In this document: piece by piece, positions 1-64,000 of the stretch
Layout: each line of letters begins with the position of its first letter
How positions within the stretch are numbered: the stretch's first letter is position 1
Sequence record: MT446415.1
Reading direction: 5' to 3' (one strand)
Source of the DNA: Escherichia virus TH44
DNA: 64,000 bases
Position numbers and translations under genes: made by a program
The notes under the pieces: generated by a model
Seen by the model: only the letters and a program-made list of their open reading frames with translations
Databases searched by the model: none
What the model was told of the DNA's origin: nothing

Positions 1-8
1 AGGAAACT

Positions 9-1037
9 ATGTCATATATTGATAGAGAATTTGCAGTCAGAGCTTTATCGTATCAACCACGTTATAGAGAAGTCACCGGGAGCACATTTAAAGCAAACTG
101 TCGTTGCAAGGTTTGTGGGGACTCCCAGAAAGATTCACACAAGGCTCGATTCTGGGCGTATACTAATCCGGCTGATGGCGCGGTTTACGTGAAATGTTTT
201 AACTGTGACTACTCCACGCATATAAGCAAATACATAAAAGAGTTTGAGCCGGATTTACACCGGGAATATATGGTCGAGAAGTATAAGGAGAATGCCTTTG
301 GGCGGCAACGTACTGAAGTTACAGAAGCTCCGAAAGAACCAGAAAAAACTCCGGTTATTGAGCAGCTTGCTTTTTGTGAAAGACTCGATACTTTACCAGA
401 AGCACATCCGATAGTTAAGTATGTAAAAAGTCGATGTATTCCGAGCAATGTTTGGAACCGACTATGGTTTACAAACCAATGGCCTGCATTAGTTAACTCC
501 GTTAATCCTGGGACGTATAAGAATGAAACGAATGAACCACGCTTGGTTATTCCTATCTTCAACGGCAAAAAAGAAATCGAATCTTTCCAAGGACGAGCTC
601 TTCGCAAAGATGCACCACAAAAATATATCACAATCAAAGCTCACCCAGAAGCTTCCAAAGTCTATGGCGTAGACAAGATTGATGAGCGTAAACGCGTATG
701 GGTAATGGAAGGTCCGATTGATAGTTTGTTTATCCCTAACAGCATTGCGATAACCGGTGGAACATTAGCATTAGAAGCTGTTCCTTATCCAGAAACCAGA
801 GTATGGGTGATGGACAACGAGCCAAGACATCCGGATACGATTAAACGTATGAAGAAGCTCGTTGAAGCTGGCGAAGCTGTTATGTTCTGGGACAATGCAC
901 CATGGCATACGAAAGACATAAATGAGATGGTTAAATCAGAAGGGGCAACCCCTGAACAAATCGAATCATATATGGCCGATAACGTTGCTCAAGGATTGAT
1001 GGCGAGAATGCGACTTTCGAAGTACGCAAAAGTTTAG
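9..1037 (+). CDS. 61: DNA primase (T4 gp61 family)
   Basis: 342 aa with SD; N-terminal zinc ribbon CRCKVCGDS...CFNCDYS then TOPRIM-like acidic motifs (VMEGPID, VMDNEP); same length and map position as T4 gp61. Confidence 0.9.
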   Translation: MSYIDREFAVRALSYQPRYREVTGSTFKANCRCKVCGDSQKDSHKARFWAYTNPADGAVYVKCFNCDYSTHISKYIKEFEPDLHREYMVEKYKENAFGRQRTEVTEAPKEPEKTPVIEQLAFCERLDTLPEAHPIVKYVKSRCIPSNVWNRLWFTNQWPALVNSVNPGTYKNETNEPRLVIPIFNGKKEIESFQGRALRKDAPQKYITIKAHPEASKVYGVDKIDERKRVWVMEGPIDSLFIPNSIAITGGTLALEAVPYPETRVWVMDNEPRHPDTIKRMKKLVEAGEAVMFWDNAPWHTKDINEMVKSEGATPEQIESYMADNVAQGLMARMRLSKYAKV

Positions 1038-1234
1038 GAAGGGATTCCGGTAAAGTAACCGATGATGGAATGGATATGTTCCATTGTGACCTGAGGTAAG
1101 TGTACCCCTTGTGTTGCAGCGATAGGCACAACCAGTAAGTTCCACAGGAAAACATCAAGAGCTAAAAAGCCCATGATGAGCTTCTTGTCTTTCTTACTGG
1201 TTAATTTCCAAATCTGATAGAATAATGTTCCCAT
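1034..1234 (-). CDS. small single-pass membrane protein, paralogue of 1243-1440
   Basis: 66 aa, ATG start with SD AGGTGG; one hydrophobic helix (LALDVFLWNLLVVPIAA); antisense to flanking early genes; 3-prime end overlaps primase stop. Confidence 0.5.
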   Translation of the reverse strand: MGTLFYQIWKLTSKKDKKLIMGFLALDVFLWNLLVVPIAATQGVHLPQVTMEHIHSIIGYFTGIPS

Positions 1235-1242
1235 AGTTCCAC

Positions 1243-1440
1243 CTATACAAGGCCGATTAATGCCAGTGAAACATCTACAACTGATTCGAGCGCGACGACT
1301 GGCAATATAATACCATGTGTCAATGCGACAGGGGCAACAATGAAGTTCCAGAGTAGAACTGAACAGAGTACCGAAAGGACCAGAATCGTTCGCTTACGAC
1401 TGCCTTTGATGGCTTGAATTAGACTAGATAGTTTTAGCAT
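1243..1440 (-). CDS. small single-pass membrane protein, paralogue of 1034-1234
   Basis: 65 aa from the internal ATG (track start is TTG); perfect SD AAGGAGG 5 nt upstream; hydrophobic core LVLSVLCSVLLWNFIVAPVAL aligns with the neighbouring ORF. Confidence 0.5.
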   Translation of the reverse strand: MLKLSSLIQAIKGSRKRTILVLSVLCSVLLWNFIVAPVALTHGIILPVVALESVVDVSLALIGLV

Positions 1441-1524
1441 ACATCCTCCTTTCTTGTATTTATGCTTCAAACCAATACGATATAATTAACATACAAACAA
1501 CATGAATTGATAAGGAAAAATATA

Positions 1525-2043
1525 ATGGCTCATTTTAACGAGTGTTCTCAACTGATTGCTGGTGTTGATAAAGCTCAAGGCGCTTATGATAATGCAATTT
1601 TTGAAGGCACTGACCCACTGCAAGTTATGCTTGATATGCAGAAATCATTGCAGGTTCGTCTGGCTAAAGAAAAACCAGAATATAACGAACATCCTGATAA
1701 CCTGGCGACTGCTGGTGAAGTTGTTACCTGGCTCCGCAACCAGAAAGATTATATTGATGATGAATTCCGTGAACTGATTACTGCATTAGGTGGCATGTCC
1801 AATGGCGAGAAAGCTGCCTCGGCCGTATGGAAACCGTGGAAAGCACAACATGGCGAAATGCAGCAAACCCTGATTAATGATTTATCTCCTGAAGACCAGC
1901 TCGAAATTAAATTCGAAATGATTGATATTCTCCATTTCGTTCTGAACATGTTCCATGGCCTTGGACTGACTGCAGAAGAAATCTTTAAACTGTATTACCT
2001 GAAAAACGCTGAGAACTTTGCTCGTCAAGACCGAGGCTATTAA
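1525..2043 (+). CDS. 56: dCTP pyrophosphatase (T4 gp56-like, MazG-type)
   Basis: 172 aa from ATG at 1525 (track start is TTG); begins MAHFNEC as recalled for T4 gp56; same size; position downstream of primase. Confidence 0.75.
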   Translation: MAHFNECSQLIAGVDKAQGAYDNAIFEGTDPLQVMLDMQKSLQVRLAKEKPEYNEHPDNLATAGEVVTWLRNQKDYIDDEFRELITALGGMSNGEKAASAVWKPWKAQHGEMQQTLINDLSPEDQLEIKFEMIDILHFVLNMFHGLGLTAEEIFKLYYLKNAENFARQDRGY

Positions 2044-2074
2044 TACTAATAAATAAGTCATGTAATTAATAAAA

Positions 2075-2320
2075 ATGGAGAATTGCATGGCTTATGTTAA
2101 TATCAAAACAGCTACCCGTGATGTCACCGGTGGTACTGTCGAAGGCAAAGAAATTTCCATTGATTTTACTCTGTATTCAGATGTCCATAAAATTGCGGGC
2201 TCTCACTACCAGACTTTCCCTTCTAAAGATGCAGCATATTCTACCGTTTTTGAAAAGGCTGACAGGGAGGCATGGATTGCAGCAAACGAAGACATTTTTA
2301 AAGTAACCCCGGCGGCATGA
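2075..2320 (+). CDS. hypothetical protein
   Basis: 81 aa ORF; alternative ATG at 2087 has a GGAG SD; followed by an intrinsic terminator. Confidence 0.45.
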   Translation: MENCMAYVNIKTATRDVTGGTVEGKEISIDFTLYSDVHKIAGSHYQTFPSKDAAYSTVFEKADREAWIAANEDIFKVTPAA

Positions 2321-2333
2321 TAGATTAATTATA

Positions 2334-2360
2334 GGGAACCTTCGGGTTCCCTTTTTGCTT
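2334..2360 (+). terminator. rho-independent terminator
   Basis: GGGAACC-TTCG-GGTTCCC stem-loop followed by a T-run. Confidence 0.65.
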
Positions 2361-2404
2361 TTAATAGAGATGGTATAATTATCTCAACTACAGAGGAGAA
2401 TACT

Positions 2405-2602
2405 ATGTTAAACCGTTGGATTAAACCGAATAAAACTTTAGACGAAGTTATTGCCCATGATGTACATTTTAAGTATGGTCTGGGTGCGTTTGATGAGGTT
2501 ATCGTGCACTCGTTCATGATGCACGATGATGATTCTTTAGAATTCAATATTGAAATCCGTTGTGATGATGGTAAAGTTGAATTTAAACGAGGTTTCTTAT
2601 GA
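2405..2602 (+). CDS. hypothetical protein
   Basis: 65 aa, ATG with SD GAGGAG; upstream extended -10 TGgTATAAT. Confidence 0.45.
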   Translation: MLNRWIKPNKTLDEVIAHDVHFKYGLGAFDEVIVHSFMMHDDDSLEFNIEIRCDDGKVEFKRGFL

Positions 2603-2940
2603 TTAGTTGGCTCAAGAATTTATTCAAGACTAAACCGAATGAAGGTATGCTTCCTGTTAGCATACCGGATGTTAAACTAAGAGAATATGTTTACATGGGT
2701 GATGGCATGATGGAAGAAGTGGTCAAATCAAAATCAAAAGACCTATATTCTACAATGTCAGAAGAAGACTTACAAAAACGTTTAACTCGACTACAAGAAC
2801 AAAGAGCTCAAGCGCAAAGCAGTATCGATACTACTTCGATTGTGGTTACCGCCGCTGCAGTTAGTTCGTGGACCGGTGATTCGTCTTATTCCTCCTATGA
2901 TTCAGGAAGCTGCGATTCGTCTTCCAGCTCGTGTGATTAA
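2599..2940 (+). CDS. hypothetical protein with Ser/Cys-rich C-terminal tail
   Basis: 113 aa; start overlaps upstream stop (ATGA); C-terminus SSYSSYDSGSCDSSSSSCD. Confidence 0.45.
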   Translation: MISWLKNLFKTKPNEGMLPVSIPDVKLREYVYMGDGMMEEVVKSKSKDLYSTMSEEDLQKRLTRLQEQRAQAQSSIDTTSIVVTAAAVSSWTGDSSYSSYDSGSCDSSSSSCD

Positions 2941-3135
2941 ATGAGAATTACAAGTTGGCTTAAAGATTGGTTGGTTACTCCAGGGATTGATGATTCCTGG
3001 GTGGCCAGAGCTGAGGAAGAAATGCAGCGCGAAGCTGAAGAATGGGCCGCTACAGGGCTTAAAGCCATGCAGGAAAAGAAGACCGAAAGAGCTGCGCTTA
3101 AACTGATGCGTGATATCTACGGAGATAAATCATGA
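2941..3135 (+). CDS. hypothetical protein
   Basis: 64 aa ORF abutting the upstream stop. Confidence 0.35.
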
Positions 3136-3277
3136 CACAAGAAGAAGCTGAACGCCGGGCAAAAGAAGCACTGGATTTGCTTTTGAAAATTGGCAGTAAA
3201 ATGATGGAAGAAAATGAAAAGTACATCAAGGAAAATAAAATTCCCGATGGTCCATTAGTTGGTAAGAGGAAATCATT

Positions 3278-3760
3278 ATGAAAGTATACGAATTAGAATT
3301 CTACGTCCGTGATTCGGCAGGTCAAACACGACCTTACGATGCTACCGCATGTCTTATCATGGTTTACAATGGCATGGATTCGGTTACCGAATTGGAAACA
3401 AAATTAATGAACCTGACGATGCCGGAAAACGTTATGATGAAAGTATTTCATAGAAAAAACGTTAATGTGGCCGAAGGGTGTCCGTTTACTGTTTCTGAAG
3501 CTCTGCACATCAAAGGCTATCGTCACCCAGACCTTTATGGCGAAGATATCATTTTCTATAAAGATAGAGATAAAATGGCCACTGAACGTCTTCAAGGTCG
3601 CACATATCTGATTTCCACTACCGACGACCTTGCTGAAGTTGAACGTCAGATTTGGAAGCACTTTGATATCGGCTTGCGCTTTACTTTAACAGAAGAAGCT
3701 ATTCAAGATACTAAAATGCGCGCTCGTATGTATGGTTACGGTCCTATCGGTGGCTACTAA
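3278..3760 (+). CDS. hypothetical protein (at the T4 mrh position)
   Basis: 160 aa, SD AAGAGGA; size and position between 56 and the mod genes fit T4 mrh, sequence not verified. Confidence 0.45.
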
Positions 3761-3935
3761 TGGATTTATTTGAACTTTTTGAAGAGCCTAAAGCTCCTAC
3801 AGAAGCCCGCGTGGACCTAGTTGACGAACTTGATGCGATTATACAGAAGCATGGTTTTAGTCTCCCAATGGAAGTTCTGCGCGACCTGGCCTCATATTAC
3901 GACGACCCACCTCCATGGGCACCATGGGTGAAACG

Positions 3936-4169
3936 ATGAACTGGTTAACAAATATCCCAACATCGGCGCTGGATATCGACCGTAAACACGCTCATAAGGA
4001 AATTGAGCAACAAAAAATTAATCGCTTACAAAGGATTAAGACTGAATCCAAGACAATTAAAGTCGAACGTCCGACAGAATCGAAAAGTTCTTACTCACCA
4101 TATCAATCTCCGATTGGCATGGCTGCAGACATTGCAGTCTTTGGCGTCCCACTTGGAGTATTTAAGTAG
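3936..4169 (+). CDS. hypothetical protein
   Basis: 77 aa from internal ATG of track ORF 3915-4169. Confidence 0.35.
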   Translation: MNWLTNIPTSALDIDRKHAHKEIEQQKINRLQRIKTESKTIKVERPTESKSSYSPYQSPIGMAADIAVFGVPLGVFK

Positions 4170-4225
4170 TTTACTTACTCCCCTCCTAATGACATAATGG
4201 TCTTTCTTACAACAGAGAGACCATT

Positions 4226-4786
4226 ATGAACATCATCAAATCTGATACCGAACCCAACCAGTTAAAATTTAGTGAAATGGAGATAGCTTCATTATTTGAA
4301 TGCCGCACATCAAAGGTTGATAAGACCTTGCATTCAAACATCAACGCAATCATCAAGTCAAGGTTGTCTATACCTGATACAGTCTTGTATCGTGGGGTCA
4401 CCCAACAAGAGATTGATTTGTTAGATGAAGCAAAAGAATCAATGCAACCTTTTGAATTTGGACGGATAACCTCCTTTACAGAAGACTATGGTATTGCCAG
4501 GGATTTTGCTGCAATGGAATATGTGTCAAGGACTATCATCAGATTGAATCAGACCAAAGCTTTTTGTTACCATGATGCGATGCGCAAAATCGCGCTTGAC
4601 GTCCCACTGGAATTCTTCAATACTGCTTCTGGTTCCGAACAGGCAGCAACGTTAAGACGTGAAGAATACATGGACATGATTGATTCTGAGCTTGAATGGT
4701 TTGTTCCAGTTGACCAGAAATTCGTGGTGGTTGATGCTGGATTTGTTGGTGATTATTATGTTCTTGACTGTGTACAAGAGCTATAA
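4226..4786 (+). CDS. ADP-ribosyltransferase, ModA/ModB family
   Basis: 186 aa; ordered R-S-E motifs LYRG, ITSFTEDY, SELEWFVP; position upstream of dda as in T4 modA/modB. Confidence 0.7.
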   Translation: MNIIKSDTEPNQLKFSEMEIASLFECRTSKVDKTLHSNINAIIKSRLSIPDTVLYRGVTQQEIDLLDEAKESMQPFEFGRITSFTEDYGIARDFAAMEYVSRTIIRLNQTKAFCYHDAMRKIALDVPLEFFNTASGSEQAATLRREEYMDMIDSELEWFVPVDQKFVVVDAGFVGDYYVLDCVQEL

Positions 4787-4830
4787 GACACGTTAAGATG
4801 TTCCTATCAACTACTGATGAGGATAATAAA
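4769..4830 (+). promoter_or_regulatory. degenerate early-promoter cassette inside coding 3-prime end
   Basis: GTGTACAAG ... TTAAGATG ... CTATCAACTACTGATGAGGA resembles the cassette family but with a weak -10. Confidence 0.3.
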
Positions 4831-5445
4831 ATGCTGTACACTGATGACGTTTTGAATGGAATTATTGATATTGCTGCTACTAGCGAGTCTTTTCGTAACC
4901 AATGTCAAGCGGAGATTGATGCTCTTTACACAGATAATGAGCAATCAGTACTCTGGCAGTGTATGGAAAATAAACCTGACCTGATTCAAGAAGACTTAAC
5001 CAGGATTATCCGCAACAATCTGAATACTGCACCGCCAGCGGCATTGTTCCGTGGTATATCAAAGAAAACTATGGAATACCTGGAAGATTTCAGATATGTT
5101 GGGGCGACAATTGAGTTCAATCGTGTGATGAGTTTTTCCAGGGACTGGCAGGTTGCAAGAAATTTCGCATCATATAGTTTCTATGGCACAAGGAATATTT
5201 TCTGCATAAACAATGCACCATATGCGTATAACTATCAGGAAGCAATCTTCAAAATGATTTGTGGTGCTCCTCCTGAAGAGTTCAATGGTGCATATCCAGA
5301 AGCAACCAGGAAATCAAACTTACACCTGGTTAATGATGAGGATGAGTTTATGTTTCCCGCTGGGACTACGCTCCGCGTAGACTTGATTGAAACTCACCCA
5401 TTGAATAACCTGTATACTGTTTGGCATTTGACTGTTTTGAACTAA
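4831..5445 (+). CDS. ADP-ribosyltransferase, ModA/ModB family
   Basis: 204 aa from ATG at 4831 (track N-terminal extension is translated cassette); motifs LFRG, MSFSRDW, NDEDEFMFP. Confidence 0.7.
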   Translation: MLYTDDVLNGIIDIAATSESFRNQCQAEIDALYTDNEQSVLWQCMENKPDLIQEDLTRIIRNNLNTAPPAALFRGISKKTMEYLEDFRYVGATIEFNRVMSFSRDWQVARNFASYSFYGTRNIFCINNAPYAYNYQEAIFKMICGAPPEEFNGAYPEATRKSNLHLVNDEDEFMFPAGTTLRVDLIETHPLNNLYTVWHLTVLN

Positions 5446-5494
5446 CCAAAGACCTTAGAACCATTATACACAGTAAAAATAAAAGCGTTAAAGG

Positions 5495-5550
5495 CAAAAA
5501 GTAGTGTACACACCCAATGGATGGTGTATAATGAATCCATACTGAGTTAC
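5495..5550 (+). promoter_or_regulatory. T4-type early promoter cassette
   Basis: A-tract, GTGTAC, 17 bp, TATAAT; inverted repeat ATGGAT/ATCCAT flanks the -10; conserved CCATACTGAGTTACC downstream. Confidence 0.6.
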
Positions 5551-5579
5551 CAAATCGTCCGTAAGATGAGAAAAATATC

Positions 5580-6326
5580 ATGACTTTATCAAAAACCAAA
5601 ACGCTGAAAGTTAAACGTCGTCTGGAACACACTCAAGCTTCCGCTAAACGTCGCGGTAAAGACTTTAACCTGGATTTTGATTATCTGGTTAACATTCTTG
5701 ACCAAAAAGTTTGTGCTTATTCTGGTGAGACATTTAATAACTCTATTGAAGGTGAGAAGTTATCATTAGAGCGTTTTAACAATGATATTGGTTATATCAA
5801 AGGTAATGTTATTCCTGTTAAAAAGAAATACAATACCATGCGTTCTGATTGGTCCCTAGATGAGCTTAAACAACGTCGCGATGATGTTGCTGTAAAAATT
5901 GCTCGCCCGTCCGTCAAGAAGATTGAAAAGTTAAATCTGACTGCAGAGAAATGGGAACAGATTAAAAAGTCATATACCCATATTAAGAACATCCAGCACA
6001 AACGTGATAATCGCGTTAAGCATTATGCTCAAATGAGCAAATCAGAGCAGTCCAAAGAAAACCAATTAAAAATGGTTGCTCTGAAGGCTCGCATTGATGG
6101 TTCCCGTGTTGCGGAAGGTCATGAGCTTACTAAATTGAATGTCCTGCTCAAAGGTAATGACTGGAAGGTTACCAAGAAATTAACTAATGCTGAAACGCTT
6201 TTTGATTGCTATGATAAAATCATTCAAGGTCTTGAGCGTTTTGAGAAGATTGGTTTTATTGGTAAATTAAAACTGAAACGTGGTCTGCCTTTGAACGCGT
6301 CAATTTTTAAACTGATTAGAGGTTAA
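5580..6326 (+). CDS. hypothetical protein (T4 srd position); degenerate HNH-like motif
   Basis: 248 aa; CAYSG...LERFNNDIGYIKGNV loosely resembles an HNH motif; size and position fit T4 srd but unverified. Confidence 0.35.
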   Translation: MTLSKTKTLKVKRRLEHTQASAKRRGKDFNLDFDYLVNILDQKVCAYSGETFNNSIEGEKLSLERFNNDIGYIKGNVIPVKKKYNTMRSDWSLDELKQRRDDVAVKIARPSVKKIEKLNLTAEKWEQIKKSYTHIKNIQHKRDNRVKHYAQMSKSEQSKENQLKMVALKARIDGSRVAEGHELTKLNVLLKGNDWKVTKKLTNAETLFDCYDKIIQGLERFEKIGFIGKLKLKRGLPLNASIFKLIRG

Positions 6327-6330
6327 TGTG

Positions 6331-6627
6331 ATGTACTATGCATATGTGCTAGTCCACAAAGATAAAGATGGTTTTGAACGCCCATTGGAGTATAATGGAA
6401 AGGTTACCTTATACACCACAAAAGCGGGCGCAGAATATGAACTTGCCAACTATTCATATACTACAAACCGCTATTTACGCATGGGACGTATTGAAACACG
6501 GTATATTCCCAGAAAATGGTGGTTTGATAAGCGGGAATCAAAAACTGTTTTTCCTACTGAAGAACACGCCCGAGAATTGAAACAGGTTTTATATACTTTA
6601 TATGTTAAGCGAGTAAAATTGGCATGA
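6331..6627 (+). CDS. hypothetical protein (dda.1 position)
   Basis: 98 aa from ATG at 6331 (track start is GTG); SD GAGG. Confidence 0.4.
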   Translation: MYYAYVLVHKDKDGFERPLEYNGKVTLYTTKAGAEYELANYSYTTNRYLRMGRIETRYIPRKWWFDKRESKTVFPTEEHARELKQVLYTLYVKRVKLA

Positions 6628-7952
6628 TTAAATTTGAAGACTTGAACACAGGACAAAAAGAAGCTTTTGATTATATCACTGAAGCTATTCAACGACGTTC
6701 AGGGGAATGTATCACTCTGAATGGTCCAGCTGGTACAGGTAAAACTACTCTGACAAAATTTGTCATTGACCATCTGGTGCGTAATGGAGTTATGGGAATT
6801 GTGCTTGCTGCACCAACTCACCAGGCAAAAAAGGTTCTATCTAAATTGTCTGGTCAAACGGCGAATACAATCCATAGTATCTTGAAGATTAACCCGACCA
6901 CATATGAAGACCAAAACGTTTTTGAACAGCGCGAAATGCCTGATATGTCAAAATGTAATGTTCTGGTTTGTGATGAAGCAAGTATGTATGACGGGGCTCT
7001 GTTTAAGATTATTCTTAACTCTGTTCCTGAATGGTGTACTATTCTTGGGATTGGTGATATGCACCAGCTGCAGCCAGTTGACCCAGGAAGCACACAACAA
7101 AAAATAAGCCCATTCTTTACGCATCCTAAGTTCAAACAGATTCATCTGACTGAGGTCATGCGAAGCAATGCTCCTATCATTGAAGTGGCGACAGAAATTC
7201 GTAATGGTGGCTGGTTCCGTGACTGTATGTATGATGGTCATGGCGTACAAGGTTTTACCTCACAAACCGCTTTAAAGGATTTCATGATAAACTATTTCGG
7301 TATTGTAAAAGATGCTGATATGTTGATGGAAAACCGGATGTATGCGTACACGAATAAATCAGTTGAAAAACTGAACAATATTATTCGTCGTAAGCTCTAT
7401 GAAACGGATAAAGCATTTTTACCGTATGAAGTCCTGGTTATGCAAGAGCCACACATGAAAGAGCTGGAATTTGAAGGTAAGAAATTCAGCGAAACCATTT
7501 TTAATAATGGTCAGTTGGTTCGCATCAAGGATTGCAAATACACTTCCACAATTCTCCGTTGTAAAGGTGAATCGCACCAGTTAGTGATTAATTACTGGGA
7601 CCTGGAAGTTGAGTCAATTGATGAAGATGAAGAATATCAGGTTGACCGCATTAAAGTTTTACCAGAAGACCAGCAACCAAAATTCCAGGCATATCTGGCT
7701 AAAGTTGCTGACACATACAAACAGATGAAAGCCGCTGGTAAACGTCCAGAGTGGAAAGACTTCTGGAAAGCTCGCCGGACCTTCTTGAAAGTTCGTGCTC
7801 TTCCGGTCAGTACAATCCACAAGGCCCAAGGCGTTTCAGTGGACAAAGCATTTATCTATACTCCATGCATCCATATGGCTGAAGCTTCATTAGCGAGCCA
7901 GTTGGCTTATGTTGGAATCACACGAGCGAGGTACGACGCATATTATGTATAA
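6624..7952 (+). CDS. dda: Dda DNA helicase (SF1B)
   Basis: 442 aa; Walker A GPAGTGKTT, DEAS-box LVCDEASM, long colinear identity with recalled T4 Dda. Confidence 0.9.
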   Translation: MIKFEDLNTGQKEAFDYITEAIQRRSGECITLNGPAGTGKTTLTKFVIDHLVRNGVMGIVLAAPTHQAKKVLSKLSGQTANTIHSILKINPTTYEDQNVFEQREMPDMSKCNVLVCDEASMYDGALFKIILNSVPEWCTILGIGDMHQLQPVDPGSTQQKISPFFTHPKFKQIHLTEVMRSNAPIIEVATEIRNGGWFRDCMYDGHGVQGFTSQTALKDFMINYFGIVKDADMLMENRMYAYTNKSVEKLNNIIRRKLYETDKAFLPYEVLVMQEPHMKELEFEGKKFSETIFNNGQLVRIKDCKYTSTILRCKGESHQLVINYWDLEVESIDEDEEYQVDRIKVLPEDQQPKFQAYLAKVADTYKQMKAAGKRPEWKDFWKARRTFLKVRALPVSTIHKAQGVSVDKAFIYTPCIHMAEASLASQLAYVGITRARYDAYYV

Positions 7953-8184
7953 AGTACATAAAGAAGATTTAGATAATCTTATCTATGGTATTCAGGACGC
8001 GGTTGAATTTTTCGAAGATAATCCGACTATCGTCGTGCAGGGTAATTACGTTTTACTGGAACTGAATCTTATTCGGAAACGTATGGCCGCGATTGAATAT
8101 TTTAACAATGAAGAGCCGGGGATTTTTATCTCTGATTATGTTGCTGGTGAAATTCAGAAATTAAAAGAGATGTGCGATGATTGA
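7945..8184 (+). CDS. hypothetical protein
   Basis: 79 aa from internal ATG; overlaps dda stop. Confidence 0.35.
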   Translation: MYKVHKEDLDNLIYGIQDAVEFFEDNPTIVVQGNYVLLELNLIRKRMAAIEYFNNEEPGIFISDYVAGEIQKLKEMCDD

Positions 8185-8866
8185 TGCTATTATTGACTTT
8201 GAAACTCTGGGAAACGGCTCGAAGGGAGCCGTTATTGACCTGGCCCTGATTACATTCGAATCTGACCCTGCTATTGTGGAATCGTTCGAAACCCTGGTTA
8301 ATCGCGGCAAACGCATTAAGTTCAGTCTCGAATACCAAAAAGGAAAACGTCTGTTTGACACAACAACCATGGGTTGGTGGAAAAAGCAATCAGCGGAAGC
8401 ACGTGTTAACCTGGCTCCTTCTGCGCATGATGTTGATACTCTGACCGGTATCCAACAGGCGATTGACTATCTGAATGGCAATGGAATTAACAAATACGAA
8501 AGCCTTATGTGGTGCCGTGGGATGTCTTTTGACTTCCCGTTGTTTGTCGACCTTATCCGCGACCTACAGCGCAATGAGGGGATTCCTGAGCGCGAATTGA
8601 ATACCTATGACCTGGAGCCGGTCGTATTCTGGAACCAGCGTGATATCAGGACAGCAATCGAAGCCTTGTCACTCGTCCGTAAGATGTGTGAAACCCCATT
8701 ACCGAAAGGGACTTTAGATGGATTTGTGGCGCACGATTCGGTACATGACTGCGCGAAAGATATTTTGATGTTGAAGTATGCCCAGCGCTATGCTCTTGGT
8801 TTAGATGAAGTTCCTTCCGAAGAAGATGCAGACCCGTTATCTTTACCGAAAAACGATAAAAAGTAG
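8177..8866 (+). CDS. dexA: exonuclease A (DnaQ-like 3-prime to 5-prime exonuclease)
   Basis: 229 aa; N-terminal exo motif IDFETLG; size and position match T4 dexA. Confidence 0.75.
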   Translation: MIDAIIDFETLGNGSKGAVIDLALITFESDPAIVESFETLVNRGKRIKFSLEYQKGKRLFDTTTMGWWKKQSAEARVNLAPSAHDVDTLTGIQQAIDYLNGNGINKYESLMWCRGMSFDFPLFVDLIRDLQRNEGIPERELNTYDLEPVVFWNQRDIRTAIEALSLVRKMCETPLPKGTLDGFVAHDSVHDCAKDILMLKYAQRYALGLDEVPSEEDADPLSLPKNDKK

Positions 8867-8926
8867 TGTACAAGGCCAATGGAAAGAGACATAATCATCT
8901 CATCAACTACTGATGAGGATAACAAA
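8858..8926 (+). promoter_or_regulatory. T4-type early promoter cassette
   Basis: AAAAAGTAGTGTACAA with dexA TAG stop inside it, 18 bp, CATAAT, then CATCAACTACTGATGAGGA carrying the SD. Confidence 0.6.
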
Positions 8927-9184
8927 ATGATTACTTCTTTTGAAATTGGCCAACAATATGAAATGTCTGCTCTTCAAGCTGCTGAAGCAGGTCTGACCAA
9001 AGCGTTTGAATGTGCATTTGCAAATATTCGTGGTAAAATCTTTACTGTCAATAAAATTGCGGTATATGATAAAGAAACAGATATGAACAAAGGCATCTAC
9101 CTGAACGTGTCAAATGCAAAAGGTCGTCGTGAAATTATGGTTGTACAACCTAATCAACTGGCGATGTTCAATAAGGTTGCATAA
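8927..9184 (+). CDS. hypothetical protein
   Basis: 85 aa from ATG at 8927; track N-terminus STTDEDNKM is translated cassette. Confidence 0.45.
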   Translation: MITSFEIGQQYEMSALQAAEAGLTKAFECAFANIRGKIFTVNKIAVYDKETDMNKGIYLNVSNAKGRREIMVVQPNQLAMFNKVA

Positions 9185-9933
9185 TGAAACCAGAATTTAT
9201 TGACTTTGATGTTGTAAGTATGTATGTTCGCCCAATTAAACCATTAAAACTTGAGAAACAAAATATGACTATTGAAATTAACAAAACTTATCAACTGATT
9301 GAACCTATTATTCAAAACGCAGCTATGGTTTCTGGATATAATATTCTGACTGATGTTTTAGGTGAAGGTGAATTTATTGTTGAAACTTTTGTAAAAAGTA
9401 ACTGGTTTGATAAAGCATATATTTTGCGTGCACGTCGCCTTGATACAAATGAAGTAGAAAAAATTATGGTTTATGAAGCTGAGATTGAACTCTTCAAAGA
9501 AGTTGAAGAAACTCCTATCAAAGTTGACAAAACCTATCAACTTGTTGGATATGGTGATTTTGATAATACTAATGCATTGAATGCTGGTTGGCGTGTACTG
9601 AAAGGTATTTTTGGATTTGCTCCATTTACCGTTAAAACAGTTAAGTACCACAATCACCAAAGCATCTTTGAATTTACTGCAGTCAATGAATCAGGTGACA
9701 ATCTTGAAGCTATCCTTTATCCGCGCGAATCTGTACTGCTGGAAGAAGTTAGCGTACTGGGCGACCCTATTGACTTGCTATGTAAACCAGTTCAAATCAA
9801 ACGCCCGTTTAATAGTTCCATTTGTGGTTGGGTAACAGACCAGTGGATTGAAGATGGTGTTGAACTCCTGAACGTTGTCCATGCTGGTGAATTTACTGTT
9901 GTACCACGTTCCATGGCTGTTGAAATTTTTTAA
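9184..9933 (+). CDS. hypothetical protein, paralogue family with 10014-10568
   Basis: 249 aa; internal repeat (KTYQL twice); C-terminal module GWVTDQWIEDGVELLNVVHAGEFTVVP shared with the next gene. Confidence 0.5.
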   Translation: MKPEFIDFDVVSMYVRPIKPLKLEKQNMTIEINKTYQLIEPIIQNAAMVSGYNILTDVLGEGEFIVETFVKSNWFDKAYILRARRLDTNEVEKIMVYEAEIELFKEVEETPIKVDKTYQLVGYGDFDNTNALNAGWRVLKGIFGFAPFTVKTVKYHNHQSIFEFTAVNESGDNLEAILYPRESVLLEEVSVLGDPIDLLCKPVQIKRPFNSSICGWVTDQWIEDGVELLNVVHAGEFTVVPRSMAVEIF

Positions 9934-9935
9934 TT

Positions 9936-9995
9936 AAATTTGTGTGCAAACTCTTGGGTCCAGAGTATAATGGTCCCGCTGGAGAATAAACTTAT
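9936..9995 (+). promoter_or_regulatory. T4-type early promoter cassette
   Basis: GTGTGCAAACTCTTGGGTCCAGAGTATAATGGTCCC; -35-like, 18 bp, TATAAT. Confidence 0.6.
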
Positions 9996-10013
9996 TAATC
10001 AAGAGAGAAAATT

Positions 10014-10568
10014 ATGAAAGTTGAAGAAGGTGATATTGTACGTGTTTCTAAAGAATCTCGTTCTAAAGCTGCTGGTCGTTTTGTTGAGGTTGTGAGTCTT
10101 CGCACTAATTTAGTAGGCGGAATTAAAGAAGTTAAAGTGCGTATTATTCCTAAACATGGTCAGGCTGAAACTCAATTGGCTTATGTACATCCTAAATTCC
10201 TGGAATCAACTGAATTTACTGGATATATCGCTCCAGTAGTTGAAGAAGTTGAATCCCATGATGGGTATGTGTGCGAAAGCAATGATATTCGTGGTGTAAT
10301 TGCTCAAGACGTTGAAACCATTGACCAGTCTCATGTTGGGGTTGATTTTAAATGGAAATTGGGTAAAGGTGTCTTTTTCGTTTCACCTAAACCGTTTGAA
10401 TACAATTGCAAGTATGGTCCGACTTATGAAACCACTAGTATGTCCGGTTACATCACCGACCAGTGGGTTGAAGAAGGCGTCAAACTGTATAATATCGTAT
10501 TCCTTGGAACCTTTAAGGTTGTTCCTGAGAGCTTTATCGTTGAGTATGCTGATATTCATTTTGCCTAA
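10014..10568 (+). CDS. hypothetical protein, paralogue family with 9184-9933
   Basis: 184 aa; C-terminal SGYITDQWVEEGVKLYNIVFLGTFKVVP. Confidence 0.5.
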   Translation: MKVEEGDIVRVSKESRSKAAGRFVEVVSLRTNLVGGIKEVKVRIIPKHGQAETQLAYVHPKFLESTEFTGYIAPVVEEVESHDGYVCESNDIRGVIAQDVETIDQSHVGVDFKWKLGKGVFFVSPKPFEYNCKYGPTYETTSMSGYITDQWVEEGVKLYNIVFLGTFKVVPESFIVEYADIHFA

Positions 10569-10614
10569 ATTATAAAAATGATAGGGTTTTTGCCCTATCA
10601 ATGAGGAGAATATT

Positions 10615-10845
10615 ATGTTTAATGAAGATTGTGTGACCACTTCCCTGACCGCTGAAGAGTTCTGGGAAACCGCTGAAAGTGATAAAGTGATTGTTAAGAA
10701 AAATATCAATGAATTTCTTTGCACCACTGATATCATTTATGTGTATGCGTATGAAGGTGCGGAATTACCTAGCTATGCGCTGTTCCGCGAAGAATCAGAA
10801 GATGGTACAGATTTTTGGAAGGAGACTTATCATGTTGAAATTTGA
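10615..10845 (+). CDS. hypothetical protein
   Basis: 76 aa, SD GAGGAG; preceded by ATAGGG/CCCTAT hairpin. Confidence 0.4.
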   Translation: MFNEDCVTTSLTAEEFWETAESDKVIVKKNINEFLCTTDIIYVYAYEGAELPSYALFREESEDGTDFWKETYHVEI

Positions 10846-11209
10846 AACTGATAAATGGTATTATTTTAAAGATAATGTTGCTGAAAGCAGATTCCGTTTG
10901 TTATGCTCTGATAATGATAATATAGCTGATGCTATAATCAATGGTGAAGGATTTAGACCAGTCGGAATTGAAGGCGGTGATGTATATCGGATAGAATTTT
11001 CGACCGGTGGAATAGAGAGAATATTCATAAAGGAAGATGAGCGTCGTTTCTTTGAAGAAGAAAAAGATGACGATACTGAAGATGAATGCGAAGACGCTGA
11101 TGAAGGTCAATTTGAACCCGGTGAATTCCCTTTGACCAAAATCACCATTTCTAATAACTCTGAAGCCTGGACCGTTTACCAGATGTTGAAAGCACACTTT
11201 AAGGAATAA
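10832..11209 (+). CDS. hypothetical acidic protein
   Basis: 125 aa from internal ATG with SD GGAG; strongly acidic C-terminal half (EEEKDDDTEDECEDADEGQFE). Confidence 0.45.
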   Translation: MLKFETDKWYYFKDNVAESRFRLLCSDNDNIADAIINGEGFRPVGIEGGDVYRIEFSTGGIERIFIKEDERRFFEEEKDDDTEDECEDADEGQFEPGEFPLTKITISNNSEAWTVYQMLKAHFKE

Positions 11210-11210
11210 C

Positions 11211-11387
11211 ATGCCACTTTATGACTACAAATGTCAATCCAATGACTGCGCAAAAGAATACGAAAAAATCAAGAAAATCTCTGAAAGAGATAATGATGTT
11301 TGTCCTGATTGCCATCGGCTGGCTGTTCGGTTAGTCTCGGCTCCTAAACATGTTAATGGCGGTTTTTACGACCTGCTCACTAAGTGA
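11211..11387 (+). CDS. small zinc-ribbon protein (CxxC...CxxC)
   Basis: 58 aa not in ORF track; MPLYDYKCQSNDC...CPDCHRL pattern typical of FmdB-type zinc ribbons; SD AAGGA. Confidence 0.5.
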   Translation: MPLYDYKCQSNDCAKEYEKIKKISERDNDVCPDCHRLAVRLVSAPKHVNGGFYDLLTK

Positions 11388-11393
11388 GGAATT

Positions 11394-11654
11394 ATGAAAT
11401 ACATTAATCGTTCTATTGCAGCACTGGTACTGGCGGTTTCATTGGCTGGTTGTACTGATGCAGATAATGCCATTCGTGTATTAGATGCAAACGGCTATGA
11501 GCAAATCCAAATCACCGGATATAACTGGTTCTCTTGTGGTAAAGATGATTTCCAACATACTGGTTTTACGGCCGTCGGGCCAACTGGTAAGAAAGTTGAA
11601 GGAACTGTTTGTTCTGGATTATTGTTCAAGAACAGTACCATCCGATTTGAATAA
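11394..11654 (+). CDS. putative lipoprotein
   Basis: 86 aa; signal peptide with lipobox LAGC; SD GAGGA; followed by terminator. Confidence 0.55.
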   Translation: MKYINRSIAALVLAVSLAGCTDADNAIRVLDANGYEQIQITGYNWFSCGKDDFQHTGFTAVGPTGKKVEGTVCSGLLFKNSTIRFE

Positions 11655-11676
11655 GGCCTTCGGGCCTTTTTGCTTT
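11653..11676 (+). terminator. rho-independent terminator
   Basis: AAGGCC-TTCG-GGCCTT plus T-run. Confidence 0.65.
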
Positions 11677-11717
11677 AAAATATGTGACTTATAATACCTC
11701 CATACACAAGAGGAAAG

Positions 11718-13550
11718 ATGATGATTAATAATGAAATTAAAGTACTCTCGGACGTCGAGCATATCAAAAAACGCTCCGGGATGTATATTGGTTCCAGTTC
11801 AAATGAAGCGCATGAGCGATTCTTGTTTGGTGAATATAAGTCCGTAAGCTATGTTCCTGGTATTGTAAAACTGATTGATGAAATTATCGATAACTCTGTT
11901 GATGAAGCAATTCGCACCAGTTTTAAATTTGCCAATAAAATTGATGTTCAAATTAAAGATAATCAGATTTCGGTTTCTGATAATGGCCGTGGTATTCCAC
12001 AGGCAATGGTTACAGACCAAAACGGTGAACAAATCCCCGGCCCTGTTGCAGCATGGACTATTCCAAAAGCTGGTGGCAACTTCGGCGATGATGCTGAACG
12101 TAAAACTGGCGGGATGAATGGTGTCGGGTCTTCTCTGACCAATATTTTCTCTGTATTGTTCACCGGGATTACCGCTGATGGTGCAAATGAAATCACCGTT
12201 AACTGCTCCAACGGTATGGAAAACAAAGGTTGGTCGACCAAGAAATCTAAGGGCAAAGGTACAACTGTTATATTTGTTCCAGATTTTAGTCACTTTGAAG
12301 AAAATAGTCTGTCCCAGATTTATCTGGATATTACATTGGACCGTCTGCAAACTCTTGCGGTTGTTTATCCGGATATTCAGTTCACCTTTAATGGTAAAAA
12401 GGTTGATGGTAATTTCAAAAAGTTTGCCAAGCAATTCGGAACCGAAGTTGTTATCCAGGAAACTGATACAGTATCGATGGCCTTTACGACTAGTCCGGAT
12501 GGTTTCCGTCAGCTGACTTATGTCAACAACATTCACACAAAGAATGGCGGACACCACGTTGAATGTGTTATGGATGATATCTGTGAACACCTTCAGCCGG
12601 CGATTAAGCGCAAATATAAAGGCATCGAGGTGACCAAGGCACGAGTTAAAGAATGCCTCACCATGCTTATGTTCATCCGCGATATGAGCAACATGCGATT
12701 TGATTCCCAGACCAAGGAGCGATTGACTTCTCCGGCCGGTGAAATCCGAAATCACATTAAGATTGATGCTAAGAAAATCGCGCAAGCTATTCTGAAAAAT
12801 GAACCGCTGATTATGCCGATTGTTGAAGCTGCATTAGCCCGTAAATTGGCTGCAGAGAAAGCAGCAGAGACTAAGGCAAATAAGAAAGCTTCGAAGGCCA
12901 AGGTACAAAAGCATATCAAGGCCAACGAATGGGGTAATGATAAGCTGGAAACGACTCTGTTCCTGACCGAAGGGGATTCTGCAACTGGTCCATTTATCAA
13001 GGTTCGTGACCGTGAATTGCAAGGTGCTTATCCGTTACGTGGTAAGTTTAAAAACACATGGGGTCTGAAAGCTGTCGAAGTTATGAAGAACGCTGAAGCC
13101 TTTGATGTGTGTGCGATTACTGGTTTAACGATTGGACAACCGGCCGAGAATATGAATTACCGAAACATTGCTATCATGACAGATGCGGATGTGGATGGTG
13201 TCGGTAGTATCTATCCATCATTATTGGCGTTTTTCAGTAACTGGCCAGAGCTATTCCATGAAGGACGAATTCGCTTTGTGAAAACTCCTGTTATTATTGC
13301 GCAGCTCAAAGATAAACAAGAATGGTTCTATTCTCTTCCTGACTATGAAGAAGCTAAGGATAAACTTCCGAAGCACACCATCCGATATATTAAGGGACTT
13401 GGTTCTCTGGAAGATGCCGAGTACAAACGCGTATTGCTCGAACCAGTATTCGAAGTTGTTCAATTGCCCGACAACTGGAAAGAACTGTTCGAAATGCTAT
13501 TCGGTAAAGATTCCCAGCAGCGTAAAGACTGGATGAATGCGACGCTATAA
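11718..13550 (+). CDS. 39: DNA topoisomerase II large subunit (GyrB-like), fused gp39+gp60 form
   Basis: 610 aa; ATPase motifs SDNGRGIP, GMNGVGSS; TOPRIM LTEGDSA and DADVDG; single uninterrupted ORF. Confidence 0.9.
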   Translation: MMINNEIKVLSDVEHIKKRSGMYIGSSSNEAHERFLFGEYKSVSYVPGIVKLIDEIIDNSVDEAIRTSFKFANKIDVQIKDNQISVSDNGRGIPQAMVTDQNGEQIPGPVAAWTIPKAGGNFGDDAERKTGGMNGVGSSLTNIFSVLFTGITADGANEITVNCSNGMENKGWSTKKSKGKGTTVIFVPDFSHFEENSLSQIYLDITLDRLQTLAVVYPDIQFTFNGKKVDGNFKKFAKQFGTEVVIQETDTVSMAFTTSPDGFRQLTYVNNIHTKNGGHHVECVMDDICEHLQPAIKRKYKGIEVTKARVKECLTMLMFIRDMSNMRFDSQTKERLTSPAGEIRNHIKIDAKKIAQAILKNEPLIMPIVEAALARKLAAEKAAETKANKKASKAKVQKHIKANEWGNDKLETTLFLTEGDSATGPFIKVRDRELQGAYPLRGKFKNTWGLKAVEVMKNAEAFDVCAITGLTIGQPAENMNYRNIAIMTDADVDGVGSIYPSLLAFFSNWPELFHEGRIRFVKTPVIIAQLKDKQEWFYSLPDYEEAKDKLPKHTIRYIKGLGSLEDAEYKRVLLEPVFEVVQLPDNWKELFEMLFGKDSQQRKDWMNATL

Positions 13551-13556
13551 ATAGAT

Positions 13557-13580
13557 ACGGGAGAATATTCTCCCGTCTTA
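13557..13580 (+). terminator. stem-loop after gene 39 (weak terminator)
   Basis: ACGGGAGA-ATAT-TCTCCCGT 8 bp stem, poor U-tract. Confidence 0.35.
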
Positions 13581-13592
13581 TAGGAGAAGTCC

Positions 13593-13745
13593 ATGAAAAA
13601 GTGGTGGGTTACGTTGTCAAATGGCGAATACGGTTATCTGTGGGCCGATACTAAACCCCTGTTTGCATCCTTTGTCACCATTATGTGCGAGACCTGGGAT
13701 GGTGAATACTATACTGCATATGGGCAAGTCTATAAAGTTGAGTAG
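13593..13745 (+). CDS. hypothetical small protein
   Basis: 50 aa, not in track; SD AGGAGAAG; followed by terminator. Confidence 0.35.
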   Translation: MKKWWVTLSNGEYGYLWADTKPLFASFVTIMCETWDGEYYTAYGQVYKVE

Positions 13746-13748
13746 CCA

Positions 13749-13774
13749 AAAGGACCTTCGGGTCCTTTTTTATT
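13749..13774 (+). terminator. rho-independent terminator
   Basis: AGGACC-TTCG-GGTCCT plus TTTTTT. Confidence 0.65.
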
Positions 13775-13821
13775 ATGTACAAGCCATAAAAATTGCGTTA
13801 AGATGTCCTTGAGGTGAAAAT

Positions 13822-14106
13822 ATGATTATGTCTGATGGAAGTTTAGTTAATCTACAGAATGTTGCTCGTTGTATTATGGAAGCAGGCCTGAGGAAGGTGC
13901 AGGAGCTCCCAGATAGTGACAGGAAGCGAAGTTACTTGTTGGCTGTAAGAGCATCAGCCATGAGCATTAAGGCTGGCCAGAAGGTCCCTGAGGAGCGAAT
14001 TGAAGCACTCCTTGCATTGATATACCATGACCAAGAACATAAAGCTACCATGCGTAGTATGAGAAAAATATTACAGGAGATTGGAAATGACGAACTTCAA
14101 AGTTAA
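13822..14106 (+). CDS. hypothetical protein
   Basis: 94 aa, SD GAGG. Confidence 0.4.
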   Translation: MIMSDGSLVNLQNVARCIMEAGLRKVQELPDSDRKRSYLLAVRASAMSIKAGQKVPEERIEALLALIYHDQEHKATMRSMRKILQEIGNDELQS

Positions 14107-14290
14107 TATGGAACTGTTTGATAAGGCTATCCATAAAGAATACCGTGTTATCCAACGATTTTTTGATATAAGAGAAGCTGAAGAGTTTAAAGAACGCTTC
14201 AAAGAAATCCGTATTAAAATAGCTTCAGACACCGCAACAAAGGATGAACTTCTTGAAGTTGCAGAATTAATCAAACGTAACATAAAGTGA
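14087..14290 (+). CDS. hypothetical protein
   Basis: 67 aa from internal ATG; overlaps upstream gene end. Confidence 0.35.
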   Translation: MTNFKVNMELFDKAIHKEYRVIQRFFDIREAEEFKERFKEIRIKIASDTATKDELLEVAELIKRNIK

Positions 14291-14297
14291 GAAAAAC

Positions 14298-16532
14298 ATG
14301 ATTTTAGAAACTGAAAAGGAAACAATCCTTGGTAATGGCGCCAAGGCATCAGCATTCACAATCCAGGCATCTCCGAAGGTGTTTAAGATTCTGACCAGCG
14401 ACCTTTATACAAACAAGGTGCGCGCGGTTGTCCGTGAGCTGATTACCAATATGATTGATGCTCATATGCTCAATGGCTGTCAGGATAAATTCATTGTGCA
14501 AGCTCCTGGTGAACTGGACCCACGTTTTGTATGCCGTGACTTCGGTCCGGGTATGAGTGATTTCCAGATTCGTGGTGATGAAAATACCCCAGGTCTGTAT
14601 AACAGTTTCTTTGCATCATCCAAGGCTGAATCCAACGATTTTATTGGTGGCTTTGGTCTGGGTTCTAAATCTCCGTTTAGTTATACAGAGACGTTTAGCC
14701 TGATTTCATATCATGATGGACAAGTTAATGGTTATGTCGCTTATATGGACGGCGATGGTCCACAGATTAAGCCAACCTTTAGCGAACCAATGAAACCTGG
14801 TGACCGCACAGGGATTGAAGTTGTTGTCCCGGTTGATAGTAATGATTTCGGTAAGTTCCGTTATGAGATTGCATATATCATGCGTCCATTTGCTGGGCTG
14901 GCTGAAGTGCAAGGCGTGAACGAAATTGAATACTTCCCGGAATTTGATGATTATTATGCTCCAGCGCGTATTAATTATAGCAGTCCAGAACGTTATGGAC
15001 TTTATGCAATTTACGGCGGTATTGTTTATCCGATTGGTGACGGTTATACAAAGAAAACCTGGATGACTGCCAAAAATGATGTTGTCTTTATTAAGTTCCC
15101 GATGGGTTCGTTGGATATTGCACCTTCTCGCGAAGCATTATCGCTGGACAAACGTACGGTCGCAAATATCGTTGAACGTATTGAATCGCTTGATAAGAAG
15201 GTCATGGAAGATGATTGTAAGAAATGGCAGGAATCAGAATGTCTCCGCCATACATATCGCGAATTGCAGAGTCTGAATTATGAAGCTCGTAATTTTCTGA
15301 AAGCTCGTAATGCTGAAACGAAATTTACGAAATCACAATTGACCTTTAACCAGATGTACGAAATGTTCGAGCTGGACAAAGACCTTATTAATGCCGGGGT
15401 TGTCTATGATATCTATAGCACTACTCGTCTGAAACGTCTGCGTAACTCAAGCTCGAACACGAATACTGCAAGCCTGACAAGCATGTTTGGTATTCATAAT
15501 GATACCTTGAATATTGTTATTGACGATGCTAAAGGGCGAATTGCGATGATTCGGGGCATCAGTTCAATGCTGTATGACACCAGCGCGAAAGCCAAAAAGC
15601 TCAAAGCATCTGGTAAAGTCCCGACTGTACAAGGTAGTAGTCTATTGTTCGTTGACCCAACCAGCGAAATTCAAACACGGTTGATGGTTCAACTCCAGGA
15701 ACGATTTAAAGGCGATACGGTTAATATCTATCGTACGTCTGAACTGACTGCCCTTGTAAAAGACTGGATTCCGGTTGCGGACCCGAAAGAGCGTGTTAAG
15801 TCAAAGACTCCATCGGTGATTCGTTGGACTAAAACCAATGGTCGCTGGCAGTCTGTTGAAGAATTTACATGTGCAGCTGATGCAGAGGAAATCGATGGTT
15901 ATGCTGTATTCATTAACCGCAGTAGCATTTCCCCTTTGAATCAAGAATATGGCACCACGACCTTCGGTACCCAGACATTGTGTAAACTGGCGAATCTATT
16001 GGAAATCAATGAATTCTGTGTTATTCGTCCACAGCTTCAGAAAAAGGTTACAAAGCTGGCGCAGTGCGATTGTCTGATTGAAGCTGCAGTCAATCGTTAT
16101 GTGGAATTGATTGATGCGGTTGATGCGGACCAGTACATTGCCGCTTCAAGCCGTTCGCGTTATTATATTCCTATCCTGTCTGAATATGCAGAACTGAATT
16201 TTATGTTCAAGTATTTTTATGCGAAAGATGTTCAGAAAGATGTGAATACTGATTATGCCGAACTAATGCAGTTCAATAAGTTCTTTGCTTATAACGCATA
16301 TAACAGTGGAACGGTTGATAAGACCATGCAGGAAACGCTGGTCCTTTGTAATAAGATTTATGACGACCTGACCAAAAACGCTTCGGTAACAAGCGATAAA
16401 ATGGTTTTTGAATTTGAAAAGAATCACCCGATTGTTTCACACTTTTTATATAACCGTAACGCTATGTCAACTGAACAAGTACAGAACGTTGCTCAAATCA
16501 TGAAGGCCGTGGAAGCGGCCAATAAGGAATAA
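14298..16532 (+). CDS. rIIA: rIIA membrane-associated protein
   Basis: 744 aa (T4 rIIA about 725); N-terminal GHKL-type ATPase-like region; immediately followed by rIIB as in T4. Confidence 0.8.
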   Translation: MILETEKETILGNGAKASAFTIQASPKVFKILTSDLYTNKVRAVVRELITNMIDAHMLNGCQDKFIVQAPGELDPRFVCRDFGPGMSDFQIRGDENTPGLYNSFFASSKAESNDFIGGFGLGSKSPFSYTETFSLISYHDGQVNGYVAYMDGDGPQIKPTFSEPMKPGDRTGIEVVVPVDSNDFGKFRYEIAYIMRPFAGLAEVQGVNEIEYFPEFDDYYAPARINYSSPERYGLYAIYGGIVYPIGDGYTKKTWMTAKNDVVFIKFPMGSLDIAPSREALSLDKRTVANIVERIESLDKKVMEDDCKKWQESECLRHTYRELQSLNYEARNFLKARNAETKFTKSQLTFNQMYEMFELDKDLINAGVVYDIYSTTRLKRLRNSSSNTNTASLTSMFGIHNDTLNIVIDDAKGRIAMIRGISSMLYDTSAKAKKLKASGKVPTVQGSSLLFVDPTSEIQTRLMVQLQERFKGDTVNIYRTSELTALVKDWIPVADPKERVKSKTPSVIRWTKTNGRWQSVEEFTCAADAEEIDGYAVFINRSSISPLNQEYGTTTFGTQTLCKLANLLEINEFCVIRPQLQKKVTKLAQCDCLIEAAVNRYVELIDAVDADQYIAASSRSRYYIPILSEYAELNFMFKYFYAKDVQKDVNTDYAELMQFNKFFAYNAYNSGTVDKTMQETLVLCNKIYDDLTKNASVTSDKMVFEFEKNHPIVSHFLYNRNAMSTEQVQNVAQIMKAVEAANKE

Positions 16533-16533
16533 T

Positions 16534-17508
16534 ATGTTTAATATCAAATGTATGTCTAAAGCCGAACAAGAACGAGTTGTCTCTCTTTATGAATCTGGTA
16601 ACTATACGCAAGACGAACTTGCACTCGGTTTCGGTGTATCGGTTGACACCATTCGCCGCGTTTTGAAAAATGATAAAGAATCAAAATTAGCTAAAACCAT
16701 TTCTGCATCATTGAAAGCCGCTGTCGGGGTGGCGATTAATGCTCCAGTGACAGTAACGGTTGAAGTTCCGATTGTTGAAGATACAATCGGCGGTAGCCGT
16801 CCAGAAATCGTATGGAACGCATCAAGCAAATTCGTTTCCATCACTGAAGGTCGTACAGTCTGGAACGCAACAAAAGACCATAAACACTTTGATGATATTA
16901 TTCAGGCATTGATTGAATTCCGTTATGAAGATGCTATCGAGTTTATCTCAATCAAAGCTGCAGTACAAAAATATGTGAAAGGTGATGTGCGTATTGAAGG
17001 TGGTAGTCTGTTCTATCAGGGAATTGAACTGCGTTCTGGCCTGGTTACTCGTATCATTGATTCAATGCAAAATGGCGAAGACTTTGAATTCTATCTGCCG
17101 TTCCTTGAGAATCTCCTTGAGAACCCGAGTGAGAAAGCCGTACAGCGTTTGTTTGACTTCCTGGTTGCGAACGATATCGAAATCACCGAAGACGGTCATT
17201 TCATCGCATGGAAAATGGTTCGTGCAACTTACAAAGATTGCCACTCAAACACATTCGACAACAGCCCTGGTCAATATGTTAAAATGCCGCGCTCTCGTGT
17301 GAATGACAATGACGAACAGACCTGTTCAACCGGGTTGCATGTTTGCTCTAAAGGCTATATCGGAAGTGGTTTTGGTCATGGTGATGGACGCATCGTATCC
17401 TGTAAAGTTCACCCGCGTGATGTTGTAAGTATCCCGGTTGATTATAACGATTCCAAAATGCGGGTCTGTGGTTACCTGGTTCTTGATGATGTAACTGAAC
17501 AATTCTAA
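16534..17508 (+). CDS. rIIB: rIIB protein
   Basis: 324 aa (T4 rIIB 312); translationally coupled to rIIA (stop/start 1 nt apart). Confidence 0.8.
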   Translation: MFNIKCMSKAEQERVVSLYESGNYTQDELALGFGVSVDTIRRVLKNDKESKLAKTISASLKAAVGVAINAPVTVTVEVPIVEDTIGGSRPEIVWNASSKFVSITEGRTVWNATKDHKHFDDIIQALIEFRYEDAIEFISIKAAVQKYVKGDVRIEGGSLFYQGIELRSGLVTRIIDSMQNGEDFEFYLPFLENLLENPSEKAVQRLFDFLVANDIEITEDGHFIAWKMVRATYKDCHSNTFDNSPGQYVKMPRSRVNDNDEQTCSTGLHVCSKGYIGSGFGHGDGRIVSCKVHPRDVVSIPVDYNDSKMRVCGYLVLDDVTEQF

Positions 17509-17515
17509 ATTAATC

Positions 17516-17529
17516 GGGGCTTCGGCCCC
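17516..17529 (+). promoter_or_regulatory. intercistronic GC hairpin with UUCG tetraloop
   Basis: GGGGC-TTCG-GCCCC directly after rIIB stop, no U-tract, followed by SD. Confidence 0.4.
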
Positions 17530-17541
17530 TAATGAGGCTTT

Positions 17542-17739
17542 ATGTTAGGTTTCCAAGCACGTGTAGTTGAAGAACATGACCAGTTGGTTTTGAAAATTAA
17601 TGCTCTTGAAGAATTTATTAAAGGCGGTGTTTTTGAAACTCTCGATGCTCGTCAACAAGGTCTTTTGATTGCACAACTCGATGCGATGGGTGCTTATGCT
17701 CATGTACTGGCAGTCCGTATCTCTTATTTTGGTGAATAA
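17542..17739 (+). CDS. hypothetical protein
   Basis: 65 aa, SD GAGG. Confidence 0.4.
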   Translation: MLGFQARVVEEHDQLVLKINALEEFIKGGVFETLDARQQGLLIAQLDAMGAYAHVLAVRISYFGE

Positions 17740-17742
17740 ATT

Positions 17743-18063
17743 ATGATTAACTATATGAACGTTGGCGATGAATCTATTAACGAAATTCGATTGCATGGTA
17801 ATCATGTTGCGGATATTGTTTATTGTGTTGATTGTCATTATGCTTCTACAAAGTCAACTGGCCGGTTATATGCGAGAGACATCATTCTTGCAACGAAAGA
17901 AGAACTTCGTAGTCTGGACCATTCTACTCTAGCCGAAAGTGTCAGAATTTATTATGGCGTCGTTCATGTAGACAAAGTTTATATTGGCAGTGATTATCAA
18001 GAGCAAGCTGAGCAAAATTCTTTGGATACTGTCGAAAAATCCGATATGTATTTTAAAGGATGA
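17743..18063 (+). CDS. hypothetical protein
   Basis: 106 aa ORF. Confidence 0.4.
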   Translation: MINYMNVGDESINEIRLHGNHVADIVYCVDCHYASTKSTGRLYARDIILATKEELRSLDHSTLAESVRIYYGVVHVDKVYIGSDYQEQAEQNSLDTVEKSDMYFKG

Positions 18064-18067
18064 GCTG

Positions 18068-18661
18068 ATGATTCAGAAGAGTAAAACATGGGAGCATCTG
18101 AAAAAGATGCCCTCCTTCCTTTATACAAAGGAAGACTTAACCCCCGAATCCCTGCAAAAGATTGTAGACACTGCCAGGTATTCATTGCGTAAAGACCCAG
18201 GTCAGGACCGTGAGCAAGTCATGCAAAGATGTATGGTAGCCACAATGGCTGAACAAGCTATTGCTAAATGGACCTCCGGTTTTTTATGTGGCGGTGATGA
18301 AGATTACGATAATCCTTACTCCTTTGCATTTGATGTAGTTTCGAAGGAAGGGGTAAGAATCGAAGTCAAGACTCATCAGTCTGGTTCCAAATGGATATCC
18401 GTACATACTGGCCACCAGGGCGATTATCCACATGGTTACGGGGTTAATCTTGGTCCCTTTATGCAGCACAAGCTTGCTGACCTTATGATTATGTTTAATG
18501 TAAAAGAGACTCTCAAAGGTTATAGATTTAAACCAAAATTCCTTGCTGGGCCTGGTGCTTTCGTTCCTGAGTCTGGTCTTGTGCAGAAGTCACAAGGGGA
18601 TGGTTGGTACCTCCGTTCTTGTTCAGAAGAAAAATTTCCCTATCACCGGTTTACAAGCTGA
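18068..18661 (+). CDS. putative PD-(D/E)xK-type nuclease (possible denB equivalent)
   Basis: 197 aa from internal ATG; FAFDVV...VRIEVKTH fits D...ExK; lies in the rIIB-to-ndd interval where T4 has denB. Confidence 0.4.
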   Translation: MIQKSKTWEHLKKMPSFLYTKEDLTPESLQKIVDTARYSLRKDPGQDREQVMQRCMVATMAEQAIAKWTSGFLCGGDEDYDNPYSFAFDVVSKEGVRIEVKTHQSGSKWISVHTGHQGDYPHGYGVNLGPFMQHKLADLMIMFNVKETLKGYRFKPKFLAGPGAFVPESGLVQKSQGDGWYLRSCSEEKFPYHRFTS

Positions 18662-18673
18662 ACCAACCATGTA

Positions 18674-18707
18674 ATAATGTCCTCACACCAACAAATGAGG
18701 ACATTAT
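18674..18707 (+). promoter_or_regulatory. RBS-sequestering hairpin
   Basis: perfect 12 bp inverted repeat ATAATGTCCTCA / TGAGGACATTAT with 10 nt loop; SD GAGGA lies in the 3-prime arm, ATG at 18709. Confidence 0.55.
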
Positions 18708-18708
18708 C

Positions 18709-18984
18709 ATGGAACACGTTACTACTCACAACATCAAACAAATTCTTATCCAAGCACTCAAAAACAACAACATCAATTTTCCAACCCATGAAATTTTTGA
18801 TGTGGCATTCAACGAAGTCCAGGGTCAAGTTGCATATTATGACGTTATCGTTTATCTTTCAGAATTTGAAGTCTACCACCTGACTGAAATTGCTTTCTAT
18901 CTCTATCGTGGAACAGCAGATTTCACTGGGGTTGTGAATGCAGTTGGTGCATATAAAGAAGTTAAAGAACAAATGCACAATTAA
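18709..18984 (+). CDS. hypothetical protein
   Basis: 91 aa from internal ATG directly after the hairpin. Confidence 0.45.
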   Translation: MEHVTTHNIKQILIQALKNNNINFPTHEIFDVAFNEVQGQVAYYDVIVYLSEFEVYHLTEIAFYLYRGTADFTGVVNAVGAYKEVKEQMHN

Positions 18985-18985
18985 T

Positions 18986-19050
18986 TAAAAAGTAGTGTAC
19001 ATCAGTATGGAGTCTATGTATAATGATTCCATACTGAGTTACCAAACAGA
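18986..19050 (+). promoter_or_regulatory. T4-type early promoter cassette
   Basis: AAAAAGTAGTGTACA, 18 bp, TATAAT, then TTCCATACTGAGTTACC; ATGGA/TCCAT inverted repeat around -10. Confidence 0.6.
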
Positions 19051-19062
19051 CTGGAGAATAAA

Positions 19063-19218
19063 ATGAAACCTGCTCAATATGCAATGACTTTATACCTTGA
19101 AGTTAATGGCGATATTACTGAATTTTTTAAATTAATGCAACAGCGCGGAAAAAGTTTTGCAGTTACTGAGCGTCAATTTTACGCTTGCCGTAAAAATACA
19201 TACAATCGTTATGCGTGA
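19063..19218 (+). CDS. hypothetical small protein
   Basis: 51 aa, not in track; SD GGAG after cassette. Confidence 0.35.
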   Translation: MKPAQYAMTLYLEVNGDITEFFKLMQQRGKSFAVTERQFYACRKNTYNRYA

Positions 19219-19228
19219 GGAAAACAAA

Positions 19229-19489
19229 ATGGATATCAAATTATATTACGCCAAGCACAAAGTTACAGGTAAAGTTGTTGCTGCCATGTATGATGCATCG
19301 GGTGAAGATGTTATTACGGAATTATCCCTTTCTAATTGTAGATTTCTTCGTCCTTTGATAGCGTCAAAAAAAGATTTACAAAAACTTATCGACGGTAAAT
19401 TAGATAATGTCGATGGTATAGATATCCATTATGAACTCCGCCATGCACTGAATGATGGGTTTATGGAAATAAAAGAGATAGTATTATGA
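19229..19489 (+). CDS. hypothetical protein
   Basis: 87 aa from internal ATG with SD GAGGA. Confidence 0.4.
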   Translation: MDIKLYYAKHKVTGKVVAAMYDASGEDVITELSLSNCRFLRPLIASKKDLQKLIDGKLDNVDGIDIHYELRHALNDGFMEIKEIVL

Positions 19490-19571
19490 GCAGCAAAACC
19501 TGGTGTCTTATCTGGATATTGTGTATCCCAGTAATTTGCGTTTGTTTTAGTTTATTATTAATGAAACTTGC

Positions 19572-19630
19572 ATAAAAAAGTGTACATCTCCAGTGGTTGT
19601 AGTATAATGAACCTATCAACTACTGGAGAT
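19572..19630 (+). promoter_or_regulatory. T4-type early promoter cassette
   Basis: AAAAAGTGTACA, 17 bp, TATAAT, then CTATCAACTACTGGAG. Confidence 0.6.
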
Positions 19631-19634
19631 GATT

Positions 19635-19751
19635 ATGAAAAAGTTACTTAAAGCTATTTGGAACATGTTTGTGCTGTTTGTTGTCCTGAGCATTTTCCCA
19701 ATTGTTTTTATGATTGACCATGTGCGTGTTTACTTTAACTATTTCTTTTGA
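19635..19751 (+). CDS. small membrane peptide
   Basis: 38 aa, not in track; hydrophobic core NMFVLFVVLSIFPIVFMI. Confidence 0.3.
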   Translation: MKKLLKAIWNMFVLFVVLSIFPIVFMIDHVRVYFNYFF

Positions 19752-19761
19752 GGATAATATT

Positions 19762-19968
19762 ATGAATTACAATTCACACTTTCAGAAATCCAATCGTCGC
19801 TTTGACTTTATGTTCAAGTTTATTGTAGCAATGATTATCCTGATTTTCATTGGTGCCATTGCAATGATTGGTTTCCAGGTCTGGATTGCTGCTGAAGTAT
19901 TCACCCAAATCCAGGATAATGGTTTGAAGTCTGTTGTTGATGTAATTTGGAATGGAGCTAAGCAATGA
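19762..19968 (+). CDS. small membrane protein
   Basis: 68 aa, SD GAGGA; hydrophobic FKFIVAMIILIFIGAIAMIGF. Confidence 0.4.
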   Translation: MNYNSHFQKSNRRFDFMFKFIVAMIILIFIGAIAMIGFQVWIAAEVFTQIQDNGLKSVVDVIWNGAKQ

Positions 19969-20210
19969 AACTTTTTAAAGACATTGCAGTTGGTGAAAAA
20001 TTTGTCCTGGGTAATGGTCAACAACTGATTCGCATTTCGCCTTTAATGGATAACAGTGAACGCCCTGTGCGCACTGAAAACTGTTTGGATTATCCTTTTT
20101 ATCAGAAGCGTTTTGCAATTGAAAATAATACTGAGTGTTTCACAGTTGATGAACTGATGGAATCATCAGAAGAAGTTGACTTGTGGGATGGCGCAGTTGA
20201 TGTAGAATAG
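19965..20210 (+). CDS. hypothetical protein
   Basis: 81 aa; TAG stop is part of the next cassette. Confidence 0.4.
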   Translation: MKLFKDIAVGEKFVLGNGQQLIRISPLMDNSERPVRTENCLDYPFYQKRFAIENNTECFTVDELMESSEEVDLWDGAVDVE

Positions 20211-20270
20211 TGTACAAACTCTTGGGAGCAGAGTATAATGCTCCCAGTGGATAATAAAATTTAACTGAGG
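20208..20270 (+). promoter_or_regulatory. T4-type early promoter cassette with hairpin around -10
   Basis: TAGTGTACAAACTCTT-GGGAGCA-gagTATAAT-GCTCCC; perfect 7 bp inverted repeat. Confidence 0.65.
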
Positions 20271-20278
20271 AAATCATT

Positions 20279-20623
20279 ATGTCTAAAGTATTTTTTGGTA
20301 ATCGCAACATTATGTTCTTTAAACAGATTAGCGTATCAGAAGCATTTGATTTAAGTTATTCGGGCGGCACAAAAGCTGTTAACCTTAAAAATTTGATGTC
20401 TGCAGAATTTGCATTCTATCAGGACCCTGAAACTGGTTTCTACAAATTTATTAAGTTCCGCATGACTATGGACCGCGATTATCGTGATGTTTATTATACA
20501 AGTTATGAAAGTGTTGTGAATGCAATTCGTGAAGCTTATGGATTGGATTCGTTATCTCTTGACCGCCTGTATAATGCAAGCCTTTACACCAGCGGATTTA
20601 TTTTAGAACAGCTTCAAAAATAG
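20279..20623 (+). CDS. hypothetical protein
   Basis: 114 aa; TAG stop embedded in next cassette. Confidence 0.45.
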   Translation: MSKVFFGNRNIMFFKQISVSEAFDLSYSGGTKAVNLKNLMSAEFAFYQDPETGFYKFIKFRMTMDRDYRDVYYTSYESVVNAIREAYGLDSLSLDRLYNASLYTSGFILEQLQK

Positions 20624-20690
20624 TGTACAAACTCTTGGGGTCAGAGTATAATGACCCCACTGGAGCACAAAACTTTAACTTACTGAGGAA
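20621..20690 (+). promoter_or_regulatory. T4-type early promoter cassette with hairpin around -10
   Basis: TAGTGTACAAACTCTT-GGGGTCA-gagTATAAT-GACCCC; arms differ from the 20208 copy by two compensatory pairs. Confidence 0.65.
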
Positions 20691-20696
20691 ATTAAT

Positions 20697-21146
20697 ATGA
20701 ATACTTACATGACCCGTCGTGACGTACTGAATGCTGGCGCTACCACTGTTGCTTACATCCATAATGGTAATTATGTCGCCGGTCGCCCAACTAAAGAAGC
20801 TATCACCCAACCGGGTTTTTATTTTGTAGTTAAGGGTGAAGGTGAATCGCGTATTGTTGCGGCACGTTTTTACGTTGGTAACCAACGTTCACAACAAGGG
20901 TTTGACACTGTATTAAGTCACATCCGCAAACAGCGTTCACAACTGTCGCGCACAATGGCGAACAATGGTGTTATCTATGAAGTTCTGTTTGTTCCGGTTT
21001 CTAAAATGAAGCCTCTGACAACTGGTTATGGTAAAGGTCAAATTGCAATGGCGTTCACTCGCTCACATAGTTCTGATTGCCAGACCCTTTCAGAAATGAA
21101 TCGCATGCTTGCTGATAACTTTAAATTCATTCTGCAGAGCTATTAA
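20697..21146 (+). CDS. ndd: nucleoid disruption protein Ndd-like
   Basis: 149 aa (T4 Ndd 151); position between rIIB and stp/52; sequence resemblance from recall only. Confidence 0.45.
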
Positions 21147-21147
21147 T

Positions 21148-21321
21148 ATGAGACATTTCTTTACAATGGGTTACTTATTTGTTTTAGCACTATTTGTTAT
21201 TACAGGAGCCTTTATAGCCTTTGGCGCTCCATTTAATGATAAAGTTGCTGTTACTATGTGCTTTAGTGGCGGATTTATCTGTTTTGAACGTTTATGTAAA
21301 ATGTGTGGTATATATGAGTAA
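21148..21321 (+). CDS. small membrane protein (T4 ac position)
   Basis: 57 aa from internal ATG; hydrophobic [18 protein letters not shown]. Confidence 0.35.
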
Positions 21322-21394
21322 TTTCCATAATGAACATGTGATGCAATGGCATCGCCATAATCTGAAATTAACTGGCGTCTTTGGACGCCCTTGA
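21314..21394 (+). CDS. stp: Stp-like 26-residue peptide
   Basis: 26 codon [29 protein letters not shown], not in track; length and sequence resemble recalled T4 Stp; position upstream of 52. Confidence 0.55.
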
Positions 21395-21401
21395 GGAAAA
21401 T

Positions 21402-21560
21402 ATGATTATTCTGGCTTTTATCGAACTTATTATTGCCGTGGTTTGTTCAGTCTGCTTCTTTTTAGGAGTCTGGACTCCAAGCACATTTTTCATGGGCGCG
21501 ATGTTTATTGCATGGGTTATTTCTGGAATTGTAAGTCTGGCGCGGTATGCGAAAAAATGA
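21402..21560 (+). CDS. small membrane peptide
   Basis: 52 aa, SD GAGGAAAA; two hydrophobic segments. Confidence 0.35.
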   Translation: MIILAFIELIIAVVCSVCFFLGVWTPSTFFMGAMFIAWVISGIVSLARYAKK

Positions 21561-21697
21561 TTAAGAAAATCTTGGGCTACTCGTTAGCCCTTGCTGCCTT
21601 ATTGGTAGCGCTGTATTATGGAGTTGTATTTGCATTAGTGCAGGTTGTGCTTTTTATTTCTGATGCTATAATGGCAGTACATTCGTTAATCTGGTAA
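21557..21697 (+). CDS. small membrane peptide
   Basis: 46 aa from internal ATG of track ORF; hydrophobic LALAALLVALYYGVVFALVQVVLFI. Confidence 0.35.
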   Translation: MIKKILGYSLALAALLVALYYGVVFALVQVVLFISDAIMAVHSLIW

Positions 21698-21705
21698 GGT
21701 GATAT

Positions 21706-23085
21706 ATGTCTGACGTTTTAAGTATGATGTCCAAACAGTTCAGTGATTCCATGGGGACCCTTAACCCACGCAGTCTAAAAGACATTATTGATGTGGAAGC
21801 ATTATCATATGCTATCTACACTGTGGAAGGTCGCGCAATCCCAAACATGATTGATGGTTTTAAACCAGTTCACAGATTTGTTATGGCGAGAGCATTAGAC
21901 CTGGCACGTGGTGATAAGAATAAATTCCATAAGGTTGCATCCATCGCAGGTGGCGTAGCTGATTATGGTTATCACCATGGCGAAGCATCAGCGGAAGAAG
22001 CAACTTCTGGTCTGGTCGCAACATATAAAAATGAATACCCCATGTTTGATGGACAAGGCAACTTTGGTTCCAGAATGGTGCCAGAAGCATCATCAGCTCG
22101 TTATGTATTCGCACGGGTTTCAAAGAACTTTTATAACTTGTTTAAGGATACAGAATATGCTCCGGTCCATCCTGATGAAGAACATAAGCCTCCTGCTTTT
22201 TATCTTCCTGTTATTCCTACTGTATTACTTAACGCCACTTCTGGGATTGCTGTTGGCTTCGCTACTGATATTCTGCCTCATTCGTTCCAGGACGTCAAGG
22301 AAGCTGTTAAAGCTATCGTGGAAGGTCGGGAGCCGGTTGCTCCGAAAGTAAAATATCCAGAATTCCGCGGTAAAGTTGTTGAGCTGGAAGAGCCTGGTAA
22401 GTATGAGCTTCATGGCACGTACAAAATGACTTCCAGGACCCAAATGGAAATTACTGAAATCCCGGTCCAATGGAACCTGGAAAAGTATACAAGTAAAATC
22501 CTGGACCCGCTGGAAGAGAAAGGTTTTATCACCTGGAAAGATAACTGCGGCGAGCATGGTTTTGGGTTTAAGATTAAATTCCGCAAAGAATACAAGCTGG
22601 ATGGCACCGAAGAAGAAAATCATGAGAAAATCATGAAAGACTTTGGTCTGATTGAGAAGCTCTCCCAGAACTTAACAGTGCTTAATCACAAAGGCAAGCT
22701 GGCTGAATACACCAACACGCTTGACCTGATTCGTGATTTCGTTGATGTCCGTAAGACTTATGTTCAAGTGCGAATTGACAGTAAGATTAAAGAAACTGAA
22801 GCGGCATTTAAACTGGCCCGGGCAAAAGTCTTCTTTATTAAAGAAGTGATTGATGGTAAAGTTGTTATCCAGGGGAAACCTCGTAAGAAGTTGATTGAGG
22901 AACTCCAGGCGAGTGAAATATATGGCGATTATGCAGAGAAGTTAGTGGCGATGAACATCTACCATATGACCTCTGATGAAGCTAAGAAGCTTGCGGATGA
23001 AGCTAAGGCTAAGAAAGCTGAGCATGAGTACTGGAAGACAACTGACGTTAAAACTGAATATCTTAATGATTTGGAGGCTCTATGA
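21706..23085 (+). CDS. 52: DNA topoisomerase II medium subunit (GyrA-like)
   Basis: 459 aa; long colinear match to recalled T4 gp52 (IPNMIDGFKPV, QGNFGS, YAPVH, active-site Tyr region). Confidence 0.9.
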   Translation: MSDVLSMMSKQFSDSMGTLNPRSLKDIIDVEALSYAIYTVEGRAIPNMIDGFKPVHRFVMARALDLARGDKNKFHKVASIAGGVADYGYHHGEASAEEATSGLVATYKNEYPMFDGQGNFGSRMVPEASSARYVFARVSKNFYNLFKDTEYAPVHPDEEHKPPAFYLPVIPTVLLNATSGIAVGFATDILPHSFQDVKEAVKAIVEGREPVAPKVKYPEFRGKVVELEEPGKYELHGTYKMTSRTQMEITEIPVQWNLEKYTSKILDPLEEKGFITWKDNCGEHGFGFKIKFRKEYKLDGTEEENHEKIMKDFGLIEKLSQNLTVLNHKGKLAEYTNTLDLIRDFVDVRKTYVQVRIDSKIKETEAAFKLARAKVFFIKEVIDGKVVIQGKPRKKLIEELQASEIYGDYAEKLVAMNIYHMTSDEAKKLADEAKAKKAEHEYWKTTDVKTEYLNDLEAL

Positions 23086-23171
23086 GCATAGAAAATGAAT
23101 ACGCAGTGATTTGTGCTGCTGTAGCTGGCCTGTTGATTGCCTGGGTTATTGGCAAAGTGATTGATTCTTAA
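23082..23171 (+). CDS. small membrane peptide
   Basis: 29 aa overlapping gp52 stop (ATGA); hydrophobic; low confidence. Confidence 0.25.
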   Translation: MSIENEYAVICAAVAGLLIAWVIGKVIDS

Positions 23172-23176
23172 AAACT

Positions 23177-23204
23177 AGGACCCTTCAGGGTCCTTTTTTA
23201 TTTT
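23177..23204 (+). terminator. rho-independent terminator
   Basis: GGACCC-TTCA-GGGTCC plus TTTTTTATTTT. Confidence 0.7.
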
Positions 23205-23206
23205 AA

Positions 23207-23285
23207 AAAAGTAGTGTACAATCCCCTTGTCTTAGGACATAATGATTCCATACTGAGTTACACAATGAATCACAAAAACTTTGGA
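23207..23285 (+). promoter_or_regulatory. T4-type early promoter cassette
   Basis: AAAAAAGTAGTGTACAA, 18 bp, CATAAT, GATTCCATACTGAGTTACAC. Confidence 0.6.
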
Positions 23286-23292
23286 GAATAAA

Positions 23293-23508
23293 ATGTTTAC
23301 TGCACAACAGAATGAAGGTCAAGAATACATCAACGCTAAATTCAAATCTAACAAAGAAGCTTGCTATTACTACTTTGATATGTTCAAACTGGCGAATTCT
23401 AAAGAAGAACGTAAACAAGCGATTGATGTGATTGTTTCTACTTCCCATATGAAACGTACTGTAGTACAATCATATGCATCAAATTACATGAAATCTATTA
23501 AGGGATAA
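23293..23508 (+). CDS. hypothetical protein
   Basis: 71 aa from ATG with SD GGAGA (track start TTG). Confidence 0.45.
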   Translation: MFTAQQNEGQEYINAKFKSNKEACYYYFDMFKLANSKEERKQAIDVIVSTSHMKRTVVQSYASNYMKSIKG

Positions 23509-23510
23509 TT

Positions 23511-24119
23511 GTGAACAAGTTAAATTATATCGTTAAATGCTCCCAGAACGCGCTGCATGAGACTGATGTTAATGCTCTGGTGTTTGTATACAAAAACAAC
23601 TTCGTGAGTCCAGAGGTTGTTTTAGACCAGCAGAATACATCAATTGATAGTGTGCAGACATTGTTGAATAACAACTATGTTGAAGCTTCTGGTGATGGTT
23701 TGATGGTTACAGAAAAGGGTGTTGACCTTATTCTGGATGCAGCTGAACTTTGGGCGAATGAAAATAATCCTGACCTTCTGGAAGTGAAGAAGACAAGAAC
23801 AAAACGCGGTGTGACTGATGAAATGGAAGCGACTGCAGAATATATCAAAGAGCAATTGTTGTCTATTGGTATTGACTTTAAGAGCATTTCAGAAGACCGC
23901 AGCAATCTGATTGTGAAGTTCAAGCGTGTCAAGACATTAAAACAGATTGATGTTCGTCGTGATGGTCAGATTCGCGTACATGCGTATAATACTGAACAAA
24001 AGATAGTAAAACAGTTTACAGACGTGGGATTTAGCGTTAAAGTAGGTGGATTGAATACCTACATTGACAACGTTATGTCAACTGAAAACATTCAACATGT
24101 TATTAACATCTTAAAGTGA
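23511..24119 (+). CDS. motA: MotA middle-transcription activator
   Basis: 202 aa, GTG start with SD; colinear with recalled T4 MotA (KDNF, SGDGL, KQFTDVGFS). Confidence 0.8.
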   Translation: MNKLNYIVKCSQNALHETDVNALVFVYKNNFVSPEVVLDQQNTSIDSVQTLLNNNYVEASGDGLMVTEKGVDLILDAAELWANENNPDLLEVKKTRTKRGVTDEMEATAEYIKEQLLSIGIDFKSISEDRSNLIVKFKRVKTLKQIDVRRDGQIRVHAYNTEQKIVKQFTDVGFSVKVGGLNTYIDNVMSTENIQHVINILK

Positions 24120-24126
24120 GGAAATT

Positions 24127-24459
24127 ATGAATAAGCTGAATATTGTTAATGAATTGCGTGCTTGTGTAGAACCTACTCAAGAGGGTTGGGATGTTTGGTA
24201 TCATGGCGCTTACCTTGGAACTATTGTCAAGGTCAAAGCTGGTCAGTATCTTATCCATCGTCAGGATGATGCAGTAGCTCCGTTTGGTGCACGCAAGAAC
24301 TTCATGGCAGCGATTGGTGCCTTTGTTCCAGCAGCATATGAAGTATATAAAGCTGACTACAAAGAATATCAGGAATCACAACCAGTTATTCGCTCAATTG
24401 GTGTTAATAAAGCTCAACAGAAAAGTCTGTGGCAACGTGTTAAAGGTTGGTTCAAATGA
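24127..24459 (+). CDS. hypothetical protein
   Basis: 110 aa, SD GAGGAAA. Confidence 0.45.
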
Positions 24460-24944
24460 ATCCATTAAAAGGTAAAGAATTATCCTTTAAAGACCGTATG
24501 GCCTTATTGGATAAAGCTCTTTCTCGCGAGACTCCCGAAAGTCTCGCTGCTAAATTACGGGCATATGGTGATTACACCGAATATACTGAAGAAGATGTTC
24601 TGGAAGAGGTTCCGGAAATCTGTTGGCAGATTGCTCATTGGAACAACAATGAAAAATATCAGCGCCGGATTGTATGCGCTGCCAACCGCTTTAAGTTAAA
24701 AGATGGTGGGACTCTGGTTATTCCTGGTGCCAGACATTATTCCAAGGATATGGCAGAAGTGCTTGACCAGGTAAGTGATAAACTTGTGTCAGACCATGTT
24801 TGTGGTGATAACCAAGGGTTTATTGACCAATACAGCAATTACTGGACCCGTGAAGAAGCAATGATTATTGCGACTTATGCAAATCAGGTGCGTATTGAAC
24901 GTGGCGGTAGTGAGAAAGAACTTTATTCAGAGGACCTTTATTAA
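24456..24944 (+). CDS. hypothetical protein
   Basis: 162 aa from internal ATG. Confidence 0.4.
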
Positions 24945-25222
24945 TGAACCTTAAACAACTCCAAATTGATGCAATCGAAAACCATATCAATCATATCAAA
25001 CGTCTGAACACCATGATGGAAGACAACTGGGGAACTTATGTTAACCAGCCGGCTTGGGATGCGTTAGACCATGAATATATAAAGGATATTAGTGATAACA
25101 CGTATAGAGTTAGAGAAGGTCTGAAACCCTTCCTGCGTGATATGTATATTGCAACAAATAAAGCAATTATTAACTATCTTGAATACAAATTAAGGGAATT
25201 GCATGAACAACCTGGTAGCTAA
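24944..25222 (+). CDS. hypothetical protein (size of T4 Arn, unverified)
   Basis: 92 aa; lies in the motA-asiA interval where T4 has arn; no sequence confirmation. Confidence 0.35.
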   Translation: MNLKQLQIDAIENHINHIKRLNTMMEDNWGTYVNQPAWDALDHEYIKDISDNTYRVREGLKPFLRDMYIATNKAIINYLEYKLRELHEQPGS

Positions 25223-25534
25223 GCACGATTTCAATAAGGCGTCTGTCCATAAGGATAAGAAGAAAACTGAAATGCAGTCCAAACGTAAGCAGAAGCACAA
25301 GGGGAATCACTATGAGTCATAACTTAGAGAACACCATCACTGGTCAGCGTACACGCGAGCAGGCTTGCTTTGAGGAATTCCTTGGAGCTGATTTTAAGTT
25401 CCAGGAACCAGTTGAACAGATGTATCAGGAATATGTTGTACAGATGGAAAATCATGTGTACAACCCAGAGGAATAATAGTACAATATCCTTACTGAATAA
25501 TTGAATGTCTTATTGAATACTTGAGTAAATTAAA

Positions 25535-25810
25535 ATGACTAAATTTGAAATCGTTTCTGAAATTGTTACTGTAACTTCAATTTTGATTAAAACCGACCGG
25601 GAAGATATTACGATGAAGCGTGATGTGTTTATCGCGTTTTTGAATGAGTTGGGATTGAGGAATGAGAATGGTAATGAGTTAAACAATGTATCGTTTAACA
25701 AGTTGTTTAAAAGTTTATCTGAAGATGAAATTGAACAAATCATTGAACAATTTAACGAAGGATTCGAAGATATACACCGTTATCTTATGATGTATACCTC
25801 CGGATTCTAA
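25535..25810 (+). CDS. asiA: AsiA anti-sigma70 factor
   Basis: 91 aa; colinear with recalled T4 AsiA (VTSILIK, REDI, FIAFLNE, EQFNEGFE, HRYL). Confidence 0.85.
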   Translation: MTKFEIVSEIVTVTSILIKTDREDITMKRDVFIAFLNELGLRNENGNELNNVSFNKLFKSLSEDEIEQIIEQFNEGFEDIHRYLMMYTSGF

Positions 25811-26460
25811 CGTGTACGCCCGAGCGTACGACCTGCTTGTCCACACATAGCAGAAAGCCTATCAAAACTAAGGTTAGGTTTTTGCTTATACCAGTACAGC
25901 GAAACTGTGCCTGCATAAACGTTTTCCAAATTAAAGAATGGGCAGCTAAACATATATGCGAAGCTGCTTTTTTTCTTTGTTGGTAAGAATACAGATTCCG
26001 TACTGGATTCAAAATAATTACCATTAACCCCCGCCAAATATTCCGCCGAAGTTTTATCTATTGGAAACCCACCTAAATTTTTTTCGTCGACTGTATCAGG
26101 CAATATCCCCTCATATCCCACCATATCCACAAAGTAGTTAAGGTTAGTTGGTCTAAAAGAATATATTGCTGTAAAGTCTGCCCCACTTGACGAGTGGACT
26201 ATCTGGATTTGCTCGATAGCTGCAATTTTAAATCTGTTATCCTGGTCTTGCCTTATCATTTCAGTGTATGAGGCATATGAAGCATCCCTGTACGCATCTA
26301 AAAGTGCATCACCTTTATACCAGATTACCGCCATTAAAAATAATAGAACAATAACTAGTACCCGGGAAAAAACAACTTTCCCGGTCGCATTATCTTTAAA
26401 AATTCTATCAAGAAGTCCAAAAAGTAGGTCGGGTATTGATATTCCTACTTTTGGTTCCAT
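25807..26460 (-). CDS. t: holin T
   Basis: 217 aa; colinear with recalled T4 holin (LLFGLLDRIFKDNATGKV, one N-terminal TM, large periplasmic domain); downstream of gene 38. Confidence 0.9.
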   Translation of the reverse strand: MEPKVGISIPDLLFGLLDRIFKDNATGKVVFSRVLVIVLLFLMAVIWYKGDALLDAYRDASYASYTEMIRQDQDNRFKIAAIEQIQIVHSSSGADFTAIYSFRPTNLNYFVDMVGYEGILPDTVDEKNLGGFPIDKTSAEYLAGVNGNYFESSTESVFLPTKKKSSFAYMFSCPFFNLENVYAGTVSLYWYKQKPNLSFDRLSAMCGQAGRTLGRTR

Positions 26461-26478
26461 ACTTTTCTCCTTTAAAGA

Positions 26479-26486
26479 TATTTATA
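26479..26486 (-). promoter_or_regulatory. late promoter TATAAATA for t
   Basis: TATAAATA on minus strand about 20 nt upstream of t start, followed by SD AAAGGAGA. Confidence 0.55.
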
Positions 26487-26497
26487 GCGCTTATGTA

Positions 26498-27280
26498 CTA
26501 TAGCCAAGACCCATAGATAGTGCCTGTGGCGCCCCATGAAGGGGAACTTCCGAATACCGCGCGTCCGGCTCCGCCCTGCGAGCCGTATGTAACGCTTCGT
26601 CCATAAGCGCCTCCACCAGCCCCGCCCGCGTCGCCACCATTACCACCACCCCACTGTCCGCCAAAGCTACCACCGCCACCTGGTCCGGTATAACTAGCGT
26701 TGCCACCTGGGTTTACGGCACCATTAGTACCACCTAATCCATATGGTCTACCGCCACCGCCACCAGCAGTACCAGCTTCAAGCCAAGAGTTATTTGAAGC
26801 ACATCCGGCACCACCGCCGCCACCTGAAGCTATAACACCATAGTTCCAAATACGGAGTCTGCCTCCAATGTCGTTTTGAATTACATCACCACCATTTGTA
26901 TCGGCTATCCAAACACGGGTCCCACCATTACCGCCGCGTCCCCACATATGAACACCACCATGAATATTCAAAGTAACGTATTCATTAGGAGTATCGCCGT
27001 ACATAAAGAACAATGGAACATCTTTAGTATAAGATACTAAATCACCTGTGATATTAAACACAATAGGTGCAGCACCGGCTTCAAAACAACGGTCTCTAAA
27101 CCATTGTCCGTTAAAGTTGTGGTCCGCCCCAAGTGTATGAATTACTTCAACAGACCGACCTATCATATTACTCATCCAAAACGGAATACCCATTCTCAAT
27201 CGTTGGGCCGCGCCGCCCATCCAATTTTGTCCGGTATTAACTGCTGCAGACCATCCTACCCACGGTCCTTCAACTGCCAT
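26498..27280 (-). CDS. 38: distal tail fibre adhesin gp38 (T2-type, glycine-rich motifs)
   Basis: 260 aa from ATG with SD GGAGG; conserved N-terminus; five or more poly-Gly motifs separated by variable segments. Confidence 0.8.
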
Positions 27281-27291
27281 ATAAACCTCCA

Positions 27292-27307
27292 AGGGGCCGA
27301 AGCCCCT
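27292..27307 (-). promoter_or_regulatory. intercistronic UUCG hairpin between 37 and 38
   Basis: AGGGGC-TTCG-GCCCCT on the transcribed strand, immediately upstream of gp38 SD. Confidence 0.4.
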
Positions 27308-27311
27308 CTTA

Positions 27312-30300
27312 TTATTTTAACAATGATTTAATTAATGCTTTAAGTTCTTCAATCTCTGATTTCAATTCTGCTATTTCTGCAGTGTGCTCATTGATTGCAG
27401 CTGTATTTAAACCAATTACACCGTTATAGTTTAAACGAAGTAAAGCTTCACCATCAGGGTCACCTTCAACCAATTCAGGTAAAATAGCTTGAACTTCTTG
27501 AGCAATTAAACCAGCATTGGGTTCCCATTTCTGATTACCTTCTTCATCCAGCCCACGTTTCTGCATATAAGTGTAACCGTTAATTTTAGAAAGCTTCTGA
27601 GAAGCATTTTCAAATTTAACAAGGTCTTTTTTAACACGAATATCAGAACGAACATAAACGTCACGAACAAATGTTGAATAGCTATCGCTCTGTTGGATTA
27701 AATGACCGAAAGAAATAATAGCTCTTCCGGTTTCAGTCCAAAGCGCACCATTTGTACCCCATAACCCAGTATGTTCATGATAAGCAGATGACCATGAAGC
27801 AATATGCATTCCATTTGCAACCATATTGATTCGGCCATCACCACCATGTGATAATCCTGTGTCGTTATCACCAATAGCAATACTAGGAGAGCCTAATCCA
27901 TTAACAGTACCAACACCAATTGCAGGAGTCTGGACTAAAGTCGGGGCATAAAATAAACCACTAGAGTGGAATTCGAAAATACCTACAGGACCATCACCCG
28001 TATCGGCATTACCAACACGAATTATGGCTTGTCCCCATGCTTGAGGAGTACGACGCGTACCTAATTCAACAGAAGTAGTATAACCCTGGCCATTAATTAC
28101 AGATTTGCCTTTAATAATAGGATAATAACAGTCTTCACCTACGCCACCGAAATCAAGGAAATAAGGTGCTTCTTCTCGCCATTGGTCACCCCAGCCACCA
28201 CCGTGACGTGCAATCCAGTTAGCACCGTTCATATGAATACGGTCGCGGTTTATATTGAATATTGAAACACCTTGTGGAGATAAAATAACCTCACCATTCG
28301 GGTTAATATTGATACCGCCTTGGGATTGGAAGCTCCAGAAGGCTAAACCGTTATCAGCGCCGTCATTACCTACATACCAGTTATCAACGCCACCTTTTTT
28401 ACCCTTAACATAACCTGCTTCATCTGCCGGATAATCAATAACCACAGCGTCTGAGTTGGTTTTAAGAGTTAAGCGGCCTGTCATCGTGTCGCCTTCTTTA
28501 GAAACACGAGTAGCAACAGCATCAAGAAGGTTAGTTATATTACCTGCACCATTAAATCCGTTCCAGATATCAGAGAAAATGTTACCATTTCGGGCAATAG
28601 AAGCTTCGCCACCACCAACCACAACGTTATCCGGGAAATGCGGAATGCAGTTACTATCAAATTTAATAATTTTGTTTTCATCACCGGCGGCATTAATTCT
28701 ATGGATTACAAAATCACCAGAATTAAGTTCGGTTCCCATAGACCACATTATACCGCCATTTAAGTATTTCTGTTTTATAATTGGAATATAAGCAGAAGCG
28801 GAATCATTATCAATTTCTTGATAAATAGGTGCCGCTTGTCCGTACTGATTAATATACAGCTCGGTACCATTACCATGGCCTGTGAACTTAATAGAACCAT
28901 TTGCGTTCATATCCAAATTAGTATTATCCATATTAGGAATACTTACTTTACCTGTATCAAGGTCCATACGGAACGGGCGAAGGGGTCCGATATTTCCAGT
29001 TTTACCTTGTCCAAACTCGGTAGGAATAATATGAAGACTGTTTTCTGAGCGACGGAAAATGACACCGTAATCATCGTTCCAAATTCTAAGAGCATTGACA
29101 GCATTACCAGCAATAGTGCCAGAGGCGTTAACTTCTTTACCGACATTTATGCTTTCGTTTACATTCATACCACCATTTAAATGGGCTTCAACGTTATTAT
29201 CAGTCTTACGCTGAATATAATGCATCCAACCAACGTCATCAGATATTTCCATTACGTTTTTGCGGTCACCGGCGACATTAGTAAAGGTGTTACCCCAAAC
29301 GTTAATAGTCATGTTATCAACTGAACTATTTCCTGTAGTATTTCCTCTGAACATCAGAGTAGATGCATTGTTGCGACCGTCAATATTAACCGAACCACCA
29401 GCCACATCTATATTACCGGGGGTAACTAACAGACCACCTGCAGTGTTAACGTTTGTAGTACCCTTACCACGGAAATAGTGATGATAATTACCGCCTTGAT
29501 AATATCCTAAAAGTGTTTGACCGTCACCATATGCGTTATTATCATGGTAAGTAACAACAGTAGCCAATGCATAGTTTTCTGACGGAGGTGTGGTCAAATC
29601 TGTGCCGTTTACGGAGTAGCCCATGACCATTTTTCTAAGACTGGTTGTTTCTGCAGGGCCGGAAAGGAAAGTTCTTGTTCCGTTGTTTACATTAAAGAAA
29701 TATCCGTCTTGGTACCATTGTAAGCCGGTATCATTATCGCCAAGAGCAATTGAAGCCGTTCCTAATTCAGAATATCCTTTAGGGCCGTTCGGAAGACCTA
29801 TAGAAACAGAATGATTGGCTTTCAATCCACCCGACCAAGTAAACGACCAAAGATAAGCGTCTAGGCCATCTCCGGCATACCAGGTTATCCCGTCATTATC
29901 TTTAACTTCGTGGAATATACCTGCTCCTACAGCATTTCGCATAACACGGAGGTGGTTAATAGCTGTTTCACTTTCTGCCAATGGGCTATTATCGGCCATT
30001 GAATAGATATCATAATCGCCAGCCTTCTTCCCGTTTGTAATAACTTTATCGGTCAGAATTTGTGGAGACGAAATAGATTTCCATGCCGATACTTCAGGTG
30101 AAGTGAACAAACCATTACCTGAAAATGCATAAGTGCTTTCACTACCAGCGGCATAATCTTGAACACGGATATTAACTACCTGAGTTGTCAAACCTGCGTT
30201 ATTAGGAGAAAAGATAATGCCACGTTCACGTGATGCACCGTCAAAGAATCTCAAATGAGAAGTTGAAGCACTCTTAGAAATAAGTTCTCCGCCTTCAGTC

Positions 30301-30614
30301 ATTATCTGACCTGCAGCAATAATATCACGAGTTACACGAGCAATACCGGTTAAATTAAAATCACCTGTTTGGGTAAAGGTACCATTTAGGGTGTAATCAC
30401 CGGTCTGGTTGTAATTTCCTTTATGAATAACGTTACCATCAATATTACCGCCTTTAGCAAAGCCAAGGTCGATGATGGCGCCAGTGTCATCTTTAGTAAA
30501 AAGTAAGCGGTCTTTCAGGTTGATAGCCAGTTCACCTTCAGCAAGAACTGTTGGCGCCGGGCGAACGCCGGCAACCTTACTTCTTTTAAATTGTATTTGT
30601 TTTAAAGTAGCCAT
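27312..30614 (-). CDS. 37: long tail fibre distal subunit gp37
   Basis: 1100 aa; N-terminus [13 protein letters not shown]...[12 protein letters not shown] matches recalled T4 gp37; C-terminal coiled-coil. Confidence 0.9.
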
Positions 30615-30622
30615 AATGCCTC

Positions 30623-31270
30623 TTAATAATATCCAAAATCTTGTACGGAGTCTTTAAGAACGATTTGGTCAAAACGGGGCACGTGAGCCGGGTCTGATGC
30701 TGGGTTCCTAGAGAAGAAATTAGGTGCTGACAAGTTACCTGTCATTGTTTGCAATGTACTATTATTTAGTTCTACCTGTTGCTGGTTAGTTACATTACCA
30801 AGACCAACTTGAGCTTTTGATGGAGTATTTCCTGGAGAAAATACACGACCTGTTTCATCATAAATTTGTCGAGCTAACGTATCACCCATAACAGTAAGAC
30901 GTTTTGCTCCTGTTGTAGTGTCAGGGTCAAAAATAACGAATGGTGTTCCCGTTTCAGTCTCAAATCCAAACGGCCCCTTAATACGGAAAGATGCGGTAAA
31001 TGGTGTGCCGCCTGTTCTCGCTCCCAACTTAATCCCGTAACCATTTGAATCATTAAATGTCAGGCCTTGTTCGAAATATACGTTTGCTTTATAATTACCA
31101 CCAAGAGCTTTAGAAACGAAATCGTTATCGACTGCTTGTGGCTTGTTATATTCGGAATAAATTTTATAAGTTTTGAAATATAAGTCATTACTGACTGGTG
31201 TTAATGGGAAATTACCTTGGTGCCAGAGGACCGAACCTCCGGCTGTTGAGCCTAGTTTTAAATCTGCCAT
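30623..31270 (-). CDS. 36: long tail fibre subunit gp36
   Basis: 215 aa; N-terminus MADLKLGSTAGGSVLWHQGNFPL and C-terminus PRFDQIVLKDSVQDFGYY match recalled T4 gp36. Confidence 0.85.
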   Translation of the reverse strand: MADLKLGSTAGGSVLWHQGNFPLTPVSNDLYFKTYKIYSEYNKPQAVDNDFVSKALGGNYKANVYFEQGLTFNDSNGYGIKLGARTGGTPFTASFRIKGPFGFETETGTPFVIFDPDTTTGAKRLTVMGDTLARQIYDETGRVFSPGNTPSKAQVGLGNVTNQQQVELNNSTLQTMTGNLSAPNFFSRNPASDPAHVPRFDQIVLKDSVQDFGYY

Positions 31271-31305
31271 TTATAAGTCCTCTTCAACCGGCATATGATA
31301 TTTTG

Positions 31306-31313
31306 TATTTATA
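31306..31313 (-). promoter_or_regulatory. late promoter TATAAATA for gene 36
   Basis: TATAAATA on minus strand about 37 nt upstream of gp36 ATG. Confidence 0.5.
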
Positions 31314-31337
31314 ACGAAAAAAGGACTCCGAAGAGTC
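31314..31337 (-). terminator. rho-independent terminator after gene 35
   Basis: on minus strand AGGACTC-TTCG-GAGTCCT plus TTTTT. Confidence 0.6.
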
Positions 31338-32468
31338 CTATTGTTTTTCCCGTAGTTCGGCTGCATATATCTTGCCGGCTCTCGGAGCTTGCGCATCTGG
31401 TAATGTTACAATTGTATTGCCTGTATTTGCTGCATCGTTTGCGTATGACATCCTTATGCCGTTGACACCAAATTCAGCTGGTTTGAATGCCGAGTCACCT
31501 CTGGTTATCTCACCAATAACAATATTACGTATTGACCCAGTTCCCACAGCTACAGTCCTTGATGTTACTACTGTAAAGCCATCGGCTCCCGCCGGAATCT
31601 CGACATATCTTTCGAAACTCGCCCAAGCACCAGCTGGAACGTTTGTTGCAATATCGATGTTTGTATTTGATATTGGAGAAGTGCTAGGACTTTTAAAGAA
31701 TCGAACCGAAGTCCTTACAGTCCCGATGGCTTTCAGTTCAGCGTCAAATGACATCTGAAACTTCAGGTAAAGCACATCCAAAGGTAAAAGGTTATAGGTG
31801 CTCATAGGAGTCACCAGGTCCTCTGTGGGGAACCTTCTAATTGCGGTTGATGTTCCATCACCTGTTGATGAATACGTGCTCTCGTCTTCCGTTATGCGCA
31901 CAGGATAGCCTGTTGCTCCTATATCACTAAAGGTATCATAAATTACTTCAAGTGGAGTCGAAACATCCTCAACTAACTTCCCGTCATTATACTTAACATG
32001 CTCCGAAACAATTACGTTCCGGCCGGTTATGTAAAAAGCCGAGTACGATGTATCAACTTTATCAATCAGCCATTTCTCGGGGAATGCTCTTGAACCGCAT
32101 TTACGAAACCAGTCAATTAATGTCTGTGAAGCATTTAATTTCCCAGAAGAAATAAAAGCAATCAATCTTCCGGCTGGTACAGATTCCACAAAGGTGATTA
32201 ATGCCTGACTGATTACATCGTGTGTGCTGGTCAATGAATAGTTTTTCGTGTTAACAATTTTATTCGTAGTTGTATCAATTTCTAATAGAGTCAAACCATT
32301 ACCAAAAGTAGTTGGTCCGATTCGTTCATCCTGAAATTTGATATACGATTTCACCGTGGAAAGAGTACAGCTCCCTGCTATACTCATTTTAAATTTAACG
32401 GCATTATTTTCTGATATAACTGGCGTTTGGACGTATCCTTGTCCAAACTCTGCCATAAATTTTTCCAT
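31338..32468 (-). CDS. 35: long tail fibre hinge protein gp35
   Basis: 376 aa (T4 gp35 372) between 34 and 36; SD AAGAGG. Confidence 0.75.
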   Translation of the reverse strand: MEKFMAEFGQGYVQTPVISENNAVKFKMSIAGSCTLSTVKSYIKFQDERIGPTTFGNGLTLLEIDTTTNKIVNTKNYSLTSTHDVISQALITFVESVPAGRLIAFISSGKLNASQTLIDWFRKCGSRAFPEKWLIDKVDTSYSAFYITGRNVIVSEHVKYNDGKLVEDVSTPLEVIYDTFSDIGATGYPVRITEDESTYSSTGDGTSTAIRRFPTEDLVTPMSTYNLLPLDVLYLKFQMSFDAELKAIGTVRTSVRFFKSPSTSPISNTNIDIATNVPAGAWASFERYVEIPAGADGFTVVTSRTVAVGTGSIRNIVIGEITRGDSAFKPAEFGVNGIRMSYANDAANTGNTIVTLPDAQAPRAGKIYAAELREKQ

Positions 32469-32476
32469 ATTACCTC

Positions 32477-35400
32477 TTATTCAACCCATTCAAACTTAAC
32501 GGATTTAGTGGTCGGGTCTGGGATGATGCGTACGTTACCAATACGTAACCAATCGAGAATGGTTAAGTTCCCCATCGTTGTGTTGTCAGCCGGTAATGCG
32601 CCAACATCCTCTGCAGACGGAGGGTTATCCGCGGTGTAAACCATTGCGAAAGTCGTCCATGCAGATTTATTTTTCTGCCACGTACGAGTATAACGAATAG
32701 TACCACCGTTCAATCCAGTTGGATAGCAAACCCAATCTTGATAGCACGAATCCAGCGTATTACCAAACTGAGTTAATGTACCAGGATATTTAATTTGTTT
32801 ATCACGAACCGAATAGTCAAACCAGGTTCCGCGCAGTTTTTGACCAGAGCTGCCTAATACTTCATCACCGAGTGTACCATCGTCATTACGATAACGAATA
32901 GCAGGCGAGGCGAAAGTTCCATTTTCAGTTAACCAACCAGAAGCATTCCAAACTTCATCAGTTACCCCGACAGGTTTAGTTTGAACTGTATCAATGTTTA
33001 CCTGACGTTTTAACTTCATTGTCCAATAACCAGGGAACTGGCTATAAGTCGGTTCATCATTGATATCGACAGACCAGAAGCCAACAGTATCTGCAGTCGG
33101 AGCTTGTGCGATAAGACTTGGTTTCGTACCGAATACACGGACCGGAGCATTCACACGGAGCACACCAGACATTGTATCACCGGCTTGGTTAACAAAGTTT
33201 CTATCTACAATCTCAACAGCGTTTTTCTCGGTAAGGACTTTAAATGCACCGCCACCATTTGCTATGATATTACCAGCATCAAGAGTTTTAAGCACTAAAT
33301 TCTGCGAGTTATCACCCAGAGACAGAGTTGCACCAGAAGTTTCACCCGTTGTGGTTGCGATAGTACGACCATTTAGAACGTAATTATTTTTGGCTTGAAC
33401 ATCATTTCCGGCGCTAAGGTTGTTCAATACAGCAGCATTACCCGAGGCGGTGTTTAATGTCAATACGTTAGTCGTATCGCCAATAGTCATTGTCGTTCCG
33501 GTGGAAGGAGCGGTGATTTTCCACTTGTTAGTTCCGTTAACAACATTCACAGTTCCGAACGTCGAAGTGCCAGCCGTTACATCAGTAAACACTGCAGTGC
33601 TCGTCGATACAACCGGAGCAGAGATATTTGTCTGTTTAGTAAGAGTTAACGCACCTTCAACAGTCTGAGCAATATCACGACGAATAAACTGGGTCGAATC
33701 AAGGCTATCAAGTTTTTCGGCATTAACAGCCATCGCATTTATCGGTAAGAAGTTTTGCAATACGCGGTTTAATTCGTAAGGCGAAACTGCATATCCAGAT
33801 TTTGCATAGCTAACCAGTTTACTTGGGTCCGGAGTATACACACCATTTGCATATGTAAATCCTGCGCCTGTCGTTGTAGTTGCGGCCGAAGTAGCTGCAC
33901 CAGAAGATAAACGAACAAATCCGCGCAGTGTTTCAGATGCTTCCCAGGTTGTTTCCGTTTGAGCAATATATTTCAGCGCCGACGGACTGATGGCCAATAC
34001 TTTTGATGTACCTGCTGTTGCTTCTGCGTTTGTCGCGATTCGAACAATACCTTCGGCATTTTCAGTGGCTTTTTTCGACATCAATTTAAGCGGGGTAACG
34101 ATTGTTTTATCGTCAGTGCCGGTATTGACTTCGCCCTGAGTTGCTAATCTTGCCGTGCCGCGTTGAGTCTCATTTGCTTCAAGAATATTCAGGCTATAAT
34201 GGTCCCAGAGCGTCCCTGTTTCTACTAAACCACTTAATGCATTAACAGAAGTACGAGCAGTATTATTAAATCTAGTTTTAATTTTTAATGGAGTTGAGAT
34301 ACGAGTATCATCAGTTCCAGTATCAAATTCTGATTGCGTAGCAATCTCGGCTATGCCGGTTAACGTTTCTGATGCTTTACGGTCATTTAACGTTTTAGGA
34401 GTCACAGCTCTGGTATAATCGGTTCCTGCATCTGTTTCTACTTGAGTTGCAATCTCGATTAAACCGATACGGGAATCAAGAGCAGTTTTGCGATGCAACA
34501 TTTCTGGAGTAACGACTGCGTTTGCCCAGCCGGATTGAGAAGTACCAGCAATTACTTCACTTTCAACCGCAAGAATAACTGCACCTTGCTGAGTGTAAGT
34601 AGCTTTGTACTGGTCAAGAGCTTTCGGAGAAACAACCAGATTAACCGTATTTTTATTATAAACGTTTGTACCATTTAATTCACGCGAAGCAGCAGGGGTT
34701 GCACCGGTTGTTGAAACGTAAGTTACAATACCAGATAGCGATTCCGAGCCCTGGCGCGCTTGCAGTTTCTTCGGAGTGATAATTGTGGTATCATCTACAC
34801 CTGCATCGGTTTCTTGCTGTGTGGCGAGTTCTGCGAGCCCACGTCTCGTTTCTGTTGCTGTACGTTCATTGAGTTTTTTCGGAGAAATAATTACATCATC
34901 AACAAATGCAAAATCACTGTTCTGATTTACTTGAGCAGTCGTTGCGATTCTGGCAATACCTCGTTGGTTCTCTTTAGCGACACGGTTGGCCAAAGTCTGA
35001 GGGGTAATTGCGAGTTCTTTCTCTGGGTTATTTTCATGGTCAACGTTTGCCTGAGTCTGGTTTGCCAGAGCAATAACACCAAGGCGTGCACGCGTGGAAT
35101 CATTTAATGAGTCAACTCGTTCAACAGTAGGAACGTTTTGAGCGACAACCCAATAACTTTTTCCAGATACTTTATCTTCCGCATATGACAATTCAATAAC
35201 CGGAGTATAACTGATATTACCATTAAAGGTCAATGAATCAACCAGCACCCAAGTTGTATCCGGTGGATACTCGGAACGTTTAGGGAATTGCAGCAATTTA
35301 ATGTCAGATGCAATCTTATCACCAACAGCAGCTCTTATATTAACAGTCTGTGATTTACGGAGATAGTTCAGTGCAATCTTAACAATGTCGCCTTGCAAAA

Positions 35401-36433
35401 CATCAGTTGGTAAATCGATATTAATCGTTGCCGGAGTTGAATTATCTTCACCGAATACAATGATGCTTTCGTTTGGTAAAAGTTTAACACTATCGCGAAT
35501 AATACGCAGACGAGTTTTATTATCACCGTCCCAAACATGCCAGAGTTTTTCGGCAGCATTATAAACGAAGAAACCATCACCTGTAGTACGGAATTCCATT
35601 TGATGCTGGCCAGCTTTTCCAAGACTGGAACTGGTGTCAAAAGTTTCAACCATCAGGTGGAACGTTGGTCCCATGCCATCGATATCAACAGATTTGACAA
35701 TATCGCCCTGGTTTGCATACTTAGGAAGAATGAAAGTAATCGGTGCACCAGTTGTATAACGACGCATAATAAAGTCGCCAGCTTGTGCATGGAAACGACC
35801 TGTCGATGGTTCTACTCTGATACCACGTTCTTCGTTGCCAGCTTCCCAAAATTGCCACAGGCGGTTTGAAAAGATAAGCATGTTATAAGAGAATGGTTTG
35901 GTAATTAAAACTTCCGGATACTGATTACCAAAGCGAACAATCTTTTGGTTACCTGCCCCTGGTACGTTGCTTGACTGGATTTTAATTTCATTGTAACCAA
36001 CGTTCCCACCGATATCTTTAATAACGATGGTATCGCCATCAACCGGGTTTGGAGGCAATGTAAATGTGGTAAAGCTTGCAGCCGAGTCGACGGCGATAAA
36101 TTCACCCGAGTTAAGCTGACGAGTTGGAGATGCAACAGTTTCCCATTTCGGGTCAGTACGAGTTGCTAACCAATACTGAGGGGTAAATGCTCCAGCTGGT
36201 GCCGGAATATCACGTTGAGCAACCCAAATACGGTTATCGTTAATAACTGCAAAGTTCTTTTTGTATCCGCGCGTTGCATCATATTGTTGAACTGTGTTTT
36301 CTTCTATAAAGAAATCTACGTTAACGCCGTCTGATAAAACTGAGTAATCAGCTTTTGCGACATTAATGACTTTCTCACCAGCAGCATCGAGACCGGATGT
36401 TGCTCTGAATGCTGGTTTTAAAATATCGGCCAT
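32477..36433 (-). CDS. 34: long tail fibre proximal subunit gp34
   Basis: 1318 aa; extensive colinear match to recalled T4 gp34 including the C-terminal WITYPT and NVRIIPDP...KFEWVE. Confidence 0.9.
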   Translation of the reverse strand: MADILKPAFRATSGLDAAGEKVINVAKADYSVLSDGVNVDFFIEENTVQQYDATRGYKKNFAVINDNRIWVAQRDIPAPAGAFTPQYWLATRTDPKWETVASPTRQLNSGEFIAVDSAASFTTFTLPPNPVDGDTIVIKDIGGNVGYNEIKIQSSNVPGAGNQKIVRFGNQYPEVLITKPFSYNMLIFSNRLWQFWEAGNEERGIRVEPSTGRFHAQAGDFIMRRYTTGAPITFILPKYANQGDIVKSVDIDGMGPTFHLMVETFDTSSSLGKAGQHQMEFRTTGDGFFVYNAAEKLWHVWDGDNKTRLRIIRDSVKLLPNESIIVFGEDNSTPATINIDLPTDVLQGDIVKIALNYLRKSQTVNIRAAVGDKIASDIKLLQFPKRSEYPPDTTWVLVDSLTFNGNISYTPVIELSYAEDKVSGKSYWVVAQNVPTVERVDSLNDSTRARLGVIALANQTQANVDHENNPEKELAITPQTLANRVAKENQRGIARIATTAQVNQNSDFAFVDDVIISPKKLNERTATETRRGLAELATQQETDAGVDDTTIITPKKLQARQGSESLSGIVTYVSTTGATPAASRELNGTNVYNKNTVNLVVSPKALDQYKATYTQQGAVILAVESEVIAGTSQSGWANAVVTPEMLHRKTALDSRIGLIEIATQVETDAGTDYTRAVTPKTLNDRKASETLTGIAEIATQSEFDTGTDDTRISTPLKIKTRFNNTARTSVNALSGLVETGTLWDHYSLNILEANETQRGTARLATQGEVNTGTDDKTIVTPLKLMSKKATENAEGIVRIATNAEATAGTSKVLAISPSALKYIAQTETTWEASETLRGFVRLSSGAATSAATTTTGAGFTYANGVYTPDPSKLVSYAKSGYAVSPYELNRVLQNFLPINAMAVNAEKLDSLDSTQFIRRDIAQTVEGALTLTKQTNISAPVVSTSTAVFTDVTAGTSTFGTVNVVNGTNKWKITAPSTGTTMTIGDTTNVLTLNTASGNAAVLNNLSAGNDVQAKNNYVLNGRTIATTTGETSGATLSLGDNSQNLVLKTLDAGNIIANGGGAFKVLTEKNAVEIVDRNFVNQAGDTMSGVLRVNAPVRVFGTKPSLIAQAPTADTVGFWSVDINDEPTYSQFPGYWTMKLKRQVNIDTVQTKPVGVTDEVWNASGWLTENGTFASPAIRYRNDDGTLGDEVLGSSGQKLRGTWFDYSVRDKQIKYPGTLTQFGNTLDSCYQDWVCYPTGLNGGTIRYTRTWQKNKSAWTTFAMVYTADNPPSAEDVGALPADNTTMGNLTILDWLRIGNVRIIPDPTTKSVKFEWVE

Positions 36434-36463
36434 GTGCTTTATCCTTATTGATTGGTATATGTG

Positions 36464-36471
36464 TATTTATA
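36464..36471 (-). promoter_or_regulatory. late promoter TATAAATA for gene 34
   Basis: TATAAATA on minus strand about 30 nt upstream of gp34 ATG. Confidence 0.55.
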
Positions 36472-36500
36472 TTGCTTTAAAAATTTTATGCTAATATAAT
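36472..36500 (+). promoter_or_regulatory. sigma70-type promoter for rnh (TTGCTT-17-TATAAT; -35 also matches MotA-box core)
   Basis: ATTGCTTTAA then 17 bp then TATAAT, 28 nt upstream of rnh ATG. Confidence 0.5.
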
Positions 36501-36528
36501 CGAGTCAACTAATTGAACAGAGGTTCAT

Positions 36529-37473
36529 ATGAATTTAGATTTTTTACTCCCTGAAGAAGACCGTCAAAAAGATGGTTTTCAGTTACTCGATTTTAGTCAG
36601 CTCATCATGGCTGCAGCCTTCCAGGAATTCGGCAAAGACGCGGGCTTTCCGAAGGTAACAACTGCAATGACCAGGCACCTGGTTCTAAACTCCATCCGAA
36701 AAAATATTGTACAGTTCAAGAAGCTCGGTTATACGATTCCGATTATTTGTGTTGATAACTCGAAGAACGGTTATTGGCGCCGGACTAAATCTTATTATTA
36801 TAAGAAAAACCGTGCGAAAGCTCGTGAAGAGTCTCAATTCGATTGGGAAGGTCTACATGCTGCCATGCACATCATCATCGATGAAATGGAAAAACATATG
36901 CCTTACATCGTGATGAATATGGATAAAGTCGAGGCTGATGACCATATTGCAGTATTAACGAAGTTGCTCACTGGTCTAGGACATCCGGTTATGATTGTTT
37001 CTTCGGATGGTGACTTTACACAGTTGCATAAATTCCCTGGGGTGAAACAATGGTCCCCGATGCAGAAAAAATATGTCAAAACTAAATCAGGCGATGCCCT
37101 TATGGATTGCGTGACAAAGGTTGTTAAAGGTGACAAAAAAGATAACGTGTCAAGCATCAAGGTTCGTGGTGATTTTTATTACACTCATGAAGAAGGTGAA
37201 CGTACTCCATCGACCCGTGCAACCGAGCTTGAACAAATTGCACTCAACTATTACGACCATGACGTGCTGAAAACGCTTTTAACAGAAGAGCAATATAATA
37301 GATTCTGTGAAAACCAATTGTTGATTGATATGGACTTTATCCCAACGGAAATATCCGCTTCAATCTTAGAACGATATAATAACTACGTTATCCCAGCCAA
37401 AAGTAAAGTTTATCCTTACTTTGTTAAGTCTGGTCTGTCTAAACTAACTGCAAACATTGCTGAATTTTATTAA
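36529..37473 (+). CDS. rnh: RNase H (5-prime to 3-prime exonuclease / flap endonuclease)
   Basis: 314 aa (T4 305); FEN-type acidic clusters (VDNSKNG, DKVEADDHIA, SSDGDF); position after gene 34. Confidence 0.85.
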   Translation: MNLDFLLPEEDRQKDGFQLLDFSQLIMAAAFQEFGKDAGFPKVTTAMTRHLVLNSIRKNIVQFKKLGYTIPIICVDNSKNGYWRRTKSYYYKKNRAKAREESQFDWEGLHAAMHIIIDEMEKHMPYIVMNMDKVEADDHIAVLTKLLTGLGHPVMIVSSDGDFTQLHKFPGVKQWSPMQKKYVKTKSGDALMDCVTKVVKGDKKDNVSSIKVRGDFYYTHEEGERTPSTRATELEQIALNYYDHDVLKTLLTEEQYNRFCENQLLIDMDFIPTEISASILERYNNYVIPAKSKVYPYFVKSGLSKLTANIAEFY

Positions 37474-37481
37474 GGTATATT

Positions 37482-37751
37482 ATGAAAGAGAAAAAAGTGA
37501 AAGTTGAATTTTGTCCCGATACTCATGGCGCTGAACTGGCCAAGCTGATTAAAGCTGCTTCCGATACCAAATTAAAAATGGAAGCATATGCAGACGAAAT
37601 TAAAGACCTTAAAGACAAGGCAAAAACTGAATTAGGCGTTGACGGTAAGATGTTCAATACACAGCTCGGCCTGTATCATAAAGGCACTCGTGAGCGTTTT
37701 GAAGATGAAAAAACCGAAGCTGTGGAGCTCTATGATGTCCTCTTTAGTTAA
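37482..37751 (+). CDS. dsbA: dsDNA-binding protein DsbA
   Basis: 89 aa, same as T4 DsbA; position between rnh and 33. Confidence 0.7.
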   Translation: MKEKKVKVEFCPDTHGAELAKLIKAASDTKLKMEAYADEIKDLKDKAKTELGVDGKMFNTQLGLYHKGTRERFEDEKTEAVELYDVLFS

Positions 37752-38025
37752 TTTTGATACACAGAAAACTGAATCGCCTTCCGGGGCGATTAGTAAGCAG
37801 CAAAACGGGCTTGATATTGAAGCCATGGTCGAGACAACTGAAATGTCTTATCTGGAAGCTGCGACTGCCTGGTTGGAAGAACGTGGAATTCCTGAAGGCA
37901 ATTTTGCTCGATATATCCCTGCGGGAATCGTCGATAAGATTATGAATGAAGCATATGATGATAACTTGCTTCGCCCGAGTATGTCTCGTACACAGAAAAC
38001 TAATACGCTGGACTTTTTGTTATGA
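37732..38025 (+). CDS. 33: late transcription co-activator gp33 (start uncertain)
   Basis: ORF between dsbA and 59 as in T4; ATG candidates at 37705/37732/37735, GGAG before 37732; sequence not verified. Confidence 0.45.
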   Translation: MMSSLVNFDTQKTESPSGAISKQQNGLDIEAMVETTEMSYLEAATAWLEERGIPEGNFARYIPAGIVDKIMNEAYDDNLLRPSMSRTQKTNTLDFLL

Positions 38026-38690
38026 TTACGATTCGCATGCCTCCAAATAACAACCGATATATAAATGGTAAATCAGTATATCAACTGTACTTATCCATCA
38101 AACAGCATTTTTCGGGTCGTTATGATATTATCAAATATAACTGGACCATGCGAATCTCCGATAGTGCTTATCAAAAACGTCGCGATAAGTATTTTTTCGA
38201 AAAGCTTAGCGATAAGTACACTCTTAAAGAATTAACGTTAATATTCATGTCAAACCTGGTCGCGAACCAGGATGCATGGATAGGCGATATAAGTGATGCC
38301 GATGCTCTGATATTTTATAGAGAATACATTGGCAGACTTAAAAGAATTAGACAAGTATACGAAGATGATATAAAGAACATCTATTACTTCAGTAAGAAAG
38401 TCGAAGTCAAATCGCTCCAAGAGATTTTCGAGTATAATACTAAAGTGAATACAAGTTATATTTTCAAACTTCTCCAATCGAATGTTATCTCATTTGAAAC
38501 GTTTTGTTTGCTTGATTCATTTTTAGGTATTATAAATAAACATGATGAACAGACTAACGACTTGGTTTGGGAAAAGTATTCAACCAAACTAAATGCCTAT
38601 AAGAAAATCTTAAATATAGATTCTCTTGAAGCTCGTAAATTGTTCATCGAGACCGTTAAAAACTGTCAAATAACGCTTCAATCACTTTGA
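38022..38690 (+). CDS. 59: helicase loader gp59
   Basis: 222 aa (T4 217), basic, immediately upstream of gene 32. Confidence 0.75.
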   Translation: MITIRMPPNNNRYINGKSVYQLYLSIKQHFSGRYDIIKYNWTMRISDSAYQKRRDKYFFEKLSDKYTLKELTLIFMSNLVANQDAWIGDISDADALIFYREYIGRLKRIRQVYEDDIKNIYYFSKKVEVKSLQEIFEYNTKVNTSYIFKLLQSNVISFETFCLLDSFLGIINKHDEQTNDLVWEKYSTKLNAYKKILNIDSLEARKLFIETVKNCQITLQSL

Positions 38691-38750
38691 AGTATAATTA
38701 ATACGTAATCAAAACAACTGCTAAAAATCAAATAATCTAAGGAAAATCAT
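38691..38750 (+). promoter_or_regulatory. gene 32 leader (candidate autoregulatory translational operator)
   Basis: unstructured A/U-rich leader CAAAACAACTGCTAAAAATCAAATAATCTAAGGAAAA before gp32 ATG. Confidence 0.4.
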
Positions 38751-39662
38751 ATGTCTATGTTTAAACGTAAAAACCCTGCTGACCTGGCTGCTTCCCTTAA
38801 TGCACTGAAAGGTGGTGCTGGTTTCTCTTCTGACGATAAAAAAGAATGGAAACTGAAAGATACTGATGGCGTCGGCTCTGCGGTTATTCGTTTCCTGCCT
38901 TCTAAGAATGAAGAAAATCCATCTCCATTCATCAAGCTCGTTAACCACGGCTTTAAAAATGCTGGTCAATGGTATATTGAAAACTGTACTTCTACTCACG
39001 GCGATTATGAAAACTGCCCTGTGTGTGCGTACATGAATAAGAATGACCTGTACAATACAAACGAATCCGAATATCGTAAACTGAAGCGTAATACTTCTTA
39101 CTGGGCTAACATCCTGGTCATTAAAGACCCTGCTGTTCCGTCTAACGAAGGTCAAGTATTCAAATATCGCTTCGGTAAGAAAATCATGGACAAAATCAAC
39201 CAGATGGTTGAAGTCGATGTTGACATGGGCGAAGAAGCTGTTGATGTAACTTGTCCGTTTGATGGTGCAAACTTCGTACTGAAATCTAAACTGGTTTCCG
39301 GTTATAAAAACTACGATGATTCCAAATTCATGAACCAGTCTGAAATCGCCGGCATCAATGATGAAGCATTCCAGAAAAAACTTTGGGACGACATGTCCGA
39401 CCTGAATGAATTGCTGGTATTTAAATCTCTTGAAGAGAATCAGAAGAAATTCTCTAAAGTAATGGGTACAGCTGCTCTCGGTGGTGCTGCTTCTAAAGCT
39501 GCTGCACAAGCCGATAAACTGGGCGCTGACCTGGACGATTTTGATAAAGATATGGAAGACTTCACTTCCAGCAAACCTGCTAAGTCTGAACGCACTGCGA
39601 CTGCTCCAAGCACTCCAGAGCCTTCTGATGATGGTCTTGACGACCTTCTGGCTGGCCTTTAA
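38751..39662 (+). CDS. 32: ssDNA-binding protein gp32
   Basis: 303 aa; MFKRK...[18 protein letters not shown]...[10 protein letters not shown]...[12 protein letters not shown] closely matches recalled T4 gp32; acidic C-terminal tail. Confidence 0.9.
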
Positions 39663-39667
39663 TATAA

Positions 39668-39695
39668 GGGGACCTTCGGGTCCCTTTTTTATTTT
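39668..39695 (+). terminator. rho-independent terminator
   Basis: GGGACC-TTCG-GGTCCC plus TTTTTTATTTT. Confidence 0.7.
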
Positions 39696-39696
39696 C

Positions 39697-39768
39697 AAAA
39701 AGTAGTGTACAAGCCCCTTGAGCTAAGGCATAATGATTCCATCAACTACTGATAACAACTGAGGAAAT
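39697..39768 (+). promoter_or_regulatory. T4-type early promoter cassette
   Basis: AAAAAGTAGTGTACAAGCCCCTT, 18 bp, CATAAT, GATTCCATCAACTACTGATAACAACTGAGGA. Confidence 0.6.
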
Positions 39769-39772
39769 AAAA

Positions 39773-40135
39773 ATGGAAATCGGCAAAAAATATGAGTTCA
39801 ATCCGCATCGTATTAAATCTTTCATTGGCATTAGTTCATCGAATGCTAGTATGGTCGACATCATCCAAGAAAATGGTGGTTGGTTTGAAGTTAAATCAAT
39901 ATCAAGTTTAGACGGCTATGATTATGTAACCGAAATCATTTGTGCTAATGGTGCAATCTATAATGATGATGGCATGGGTGATGATTATTTTGAACTTAGT
40001 GAAGAAGAGTTTTATTGCTTCCGTGAATACTCCAATTATACAAAAACACCTTCGGGGGCGGTTTCTATTAATTGTGTTGTAGATGCTAATAACGTCGACC
40101 AAATCATTGAACTTCTACAAAAAGCTTTCAAATAG
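39773..40135 (+). CDS. hypothetical protein, three-member paralogue family
   Basis: 120 aa; aligns along its length with 40485-40859 (GK.Y...P..K.FI...G..F.V......G.Y..E...DYFEL.E.EF). Confidence 0.5.
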   Translation: MEIGKKYEFNPHRIKSFIGISSSNASMVDIIQENGGWFEVKSISSLDGYDYVTEIICANGAIYNDDGMGDDYFELSEEEFYCFREYSNYTKTPSGAVSINCVVDANNVDQIIELLQKAFK

Positions 40136-40195
40136 CAGTTTACAATGGGTCTATGGTTGAGATACTATAGACCTATCAACTACATGAGGAAAATA
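40136..40195 (+). promoter_or_regulatory. early promoter cassette variant
   Basis: GTTTACAATG then GGTCTAT...ATAGACC inverted repeat around a -10-like TACTAT, then CTATCAACTACATGAGGA. Confidence 0.45.
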
Positions 40196-40197
40196 AA

Positions 40198-40425
40198 ATG
40201 GCTAAGGTTAATATTGATATCGTTGATTTTGAATACACTTACGAAGTTATTCGTAATCGGTATCCTTCTTTGTGTATGACTTACATTAAAGATACCCAAT
40301 TCTTTAGTATTCAAATTGAAGTTCAAGGTCCTCTTGAAGACCTTACCCGCTTTATGCAAAATGAATATTGCGAAGGGATGCACCCGGAAGACGCTAAATT
40401 TTATATGAATTTGATTGAAGCTTAA
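40198..40425 (+). CDS. hypothetical protein
   Basis: 75 aa, SD GAGGAAAA. Confidence 0.45.
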
Positions 40426-40484
40426 TATACAAACCAACGGGAACATGATAATATGTTCCCTCAATTGAATATGAGGAAATTAAA

Positions 40485-40859
40485 ATGATGGAAACTGGTA
40501 AATTTTACGTATTAGACCCTGCTGCTAAAAAACAATTCATCGCTGGTAGCCCTGATGATAATTATAATTCATGCATGGTCAAGTTGATGGAACAGCATGG
40601 CAGTTCCTTCAAAGTCCTGGATATGAGTTATATTGAAGGTGATTATTTTGTTGAAAAAGTTGAAATGAAAGATGGCACTATCCTGAATAGTATGGGTGGA
40701 CCTGATGAGTACTTTGAACTCGCTGAATGGGAATTCTGTCACTTCCTGGAAGTTGATGGCGATGCTCCTGATGTTGATACCCAAACCATTCATGTGCAAG
40801 TCAATCACAAAAATGCCGCAGAAGTCATTGCACTGATTAAAGCAACTTTTGGGGTCTAA
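40485..40859 (+). CDS. hypothetical protein, three-member paralogue family
   Basis: 124 aa; paralogue of 39773-40135; preceded by GGGAACAT/ATGTTCCC hairpin and SD. Confidence 0.5.
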   Translation: MMETGKFYVLDPAAKKQFIAGSPDDNYNSCMVKLMEQHGSSFKVLDMSYIEGDYFVEKVEMKDGTILNSMGGPDEYFELAEWEFCHFLEVDGDAPDVDTQTIHVQVNHKNAAEVIALIKATFGV

Positions 40860-40860
40860 C

Positions 40861-41115
40861 ATGACTAAAGATGATTTCCTGGATGCAGTAGAAAAAGCAA
40901 GCGAACAATTTGAAGTAATGGGTGTACGAGTTCATAAAGACAGAAATTATGGTCTGGATGTTCAAACATACTCATTATGGCTTGTTGGTGAACACAGTCT
41001 TGCAACCAATCTTGTTATGGGGGTTGATACTCATCCTTTATTAGTTAAGTTCAGAAGTATGGAAAAAGCCACCAAGGAAATGATTAAACTTGGCAAATGG
41101 CTTGATAAAATTTAA
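40861..41115 (+). CDS. hypothetical protein
   Basis: 84 aa from internal ATG. Confidence 0.4.
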   Translation: MTKDDFLDAVEKASEQFEVMGVRVHKDRNYGLDVQTYSLWLVGEHSLATNLVMGVDTHPLLVKFRSMEKATKEMIKLGKWLDKI

Positions 41116-41190
41116 AAAGTAGTGTACAACCAAATGGGGCTATGACATAATGGTCCCATACTGAGTTAACAACTAAAACACTGGAGAATA
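41113..41190 (+). promoter_or_regulatory. T4-type early promoter cassette
   Basis: AAAAAGTAGTGTACAA, 18 bp, CATAAT, GGTCCCATACTGAGTTAACA. Confidence 0.6.
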
Positions 41191-41192
41191 AA

Positions 41193-41432
41193 ATGAAATT
41201 ACAACGTGAGAGCATCAAAGATTCAGAAGTTAAAGGCAAATGGTACTTTACAATCCAGGGTAACAATCCAGAAGCTCTGGAAAAAGCTGAAGAAACTTTA
41301 TGTGCGATGGGTTGGAAAGATGAGTGTGATGGTTGTCCTCTTTATGAAGATGGTAGCTCATCTGGTTTCTGGATTCACCACTCTGATGTTGACCAATTTA
41401 AAGCTGACTGGAAAGTCGCTAAGAAAGCGTGA
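41193..41432 (+). CDS. hypothetical protein
   Basis: 79 aa, SD GGAGAA. Confidence 0.45.
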   Translation: MKLQRESIKDSEVKGKWYFTIQGNNPEALEKAEETLCAMGWKDECDGCPLYEDGSSSGFWIHHSDVDQFKADWKVAKKA

Positions 41433-41442
41433 GGAAAATATA

Positions 41443-41780
41443 ATGCTTACTGAATACACTTGCTTTGCTAAAGATGATGTGCATCCTGAACTGATTCTTG
41501 AAGTTAAGGTTAATACGCTTGAACAAAAATTTGATTGGAGCCTTTACATCTATCCTAAAAATAATATTGATGGTCCACAGAAATATACGCTTAATGACAA
41601 GTGCATTAGTGGTATCATTGGATATGGTACAAGTGAAAGCAAGTATTCATTAGAAGATATTCGCAATTCTCGTTGTGCGGTATCATATTTTGATACAGAT
41701 ATAATTAAACATCTTTATAAATTGGTTCTTGATATTCGCAAAGATTTTACTGCCGTTAAAAAGGCAGTTAAGGAATTAAA

Positions 41781-41784
<4 letters not shown>
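41443..41784 (+). CDS. hypothetical protein
   Basis: 113 aa from internal ATG with SD GAGGAAAA. Confidence 0.45.
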
Positions 41785-43445
<1,661 letters not shown>

Positions 43446-43446
<1 letters not shown>

Positions 43447-43643
43447 TGAATATTCGTATAGTAAACAATAGATACGGCACCAATGAGGTGCTGTTTGAAA
43501 AAATGAATATAAGTCTCGATGAACTGCCTAAAGAGAAAACAACGATTTTTGTCCAGGGTAAAGAACTTTATGTTATGCGTGTTATTAAATCGTATGAACA
43601 TGATGATTTCAATCGGTCTATCTGGTTTATTGTCGAGGTATAA
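43446..43643 (+). CDS. hypothetical protein
   Basis: 65 aa overlapping td stop. Confidence 0.4.
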
Positions 43644-43704
43644 TGAAAATTCAAATTGCCGGTATTTTATTTCTGACCGTAATGGTCGGGCTTAACTTCC
43701 TATT

Positions 43705-44004
43705 ATGAAAGCCTGTCGGGTTGTTAACAAATATCAATCCGACTTTGATGTGAATATTCAACGGGGTACCATGTGGGGAAACCCATATAAAGATGGTACC
43801 CGAGAAGAAAACATAAAGAACTTTAAAGAATATTTCATAGCAAAGATTAAATCGGGTGAAATCAAAAGAGAACACCTTGAAACTCTCCGCGGAATGCGAT
43901 TAGCCTGCACATGCAAACCGAAGTCATGTCATGGCGATGTTATTGCTCTGGTCGTTAACAAACTTTTCAAAGACACCTTTTCGCTCGAGGATTTGGGTAC
44001 ATAA
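43705..44004 (+). CDS. small Cys/His-motif protein
   Basis: 99 aa; WGNPY...LRGMRLACTCKPKSCHGD pattern. Confidence 0.45.
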   Translation: MKACRVVNKYQSDFDVNIQRGTMWGNPYKDGTREENIKNFKEYFIAKIKSGEIKREHLETLRGMRLACTCKPKSCHGDVIALVVNKLFKDTFSLEDLGT

Positions 44005-44063
44005 ATACGATTCCGCTTCAGGGCACTGTGATATAATTATTTAAAATTTAATGAGAGGAAATT

Positions 44064-44309
44064 ATGAATTTACGATTTAAACGCCAGTCAGGCGAAGTCA
44101 TTTTTGAAATGCCACAATTTACCGAACAGGATTTACCTGCCCCAAATTCTTATATCACTATTGACGGAATCAAATTTCGGGCCAAACGACATGAACGTGT
44201 CTACTGTCATGATTCAGCCGGTGATGTCCAGTCATATTTTGACATCACTGTCCAGTCAGAAGAAGAATATAATGATGAAATGACTTCGGAACTACCAGAG
44301 ACAATTTAA
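44064..44309 (+). CDS. hypothetical protein
   Basis: 81 aa, SD GAGAGGAAA. Confidence 0.45.
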   Translation: MNLRFKRQSGEVIFEMPQFTEQDLPAPNSYITIDGIKFRAKRHERVYCHDSAGDVQSYFDITVQSEEEYNDEMTSELPETI

Positions 44310-44342
44310 GGTTCCCAACCCTTTTGAACTATAGAGGAAAAC

Positions 44343-46598
44343 ATGCAAGTACAAAAAAGTAGTGGTGTATCCCAAGATTTTGATGGCCAGAAAATTATTA
44401 AAGTTCTTTCTTGGTCATGTGAAGGAACCAATATCGACCCATACGAATTATACGAAACAATCAAACCACATCTGCGCGATGGTATGACTACTCGCGATAT
44501 TCAGACGGTTATCATCAAAGTGTCTGCTGGGCTTATCTCGGTTGAAGAACCAGATTACCAATACGTTGCAGCGAAGGCTACGATGTTTGCTCTGCGTAAA
44601 GATGTTTATGGACAATTTGAGCCGCGTTCTTTTATTGACCAGATTTCTTATTGTGTTAATGAAGGCAAATATGACCCGGAGCTGTTGTCAAGCTACTCCG
44701 CCGAAGAGATTACTTACCTGGAATCTCGCATCAAACACGAACGTGATTTTGACCTGACTTATGCGGGCGCGATGCAACTTAAAGAGAAATACCTGGTTAA
44801 AGATAAAACCACTGGTAAAATCTACGAGACTCCGCAATTCGCTATCATGGCTATCGGCATGGCACTGCACCAGGATGAACCAACGGACCGTCTGAAGCAC
44901 GTTTGTCGTTTTTATGATGCAGTATCCACCCGACAGGTTTCGTTGCCCACACCTATCATGGCGGGCGCCAGAACACCTACCAGGCAGTTCAGTTCCTGTG
45001 TGGTTATCGAAGCGGCTGACTCCCTGAAGTCAATTAATAAGACTGCTAATTCAATCATCGAATATATCAGTAAGCGTGCAGGTATCGGTATCAACGTTGG
45101 CATGATTCGTGCCGAAGGTTCGAAAATCGGTATGGGCGAAGTCAAGCATACTGGTGTTATTCCGTTCTGGAAACATTTCCAAACGGCTGTTAAATCATGT
45201 TCACAAGGTGGAATCCGTGGCGGCGCTGCTACTGCTTATTATCCTATTTGGCATTTGGAAGTTGAAAATTTACTCGTTCTGAAGAACAACAAGGGCGTTG
45301 AAGAAAACCGCATCAGACATATGGACTATGGCGTCCAGCTGAATAACCTGATGATGGAGCGACTGGCTAAGAATGATTACATTACTCTGTTTAGTCCGCA
45401 CGAAGCTGGCGGTGAATTGTATTATTCATATTTTGATAACCCGGATAAATTCCGCGAGTTATATGAAGCTTTAGAAAAAGACCCGACGGTTCGTAAGAAG
45501 CGCATCAAAGCAAAAGATGTATTCGAATTATTCATGACCGAACGTTCCGGGACAGCTAGGGTTTATCCACAGTTCGTTGATAACGTGAATGACTACACTC
45601 CGTTCATCCGTGATAAGGCTCCGATTCGTCAATCAAACCTTTGCTGCGAAATTGCAATCCCGACTACTGATGTGAACAGCGAAGATGCTGAAATCGGATT
45701 GTGCACATTGTCTGCATTTGTTCTGGATAGTTTTGACTGGCAGGACCAAGATAAAATTAACGAGCTGGCCGAAGTACAAGTTCGTGCTCTTGATAATCTG
45801 TTGGACTACCAGGGTTATCCGGTTAAAGAAGCTCTGAAAGCCAAAAAACGGCGCAACCTGGGTGTTGGGGTTACTAACTATGCTGCATGGTTGGCAAGCA
45901 ATTTCGCTTCCTACGCTGATGCAAACGATTTAACGCATGAACTGTTTGAGAGATTACAATATGGCCTTATCCGTGCATCAATCAAGCTCGCCAAAGAAAA
46001 AGGACCTTGCGAATATTATTCAGACACTCGTTGGGCTCGAGGCGAACTACCTATCGACTGGTACAATAAAAAGATTGACCAAATCGCAGCTCCAAACTAC
46101 GTTTGTGACTGGGCGCAGTTGCGGGAAGACCTGGTTGAATATGGCATCCGTAATAGCACATTATCAGCACTTATGCCTTGTGAGTCATCTTCCCAAGTTT
46201 CTAACAGTACAAACGGTATCGAACCTCCGCGTGGACCAGTCTCTATTAAAGAGTCAAAAGAGGGTTCCTTTAATCAAGTCGTGCCCAATATTGAGCACAA
46301 TAAAGGATTGTACGATTACGCATGGGTGCTAGCTAAGCAAGGTAACAAACCTTATCTGACACAAGTCGCGATTATGTTGAAATGGATTTGTCAGTCAGCA
46401 TCAGCCAATACATATTATGACCCGCAGAATTATCCGAAAGGAAAAGTTCCGATGTCAGTTATGCTTGACGACCTGATGTACTTCTGGTATTTTGGTGGAA
46501 AAAACCTTTATTATCATAACACTAGAGATGGTTCCGGAATAGACGATTACGAAATCGAAGCTCCTAAAGCAGAAGACTGCTCCGCCTGTAAACTTTGA
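44343..46598 (+). CDS. nrdA: ribonucleotide reductase large subunit
   Basis: 751 aa; ATP-cone N-terminus, active-site NLCCEI and C-terminal CSACKL. Confidence 0.9.
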   Translation: MQVQKSSGVSQDFDGQKIIKVLSWSCEGTNIDPYELYETIKPHLRDGMTTRDIQTVIIKVSAGLISVEEPDYQYVAAKATMFALRKDVYGQFEPRSFIDQISYCVNEGKYDPELLSSYSAEEITYLESRIKHERDFDLTYAGAMQLKEKYLVKDKTTGKIYETPQFAIMAIGMALHQDEPTDRLKHVCRFYDAVSTRQVSLPTPIMAGARTPTRQFSSCVVIEAADSLKSINKTANSIIEYISKRAGIGINVGMIRAEGSKIGMGEVKHTGVIPFWKHFQTAVKSCSQGGIRGGAATAYYPIWHLEVENLLVLKNNKGVEENRIRHMDYGVQLNNLMMERLAKNDYITLFSPHEAGGELYYSYFDNPDKFRELYEALEKDPTVRKKRIKAKDVFELFMTERSGTARVYPQFVDNVNDYTPFIRDKAPIRQSNLCCEIAIPTTDVNSEDAEIGLCTLSAFVLDSFDWQDQDKINELAEVQVRALDNLLDYQGYPVKEALKAKKRRNLGVGVTNYAAWLASNFASYADANDLTHELFERLQYGLIRASIKLAKEKGPCEYYSDTRWARGELPIDWYNKKIDQIAAPNYVCDWAQLREDLVEYGIRNSTLSALMPCESSSQVSNSTNGIEPPRGPVSIKESKEGSFNQVVPNIEHNKGLYDYAWVLAKQGNKPYLTQVAIMLKWICQSASANTYYDPQNYPKGKVPMSVMLDDLMYFWYFGGKNLYYHNTRDGSGIDDYEIEAPKAEDCSACKL

Positions 46599-46636
46599 TA
46601 TAATTATGCTCATGGATGAGCTATTGAGGAAATAAA

Positions 46637-47815
46637 ATGAGTACAGTTTTTAATACCACTCCGGTGGATGTTTTAGCCGAGCCGATGTTTTTTGGTTCAG
46701 GATTGGGCATCGCACGTTATGATATCCAGCGTCATAAAGTTTTCGAAGAATTAACAGAAAAGCAATTATCATTCTTCTGGCGACCAGAGGAAGTCAACCT
46801 GATGATGGATGGGGCCCAATTTAATAAGCTTCCTGAACATCAACAAAATATTTTTACCAACAACCTGAAATACCAATCACTCCTGGACAGTATCCAGGGT
46901 CGTGCTCCAGCTGCAGCATTAGCCGCATTAGTTTCTGACCCAAGTCTTGATACATGGATTCAGACCTGGACATTCAGCGAGACAATTCACTCTCGTTCTT
47001 ATACGCACATCATGCGAAATCTCTATACGGACCCGGCGAAGGTATTCGACGAAATCCTGTTGGATGATGCAATCATGAAGCGAGCTGAATCCATCGGTCA
47101 TTACTATGATGATGTTCTGAATAAAACTCGTCAATGGCAAAACCAGATTGCTTTTGTTGAACTGGCCAAAGAAACTCCCGAAGCAGACGAACGTTTGGAA
47201 CGAGCTATCAAACAAGAAGCTATCGCCAAACGAGCATTGATGAAGTCTCTTTATCTCTGCCTGCATGTTATCAACGCCCTGGAAGCTATTCGTTTTTATG
47301 TATCTTTTGCATGTACTTTCAACTTCCATAAGAATATGGAAATCATGGAAGGCAATGCGAAGATAATGAAGTTCATCGCCCGTGATGAACAACTTCACCT
47401 TAAGGGGACCCAATATATTCTTCGTCAGTTGCAGACTGGTACCGACGGTGACGAATGGGTTAAAATTGCTCAAGAATGTGAAGCAGAAGCTGCAGCCATT
47501 TTCATGGAAGTTAATCGCCAGGAAAAAGAATGGGCCGTGCATCTGTTTAAAGACGGTGGACTCCCTGGGTTGAGCGTCGAGATTCTTAACCGCTTCATCG
47601 ATTACCTGACAGTTTCTCGTATGAAGCAATGCGGTCTCCCCTGTGAAATCGTGTTAGAATCTACTAAGCACCCGATTCCATGGATTCGTGAATATCTCAA
47701 CTCTGATAATGTGCAATCTGCCCCACAAGAAGTTGAGTTGTCTGCTTACCTGGTAGCCCAGATTGACAATGACGTCGATGAGAATGTTCTTGCTGGTTTC
47801 CGTAAATATCTATAA
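46637..47815 (+). CDS. nrdB: ribonucleotide reductase small subunit
   Basis: 392 aa, uninterrupted; di-iron ligand regions and radical Tyr region. Confidence 0.9.
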   Translation: MSTVFNTTPVDVLAEPMFFGSGLGIARYDIQRHKVFEELTEKQLSFFWRPEEVNLMMDGAQFNKLPEHQQNIFTNNLKYQSLLDSIQGRAPAAALAALVSDPSLDTWIQTWTFSETIHSRSYTHIMRNLYTDPAKVFDEILLDDAIMKRAESIGHYYDDVLNKTRQWQNQIAFVELAKETPEADERLERAIKQEAIAKRALMKSLYLCLHVINALEAIRFYVSFACTFNFHKNMEIMEGNAKIMKFIARDEQLHLKGTQYILRQLQTGTDGDEWVKIAQECEAEAAAIFMEVNRQEKEWAVHLFKDGGLPGLSVEILNRFIDYLTVSRMKQCGLPCEIVLESTKHPIPWIREYLNSDNVQSAPQEVELSAYLVAQIDNDVDENVLAGFRKYL

Positions 47816-47818
47816 GGA

Positions 47819-47840
47819 AAGGGCTTCGGCCCTTTTTGCC
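47819..47840 (+). terminator. rho-independent terminator
   Basis: AAGGGC-TTCG-GCCCTT plus TTTTT. Confidence 0.6.
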
Positions 47841-47841
47841 C

Positions 47842-48252
47842 ATGAAACAAATCGCTGATGAATACAGTTTTATAAAATACGCGGAGTTGGAGTTAGTCGA
47901 TGGTAAAATCCCTATCCTTACTCTCGCAAACAAGAAAAATGTTATCTATGCTATTTCAGTTGATGATGAACTAGTGTATATTGGTAAGACGAACAACCTT
48001 AAGAAGCGTATCAACTATTACCGGACTGCAATTAACCGAATCGAACAGACGAGTGATTCAAACAAATCCCGGATGATACATGAAGCTTTACAAGAAGGCA
48101 AAAAGGTGGTATTCTATGCACGGCAATGTTTCAATCTGTCAATGACCAATGAACTTGGCACAATGTCAGTCGAAACGATGTCTCTGGAAGAGCCGATGTT
48201 CATCAAGCTTTTTAATCCCCCGTGGAATTACCAACATAAGGTGAAGAAATGA
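47842..48252 (+). CDS. denA: endonuclease II (GIY-YIG family)
   Basis: 136 aa from ATG (identical to T4 EndoII length); VIYAI...LVYIGKT GIY-YIG-like motif; position between nrdB and rnlA. Confidence 0.6.
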   Translation: MKQIADEYSFIKYAELELVDGKIPILTLANKKNVIYAISVDDELVYIGKTNNLKKRINYYRTAINRIEQTSDSNKSRMIHEALQEGKKVVFYARQCFNLSMTNELGTMSVETMSLEEPMFIKLFNPPWNYQHKVKK

Positions 48253-49385
48253 TTGAATTATATGATAACTTAATGAAGCTTTGCGCCGAATCCGATAAAG
48301 GTAAGTTTTTCTATACGGATTTTGTTTCTCCATTTGAAACTAAGTTCCGCATCTTTAGCTATAACTATGCTTCCTATAGTGATTGGCTTCTTGATGATGC
48401 GCTGGAGTGTCGTGGTATTATGTTTGAAATGGATGCTAATGGCCCAGTTCGCATTGCCGCCCGTCCTATGGAAAAATTCTTTAATCTGGGTGAGAATCCA
48501 ATGACCATGGACCTTAACCTTGATGAGGTTGTCCTGGTTACTGCAAAAGCTGATGGTAGTTTGGTTTCTACTTATATGGACCAGACTAATATCGCCTTTA
48601 AATCCAAAGGGTCAATCAAAAGCTCCCAGGCTGCTGAATCCTTGCAGGTGTTTAAACAAGAGCATCGCAGTGCATTCAGGGCTCGCGTAACTGAAATCAC
48701 TGAAGCTGGTTATACATGCAATATGGAATATGTTGCACCAACCAACCGCATTGTTTTGCCTTACCAGGAACGTGACCTGATTTTACTGAACGTTCGTCAT
48801 AATGAAACGGGCGAATATATTCCTTATCAGGAACTGTTCAAAGATGCTGCACTCCGTCCTTTCCTGGTTGAAGCATATGACCCGGCGAGCATTGAGAATG
48901 TTCGTGGTATGAAAGAGATTGAAGGCTTCGTCTACGAGTTGGCAAGTGGTCAGAAGTTCAAGATGAAAACAGAATGGTATTGTGCTCTGCATCATACTAA
49001 AGACTCCATTAATAATAATGAGCGACTGTTTGAAGTTGTTGTTGCTGGCGGGGCAGATGATGTTATTGCCATGTTTACTGGCGATAATTATGCTCGCGAA
49101 AAAGTTAATGCCTTTACTGTAACGCATCTGGATTATCTGTCCAATACGCTGGGATTGTTGCTTGATGCTCAGAAACAATTGGCAGGAAAAGACCGTCGCG
49201 AGTTTGCGATTAAAGGTCAAGAGTTGTGCAAACCATACCCGGGATTGTTCTCCGTATTAATGAACACCTATCAACGCCCACAGGAAACTGAACAAACGAT
49301 TGCTCAAATCAATAAAGTTTTCCTTAAAAATCATAAACTTTACATTCCGTCGGACTACCAAGCGGAAGTAATCCTTCCTGAATAA
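48249..49385 (+). CDS. rnlA: RNA ligase 1
   Basis: 378 aa (T4 374); nucleotidyltransferase motif I lysine in TAKADGSL. Confidence 0.8.
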   Translation: MIELYDNLMKLCAESDKGKFFYTDFVSPFETKFRIFSYNYASYSDWLLDDALECRGIMFEMDANGPVRIAARPMEKFFNLGENPMTMDLNLDEVVLVTAKADGSLVSTYMDQTNIAFKSKGSIKSSQAAESLQVFKQEHRSAFRARVTEITEAGYTCNMEYVAPTNRIVLPYQERDLILLNVRHNETGEYIPYQELFKDAALRPFLVEAYDPASIENVRGMKEIEGFVYELASGQKFKMKTEWYCALHHTKDSINNNERLFEVVVAGGADDVIAMFTGDNYAREKVNAFTVTHLDYLSNTLGLLLDAQKQLAGKDRREFAIKGQELCKPYPGLFSVLMNTYQRPQETEQTIAQINKVFLKNHKLYIPSDYQAEVILPE

Positions 49386-49389
49386 TAAA

Positions 49390-49455
49390 AAAGGGGTGTA
49401 CAAGCCCCTTCTTTCTATACATAATGGTTCCATCAACTACTGATGAGGACCAAAA
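49390..49455 (+). promoter_or_regulatory. T4-type early promoter cassette
   Basis: AAGGGGTGTACAAGCCCCTT (the -35 sits in a hairpin loop), CATAAT, GGTTCCATCAACTACTGATGAGGA. Confidence 0.6.
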
Positions 49456-49456
49456 C

Positions 49457-49690
49457 ATGTTAAACTTAATTACAAATGACAGAGTTACACAGGCATATGG
49501 TGACAGAAATGATGGAATCTATGTCTACAAGGGAGACCACCGGATTGGTTTCATTACTGACCTGAAGGCCAAATTGTTAAAAGAACTGAAAGCTCAAACA
49601 GGTGATTCTGGGTTTAGAGCAAGAGCCAAAAAGAAAGATGAGCGCCTAGGTGCCAACTCTTTTGGTCCCCGGGGTTACAACCGCTACTAA
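49457..49690 (+). CDS. truncated paralogue of the alc N-terminal region
   Basis: 77 aa from internal ATG; ...QAYGDRNDGIYVYKGDHRIGFITDLKAKLLKELKAQ aligns with the N-terminus of the next ORF. Confidence 0.45.
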   Translation: MLNLITNDRVTQAYGDRNDGIYVYKGDHRIGFITDLKAKLLKELKAQTGDSGFRARAKKKDERLGANSFGPRGYNRY

Positions 49691-49703
49691 TGAGGAAAAT
49701 ATT

Positions 49704-50207
49704 ATGGATATGCAACTGATTTCAAATGAAATGATTGTCAATGAATATGGTGACCGTCATGACGGAATTTATGTCTATAAAGGGACCAAGAAAATTGGTC
49801 TCATGACTGACCTGCGGAAAAAACTCGCCTCCAATAAAAAGTTGAAAGCGAAACAAAAAGAATATCGTGATAAAAAATCAGAAGAGCGGAAAGAAGCACT
49901 GCATGAATCTGTTCCTGAAATGGTTGACTTCTTAAAGAACCATTTGGTTAAATATGATGCAGAAGTGTTCATCAATCAGACCCAACCTAATGTGCATATC
50001 AATGGATGTGTTTGTTATGTTGTGGTTGAACCCCTGACACTTCAACACCGCCTGGGAATTAAACACCCAGTGTTAACCCAGGATGATATGGCGGATGAAG
50101 TTGGTAATCAGTTCCGCATTTCAGCATCTGACAGTACAAATCACATCCTCCTGAATGGTTTATCCCAGGATGATATTGTTGAGGTAATCATCAAGTTATG
50201 CAAATAA
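49704..50207 (+). CDS. alc: Alc-like protein
   Basis: 167 aa from ATG with SD GAGGAAAA, exactly T4 Alc length; position between rnlA and pseT; sequence not verified. Confidence 0.45.
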   Translation: MDMQLISNEMIVNEYGDRHDGIYVYKGTKKIGLMTDLRKKLASNKKLKAKQKEYRDKKSEERKEALHESVPEMVDFLKNHLVKYDAEVFINQTQPNVHINGCVCYVVVEPLTLQHRLGIKHPVLTQDDMADEVGNQFRISASDSTNHILLNGLSQDDIVEVIIKLCK

Positions 50208-50551
50208 GTAATCTCACCGCAGGGCTTATGCTCGCCCTGGTAGTAACTGCTGGTAGTGGTTTCTATCTAAAAGCAAAAGTGGATAATCTCAAGACAGCGG
50301 TGGCGGAAGTCACCAAAGTCGCAGAAGATAATGCGAAAAATCTGCAATCAGTAAAAGACCAGGTTAATCAAATTAATCTCCTTGACCAACAGCGCCAGGA
50401 ATATGTTGAACACCTGCAGAAGGAAAATGATAAACTTCGTGCAGATGCAAAACGTACTAAGGTTGTGGCAGCGAAGCCTAAATTAGTTGAAAAACAGATT
50501 AATCAGTCTTTTGATAAGTTCGCCCAGGACTTCCAGGAGCTCACCAAATGA
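50198..50551 (+). CDS. i-spanin (T4 pseT.3-like)
   Basis: 117 aa type II membrane protein (N-terminal TM LMLALVVTAGSGFYL) with coiled-coil periplasmic part. Confidence 0.6.
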   Translation: MQISNLTAGLMLALVVTAGSGFYLKAKVDNLKTAVAEVTKVAEDNAKNLQSVKDQVNQINLLDQQRQEYVEHLQKENDKLRADAKRTKVVAAKPKLVEKQINQSFDKFAQDFQELTK

Positions 50552-50838
50552 TGAAATCTATCATGGCAGTATGTTTGGCTATTGGACTCGTTTCATGCGC
50601 CCAGAAGCCCGTTGTGGAGCCCACAATCCAAGTTCATCCTAATTGGCCTGTTGCATTGGCTGATTACAAACAGCAATGGGAAGTGAAGGTAATTGAGGGC
50701 CAAGCCTGGGTTGGCATGCCTTTTGAAGCATCGCAAGAATTCAGGATTTGGATGAATGATGTAAAAAGGTATGTACATGACCAAAAAGGTATGTTATGTT
50801 ATTATCGTTCTGAACTAAAAGAGGAACGTTGCAAATGA
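50548..50838 (+). CDS. o-spanin lipoprotein (T4 pseT.2-like)
   Basis: 96 aa; signal peptide with lipobox LVSC; directly downstream of i-spanin. Confidence 0.6.
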   Translation: MMKSIMAVCLAIGLVSCAQKPVVEPTIQVHPNWPVALADYKQQWEVKVIEGQAWVGMPFEASQEFRIWMNDVKRYVHDQKGMLCYYRSELKEERCK

Positions 50839-50942
50839 TAGAGACCTGTAGCCTTGGTTGGGATATTGTTAGATTTGGTGCATTCTGTTTTTGTTTTGGA
50901 ATTACGGCCACTTTATGTGTTCAAGGTCTTTTTGGAAAGTAG
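50835..50942 (+). CDS. small hydrophobic peptide
   Basis: 35 aa, not in track; TAG stop embedded in the next promoter cassette. Confidence 0.25.
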   Translation: MIETCSLGWDIVRFGAFCFCFGITATLCVQGLFGK

Positions 50943-51000
50943 TGTACAAACTTATGGGAGCAGAGTATAATGCTCCACGGATTATAAAATTTGAGGAATT
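50940..51000 (+). promoter_or_regulatory. T4-type early promoter cassette
   Basis: TAGTGTACAAACTTATGGGAGCAGAGTATAATGCTCCA. Confidence 0.6.
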
Positions 51001-51004
51001 GAAT

Positions 51005-51462
51005 ATGAAAATATTATGGTATGTTGAGAACGCTAATAATATCATGAAGTGTAAAGACGAATTCTTCCAAAAGCTGGCCCGAATTGGCTCTTGCCGCAAA
51101 ACACCTTTGGAAGGTAAAGCTCGATTCTTTATTAAAGAATGTAAAGGTGGAGCTATTACAGAAGTCGAATATTATGCTCCATGGAATGATTTCCCAAGCC
51201 GAGTGTTAGAATTATCCGAGCCTATTCCTTCTGATGTATGGAATTCAATCTTAGATGTTACGGCGTGCTATGAAGAAAACCAATCACTTCATGAAGAAAA
51301 AGAACGTATTCGTGAGCTAGTAAAAAGTTTTGAATACGCGGCTAAACGCCATGGTCAAATGCAATCTGCCGCTGCACTTGGTGATGTTTCTGAAAGTGCA
51401 GCTTATGAAACTGGTAAAATCCTTAAAACCTGTCGCGAAGAACTTTATAAGGAGCTTGGTGT

Positions 51463-51466
<4 letters not shown>
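51005..51466 (+). CDS. hypothetical protein (pseT.1 position)
   Basis: 153 aa from internal ATG with SD GAGGAA. Confidence 0.45.
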
Positions 51467-52684
<1,218 letters not shown>

Positions 52685-52685
<1 letters not shown>

Positions 52686-52882
52686 TGAATAATATCGAAA
52701 AGATTTTTCGTACAATCGAAGAAATTGAAAAACGTTACGAATACTTTTTCAGCGTATGGCCTTTAACCGATGGACGTATTGGCCTGGATGTGATGGACTA
52801 TAAAGATGAAGACAAGGTCGATGGTGGTATTTTTAAATCCGCTCCTGAACTCCTTGCCTTCTTGGAAGAACATTATGTATAA
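52685..52882 (+). CDS. hypothetical protein
   Basis: 65 aa from internal ATG. Confidence 0.35.
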
Positions 52883-53090
52883 CAAACACCATGAAGTTGA
52901 AGAAGAAGCTTATAAAGAGCTTCAGAAACTGGTAGGGCAGAATATGTCTCCTGCTCTTATCAACAGCCTGGCTGCACTGCGCAATGATATCAACGAACGA
53001 TACAAGGGCGAATATTATGTTGAATTCGTTCCGCTGACTGAAGTCATTGACCGATTTATCGTTAATGTCAAGGTACATACCGTCCATTAA
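52875..53090 (+). CDS. hypothetical protein
   Basis: 71 aa from internal ATG. Confidence 0.35.
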   Translation: MYNKHHEVEEEAYKELQKLVGQNMSPALINSLAALRNDINERYKGEYYVEFVPLTEVIDRFIVNVKVHTVH

Positions 53091-53163
53091 CGCTTTAAAA
53101 ATTTTATGTTATAATGGGGTCTAGGTCCTTTGGATAACTCCAATAACTAAGCGAGAAAAGAAA

Positions 53164-53442
53164 ATGTTTCCTACGTATTCTGAAATTGTTAAAGTAGTTT
53201 TTAGTCAGATTGTATCTGATTATCTATACGAAAGCGTCGACACGTCGACTGAACTAAAGGTGCATGGTCGTTTGTCTGCTATTCTGGAAATCATGTTCCC
53301 GGATGCAGTTGATGCAATCACTGTTCAACTCACGCCTGGCGCAGCATTTGCAATTGTTCCGTTTAAAATTGATAACCACATTTTGGCTATTTCATGCAAA
53401 ATGGACTTCCAGAAACAAACAGTAGTTGTTGAAGCAATTTAA
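53164..53442 (+). CDS. hypothetical protein
   Basis: 92 aa, SD GAGAAAAG. Confidence 0.4.
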   Translation: MFPTYSEIVKVVFSQIVSDYLYESVDTSTELKVHGRLSAILEIMFPDAVDAITVQLTPGAAFAIVPFKIDNHILAISCKMDFQKQTVVVEAI

Positions 53443-53443
53443 G

Positions 53444-53500
53444 TGTTTACTTTCACCACGGATGGTGTATAATGAATTTCATCAACACATGAGGAAAACA
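53444..53500 (+). promoter_or_regulatory. T4-type early promoter cassette
   Basis: GTGTTTAC, 17 bp, GGATGGTGTATAATGAATTTCATC (same variant as the 5495 copy), then SD. Confidence 0.55.
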
Positions 53501-53502
53501 AA

Positions 53503-54045
53503 ATGAGCAATTTCTTTGAAGAAGGTAAGTTTTACAAATTCGTATCCGAAAATGCCAAAAAACGCTTTGTCTCCGGTGGATGGGCAGCTAATTACCAAAT
53601 TGCTGGATATATCGGTATGACTCCGTTTGAAGTAAAGCTTGAGCCTGATAATATTAGCGGCGGTAAAAAAGTTTGTGAGATTCGTTTGATTGATGAAAAT
53701 AATTTTGTGGATTTGGCAAAAATATCTGGTGCACAAAACAGGCATCATGGAGCAATGTTTGTTTCCAATGGTCCGTTATCAGATGAATTTGAATATTTCA
53801 TCCAGGTAGAAGTTGGTGTTAAGCCAGAAGTTGAGCCCCCGCCAGCGAAACTTGCATCAGATTGGAAATTGCTTGTGGTTAAAAATGGCAAGATTGAGAT
53901 TAACTCTCGTCATGTGTCAAAAGAGCGAGCGGAAGGCGAAGCAGAGCGCCTGTTAAAAAGTGGTACTGCAGAAGATTGCTATATTATCAAAGGTGATATC
54001 ACAAAAGCTTCTATCGTTAAACAAATAAAACAGGAGACAATCTGA
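53503..54045 (+). CDS. hypothetical protein, N-terminus related to the 39773/40485 paralogue family
   Basis: 180 aa; N-terminal EEGKFYKFVSENAKKRFVSGG resembles METGKFYVLDPAAKKQFIAGS. Confidence 0.45.
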   Translation: MSNFFEEGKFYKFVSENAKKRFVSGGWAANYQIAGYIGMTPFEVKLEPDNISGGKKVCEIRLIDENNFVDLAKISGAQNRHHGAMFVSNGPLSDEFEYFIQVEVGVKPEVEPPPAKLASDWKLLVVKNGKIEINSRHVSKERAEGEAERLLKSGTAEDCYIIKGDITKASIVKQIKQETI

Positions 54046-54290
54046 TGCTTAGCGAAACCCCAATTACTGTTGAAGAGTTTCACGAAAAAGTGAAGGCATT
54101 TGCTCAAGAGATGATTAACCGTGTATCACAGCGATTCCCTGCTGCGACTTTGCAAGTTATTCAGGAATCTGCACGCAGTTTTATGATTGTCATTAATCCG
54201 AAAATTACTCTAAAAGGTGGTGACCAGCTTACCCAACTGAAATTGGGTTCTGATGGTCTGGTTGAAGCACAGCGAGTGTATATTCAATGA
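54045..54290 (+). CDS. hypothetical protein
   Basis: 81 aa; translationally coupled. Confidence 0.4.
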   Translation: MLSETPITVEEFHEKVKAFAQEMINRVSQRFPAATLQVIQESARSFMIVINPKITLKGGDQLTQLKLGSDGLVEAQRVYIQ

Positions 54291-54622
54291 TGAATTTAAT
54301 GGATATTTTCCAGGAAGCACTTAAAAATGATTTGGGTGACCATCGTAAGTTGGACCCGGAGACAGCTGCATTTATCAAAGTAACGCTTGCGAATGATGCT
54401 CTGTTTAAAAGTATTCACCCAAGTAATTATGATGCGGTTGTTATCACAGAAGCTCCTGTAGAAATTGGTGAGCGAATGTTTGGAGTGATTTTTGACGATA
54501 AGAAAAAACGCTTCAGTGACGGTGATAGTATAATTACAACACATGTTAAGAGCATTACTAAATTGCGACATGAATTATATCGTGTTGAAACTATTAAAAC
54601 CAATTATCTCGTGGTGATGTAA
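54287..54622 (+). CDS. hypothetical protein
   Basis: 111 aa; translationally coupled. Confidence 0.4.
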   Translation: MMNLMDIFQEALKNDLGDHRKLDPETAAFIKVTLANDALFKSIHPSNYDAVVITEAPVEIGERMFGVIFDDKKKRFSDGDSIITTHVKSITKLRHELYRVETIKTNYLVVM

Positions 54623-55204
54623 ATGAAACCAACTACTGTTCTGCAAATCGCATACCTTGTATCTCAAGAATCCAAATGTTGCTCCTGGAAAGTGGGAGCT
54701 GTTATTGAAAAGAATGGCCGCATTATTTCTACAGGGTATAATGGTTCCCCTGCAGGTGGGGTTAACTGTTGCGAGCATGCGGAAGAGCAAGGTTGGTTAC
54801 TGAATAAACCTAAACCTGTTCTTATCCCTGGTCATAAGCCAGAATGCGTGAGATTCAGTCAGGTTGACCGTTTTGTATTGGCGAAAGCTCATCGCGAAGC
54901 TCATTCGGCCTGGTCAAAGAACAACGAAATTCATGCCGAGCTTAATGCGATTCTGTTCGCAGCCAGAATGGGTTCGTCAATTGAAGGCGCTACTATGTAT
55001 GTGACGCTTTCTCCTTGCCCTGATTGTGCAAAGGCAATTTCTCAATCAGGAATCAAGAAATTGGTTTACTGTGAAACGTATGATAAGAATATTCCTGGTT
55101 GGGATGATATCCTGAAGAATGCGGGAATTGAGGTGTTCAATGTGCCTAAGCGTAGTCTAGACAAATTGAACTGGGAAAACATTAACGAATTTTGTGGTGA
55201 ATAA
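54623..55204 (+). CDS. cd: dCMP deaminase
   Basis: 193 aa (same as T4 Cd); zinc-binding HAELNA and PCPDCA. Confidence 0.85.
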   Translation: MKPTTVLQIAYLVSQESKCCSWKVGAVIEKNGRIISTGYNGSPAGGVNCCEHAEEQGWLLNKPKPVLIPGHKPECVRFSQVDRFVLAKAHREAHSAWSKNNEIHAELNAILFAARMGSSIEGATMYVTLSPCPDCAKAISQSGIKKLVYCETYDKNIPGWDDILKNAGIEVFNVPKRSLDKLNWENINEFCGE

Positions 55205-55437
55205 TGAAATTTCGTATGGTTAAAATAACCGGTCTTAGTCCACGAGGGACTGGTATAATCTCTTTTTCGGTGGAATACAAAAAGTATTTCTTCTCTCGCT
55301 GGAAGTCTTACTATAAATCCGAATGGATTGATGAAAGCATTAAGTATAAAACGGACCCAGTTTTTGAAAAATGCAAAGACCTGCTGAGTGCTTTACAAAA
55401 GCGCGGCACAACTACCATTAAAACTGTTTTGGAATAA
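55204..55437 (+). CDS. hypothetical protein
   Basis: 77 aa. Confidence 0.35.
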   Translation: MKFRMVKITGLSPRGTGIISFSVEYKKYFFSRWKSYYKSEWIDESIKYKTDPVFEKCKDLLSALQKRGTTTIKTVLE

Positions 55438-55439
55438 TT

Positions 55440-55739
55440 ATGATTTTAACTGAACAAGAAACAATTCGTCTCCGTGAAAAAGTCAAGACTATTTTGTCTG
55501 TTGGTTTTCACGAAGTTCTGTTTGAAAAAGCAGATGGTAGCATCCGTCGTATGACTTGTACTCGTGACCTGGACCTGCTACCGTATAAAGAAATCCAGGC
55601 ACCTGGACCAGAAGCCAATAAAGAACCAGTTAGCTATATCCGGGTATTTGATACCAAGCTTAATGAATGGCGTTCATTCTGTTTCAATAAATTGATTTCC
55701 GTGAATGGACTGCAGACCGAGACTCTGCTTGTCCTTTAA
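55440..55739 (+). CDS. hypothetical protein
   Basis: 99 aa. Confidence 0.35.
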   Translation: MILTEQETIRLREKVKTILSVGFHEVLFEKADGSIRRMTCTRDLDLLPYKEIQAPGPEANKEPVSYIRVFDTKLNEWRSFCFNKLISVNGLQTETLLVL

Positions 55740-55770
55740 TGCTTCAAACGGTGCGTGTTATTATTAATAC

Positions 55771-56118
55771 ATGACCAAACAACATGGATTAAATATGGAA
55801 TTACCAATTAAAGCAGTAGGTGAATATATTATTTTGGTTTCTGAGCCAAAGCAAGCTGGTGATGAAGAAACTACGGCATCAGGTATTGTTATCGGAAAAC
55901 TCCATCAGGGTGAAATCCCGGAGATGTGCGAAGTATTTTCGGTTGGTCCGGATGTTCCTGAAGGTTTCTGTGAAGTGGGTGATTTGACTCCTCTTCCGGT
56001 TGGCAAGATTGCAAACGTTCCGCATCCTCTGGTTGCTCTGGGACTTAAGCAGGCTAAAGAAGTTAAGCAGAAATTTGTGACCTGTCATTATAAAGCTGTT
56101 CCTTGTCTTTATAAGTAA
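55771..56118 (+). CDS. 31: co-chaperonin gp31 (GroES-like)
   Basis: 115 aa (alternative ATG at 55795); near-colinear with recalled T4 gp31 ([39 protein letters not shown]). Confidence 0.85.
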
Positions 56119-56289
56119 AATTAGCGTTATAAATAATAATATGGATTGGTTGATGTCATACAGAGCTTTGCTGGTGTATGGGGTTAGCCAATCCTAAACG
56201 GTGGACTACAACTGAGAGACTTGCCGAAAGGAAGTGAAATTCAGAAGAACGTGTCCACCAAATATTCACCTCATATTGAGGCTTCTAAA

Positions 56290-56544
56290 ATGTCTTTAAA
56301 CAAACAATTACAACACGCTCTTGAACTGCAACGCACTGCATGGAATAACGGTCACGAAAACTACGGCGCATCTATTGATGTTGAAGCCGAAGCACTGGAA
56401 ATTCTGCAGTATTTCAAACATCTTAACCCGGTTCAAACCGACCTTCGCGCAGTGCTCGAAGCAAAAGATGAACTGAAATTTGCTAAGCCGCTGGCATCTG
56501 CTGCCCGCAAAGCTGTTCGCCATTTTGTCGTAACCCTGAAGTAA
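56290..56544 (+). CDS. hypothetical protein
   Basis: 84 aa from internal ATG (track start TTG). Confidence 0.4.
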   Translation: MSLNKQLQHALELQRTAWNNGHENYGASIDVEAEALEILQYFKHLNPVQTDLRAVLEAKDELKFAKPLASAARKAVRHFVVTLK

Positions 56545-56606
56545 GTTTTAGGTGATTCGCTACCTTAGTGCGGCTAGAAAATCGAGGAGCCACCGAATTA
56601 TCTGAT

Positions 56607-56635
56607 TAATGATTTGCGAATCATTATAGTTTTAG
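56607..56635 (+). terminator. AT-rich hairpin with U-rich tail (possible terminator)
   Basis: TAATGATT-TGCG-AATCATTA then TAGTTTTAG. Confidence 0.35.
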
Positions 56636-56941
56636 ACCCCGATAATTTTGTGGTGTACCTCTTGAATGTTATTCTTATAGCGGCAAGTGCATGCTACCCC
56701 GAGGTGATGGCCAATCGGGAGTACGCCTCAAGGCCTATATATCCATCAGTATATATCTTATCCTCGAGAAATCGAACCCGGAACCTTTAAGCTAACGGTG
56801 TGCAACAGATAAGAGCTATAAGGTATGATGACGAGGTTTATGGTTATCCTGTCGTTAAATATCCGAAACCTAATGTTCCCTTCGAGGGCTTGCGCAGGCA
56901 ATGTCAATAAGTCCTGCATTCTATTTTAAAGAGAATTTAAT

Positions 56942-57103
56942 ATGGCTAAGAAAGAAGTTAAAGTTGTTGATGGCTCCTCCAAACGCGCTGGTTACAAGCG
57001 TGGGTCCAACAAGCGAATCAATCAGGTAACTGATAAACTTCAGGCTCGTGCTCGTGCGGTATTGCGTGCCGATGCAGCTTGCTTTGGTAAGCCGAAAGCA
57101 TAA
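56942..57103 (+). CDS. small basic protein
   Basis: 53 aa, not in track; weak SD; immediately followed by a strong terminator. Confidence 0.35.
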   Translation: MAKKEVKVVDGSSKRAGYKRGSNKRINQVTDKLQARARAVLRADAACFGKPKA

Positions 57104-57108
57104 GTTCA

Positions 57109-57135
57109 GGGACTCTTCGGAGTCCCTTTTTATTT
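57109..57135 (+). terminator. rho-independent terminator
   Basis: GGGACTC-TTCG-GAGTCCC plus TTTTTATTTT. Confidence 0.7.
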
Positions 57136-57139
57136 TCCA

Positions 57140-57215
57140 TAAAGGGGTTTACAACAGGGTTGGTCCAGTGCATAATGATTCCATACTGAGTTACACAATA
57201 AAACACTGGAGAATA
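57140..57215 (+). promoter_or_regulatory. T4-type early promoter cassette
   Basis: AAAGGGGTTTACAACAGGG, CATAAT, GATTCCATACTGAGTTACACAA, SD GGAGAA. Confidence 0.6.
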
Positions 57216-57217
57216 AA

Positions 57218-57586
57218 ATGAAAATCAATCTTAACTCATACATCAAAGGTAAAGACCACGACGGCTACAAAGCAATCGAAACTAAAGAGATGCAATGGCA
57301 CTTGTATAAAGAACAATTTGAATTCGTTTCTTGCATGACTCCAGAAGGTCCTTCTGATGACTTCTCCTGGAAAATTATGGTAACAAACTTTTTTACTGGC
57401 GACACATATGAATTGAAAACTTTGATTCTTGGTAAGATTCGTTGTAAGACCTATGAAGATGAAGAAACTGGTTATTCTGAAGATGTTACATGGTATCAAA
57501 ATGGTCGCACTACTGCTGATGATTTGATTGAAAAAATGAAAGCTAAGGGTGAATTAAATTTAGATAATTGGATTAAAGTCGCATAA
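57218..57586 (+). CDS. hypothetical protein
   Basis: 122 aa. Confidence 0.45.
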   Translation: MKINLNSYIKGKDHDGYKAIETKEMQWHLYKEQFEFVSCMTPEGPSDDFSWKIMVTNFFTGDTYELKTLILGKIRCKTYEDEETGYSEDVTWYQNGRTTADDLIEKMKAKGELNLDNWIKVA

Positions 57587-57587
57587 A

Positions 57588-57655
57588 ACAGTTTACTTTG
57601 GTACAGGTTATGATATTATAAACCTGTACCAACAAATGAAAACAACTGGAGAATA
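57588..57655 (+). promoter_or_regulatory. early promoter cassette variant with 10 bp hairpin
   Basis: GTTTAC then GGTACAGGTT-atgatattata-AACCTGTACC perfect inverted repeat around a -10-like TATTAT. Confidence 0.5.
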
Positions 57656-57657
57656 AA

Positions 57658-58023
57658 ATGAACTATATCAACTTTGAACGCAAATATGTTTCTATCGGTG
57701 CAGTTGGTTCTAACGAGTATATGAGCTTATGGGAACATAAAAATGGTTCAGTATGTGAAATTGACCATTGGGTTTCTCCTGACTACGTTTATATGCGATT
57801 TGAAAATGGTATCACTCTTTCAATCACTAAAGAAGGTTCTAATTTTAAAATTGCTTTAGATGATGATTTCCGTCAACGTGATTTGGGTACTCATCCTTGC
57901 TGGAATGGTGTTAATCGCAAGCTTCTGGTTAAAACTTGGATTCGTCATATCCTGAGCAACAAAGCAAAACCTGAACACCTGGAAGCAATCTTTGATGTAG
58001 TTCTTAATGAATTTGATATCTAA
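57658..58023 (+). CDS. hypothetical protein
   Basis: 121 aa, SD GGAGAA. Confidence 0.45.
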   Translation: MNYINFERKYVSIGAVGSNEYMSLWEHKNGSVCEIDHWVSPDYVYMRFENGITLSITKEGSNFKIALDDDFRQRDLGTHPCWNGVNRKLLVKTWIRHILSNKAKPEHLEAIFDVVLNEFDI

Positions 58024-58031
58024 TCTTAAAT

Positions 58032-58046
58032 GGGGCGAAAGCCCCT
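58032..58046 (+). promoter_or_regulatory. intercistronic GC hairpin with GAAA tetraloop
   Basis: GGGGC-GAAA-GCCCC between stop and SD GAGGAAAA, no U-tract. Confidence 0.4.
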
Positions 58047-58059
58047 TGAGGAAAATACT

Positions 58060-58347
58060 ATGTTTATGACTACTTACTTTGATACACGTAAAAATTTCTG
58101 TGAAGTTGTTTTCTCTAAAAAAGGCCCTAATGTTCCTGCCGGGTGTGAACCAACTAAAGAATCCATTAAAAACTATGTGGATGTAGTTTGCCCAGTTGAA
58201 TTCAGGACTGTTAATGGACGTGATACGCTGGCAATCACCAAGCTTAGACGCGACATTGATATTGACCCAATTGCAGCACGTGAAGTCAATTCGTCTGATA
58301 TTAATGGCGGTAATGTTAAATCACACGGTTTCCGGATGAGGTTCTAA
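58060..58347 (+). CDS. hypothetical protein
   Basis: 95 aa from internal ATG. Confidence 0.4.
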   Translation: MFMTTYFDTRKNFCEVVFSKKGPNVPAGCEPTKESIKNYVDVVCPVEFRTVNGRDTLAITKLRRDIDIDPIAAREVNSSDINGGNVKSHGFRMRF

Positions 58348-58541
58348 TGCAACTATTCTTATCACAAACTGTCCAGTTAAAAGGCATAGGTATTCCTGGA
58401 ATGATTTCTAAGGTCTTGCCTGCTTTTCAATTAGGCAATATTTCCATTAAAGAAGCATATGCAGTCCTGTGGGTTGACGGAACAGAAGACGTTCGCATGG
58501 GTGGTGAGTTGTCTGTAATCAAATGTTTAAAGCGAGGATAA
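58347..58541 (+). CDS. hypothetical protein
   Basis: 64 aa, coupled start. Confidence 0.35.
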   Translation: MQLFLSQTVQLKGIGIPGMISKVLPAFQLGNISIKEAYAVLWVDGTEDVRMGGELSVIKCLKRG

Positions 58542-58542
58542 T

Positions 58543-58755
58543 ATGTTTAAGAAACTGATTCAGAAAATTTTGGGAACAGAAATGGTTGAAGTTACTTATC
58601 GTGTAACAGACGTGAGCCCATGGGCCCGAAATATTGAACCATATACTAAAACAATTAAAATGCTGAAATCTGACGGTGGATTGTCTATTAAAGACCGTCT
58701 ACCTGGTTATGGTCATTGGGCTGATGTAGAGATTATCAGCGTCAAAGATATTTAA
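58543..58755 (+). CDS. hypothetical protein, tandem duplicate A
   Basis: 70 aa; same length and about 50 percent identical to the next ORF (EMVEVTYRV.D.SP...SIK.RLP..G.W....IISVKD). Confidence 0.45.
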   Translation: MFKKLIQKILGTEMVEVTYRVTDVSPWARNIEPYTKTIKMLKSDGGLSIKDRLPGYGHWADVEIISVKDI

Positions 58756-58764
58756 GGAATCTTC

Positions 58765-58977
58765 ATGATTAAGAAATTATTTAAAAAGCTGTTTGGCTTG
58801 GAAATGGTTGAAGTGACTTATCGTGTTATTGATTTATCACCGCCATATGCTTGCGATGAAGATGCTATTAAAACTGTTGTTATGCGAAAAACATATCGCG
58901 GGCGGTCAATTAAAGAAAGATTGCCAGACCATGGCATGTGGTATGCAACCAAGATTATCAGTGTCAAAGATGTCTGA
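58765..58977 (+). CDS. hypothetical protein, tandem duplicate B
   Basis: 70 aa; paralogue of 58543-58755. Confidence 0.45.
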   Translation: MIKKLFKKLFGLEMVEVTYRVIDLSPPYACDEDAIKTVVMRKTYRGRSIKERLPDHGMWYATKIISVKDV

Positions 58978-59428
58978 GTTAGAAATCAGAAGCAATTTCC
59001 CATGGCCGTCATGTGCATTAAGTAACTTTGCTAAATGGCCTTTTGTTATGGATGGCATCCAGTTTGGAGGTCTTGAAGGCTTCCTCCAAGGGTGCAAGGT
59101 GAGAAATAATGAACAACAAAAACGTATATTTGGGATGTCCGGATTGGCCGCCCAGCAAAGTGGAAGAGCTTATGCAAGAGCTGCGGACCGTGGGACGCTT
59201 TTCTGGCTTGGAATTCCCTTTTCAAGATACTCTACATCATGGAAAGAGTTGTATACAAATGCATATTTTGAAGCAGCGCTCCAAAACAAAGGATTCCGCG
59301 ACGCATTACAAGCCACAAAGGGCAAAGTTTTAAAGCATTCGATGGCGAGCCACCTTACTGTTCATGATACAATATTGACTGAACAAGAATTTATTGACAT
59401 ACTTAACCAATTGAGAGATGCATTATGA
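58970..59428 (+). CDS. NADAR-domain protein (YbiA-like N-glycosidase family)
   Basis: 152 aa from internal ATG; LSNFAKWPF...DG..FGGLEGFLQGCK pattern resembles the NADAR/DUF1768 signature. Confidence 0.5.
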   Translation: MSELEIRSNFPWPSCALSNFAKWPFVMDGIQFGGLEGFLQGCKVRNNEQQKRIFGMSGLAAQQSGRAYARAADRGTLFWLGIPFSRYSTSWKELYTNAYFEAALQNKGFRDALQATKGKVLKHSMASHLTVHDTILTEQEFIDILNQLRDAL

Positions 59429-60249
59429 AACCCGTTATTTTAACAGATATTGATGGCGTATGTTTGTCATGGCAGTCTGGCTTGCCTTATTTCGCCCAAA
59501 AATATAATTTACCCCTGGAACATATCCTTAAGATGATTCAGGATGAAAAATTTGTGACCCCTGGTAAACTGTTCAATTGTGATGAAGAGTTGGGAGCACA
59601 GTTGATTGAGAAATATAACTGTTCAGATTTTATTCGCTATTTGTCTCCTTACGCGGATGCGTTAAGGGTTATTAATAACCTCAAAGAGCAATATGATTTT
59701 GTGGCTGTTACGGCTCTGGGTGATTCCATTGATGCCCGTCTGAATCGTCAATTCAACCTGAATGCTTTGTTCCCTGGTGCATTTAAAGAAGTGATGATGT
59801 GTGGTCATACAGCCTCTAAAGAAGAGTTATTTCAGAAAGCGAAGACCAAATATAATGTCGTTTGTTATATTGATGACCTTGCACACCATTGCGACCATGC
59901 GAGTGAAATCCTTGAAGTCCCGGTTTATTGGATGGCCCGTGGTGAACGTGATGCTATTCCTAAAACAGCTTCCAAAGTTTTTAATTGGGACGATGTAGCC
60001 GGACAGCTTAAACTGAAACACAAAGATGAACCAGTCAAACCAGAATTCACCCCTGATGAACTCCGTAAACTGGAAGAGCTGTTTCGTGAAACTCGCCGTC
60101 TTCAACAACAAATGCAGCAAGGCTGGCAGCCAGGTCAACCATGGACCCCTGGATATAATCCAGCATATCCATATCAATATGGCCCACGCGTAGGTACCGG
60201 CATTGAATATTGGTACAATCAACCGACCGGTGGCCAAGGGGGTAATTGA
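59425..60249 (+). CDS. HAD-superfamily phosphatase / nucleotidase with Q/P/Y-rich C-terminal tail
   Basis: 274 aa; HAD motif I LTDIDGV near N-terminus; C-terminal low-complexity QQQMQQGWQPGQPWTPGYNPAYPYQYG. Confidence 0.5.
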   Translation: MKPVILTDIDGVCLSWQSGLPYFAQKYNLPLEHILKMIQDEKFVTPGKLFNCDEELGAQLIEKYNCSDFIRYLSPYADALRVINNLKEQYDFVAVTALGDSIDARLNRQFNLNALFPGAFKEVMMCGHTASKEELFQKAKTKYNVVCYIDDLAHHCDHASEILEVPVYWMARGERDAIPKTASKVFNWDDVAGQLKLKHKDEPVKPEFTPDELRKLEELFRETRRLQQQMQQGWQPGQPWTPGYNPAYPYQYGPRVGTGIEYWYNQPTGGQGGN

Positions 60250-60527
60250 TGTTTGTCGTTCATACTATTTCAGACCGTGGTCCAGTTACCACGATGGATT
60301 ACGGTCATGTTAACCAGTTTATTCGTCATGTGAATCATAATTACTCGTTTGATATTAATCCGGCTAAAGATAATCCTGTTTGGCGTGAATGTGTTGAGCA
60401 AGGATTTATCTATGTTCACTTCATGACTAAAATGAAACCGGATGGGGCGACTAAATTTGTGTTCACTTATCACAAACGCCTGGATTTGCTTTTGGAAGAT
60501 GTGGCATATAATAGAGCCAACGACTAA
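60249..60527 (+). CDS. hypothetical protein
   Basis: 92 aa from ATG (track start TTG at 60246). Confidence 0.4.
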   Translation: MFVVHTISDRGPVTTMDYGHVNQFIRHVNHNYSFDINPAKDNPVWRECVEQGFIYVHFMTKMKPDGATKFVFTYHKRLDLLLEDVAYNRAND

Positions 60528-60536
60528 GAGGTGATT

Positions 60537-62069
60537 ATGATTTTAGATATTTTAAATGAAATTGCTGCAACCGATTCCACTAAAGAGAAACAAGCTATTC
60601 TGGAATCGTATTCTGACAATGAAACCCTCAAACGTGTGTATCGTTTGACATATTCCAAAGGCATCCAGTTCTATATTAAGAAATGGCCTAAACCTGGTAC
60701 AACGTCTCAAAGCTTTGGCATGTTGAATATCGATGATATGCTTGACTTTATCGAATTTACATTAGCCTCTCGTAAATTAACAGGTAATGCTGCAATCGAG
60801 GAATTATCTGGCTATATTGCTGATGGTAAAAAAGCAGATGTTGAAGTCCTGCGGCGTGTTATGATGCGTGACCTGGAATGCGGGGCATCCGTATCCATTG
60901 CAAATAAGGTTTGGAAAGGTTTAATTCCTGAACAACCGCAGATGCTCGCTTCTTCCTATGATGAAGCCGGTATTGCCAAGAACATTAAGTTCCCGGCCTT
61001 TGCACAATTGAAAGCCGACGGCGCTCGGTGTTTTGCTGAAGTTCGTGGCGATGAGTTAGATGATGTTCGATTGTTATCCCGAGCTGGCAACGAATACCTC
61101 AAGCTTGACCTCCTTAAAAAGGAATTGATTGAAGCTACCCGTGAAGCGCGTGAGAGACATCCTGAGGGCGTTTTGATTGACGGCGAGTTAGTATATCATG
61201 AACAGAAAGTAGCTCCCCAGAATGACGGTTTGGGCTTCCTTTTTGACGATTCAGATGAGATTGCCCCTGCACAAGAAACTGCGGAATCAAGAACCTTTTC
61301 AAATGGTCTGGCCAACAAATCATTGAAAGGAACTATTTCTGCAACAGAAGCTGCTTGTATGAAATTCCAGGTTTGGGATTATGTTCCACTAATTGAAGTC
61401 TATTCTGATGTTAAGATTCTCAATCCATTGAAATACGATGTGCGTTTTGCTGTTCTGGAAAAGATGATTGCAGATAACGTGGTGCTGCATGGTTTCGACC
61501 GCATGATTCTGATTGAAAACCATGTTGTTAACAATCTTGATGAAGCGAAAGTTATCTATAAGAAATATGTTGATGAAGGTCTTGAGGGTATTATCCTTAA
61601 GAATATGGCATCGATTTGGGAAAACAAGCGCTCAAAGAACTTGTATAAGTTCAAAGAAGTAATTGACATTGCAATGGAAATCATTGGATATTACGAGCAC
61701 GATAAAGACCCGAATAAGATTGGTGGTGTTGTGCTTCGTTCTTCTTGTGGTAAGATTACAAATAACTGTGGTTCTGGTTTTAAAGACACAACTCAAGTTA
61801 AAGATAAGAAAACCAAAAAATGGGTTACTATTCCGATTGAGGAGCGTCATGAAATGGACCGTGAAGCCTTGATGGTTAAAGCTCGTAAAGGTGAATTGGT
61901 TGGAATGATTGCCGACTGTGAATGTAATGGTTGGTTGACTTCCGAGACTCGTAAAGATAATACGGTTGCATTGTTCCTGCCGATTATCAAAGGGTTCCGT
62001 TTCGATAAAGACCATGCAGACACATTCGAAGATGTATTTGGCGACTGGTCAAAGACCGGGTTAAAATAA
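60537..62069 (+). CDS. 30: ATP-dependent DNA ligase
   Basis: 510 aa from ATG at 60537 with SD AAGAGG; near-colinear with recalled T4 ligase including the adenylation lysine in QLKADGARC. Confidence 0.9.
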   Translation: MILDILNEIAATDSTKEKQAILESYSDNETLKRVYRLTYSKGIQFYIKKWPKPGTTSQSFGMLNIDDMLDFIEFTLASRKLTGNAAIEELSGYIADGKKADVEVLRRVMMRDLECGASVSIANKVWKGLIPEQPQMLASSYDEAGIAKNIKFPAFAQLKADGARCFAEVRGDELDDVRLLSRAGNEYLKLDLLKKELIEATREARERHPEGVLIDGELVYHEQKVAPQNDGLGFLFDDSDEIAPAQETAESRTFSNGLANKSLKGTISATEAACMKFQVWDYVPLIEVYSDVKILNPLKYDVRFAVLEKMIADNVVLHGFDRMILIENHVVNNLDEAKVIYKKYVDEGLEGIILKNMASIWENKRSKNLYKFKEVIDIAMEIIGYYEHDKDPNKIGGVVLRSSCGKITNNCGSGFKDTTQVKDKKTKKWVTIPIEERHEMDREALMVKARKGELVGMIADCECNGWLTSETRKDNTVALFLPIIKGFRFDKDHADTFEDVFGDWSKTGLK

Positions 62070-62071
62070 CA

Positions 62072-62092
62072 AAAGGGCTTCGGCCCTTTTTT
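62072..62092 (+). terminator. rho-independent terminator
   Basis: AAAAGGGC-TTCG-GCCCTTTT plus T-run. Confidence 0.65.
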
Positions 62093-62127
62093 AGTATAAA
62101 TACATCATATTTTATAAGGAACCTATT

Positions 62128-64000
62128 ATGTCTGAACAATTAAATGAACTCTTTGACAAATATATCGAAGCCTTCGGTTATCCTGTCATTAATATGAATC
62201 CAAAATACAAGGTCCCACAGGTTTGGCAATTCGGTGTTCCTGGGACCAATTCTCTTATGGCCCGTTTGATGCAATTCACGGGCAAAGAAACAGTTAAACA
62301 ATATAAACGTGGTGATGCAATTGCCGAGGTATTCCTGCTCTCCGGGACTTCACATGGCCATGCTGTTCCTCTGAAGGGTGGTCTAGGTGAAAAACCTCTT
62401 GATGCGATTAACCTGATTTTTGTTACAGTCTGGGAAAGCATTAAACTAGGCAAACCTGATGTAGTCTTGTTCCGTTTCCCATCCAAAAAGATGAAAGGAC
62501 AAGACCAAGCTGTTATTCGTATTATGAATCGACTGATTCAAATGAAAACTAGCGGACGTTATCATGTTCTTCCGAATGCTTCTGGCCTCGGTAAAAAGAA
62601 CGCTTATGTAATTATGTACAAAAAGGGTGTTGACCTGCTTTCGGTTGATGGTATGCCACCGGTCCCTGAGAAATATCAAAAAGTTGAAACTAAAGTTGGC
62701 GATGTATTCACCAATAAAGATACAGGTGCACAAGTCTCCAAACAAGAAATCGCAGCCGAAGTTCTGATTGATGCAGCAAACAAAAAGACCGATGCTGCTG
62801 TTGCCCAGAAAACTAAAATCAGTCGCCGAGCTATTGCACAAGCCCAGTATGCTCCAAGTGATTCCGTGCCAGACGGTTGGGACGAAATTGATGCAGAAGC
62901 TGCTAAGTTTAGTCGACCGGCTACGGCAGAACTTATCGATGATTATGAAGAACTGGAAATTTTTGTTCGACCTTCCGAAACGAATACTATGGCTCGTATG
63001 CGCGCAGCAGATGAGGCTATGCGAGCAAATGGTGTTTGGAAAGAAGAAATTCGTGTTGAAGACTCTGACCCAATTTTTAACCGTATGCATCGTGAACTTA
63101 AACGTGCCCCTGTTGGCAGTATGAAGCAGATGCAGATTTTTGCCGAATCATGTGCAGAGATTCTTAACCTTCGCAAAGCTGCATTTATCGAAAGAAAAAT
63201 GAATGATGCACCTCCTAACCTGGATGCAGCCACTTATGCAGCCTCGCTCTGGGAAAAAGAATACACAAGCGCCATTCGTGTTGCAGTTAAAGACTTTGCC
63301 GAAGAAGCATCAGAAAATACTCTTAATTTCACAGCAGGGTATACTGACAACCGTTTCCATTATGGCCAGCGAGAAGCAATCGCAGATTATTGTGGAGCAA
63401 ACTATGCCGATATTAATAATTATTTGATGGGCAAATATTATGAAGAAGAAGCTGAATTCCTAAATCTAGACAGAGTTGTCGAAACAATTAAGGAATTGGA
63501 TTCGGCCTTTGAAATTGGACATAAGTTGCCGCCGAATACAACTCTTTGGCGTGGTCAATATTTAAACGTTCCTACATTTGATAAAATTAAGAAATCTAAA
63601 TTATTTTATTTCAGGAACTATGTATCAACGTCGTTTAAACCGATTATCTTTGGTGGCTGGGTGGCGAACGTTGCTATGGCTGCAGTTCATCAGGACTATC
63701 GTGATGGGACATCTTTCCAGGCTGATGACGAAATTGTTTTACCAGATATGCCGGATGCACGCCGCGACCACGTAATGATGCATGTTGGTTGGAAAATTTC
63801 CGGGGCGGACTTAATTAACGTAATTGTTCCTGGGGAATTGTCGAGCAACCCGTCCGAGCAGGAAGTTATTCTTCCTCGTGGGACCGTAGTTAAGATTACC
63901 AAAATTACTGATGCTTCGTATCAAGGAAACGCGAACGTCAAAATGCTGGAAGCTGATATCCAGACTACGGACCAACTGGATGAAAATGCAGTTATCTATG
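62128..64000 (+). CDS. alt: Alt ADP-ribosyltransferase, partial (3-prime end beyond window)
   Basis: open frame from ATG 62128 (SD AAGGA) to the window end, absent from the ORF track; motifs LWRGQ, NYVSTSF, SEQEVILPRG; KISRRAIAQ block as recalled for T4 Alt. Confidence 0.75.
   Translation, partial: MSEQLNELFDKYIEAFGYPVINMNPKYKVPQVWQFGVPGTNSLMARLMQFTGKETVKQYKRGDAIAEVFLLSGTSHGHAVPLKGGLGEKPLDAINLIFVTVWESIKLGKPDVVLFRFPSKKMKGQDQAVIRIMNRLIQMKTSGRYHVLPNASGLGKKNAYVIMYKKGVDLLSVDGMPPVPEKYQKVETKVGDVFTNKDTGAQVSKQEIAAEVLIDAANKKTDAAVAQKTKISRRAIAQAQYAPSDSVPDGWDEIDAEAAKFSRPATAELIDDYEELEIFVRPSETNTMARMRAADEAMRANGVWKEEIRVEDSDPIFNRMHRELKRAPVGSMKQMQIFAESCAEILNLRKAAFIERKMNDAPPNLDAATYAASLWEKEYTSAIRVAVKDFAEEASENTLNFTAGYTDNRFHYGQREAIADYCGANYADINNYLMGKYYEEEAEFLNLDRVVETIKELDSAFEIGHKLPPNTTLWRGQYLNVPTFDKIKKSKLFYFRNYVSTSFKPIIFGGWVANVAMAAVHQDYRDGTSFQADDEIVLPDMPDARRDHVMMHVGWKISGADLINVIVPGELSSNPSEQEVILPRGTVVKITKITDASYQGNANVKMLEADIQTTDQLDENAVIY

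Follow-up and report, generated by a model that had tools for sequence, protein, structure and literature searches.

The Escherichia virus TH44 ortholog of T4 gp30.3 (AdfN), a phage-type NADAR predicted to counter DarTG1

NADAR proteins reverse the ADP-ribosylation of guanine bases by the toxin DarT1 (Schuller et al., Mol Cell 2023, PMC11543638). In T-even phages, resistance to the DarTG1 system was mapped to gene 30.3, and its product was renamed AdfN, for "anti-DarT factor NADAR" (Johannesman et al., bioRxiv 2024; Nat Commun 2025;16:1598, PMC11825919). The gene is necessary for resistance, and its expression in trans restores the plating of RB69 on DarTG1 cells, while it has no effect against DarTG2 (PMC11825919). 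In vitro, purified AdfN-T4 takes ADP-ribose off DarT1-modified DNA without any partner (Johannesman et al.), and T4 gp30.3 was found to hydrolyse guanosine-ADPr, not thymidine-ADPr (Toxins 2024, PMC11125620).

The activity of AdfN is context-dependent, as neither the T4 NADAR studied by the Ahel lab (PMC11125620) nor AdfN-T4 (PMC11825919) rescued uninfected E. coli from DarT1. AdfN also works poorly in phages T5 and Bas25. A T4-encoded factor was inferred to be necessary for full activity, and DNA modification was ruled out using T4-GT7 (PMC11825919).

The adfN gene and its surroundings in TH44

We analysed a 64,000-nt stretch of the genome of Escherichia virus TH44 (MT446415.1), referred to here as the window and numbered from its first letter. 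The original prediction had pointed to an open reading frame of 152 amino acids at 58970-59428 as a NADAR-domain gene. The frame is present on the plus strand, runs from an ATG to a TGA and encodes a protein starting with MSELEIRSNFPWPSCALSNFAKWPFVMDGIQFGGLEGFLQGCK. All three strings quoted as its NADAR signature (LSNFAKWPF, DG and FGGLEGFLQGCK) are found in the translation.

The frame remains open upstream of the ATG as far as a GTG at 58823, which would give a protein of 201 residues. The start at 58970 is nevertheless supported, because identity to T4 gp30.3 in the pairwise alignment runs from residue 1, because remote gp30.3 homologs in an alignment of 47 sequences begin only a few residues from this ATG, and because the gene overlaps its upstream neighbour by the same length as in T4. 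The second 30.4-like gene (58765-58977) ends with a stop codon at 58975-58977, and direct reading of the sequence places the 8-nt overlap with the adfN start at 58970-58977 on the plus strand; the T4 30.4/30.3 overlap, at T4 positions 128758-128765, is also 8 nt long. The construct used in the Toxins 2024 study (PMC11125620) was described as "T4 phage NADAR (gp30.3; residues 1-208)", whereas RefSeq T4 gp30.3 has 152 amino acids. Given this difference and the open frame up to the GTG at 58823, it is possible that an N-terminally extended construct served in that work.

Aligned with T4 gp30.3, the window protein shows 86% identity across its entire length (152/152 residues), and the alignment is free of gaps. 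Against the Phage_30_3 family (PF08010) it scores 215.9 bits (E=2.1e-64; cut-off 36), with residues 12-150 covering positions 2-138 of the 138-position profile, and it matches phrog_652 with E=3e-50. The PF08010 match and the homologs in 1510 phage records show that this frame did not arise by chance. The local gene order is 30.8, 30.7, 30.6, 30.5, two 30.4-like genes, 30.3, 30.2, 30.1 and DNA ligase, and the order 30.4-30.3-30.2-30.1-ligase and its overlaps are common to the window and T4. By sequence and synteny, the gene can be assigned as the ortholog of T4 gp30.3 (AdfN).

A 4.9-kb region around the gene (57200-62100) is 94-96% identical to the Escherichia phages CJ20, PSD2001 and VR20 and to Shigella phage SP18, which is recorded as a Gaprivervirus. 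The window belongs to a T4-like Tevenvirinae phage of a different lineage from T4, closest to CJ20/PSD2001 and VR20/SP18. The adfN gene is located inside a tightly overlapping, early-type block that extends from gene 30.8 to the ligase gene, with a hairpin at both ends, one preceding gene 30.8 (57108-57127) and one following the ligase gene (62071-62090). These hairpins are consensus matches only, and the promoter and terminator scan of the window was not richer than shuffled controls. Scanning the full window for tRNAs and Rfam families returned no match, and NCBIfam gave no match for gp30.3, gp30.2 or gp30.1.

The surrounding region contains several additional features. The two 30.4-like genes, at 58543-58755 and 58765-58977 on the plus strand, are tandem 70-residue paralogs of T4 gene 30.4 that both match phrog_2042. 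The two copies share 54% identity, and their identities to T4 gp30.4 are 44% and 28%; T4, RB69 and SP18 contain a single copy at this position. Inside adfN, the +1 frame contains a 74-residue ORF (59109-59333, plus strand), the equivalent of the annotated T4 gene 30.3', with which it shares 61% identity. A stop-free run of 76 codons is retained in this frame by 14 of 17 close relatives sharing at least 85% identity, the exceptions including RB69 (40 codons), locus L018 (61 codons) and the truncated locus L024; the median run among 75 distant homologs is 41 codons. The conservation could reflect a coding function, or it could be passive within a constrained gene.

Past the ligase terminator hairpin, an Alt-like ADP-ribosyltransferase gene (about 62128-64000, plus strand) runs off the end of the window. 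Its product is 32% identical to SP18 AltA over about 600 residues, in a neighbourhood where the 30.x block is 94-100% identical to SP18. From the sequence, it looks as if the alt allele, 2.7 kb downstream of adfN, has been swapped or is highly divergent. At the other end, the window starts with primase gene 61 (9-1037), followed after about 470 bp by dCTPase gene 56 (1507-2043). The gap between them contains two small hydrophobic minus-strand ORFs (1034-1234 and 1243-1470), at the place where T4 has dam. By T4 synteny, adfA (61.2) would be expected just upstream of window position 1.

NADAR fold and catalytic residues

The assignment of the window protein to the NADAR superfamily does not come from a direct profile match. 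In a Pfam scan, PF08719 (NADAR) did not match the protein at E≤1. The same profile matches 14 of the 47 aligned members of the gp30.3 family at E≤0.01, the best at 1.5e-7. The sole sequence match in the PDB is E. coli YbiA, in which FSNFAAWPIKVDGKTWPTSEHYFQAQK is aligned to LSNFAKWPFVMDGIQFGGLEGFLQGCK of the window protein; its E-value is 1.2 for the single sequence and improves to 0.0064 with the profile of the 47-sequence family, where it is the only meaningful match. The structure model has high confidence and shows a NADAR fold, with YbiA as the second-best structural match. Sequence identity to YbiA (2B3W) and to the NADAR of P. nicotianae (8BAU) is 19-22%. The PF08719 matches within the family, the PDB profile match and the predicted fold establish the NADAR membership, so this part of the original prediction stands, although the direct PF08719 match that it had looked for is lacking. 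Phage_30_3 (PF08010) is a separate Pfam family that forms the phage branch of the NADAR superfamily, and the window protein is a full-length, single-domain NADAR fold of this phage (His-type) subfamily.

The catalytic glutamate is Glu36 (codon GAA, 59075-59077, plus strand), which is invariant in the 47 homologs and aligned to the glutamate of the YbiA segment SEHYFQAQK. The phosphate-coordinating lysine is Lys43 (AAG, 59096-59098, plus strand), kept in at least 90% of the homologs. Their equivalents are E43 and K50 in the P. nicotianae NADAR and E88 and K95 in the E. coli C7 NADAR, with the same spacing of seven residues, and both carry the same numbers as the residues mutagenised in AdfN-T4. 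[quoted passage not shown] The window protein has His123 (CAT, 59336-59338, plus strand) at the end of model strand 120-122, invariant among the 47 homologs. E36, K43 and H123 are thus all retained, and the same is true for all invariant positions of the family.

[quoted passage not shown] The E36A and K43A variants kept partial rescue in the published version of that study, which indicates that catalysis may not be the whole story. In RB69, a single extra T cuts 15 residues off AdfN, which explains the sensitivity of this phage to DarTG1 (PMC11825919). The alignment of the window, T4 and RB69 sequences shows that the extra T, which truncates the RB69 protein after T137, is missing from the window; the frame reads through to residue 152 and the helix, formed in the model by residues 138-151 (59381-59422, plus strand), is intact. 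By every feature examined, the window gene is a functional-looking ortholog, and from this intact allele the phage is predicted to be resistant to DarTG1, unlike RB69. Such a prediction is useful for forecasting host range.

Predicted role of AdfN and the question of gene 30.2

The window gene is very probably adfN, encoding the anti-DarTG1 DNA ADP-ribosylglycohydrolase of a T4-like Tevenvirinae phage. By analogy with the T4 ortholog, DarT1 in a DarTG1 cell would ADP-ribosylate guanines of the phage DNA and block its replication. AdfN would then hydrolyse the N-glycosidic bond of the guanine N2-ADP-ribose, releasing free ADP-ribose and unmodified DNA that could be replicated again. The protein would be an orphan enzyme with an antitoxin-like action, as opposed to a protein that binds the toxin, and it would probably become fully active only in the course of a T-even infection, with the help of a phage factor as for AdfN-T4.

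The counter-defence against DarT-type guanine ADP-ribosylation that was originally proposed for this gene has been demonstrated for T4 gp30.3/AdfN, to which the window protein is so closely related, with E36, K43, H123 and the helix unchanged. The idea was right, but it is not new: the anti-DarT role of adfN is already known from the published T4 experiments, and the biology of the window gene is covered by the papers of 2023-2025. Beyond these, it bears only on the identity of the T-even factor that potentiates AdfN. The main practical consequence is for annotation. Almost all related GenBank records label the gene "hypothetical protein", and this should be replaced by adfN, anti-DarT factor, NADAR-type DNA ADP-ribosylglycohydrolase.

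It is conceivable that the main substrates of AdfN are not DarT1-modified DNA, but soluble immune signals derived from ADP-ribose, adducts left by other ADP-ribosyltransferases specific for guanine or cytidine, or modifications introduced by the phage enzymes Alt and Mod. An Alt-like gene is located about 2.7 kb downstream (near 62128), Johannesman et al. deemed further targets possible (PMC11825919), and NADARs are also reported to reverse cytidine ADP-ribosylation (PMC12945103). We nevertheless consider this reading unlikely, as both the genetics and the biochemistry of T4 AdfN point to de-ADP-ribosylation of DNA with a DarTG1-specific phenotype, and any additional substrates would add to the role on DarT1-modified DNA and not replace it.

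A second alternative involves the neighbouring gene 30.2 (59425-60249, plus strand), which encodes a HAD-fold core (residues 1-200) followed by a disordered tail. The claim that it is translationally coupled to adfN agrees with direct reading of the sequence: the ATG of gene 30.2 (59425-59427) and the TGA of adfN (59426-59428) form an ATGA overlap at 59425-59428 on the plus strand. T4 has the same 4-nt overlap between 30.3 and 30.2 (T4 128307-128310). The window gp30.2 is 66% identical to T4 gp30.2. The HAD motifs I-IV (DxD, T/S, K, DD) can be traced in an alignment of 33 sequences, in which D8, D10, K132, D150 and D151 do not vary and at least 90% keep T96. The score against Pfam HAD_2 is 14.2 bits, below the cut-off of 23.8. 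The AF2 model has a pLDDT of 87.6, with the core above 90 and the disordered tail (about residues 235-274) below 50. A Foldseek search of the PDB returned 104 matches at E≤0.001, of which the best 50 are all HAD-fold; the top match is the cytosolic 5'(3')-deoxyribonucleotidase 2jao (E=2.7e-8). The label "HAD phosphatase" given to this neighbour is thus a fair one, borne out by the four motifs and the fold, which in the model is nearest to nucleotidases.

The tail of gp30.2 (60025-60249, plus strand; pLDDT <50) is rich in Q, P, G and Y and ends with the motif TGIEYW-YNQPT. A related motif, GIEY(L/W)xN(Q/R)PT, is present at the C-termini of many gp30.2 homologs of variable length, while in others the tail is missing altogether. 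It could serve in docking.

AdfN and gp30.2 could form a two-enzyme module, in which the HAD protein either processes the released ADP-ribose, as originally suggested, or potentiates AdfN. The shared ATGA overlap, the retention of all HAD catalytic motifs and the requirement of AdfN for a T4 factor (PMC11825919) are compatible with such a module. The overlap is a weak sign of a functional link, as genes throughout this block typically overlap at their starts and stops. Adjacency of the two genes was observed in RB69 and SP18. Among six further phage-record loci examined beyond T4, an Acinetobacter phage has gene 30.2 next to 30.3 and a Slopekvirus has it at a distance of 0.5 kb; in the other four (RB49, Aeromonas phage 31, a KVP40-like phage and S16), none was found within 4 kb of 30.3. 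In 80 IMG/VR loci with gp30.3, it is adjacent in 14, lies within 1.5 kb in 5 and is absent within 5 kb in 58, the flank being too short in the remaining 3. Thirteen of the 14 adjacent loci are from close T-even relatives (85-99% identity) and one is distant (45%). The pairing of 30.3 and 30.2 is not conserved outside T-even relatives. A homolog on a 308-kb phage-like contig (P0107) also has neighbours without HAD or DarT genes.

The gp30.3 homologs, which include one from Methylocystis (P0045), show a variety of other genomic settings. In RB49 (locus L004, 3995-5957), the gene overlaps the DNA ligase gene directly, with neither 30.2 nor 30.1 in between, and in Aeromonas phage 31 and Salmonella phage S16 (L003 and L006) it has moved into the tRNA gene cluster. 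These placements show that the NADAR gene is mobile within Straboviridae genomes.

The chemistry also argues against the module. ADP-ribose is a pyrophosphate diester without a phosphomonoester, so a HAD phosphatase could probably act only after Nudix cleavage, and by structure gp30.2 resembles deoxyribonucleotidases most closely. In its purified form, AdfN removes ADP-ribose from DNA unaided, and other phage NADARs act as single genes (Johannesman et al.). Taken together with the unconserved pairing, this leads us to set aside the suggestion that the HAD protein processes the released ADP-ribose, and the module as a whole is improbable.

It is about equally improbable that gp30.2 is the T-even factor on which the full activity of AdfN depends. 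The gp30.2 family (1439 records, against 1510 for gp30.3) was found in T4-like phages only; T5 and Bas25, in which AdfN performs poorly, therefore probably lack it. If gp30.2 were the factor, this would explain the failure of AdfN-T4 in uninfected cells and in T5 and Bas25 infections, and AdfN would have been domesticated into a two-gene unit in the Tevenvirinae. More than 100 other genes are T-even-specific, and nothing singles out gp30.2 among them.

The window allele could also be inactive, like that of RB69, in spite of its full length. It differs from T4 at 22 positions, some of them near His123 (for example HLTVH in place of the T4 GLTKD at 128-132). This is very unlikely, as the allele keeps the invariant positions of the family, has no frameshift and is modelled with high confidence, and alleles 95-99% identical to it are present in many related phages. 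The reading that survives least well is that of a housekeeping N-glycosidase of the YbiA type with intermediates of the riboflavin pathway as substrates, which is barely credible even though YbiA is the only sequence match in the PDB and ranks second by structure, as that family is defined by the last-strand glutamate in place of the phage-type His123, the published phylogeny puts the gp30.3 cluster nearest to the DarG1 NADARs, and an anti-DarTG1 role has been demonstrated for the T4 ortholog.

Comparison with known systems

With adfN as the preferred identification, the gene can be placed among the described DarT antagonists and NADARs. DarG1 antitoxins, represented by the E. coli C7 NADAR and the Geobacter lovleyi NADAR (PDB 8BAT), are encoded adjacent to the DarT1 toxin gene. 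No DarT gene was found next to adfN in the window, where the neighbours are a 30.4-like gene and 30.2, and PADLOC returned no meaningful match for adfN and gene 30.2 (best E=0.039, a Type I specificity subunit). DarG1 proteins have an N-terminal extension and an aspartate on the last strand, whereas the core of the window protein starts at about residue 12, without an extension, and carries His123 instead. AdfN-T4 cannot replace DarG1 in uninfected cells (PMC11825919). E. coli YbiA (2B3W) and the P. nicotianae NADAR (8BAU) differ from the window protein by their last-strand glutamate, and YbiA, unlike AdfN, is a housekeeping protein of riboflavin damage control.

AdfA (T4 gp61.2) and AdfB (ICP1) share with AdfN the targeting of DarTG. 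They are small, non-enzymatic proteins without a NADAR fold that are thought to bind DarT. NADAR-Bas32 and NADAR-Bas60, from phages that are not T4-like, are stand-alone phage NADARs that counter DarTG1, as AdfN does. They fall into other clades of NADARs, their acquisition was independent, and, unlike AdfN-T4, they are active in uninfected cells and for unrelated phages.

The closest system is AdfN-T4 itself. The window differs from it by the 22 substitutions, by its different Tevenvirinae lineage and by the two tandem 30.4-like genes, of which T4 and SP18 have one. It resembles AdfN-T4 in its length of 152 residues, in E36, K43, H123 and the C-terminal helix, and in the flanking genes and their overlaps.
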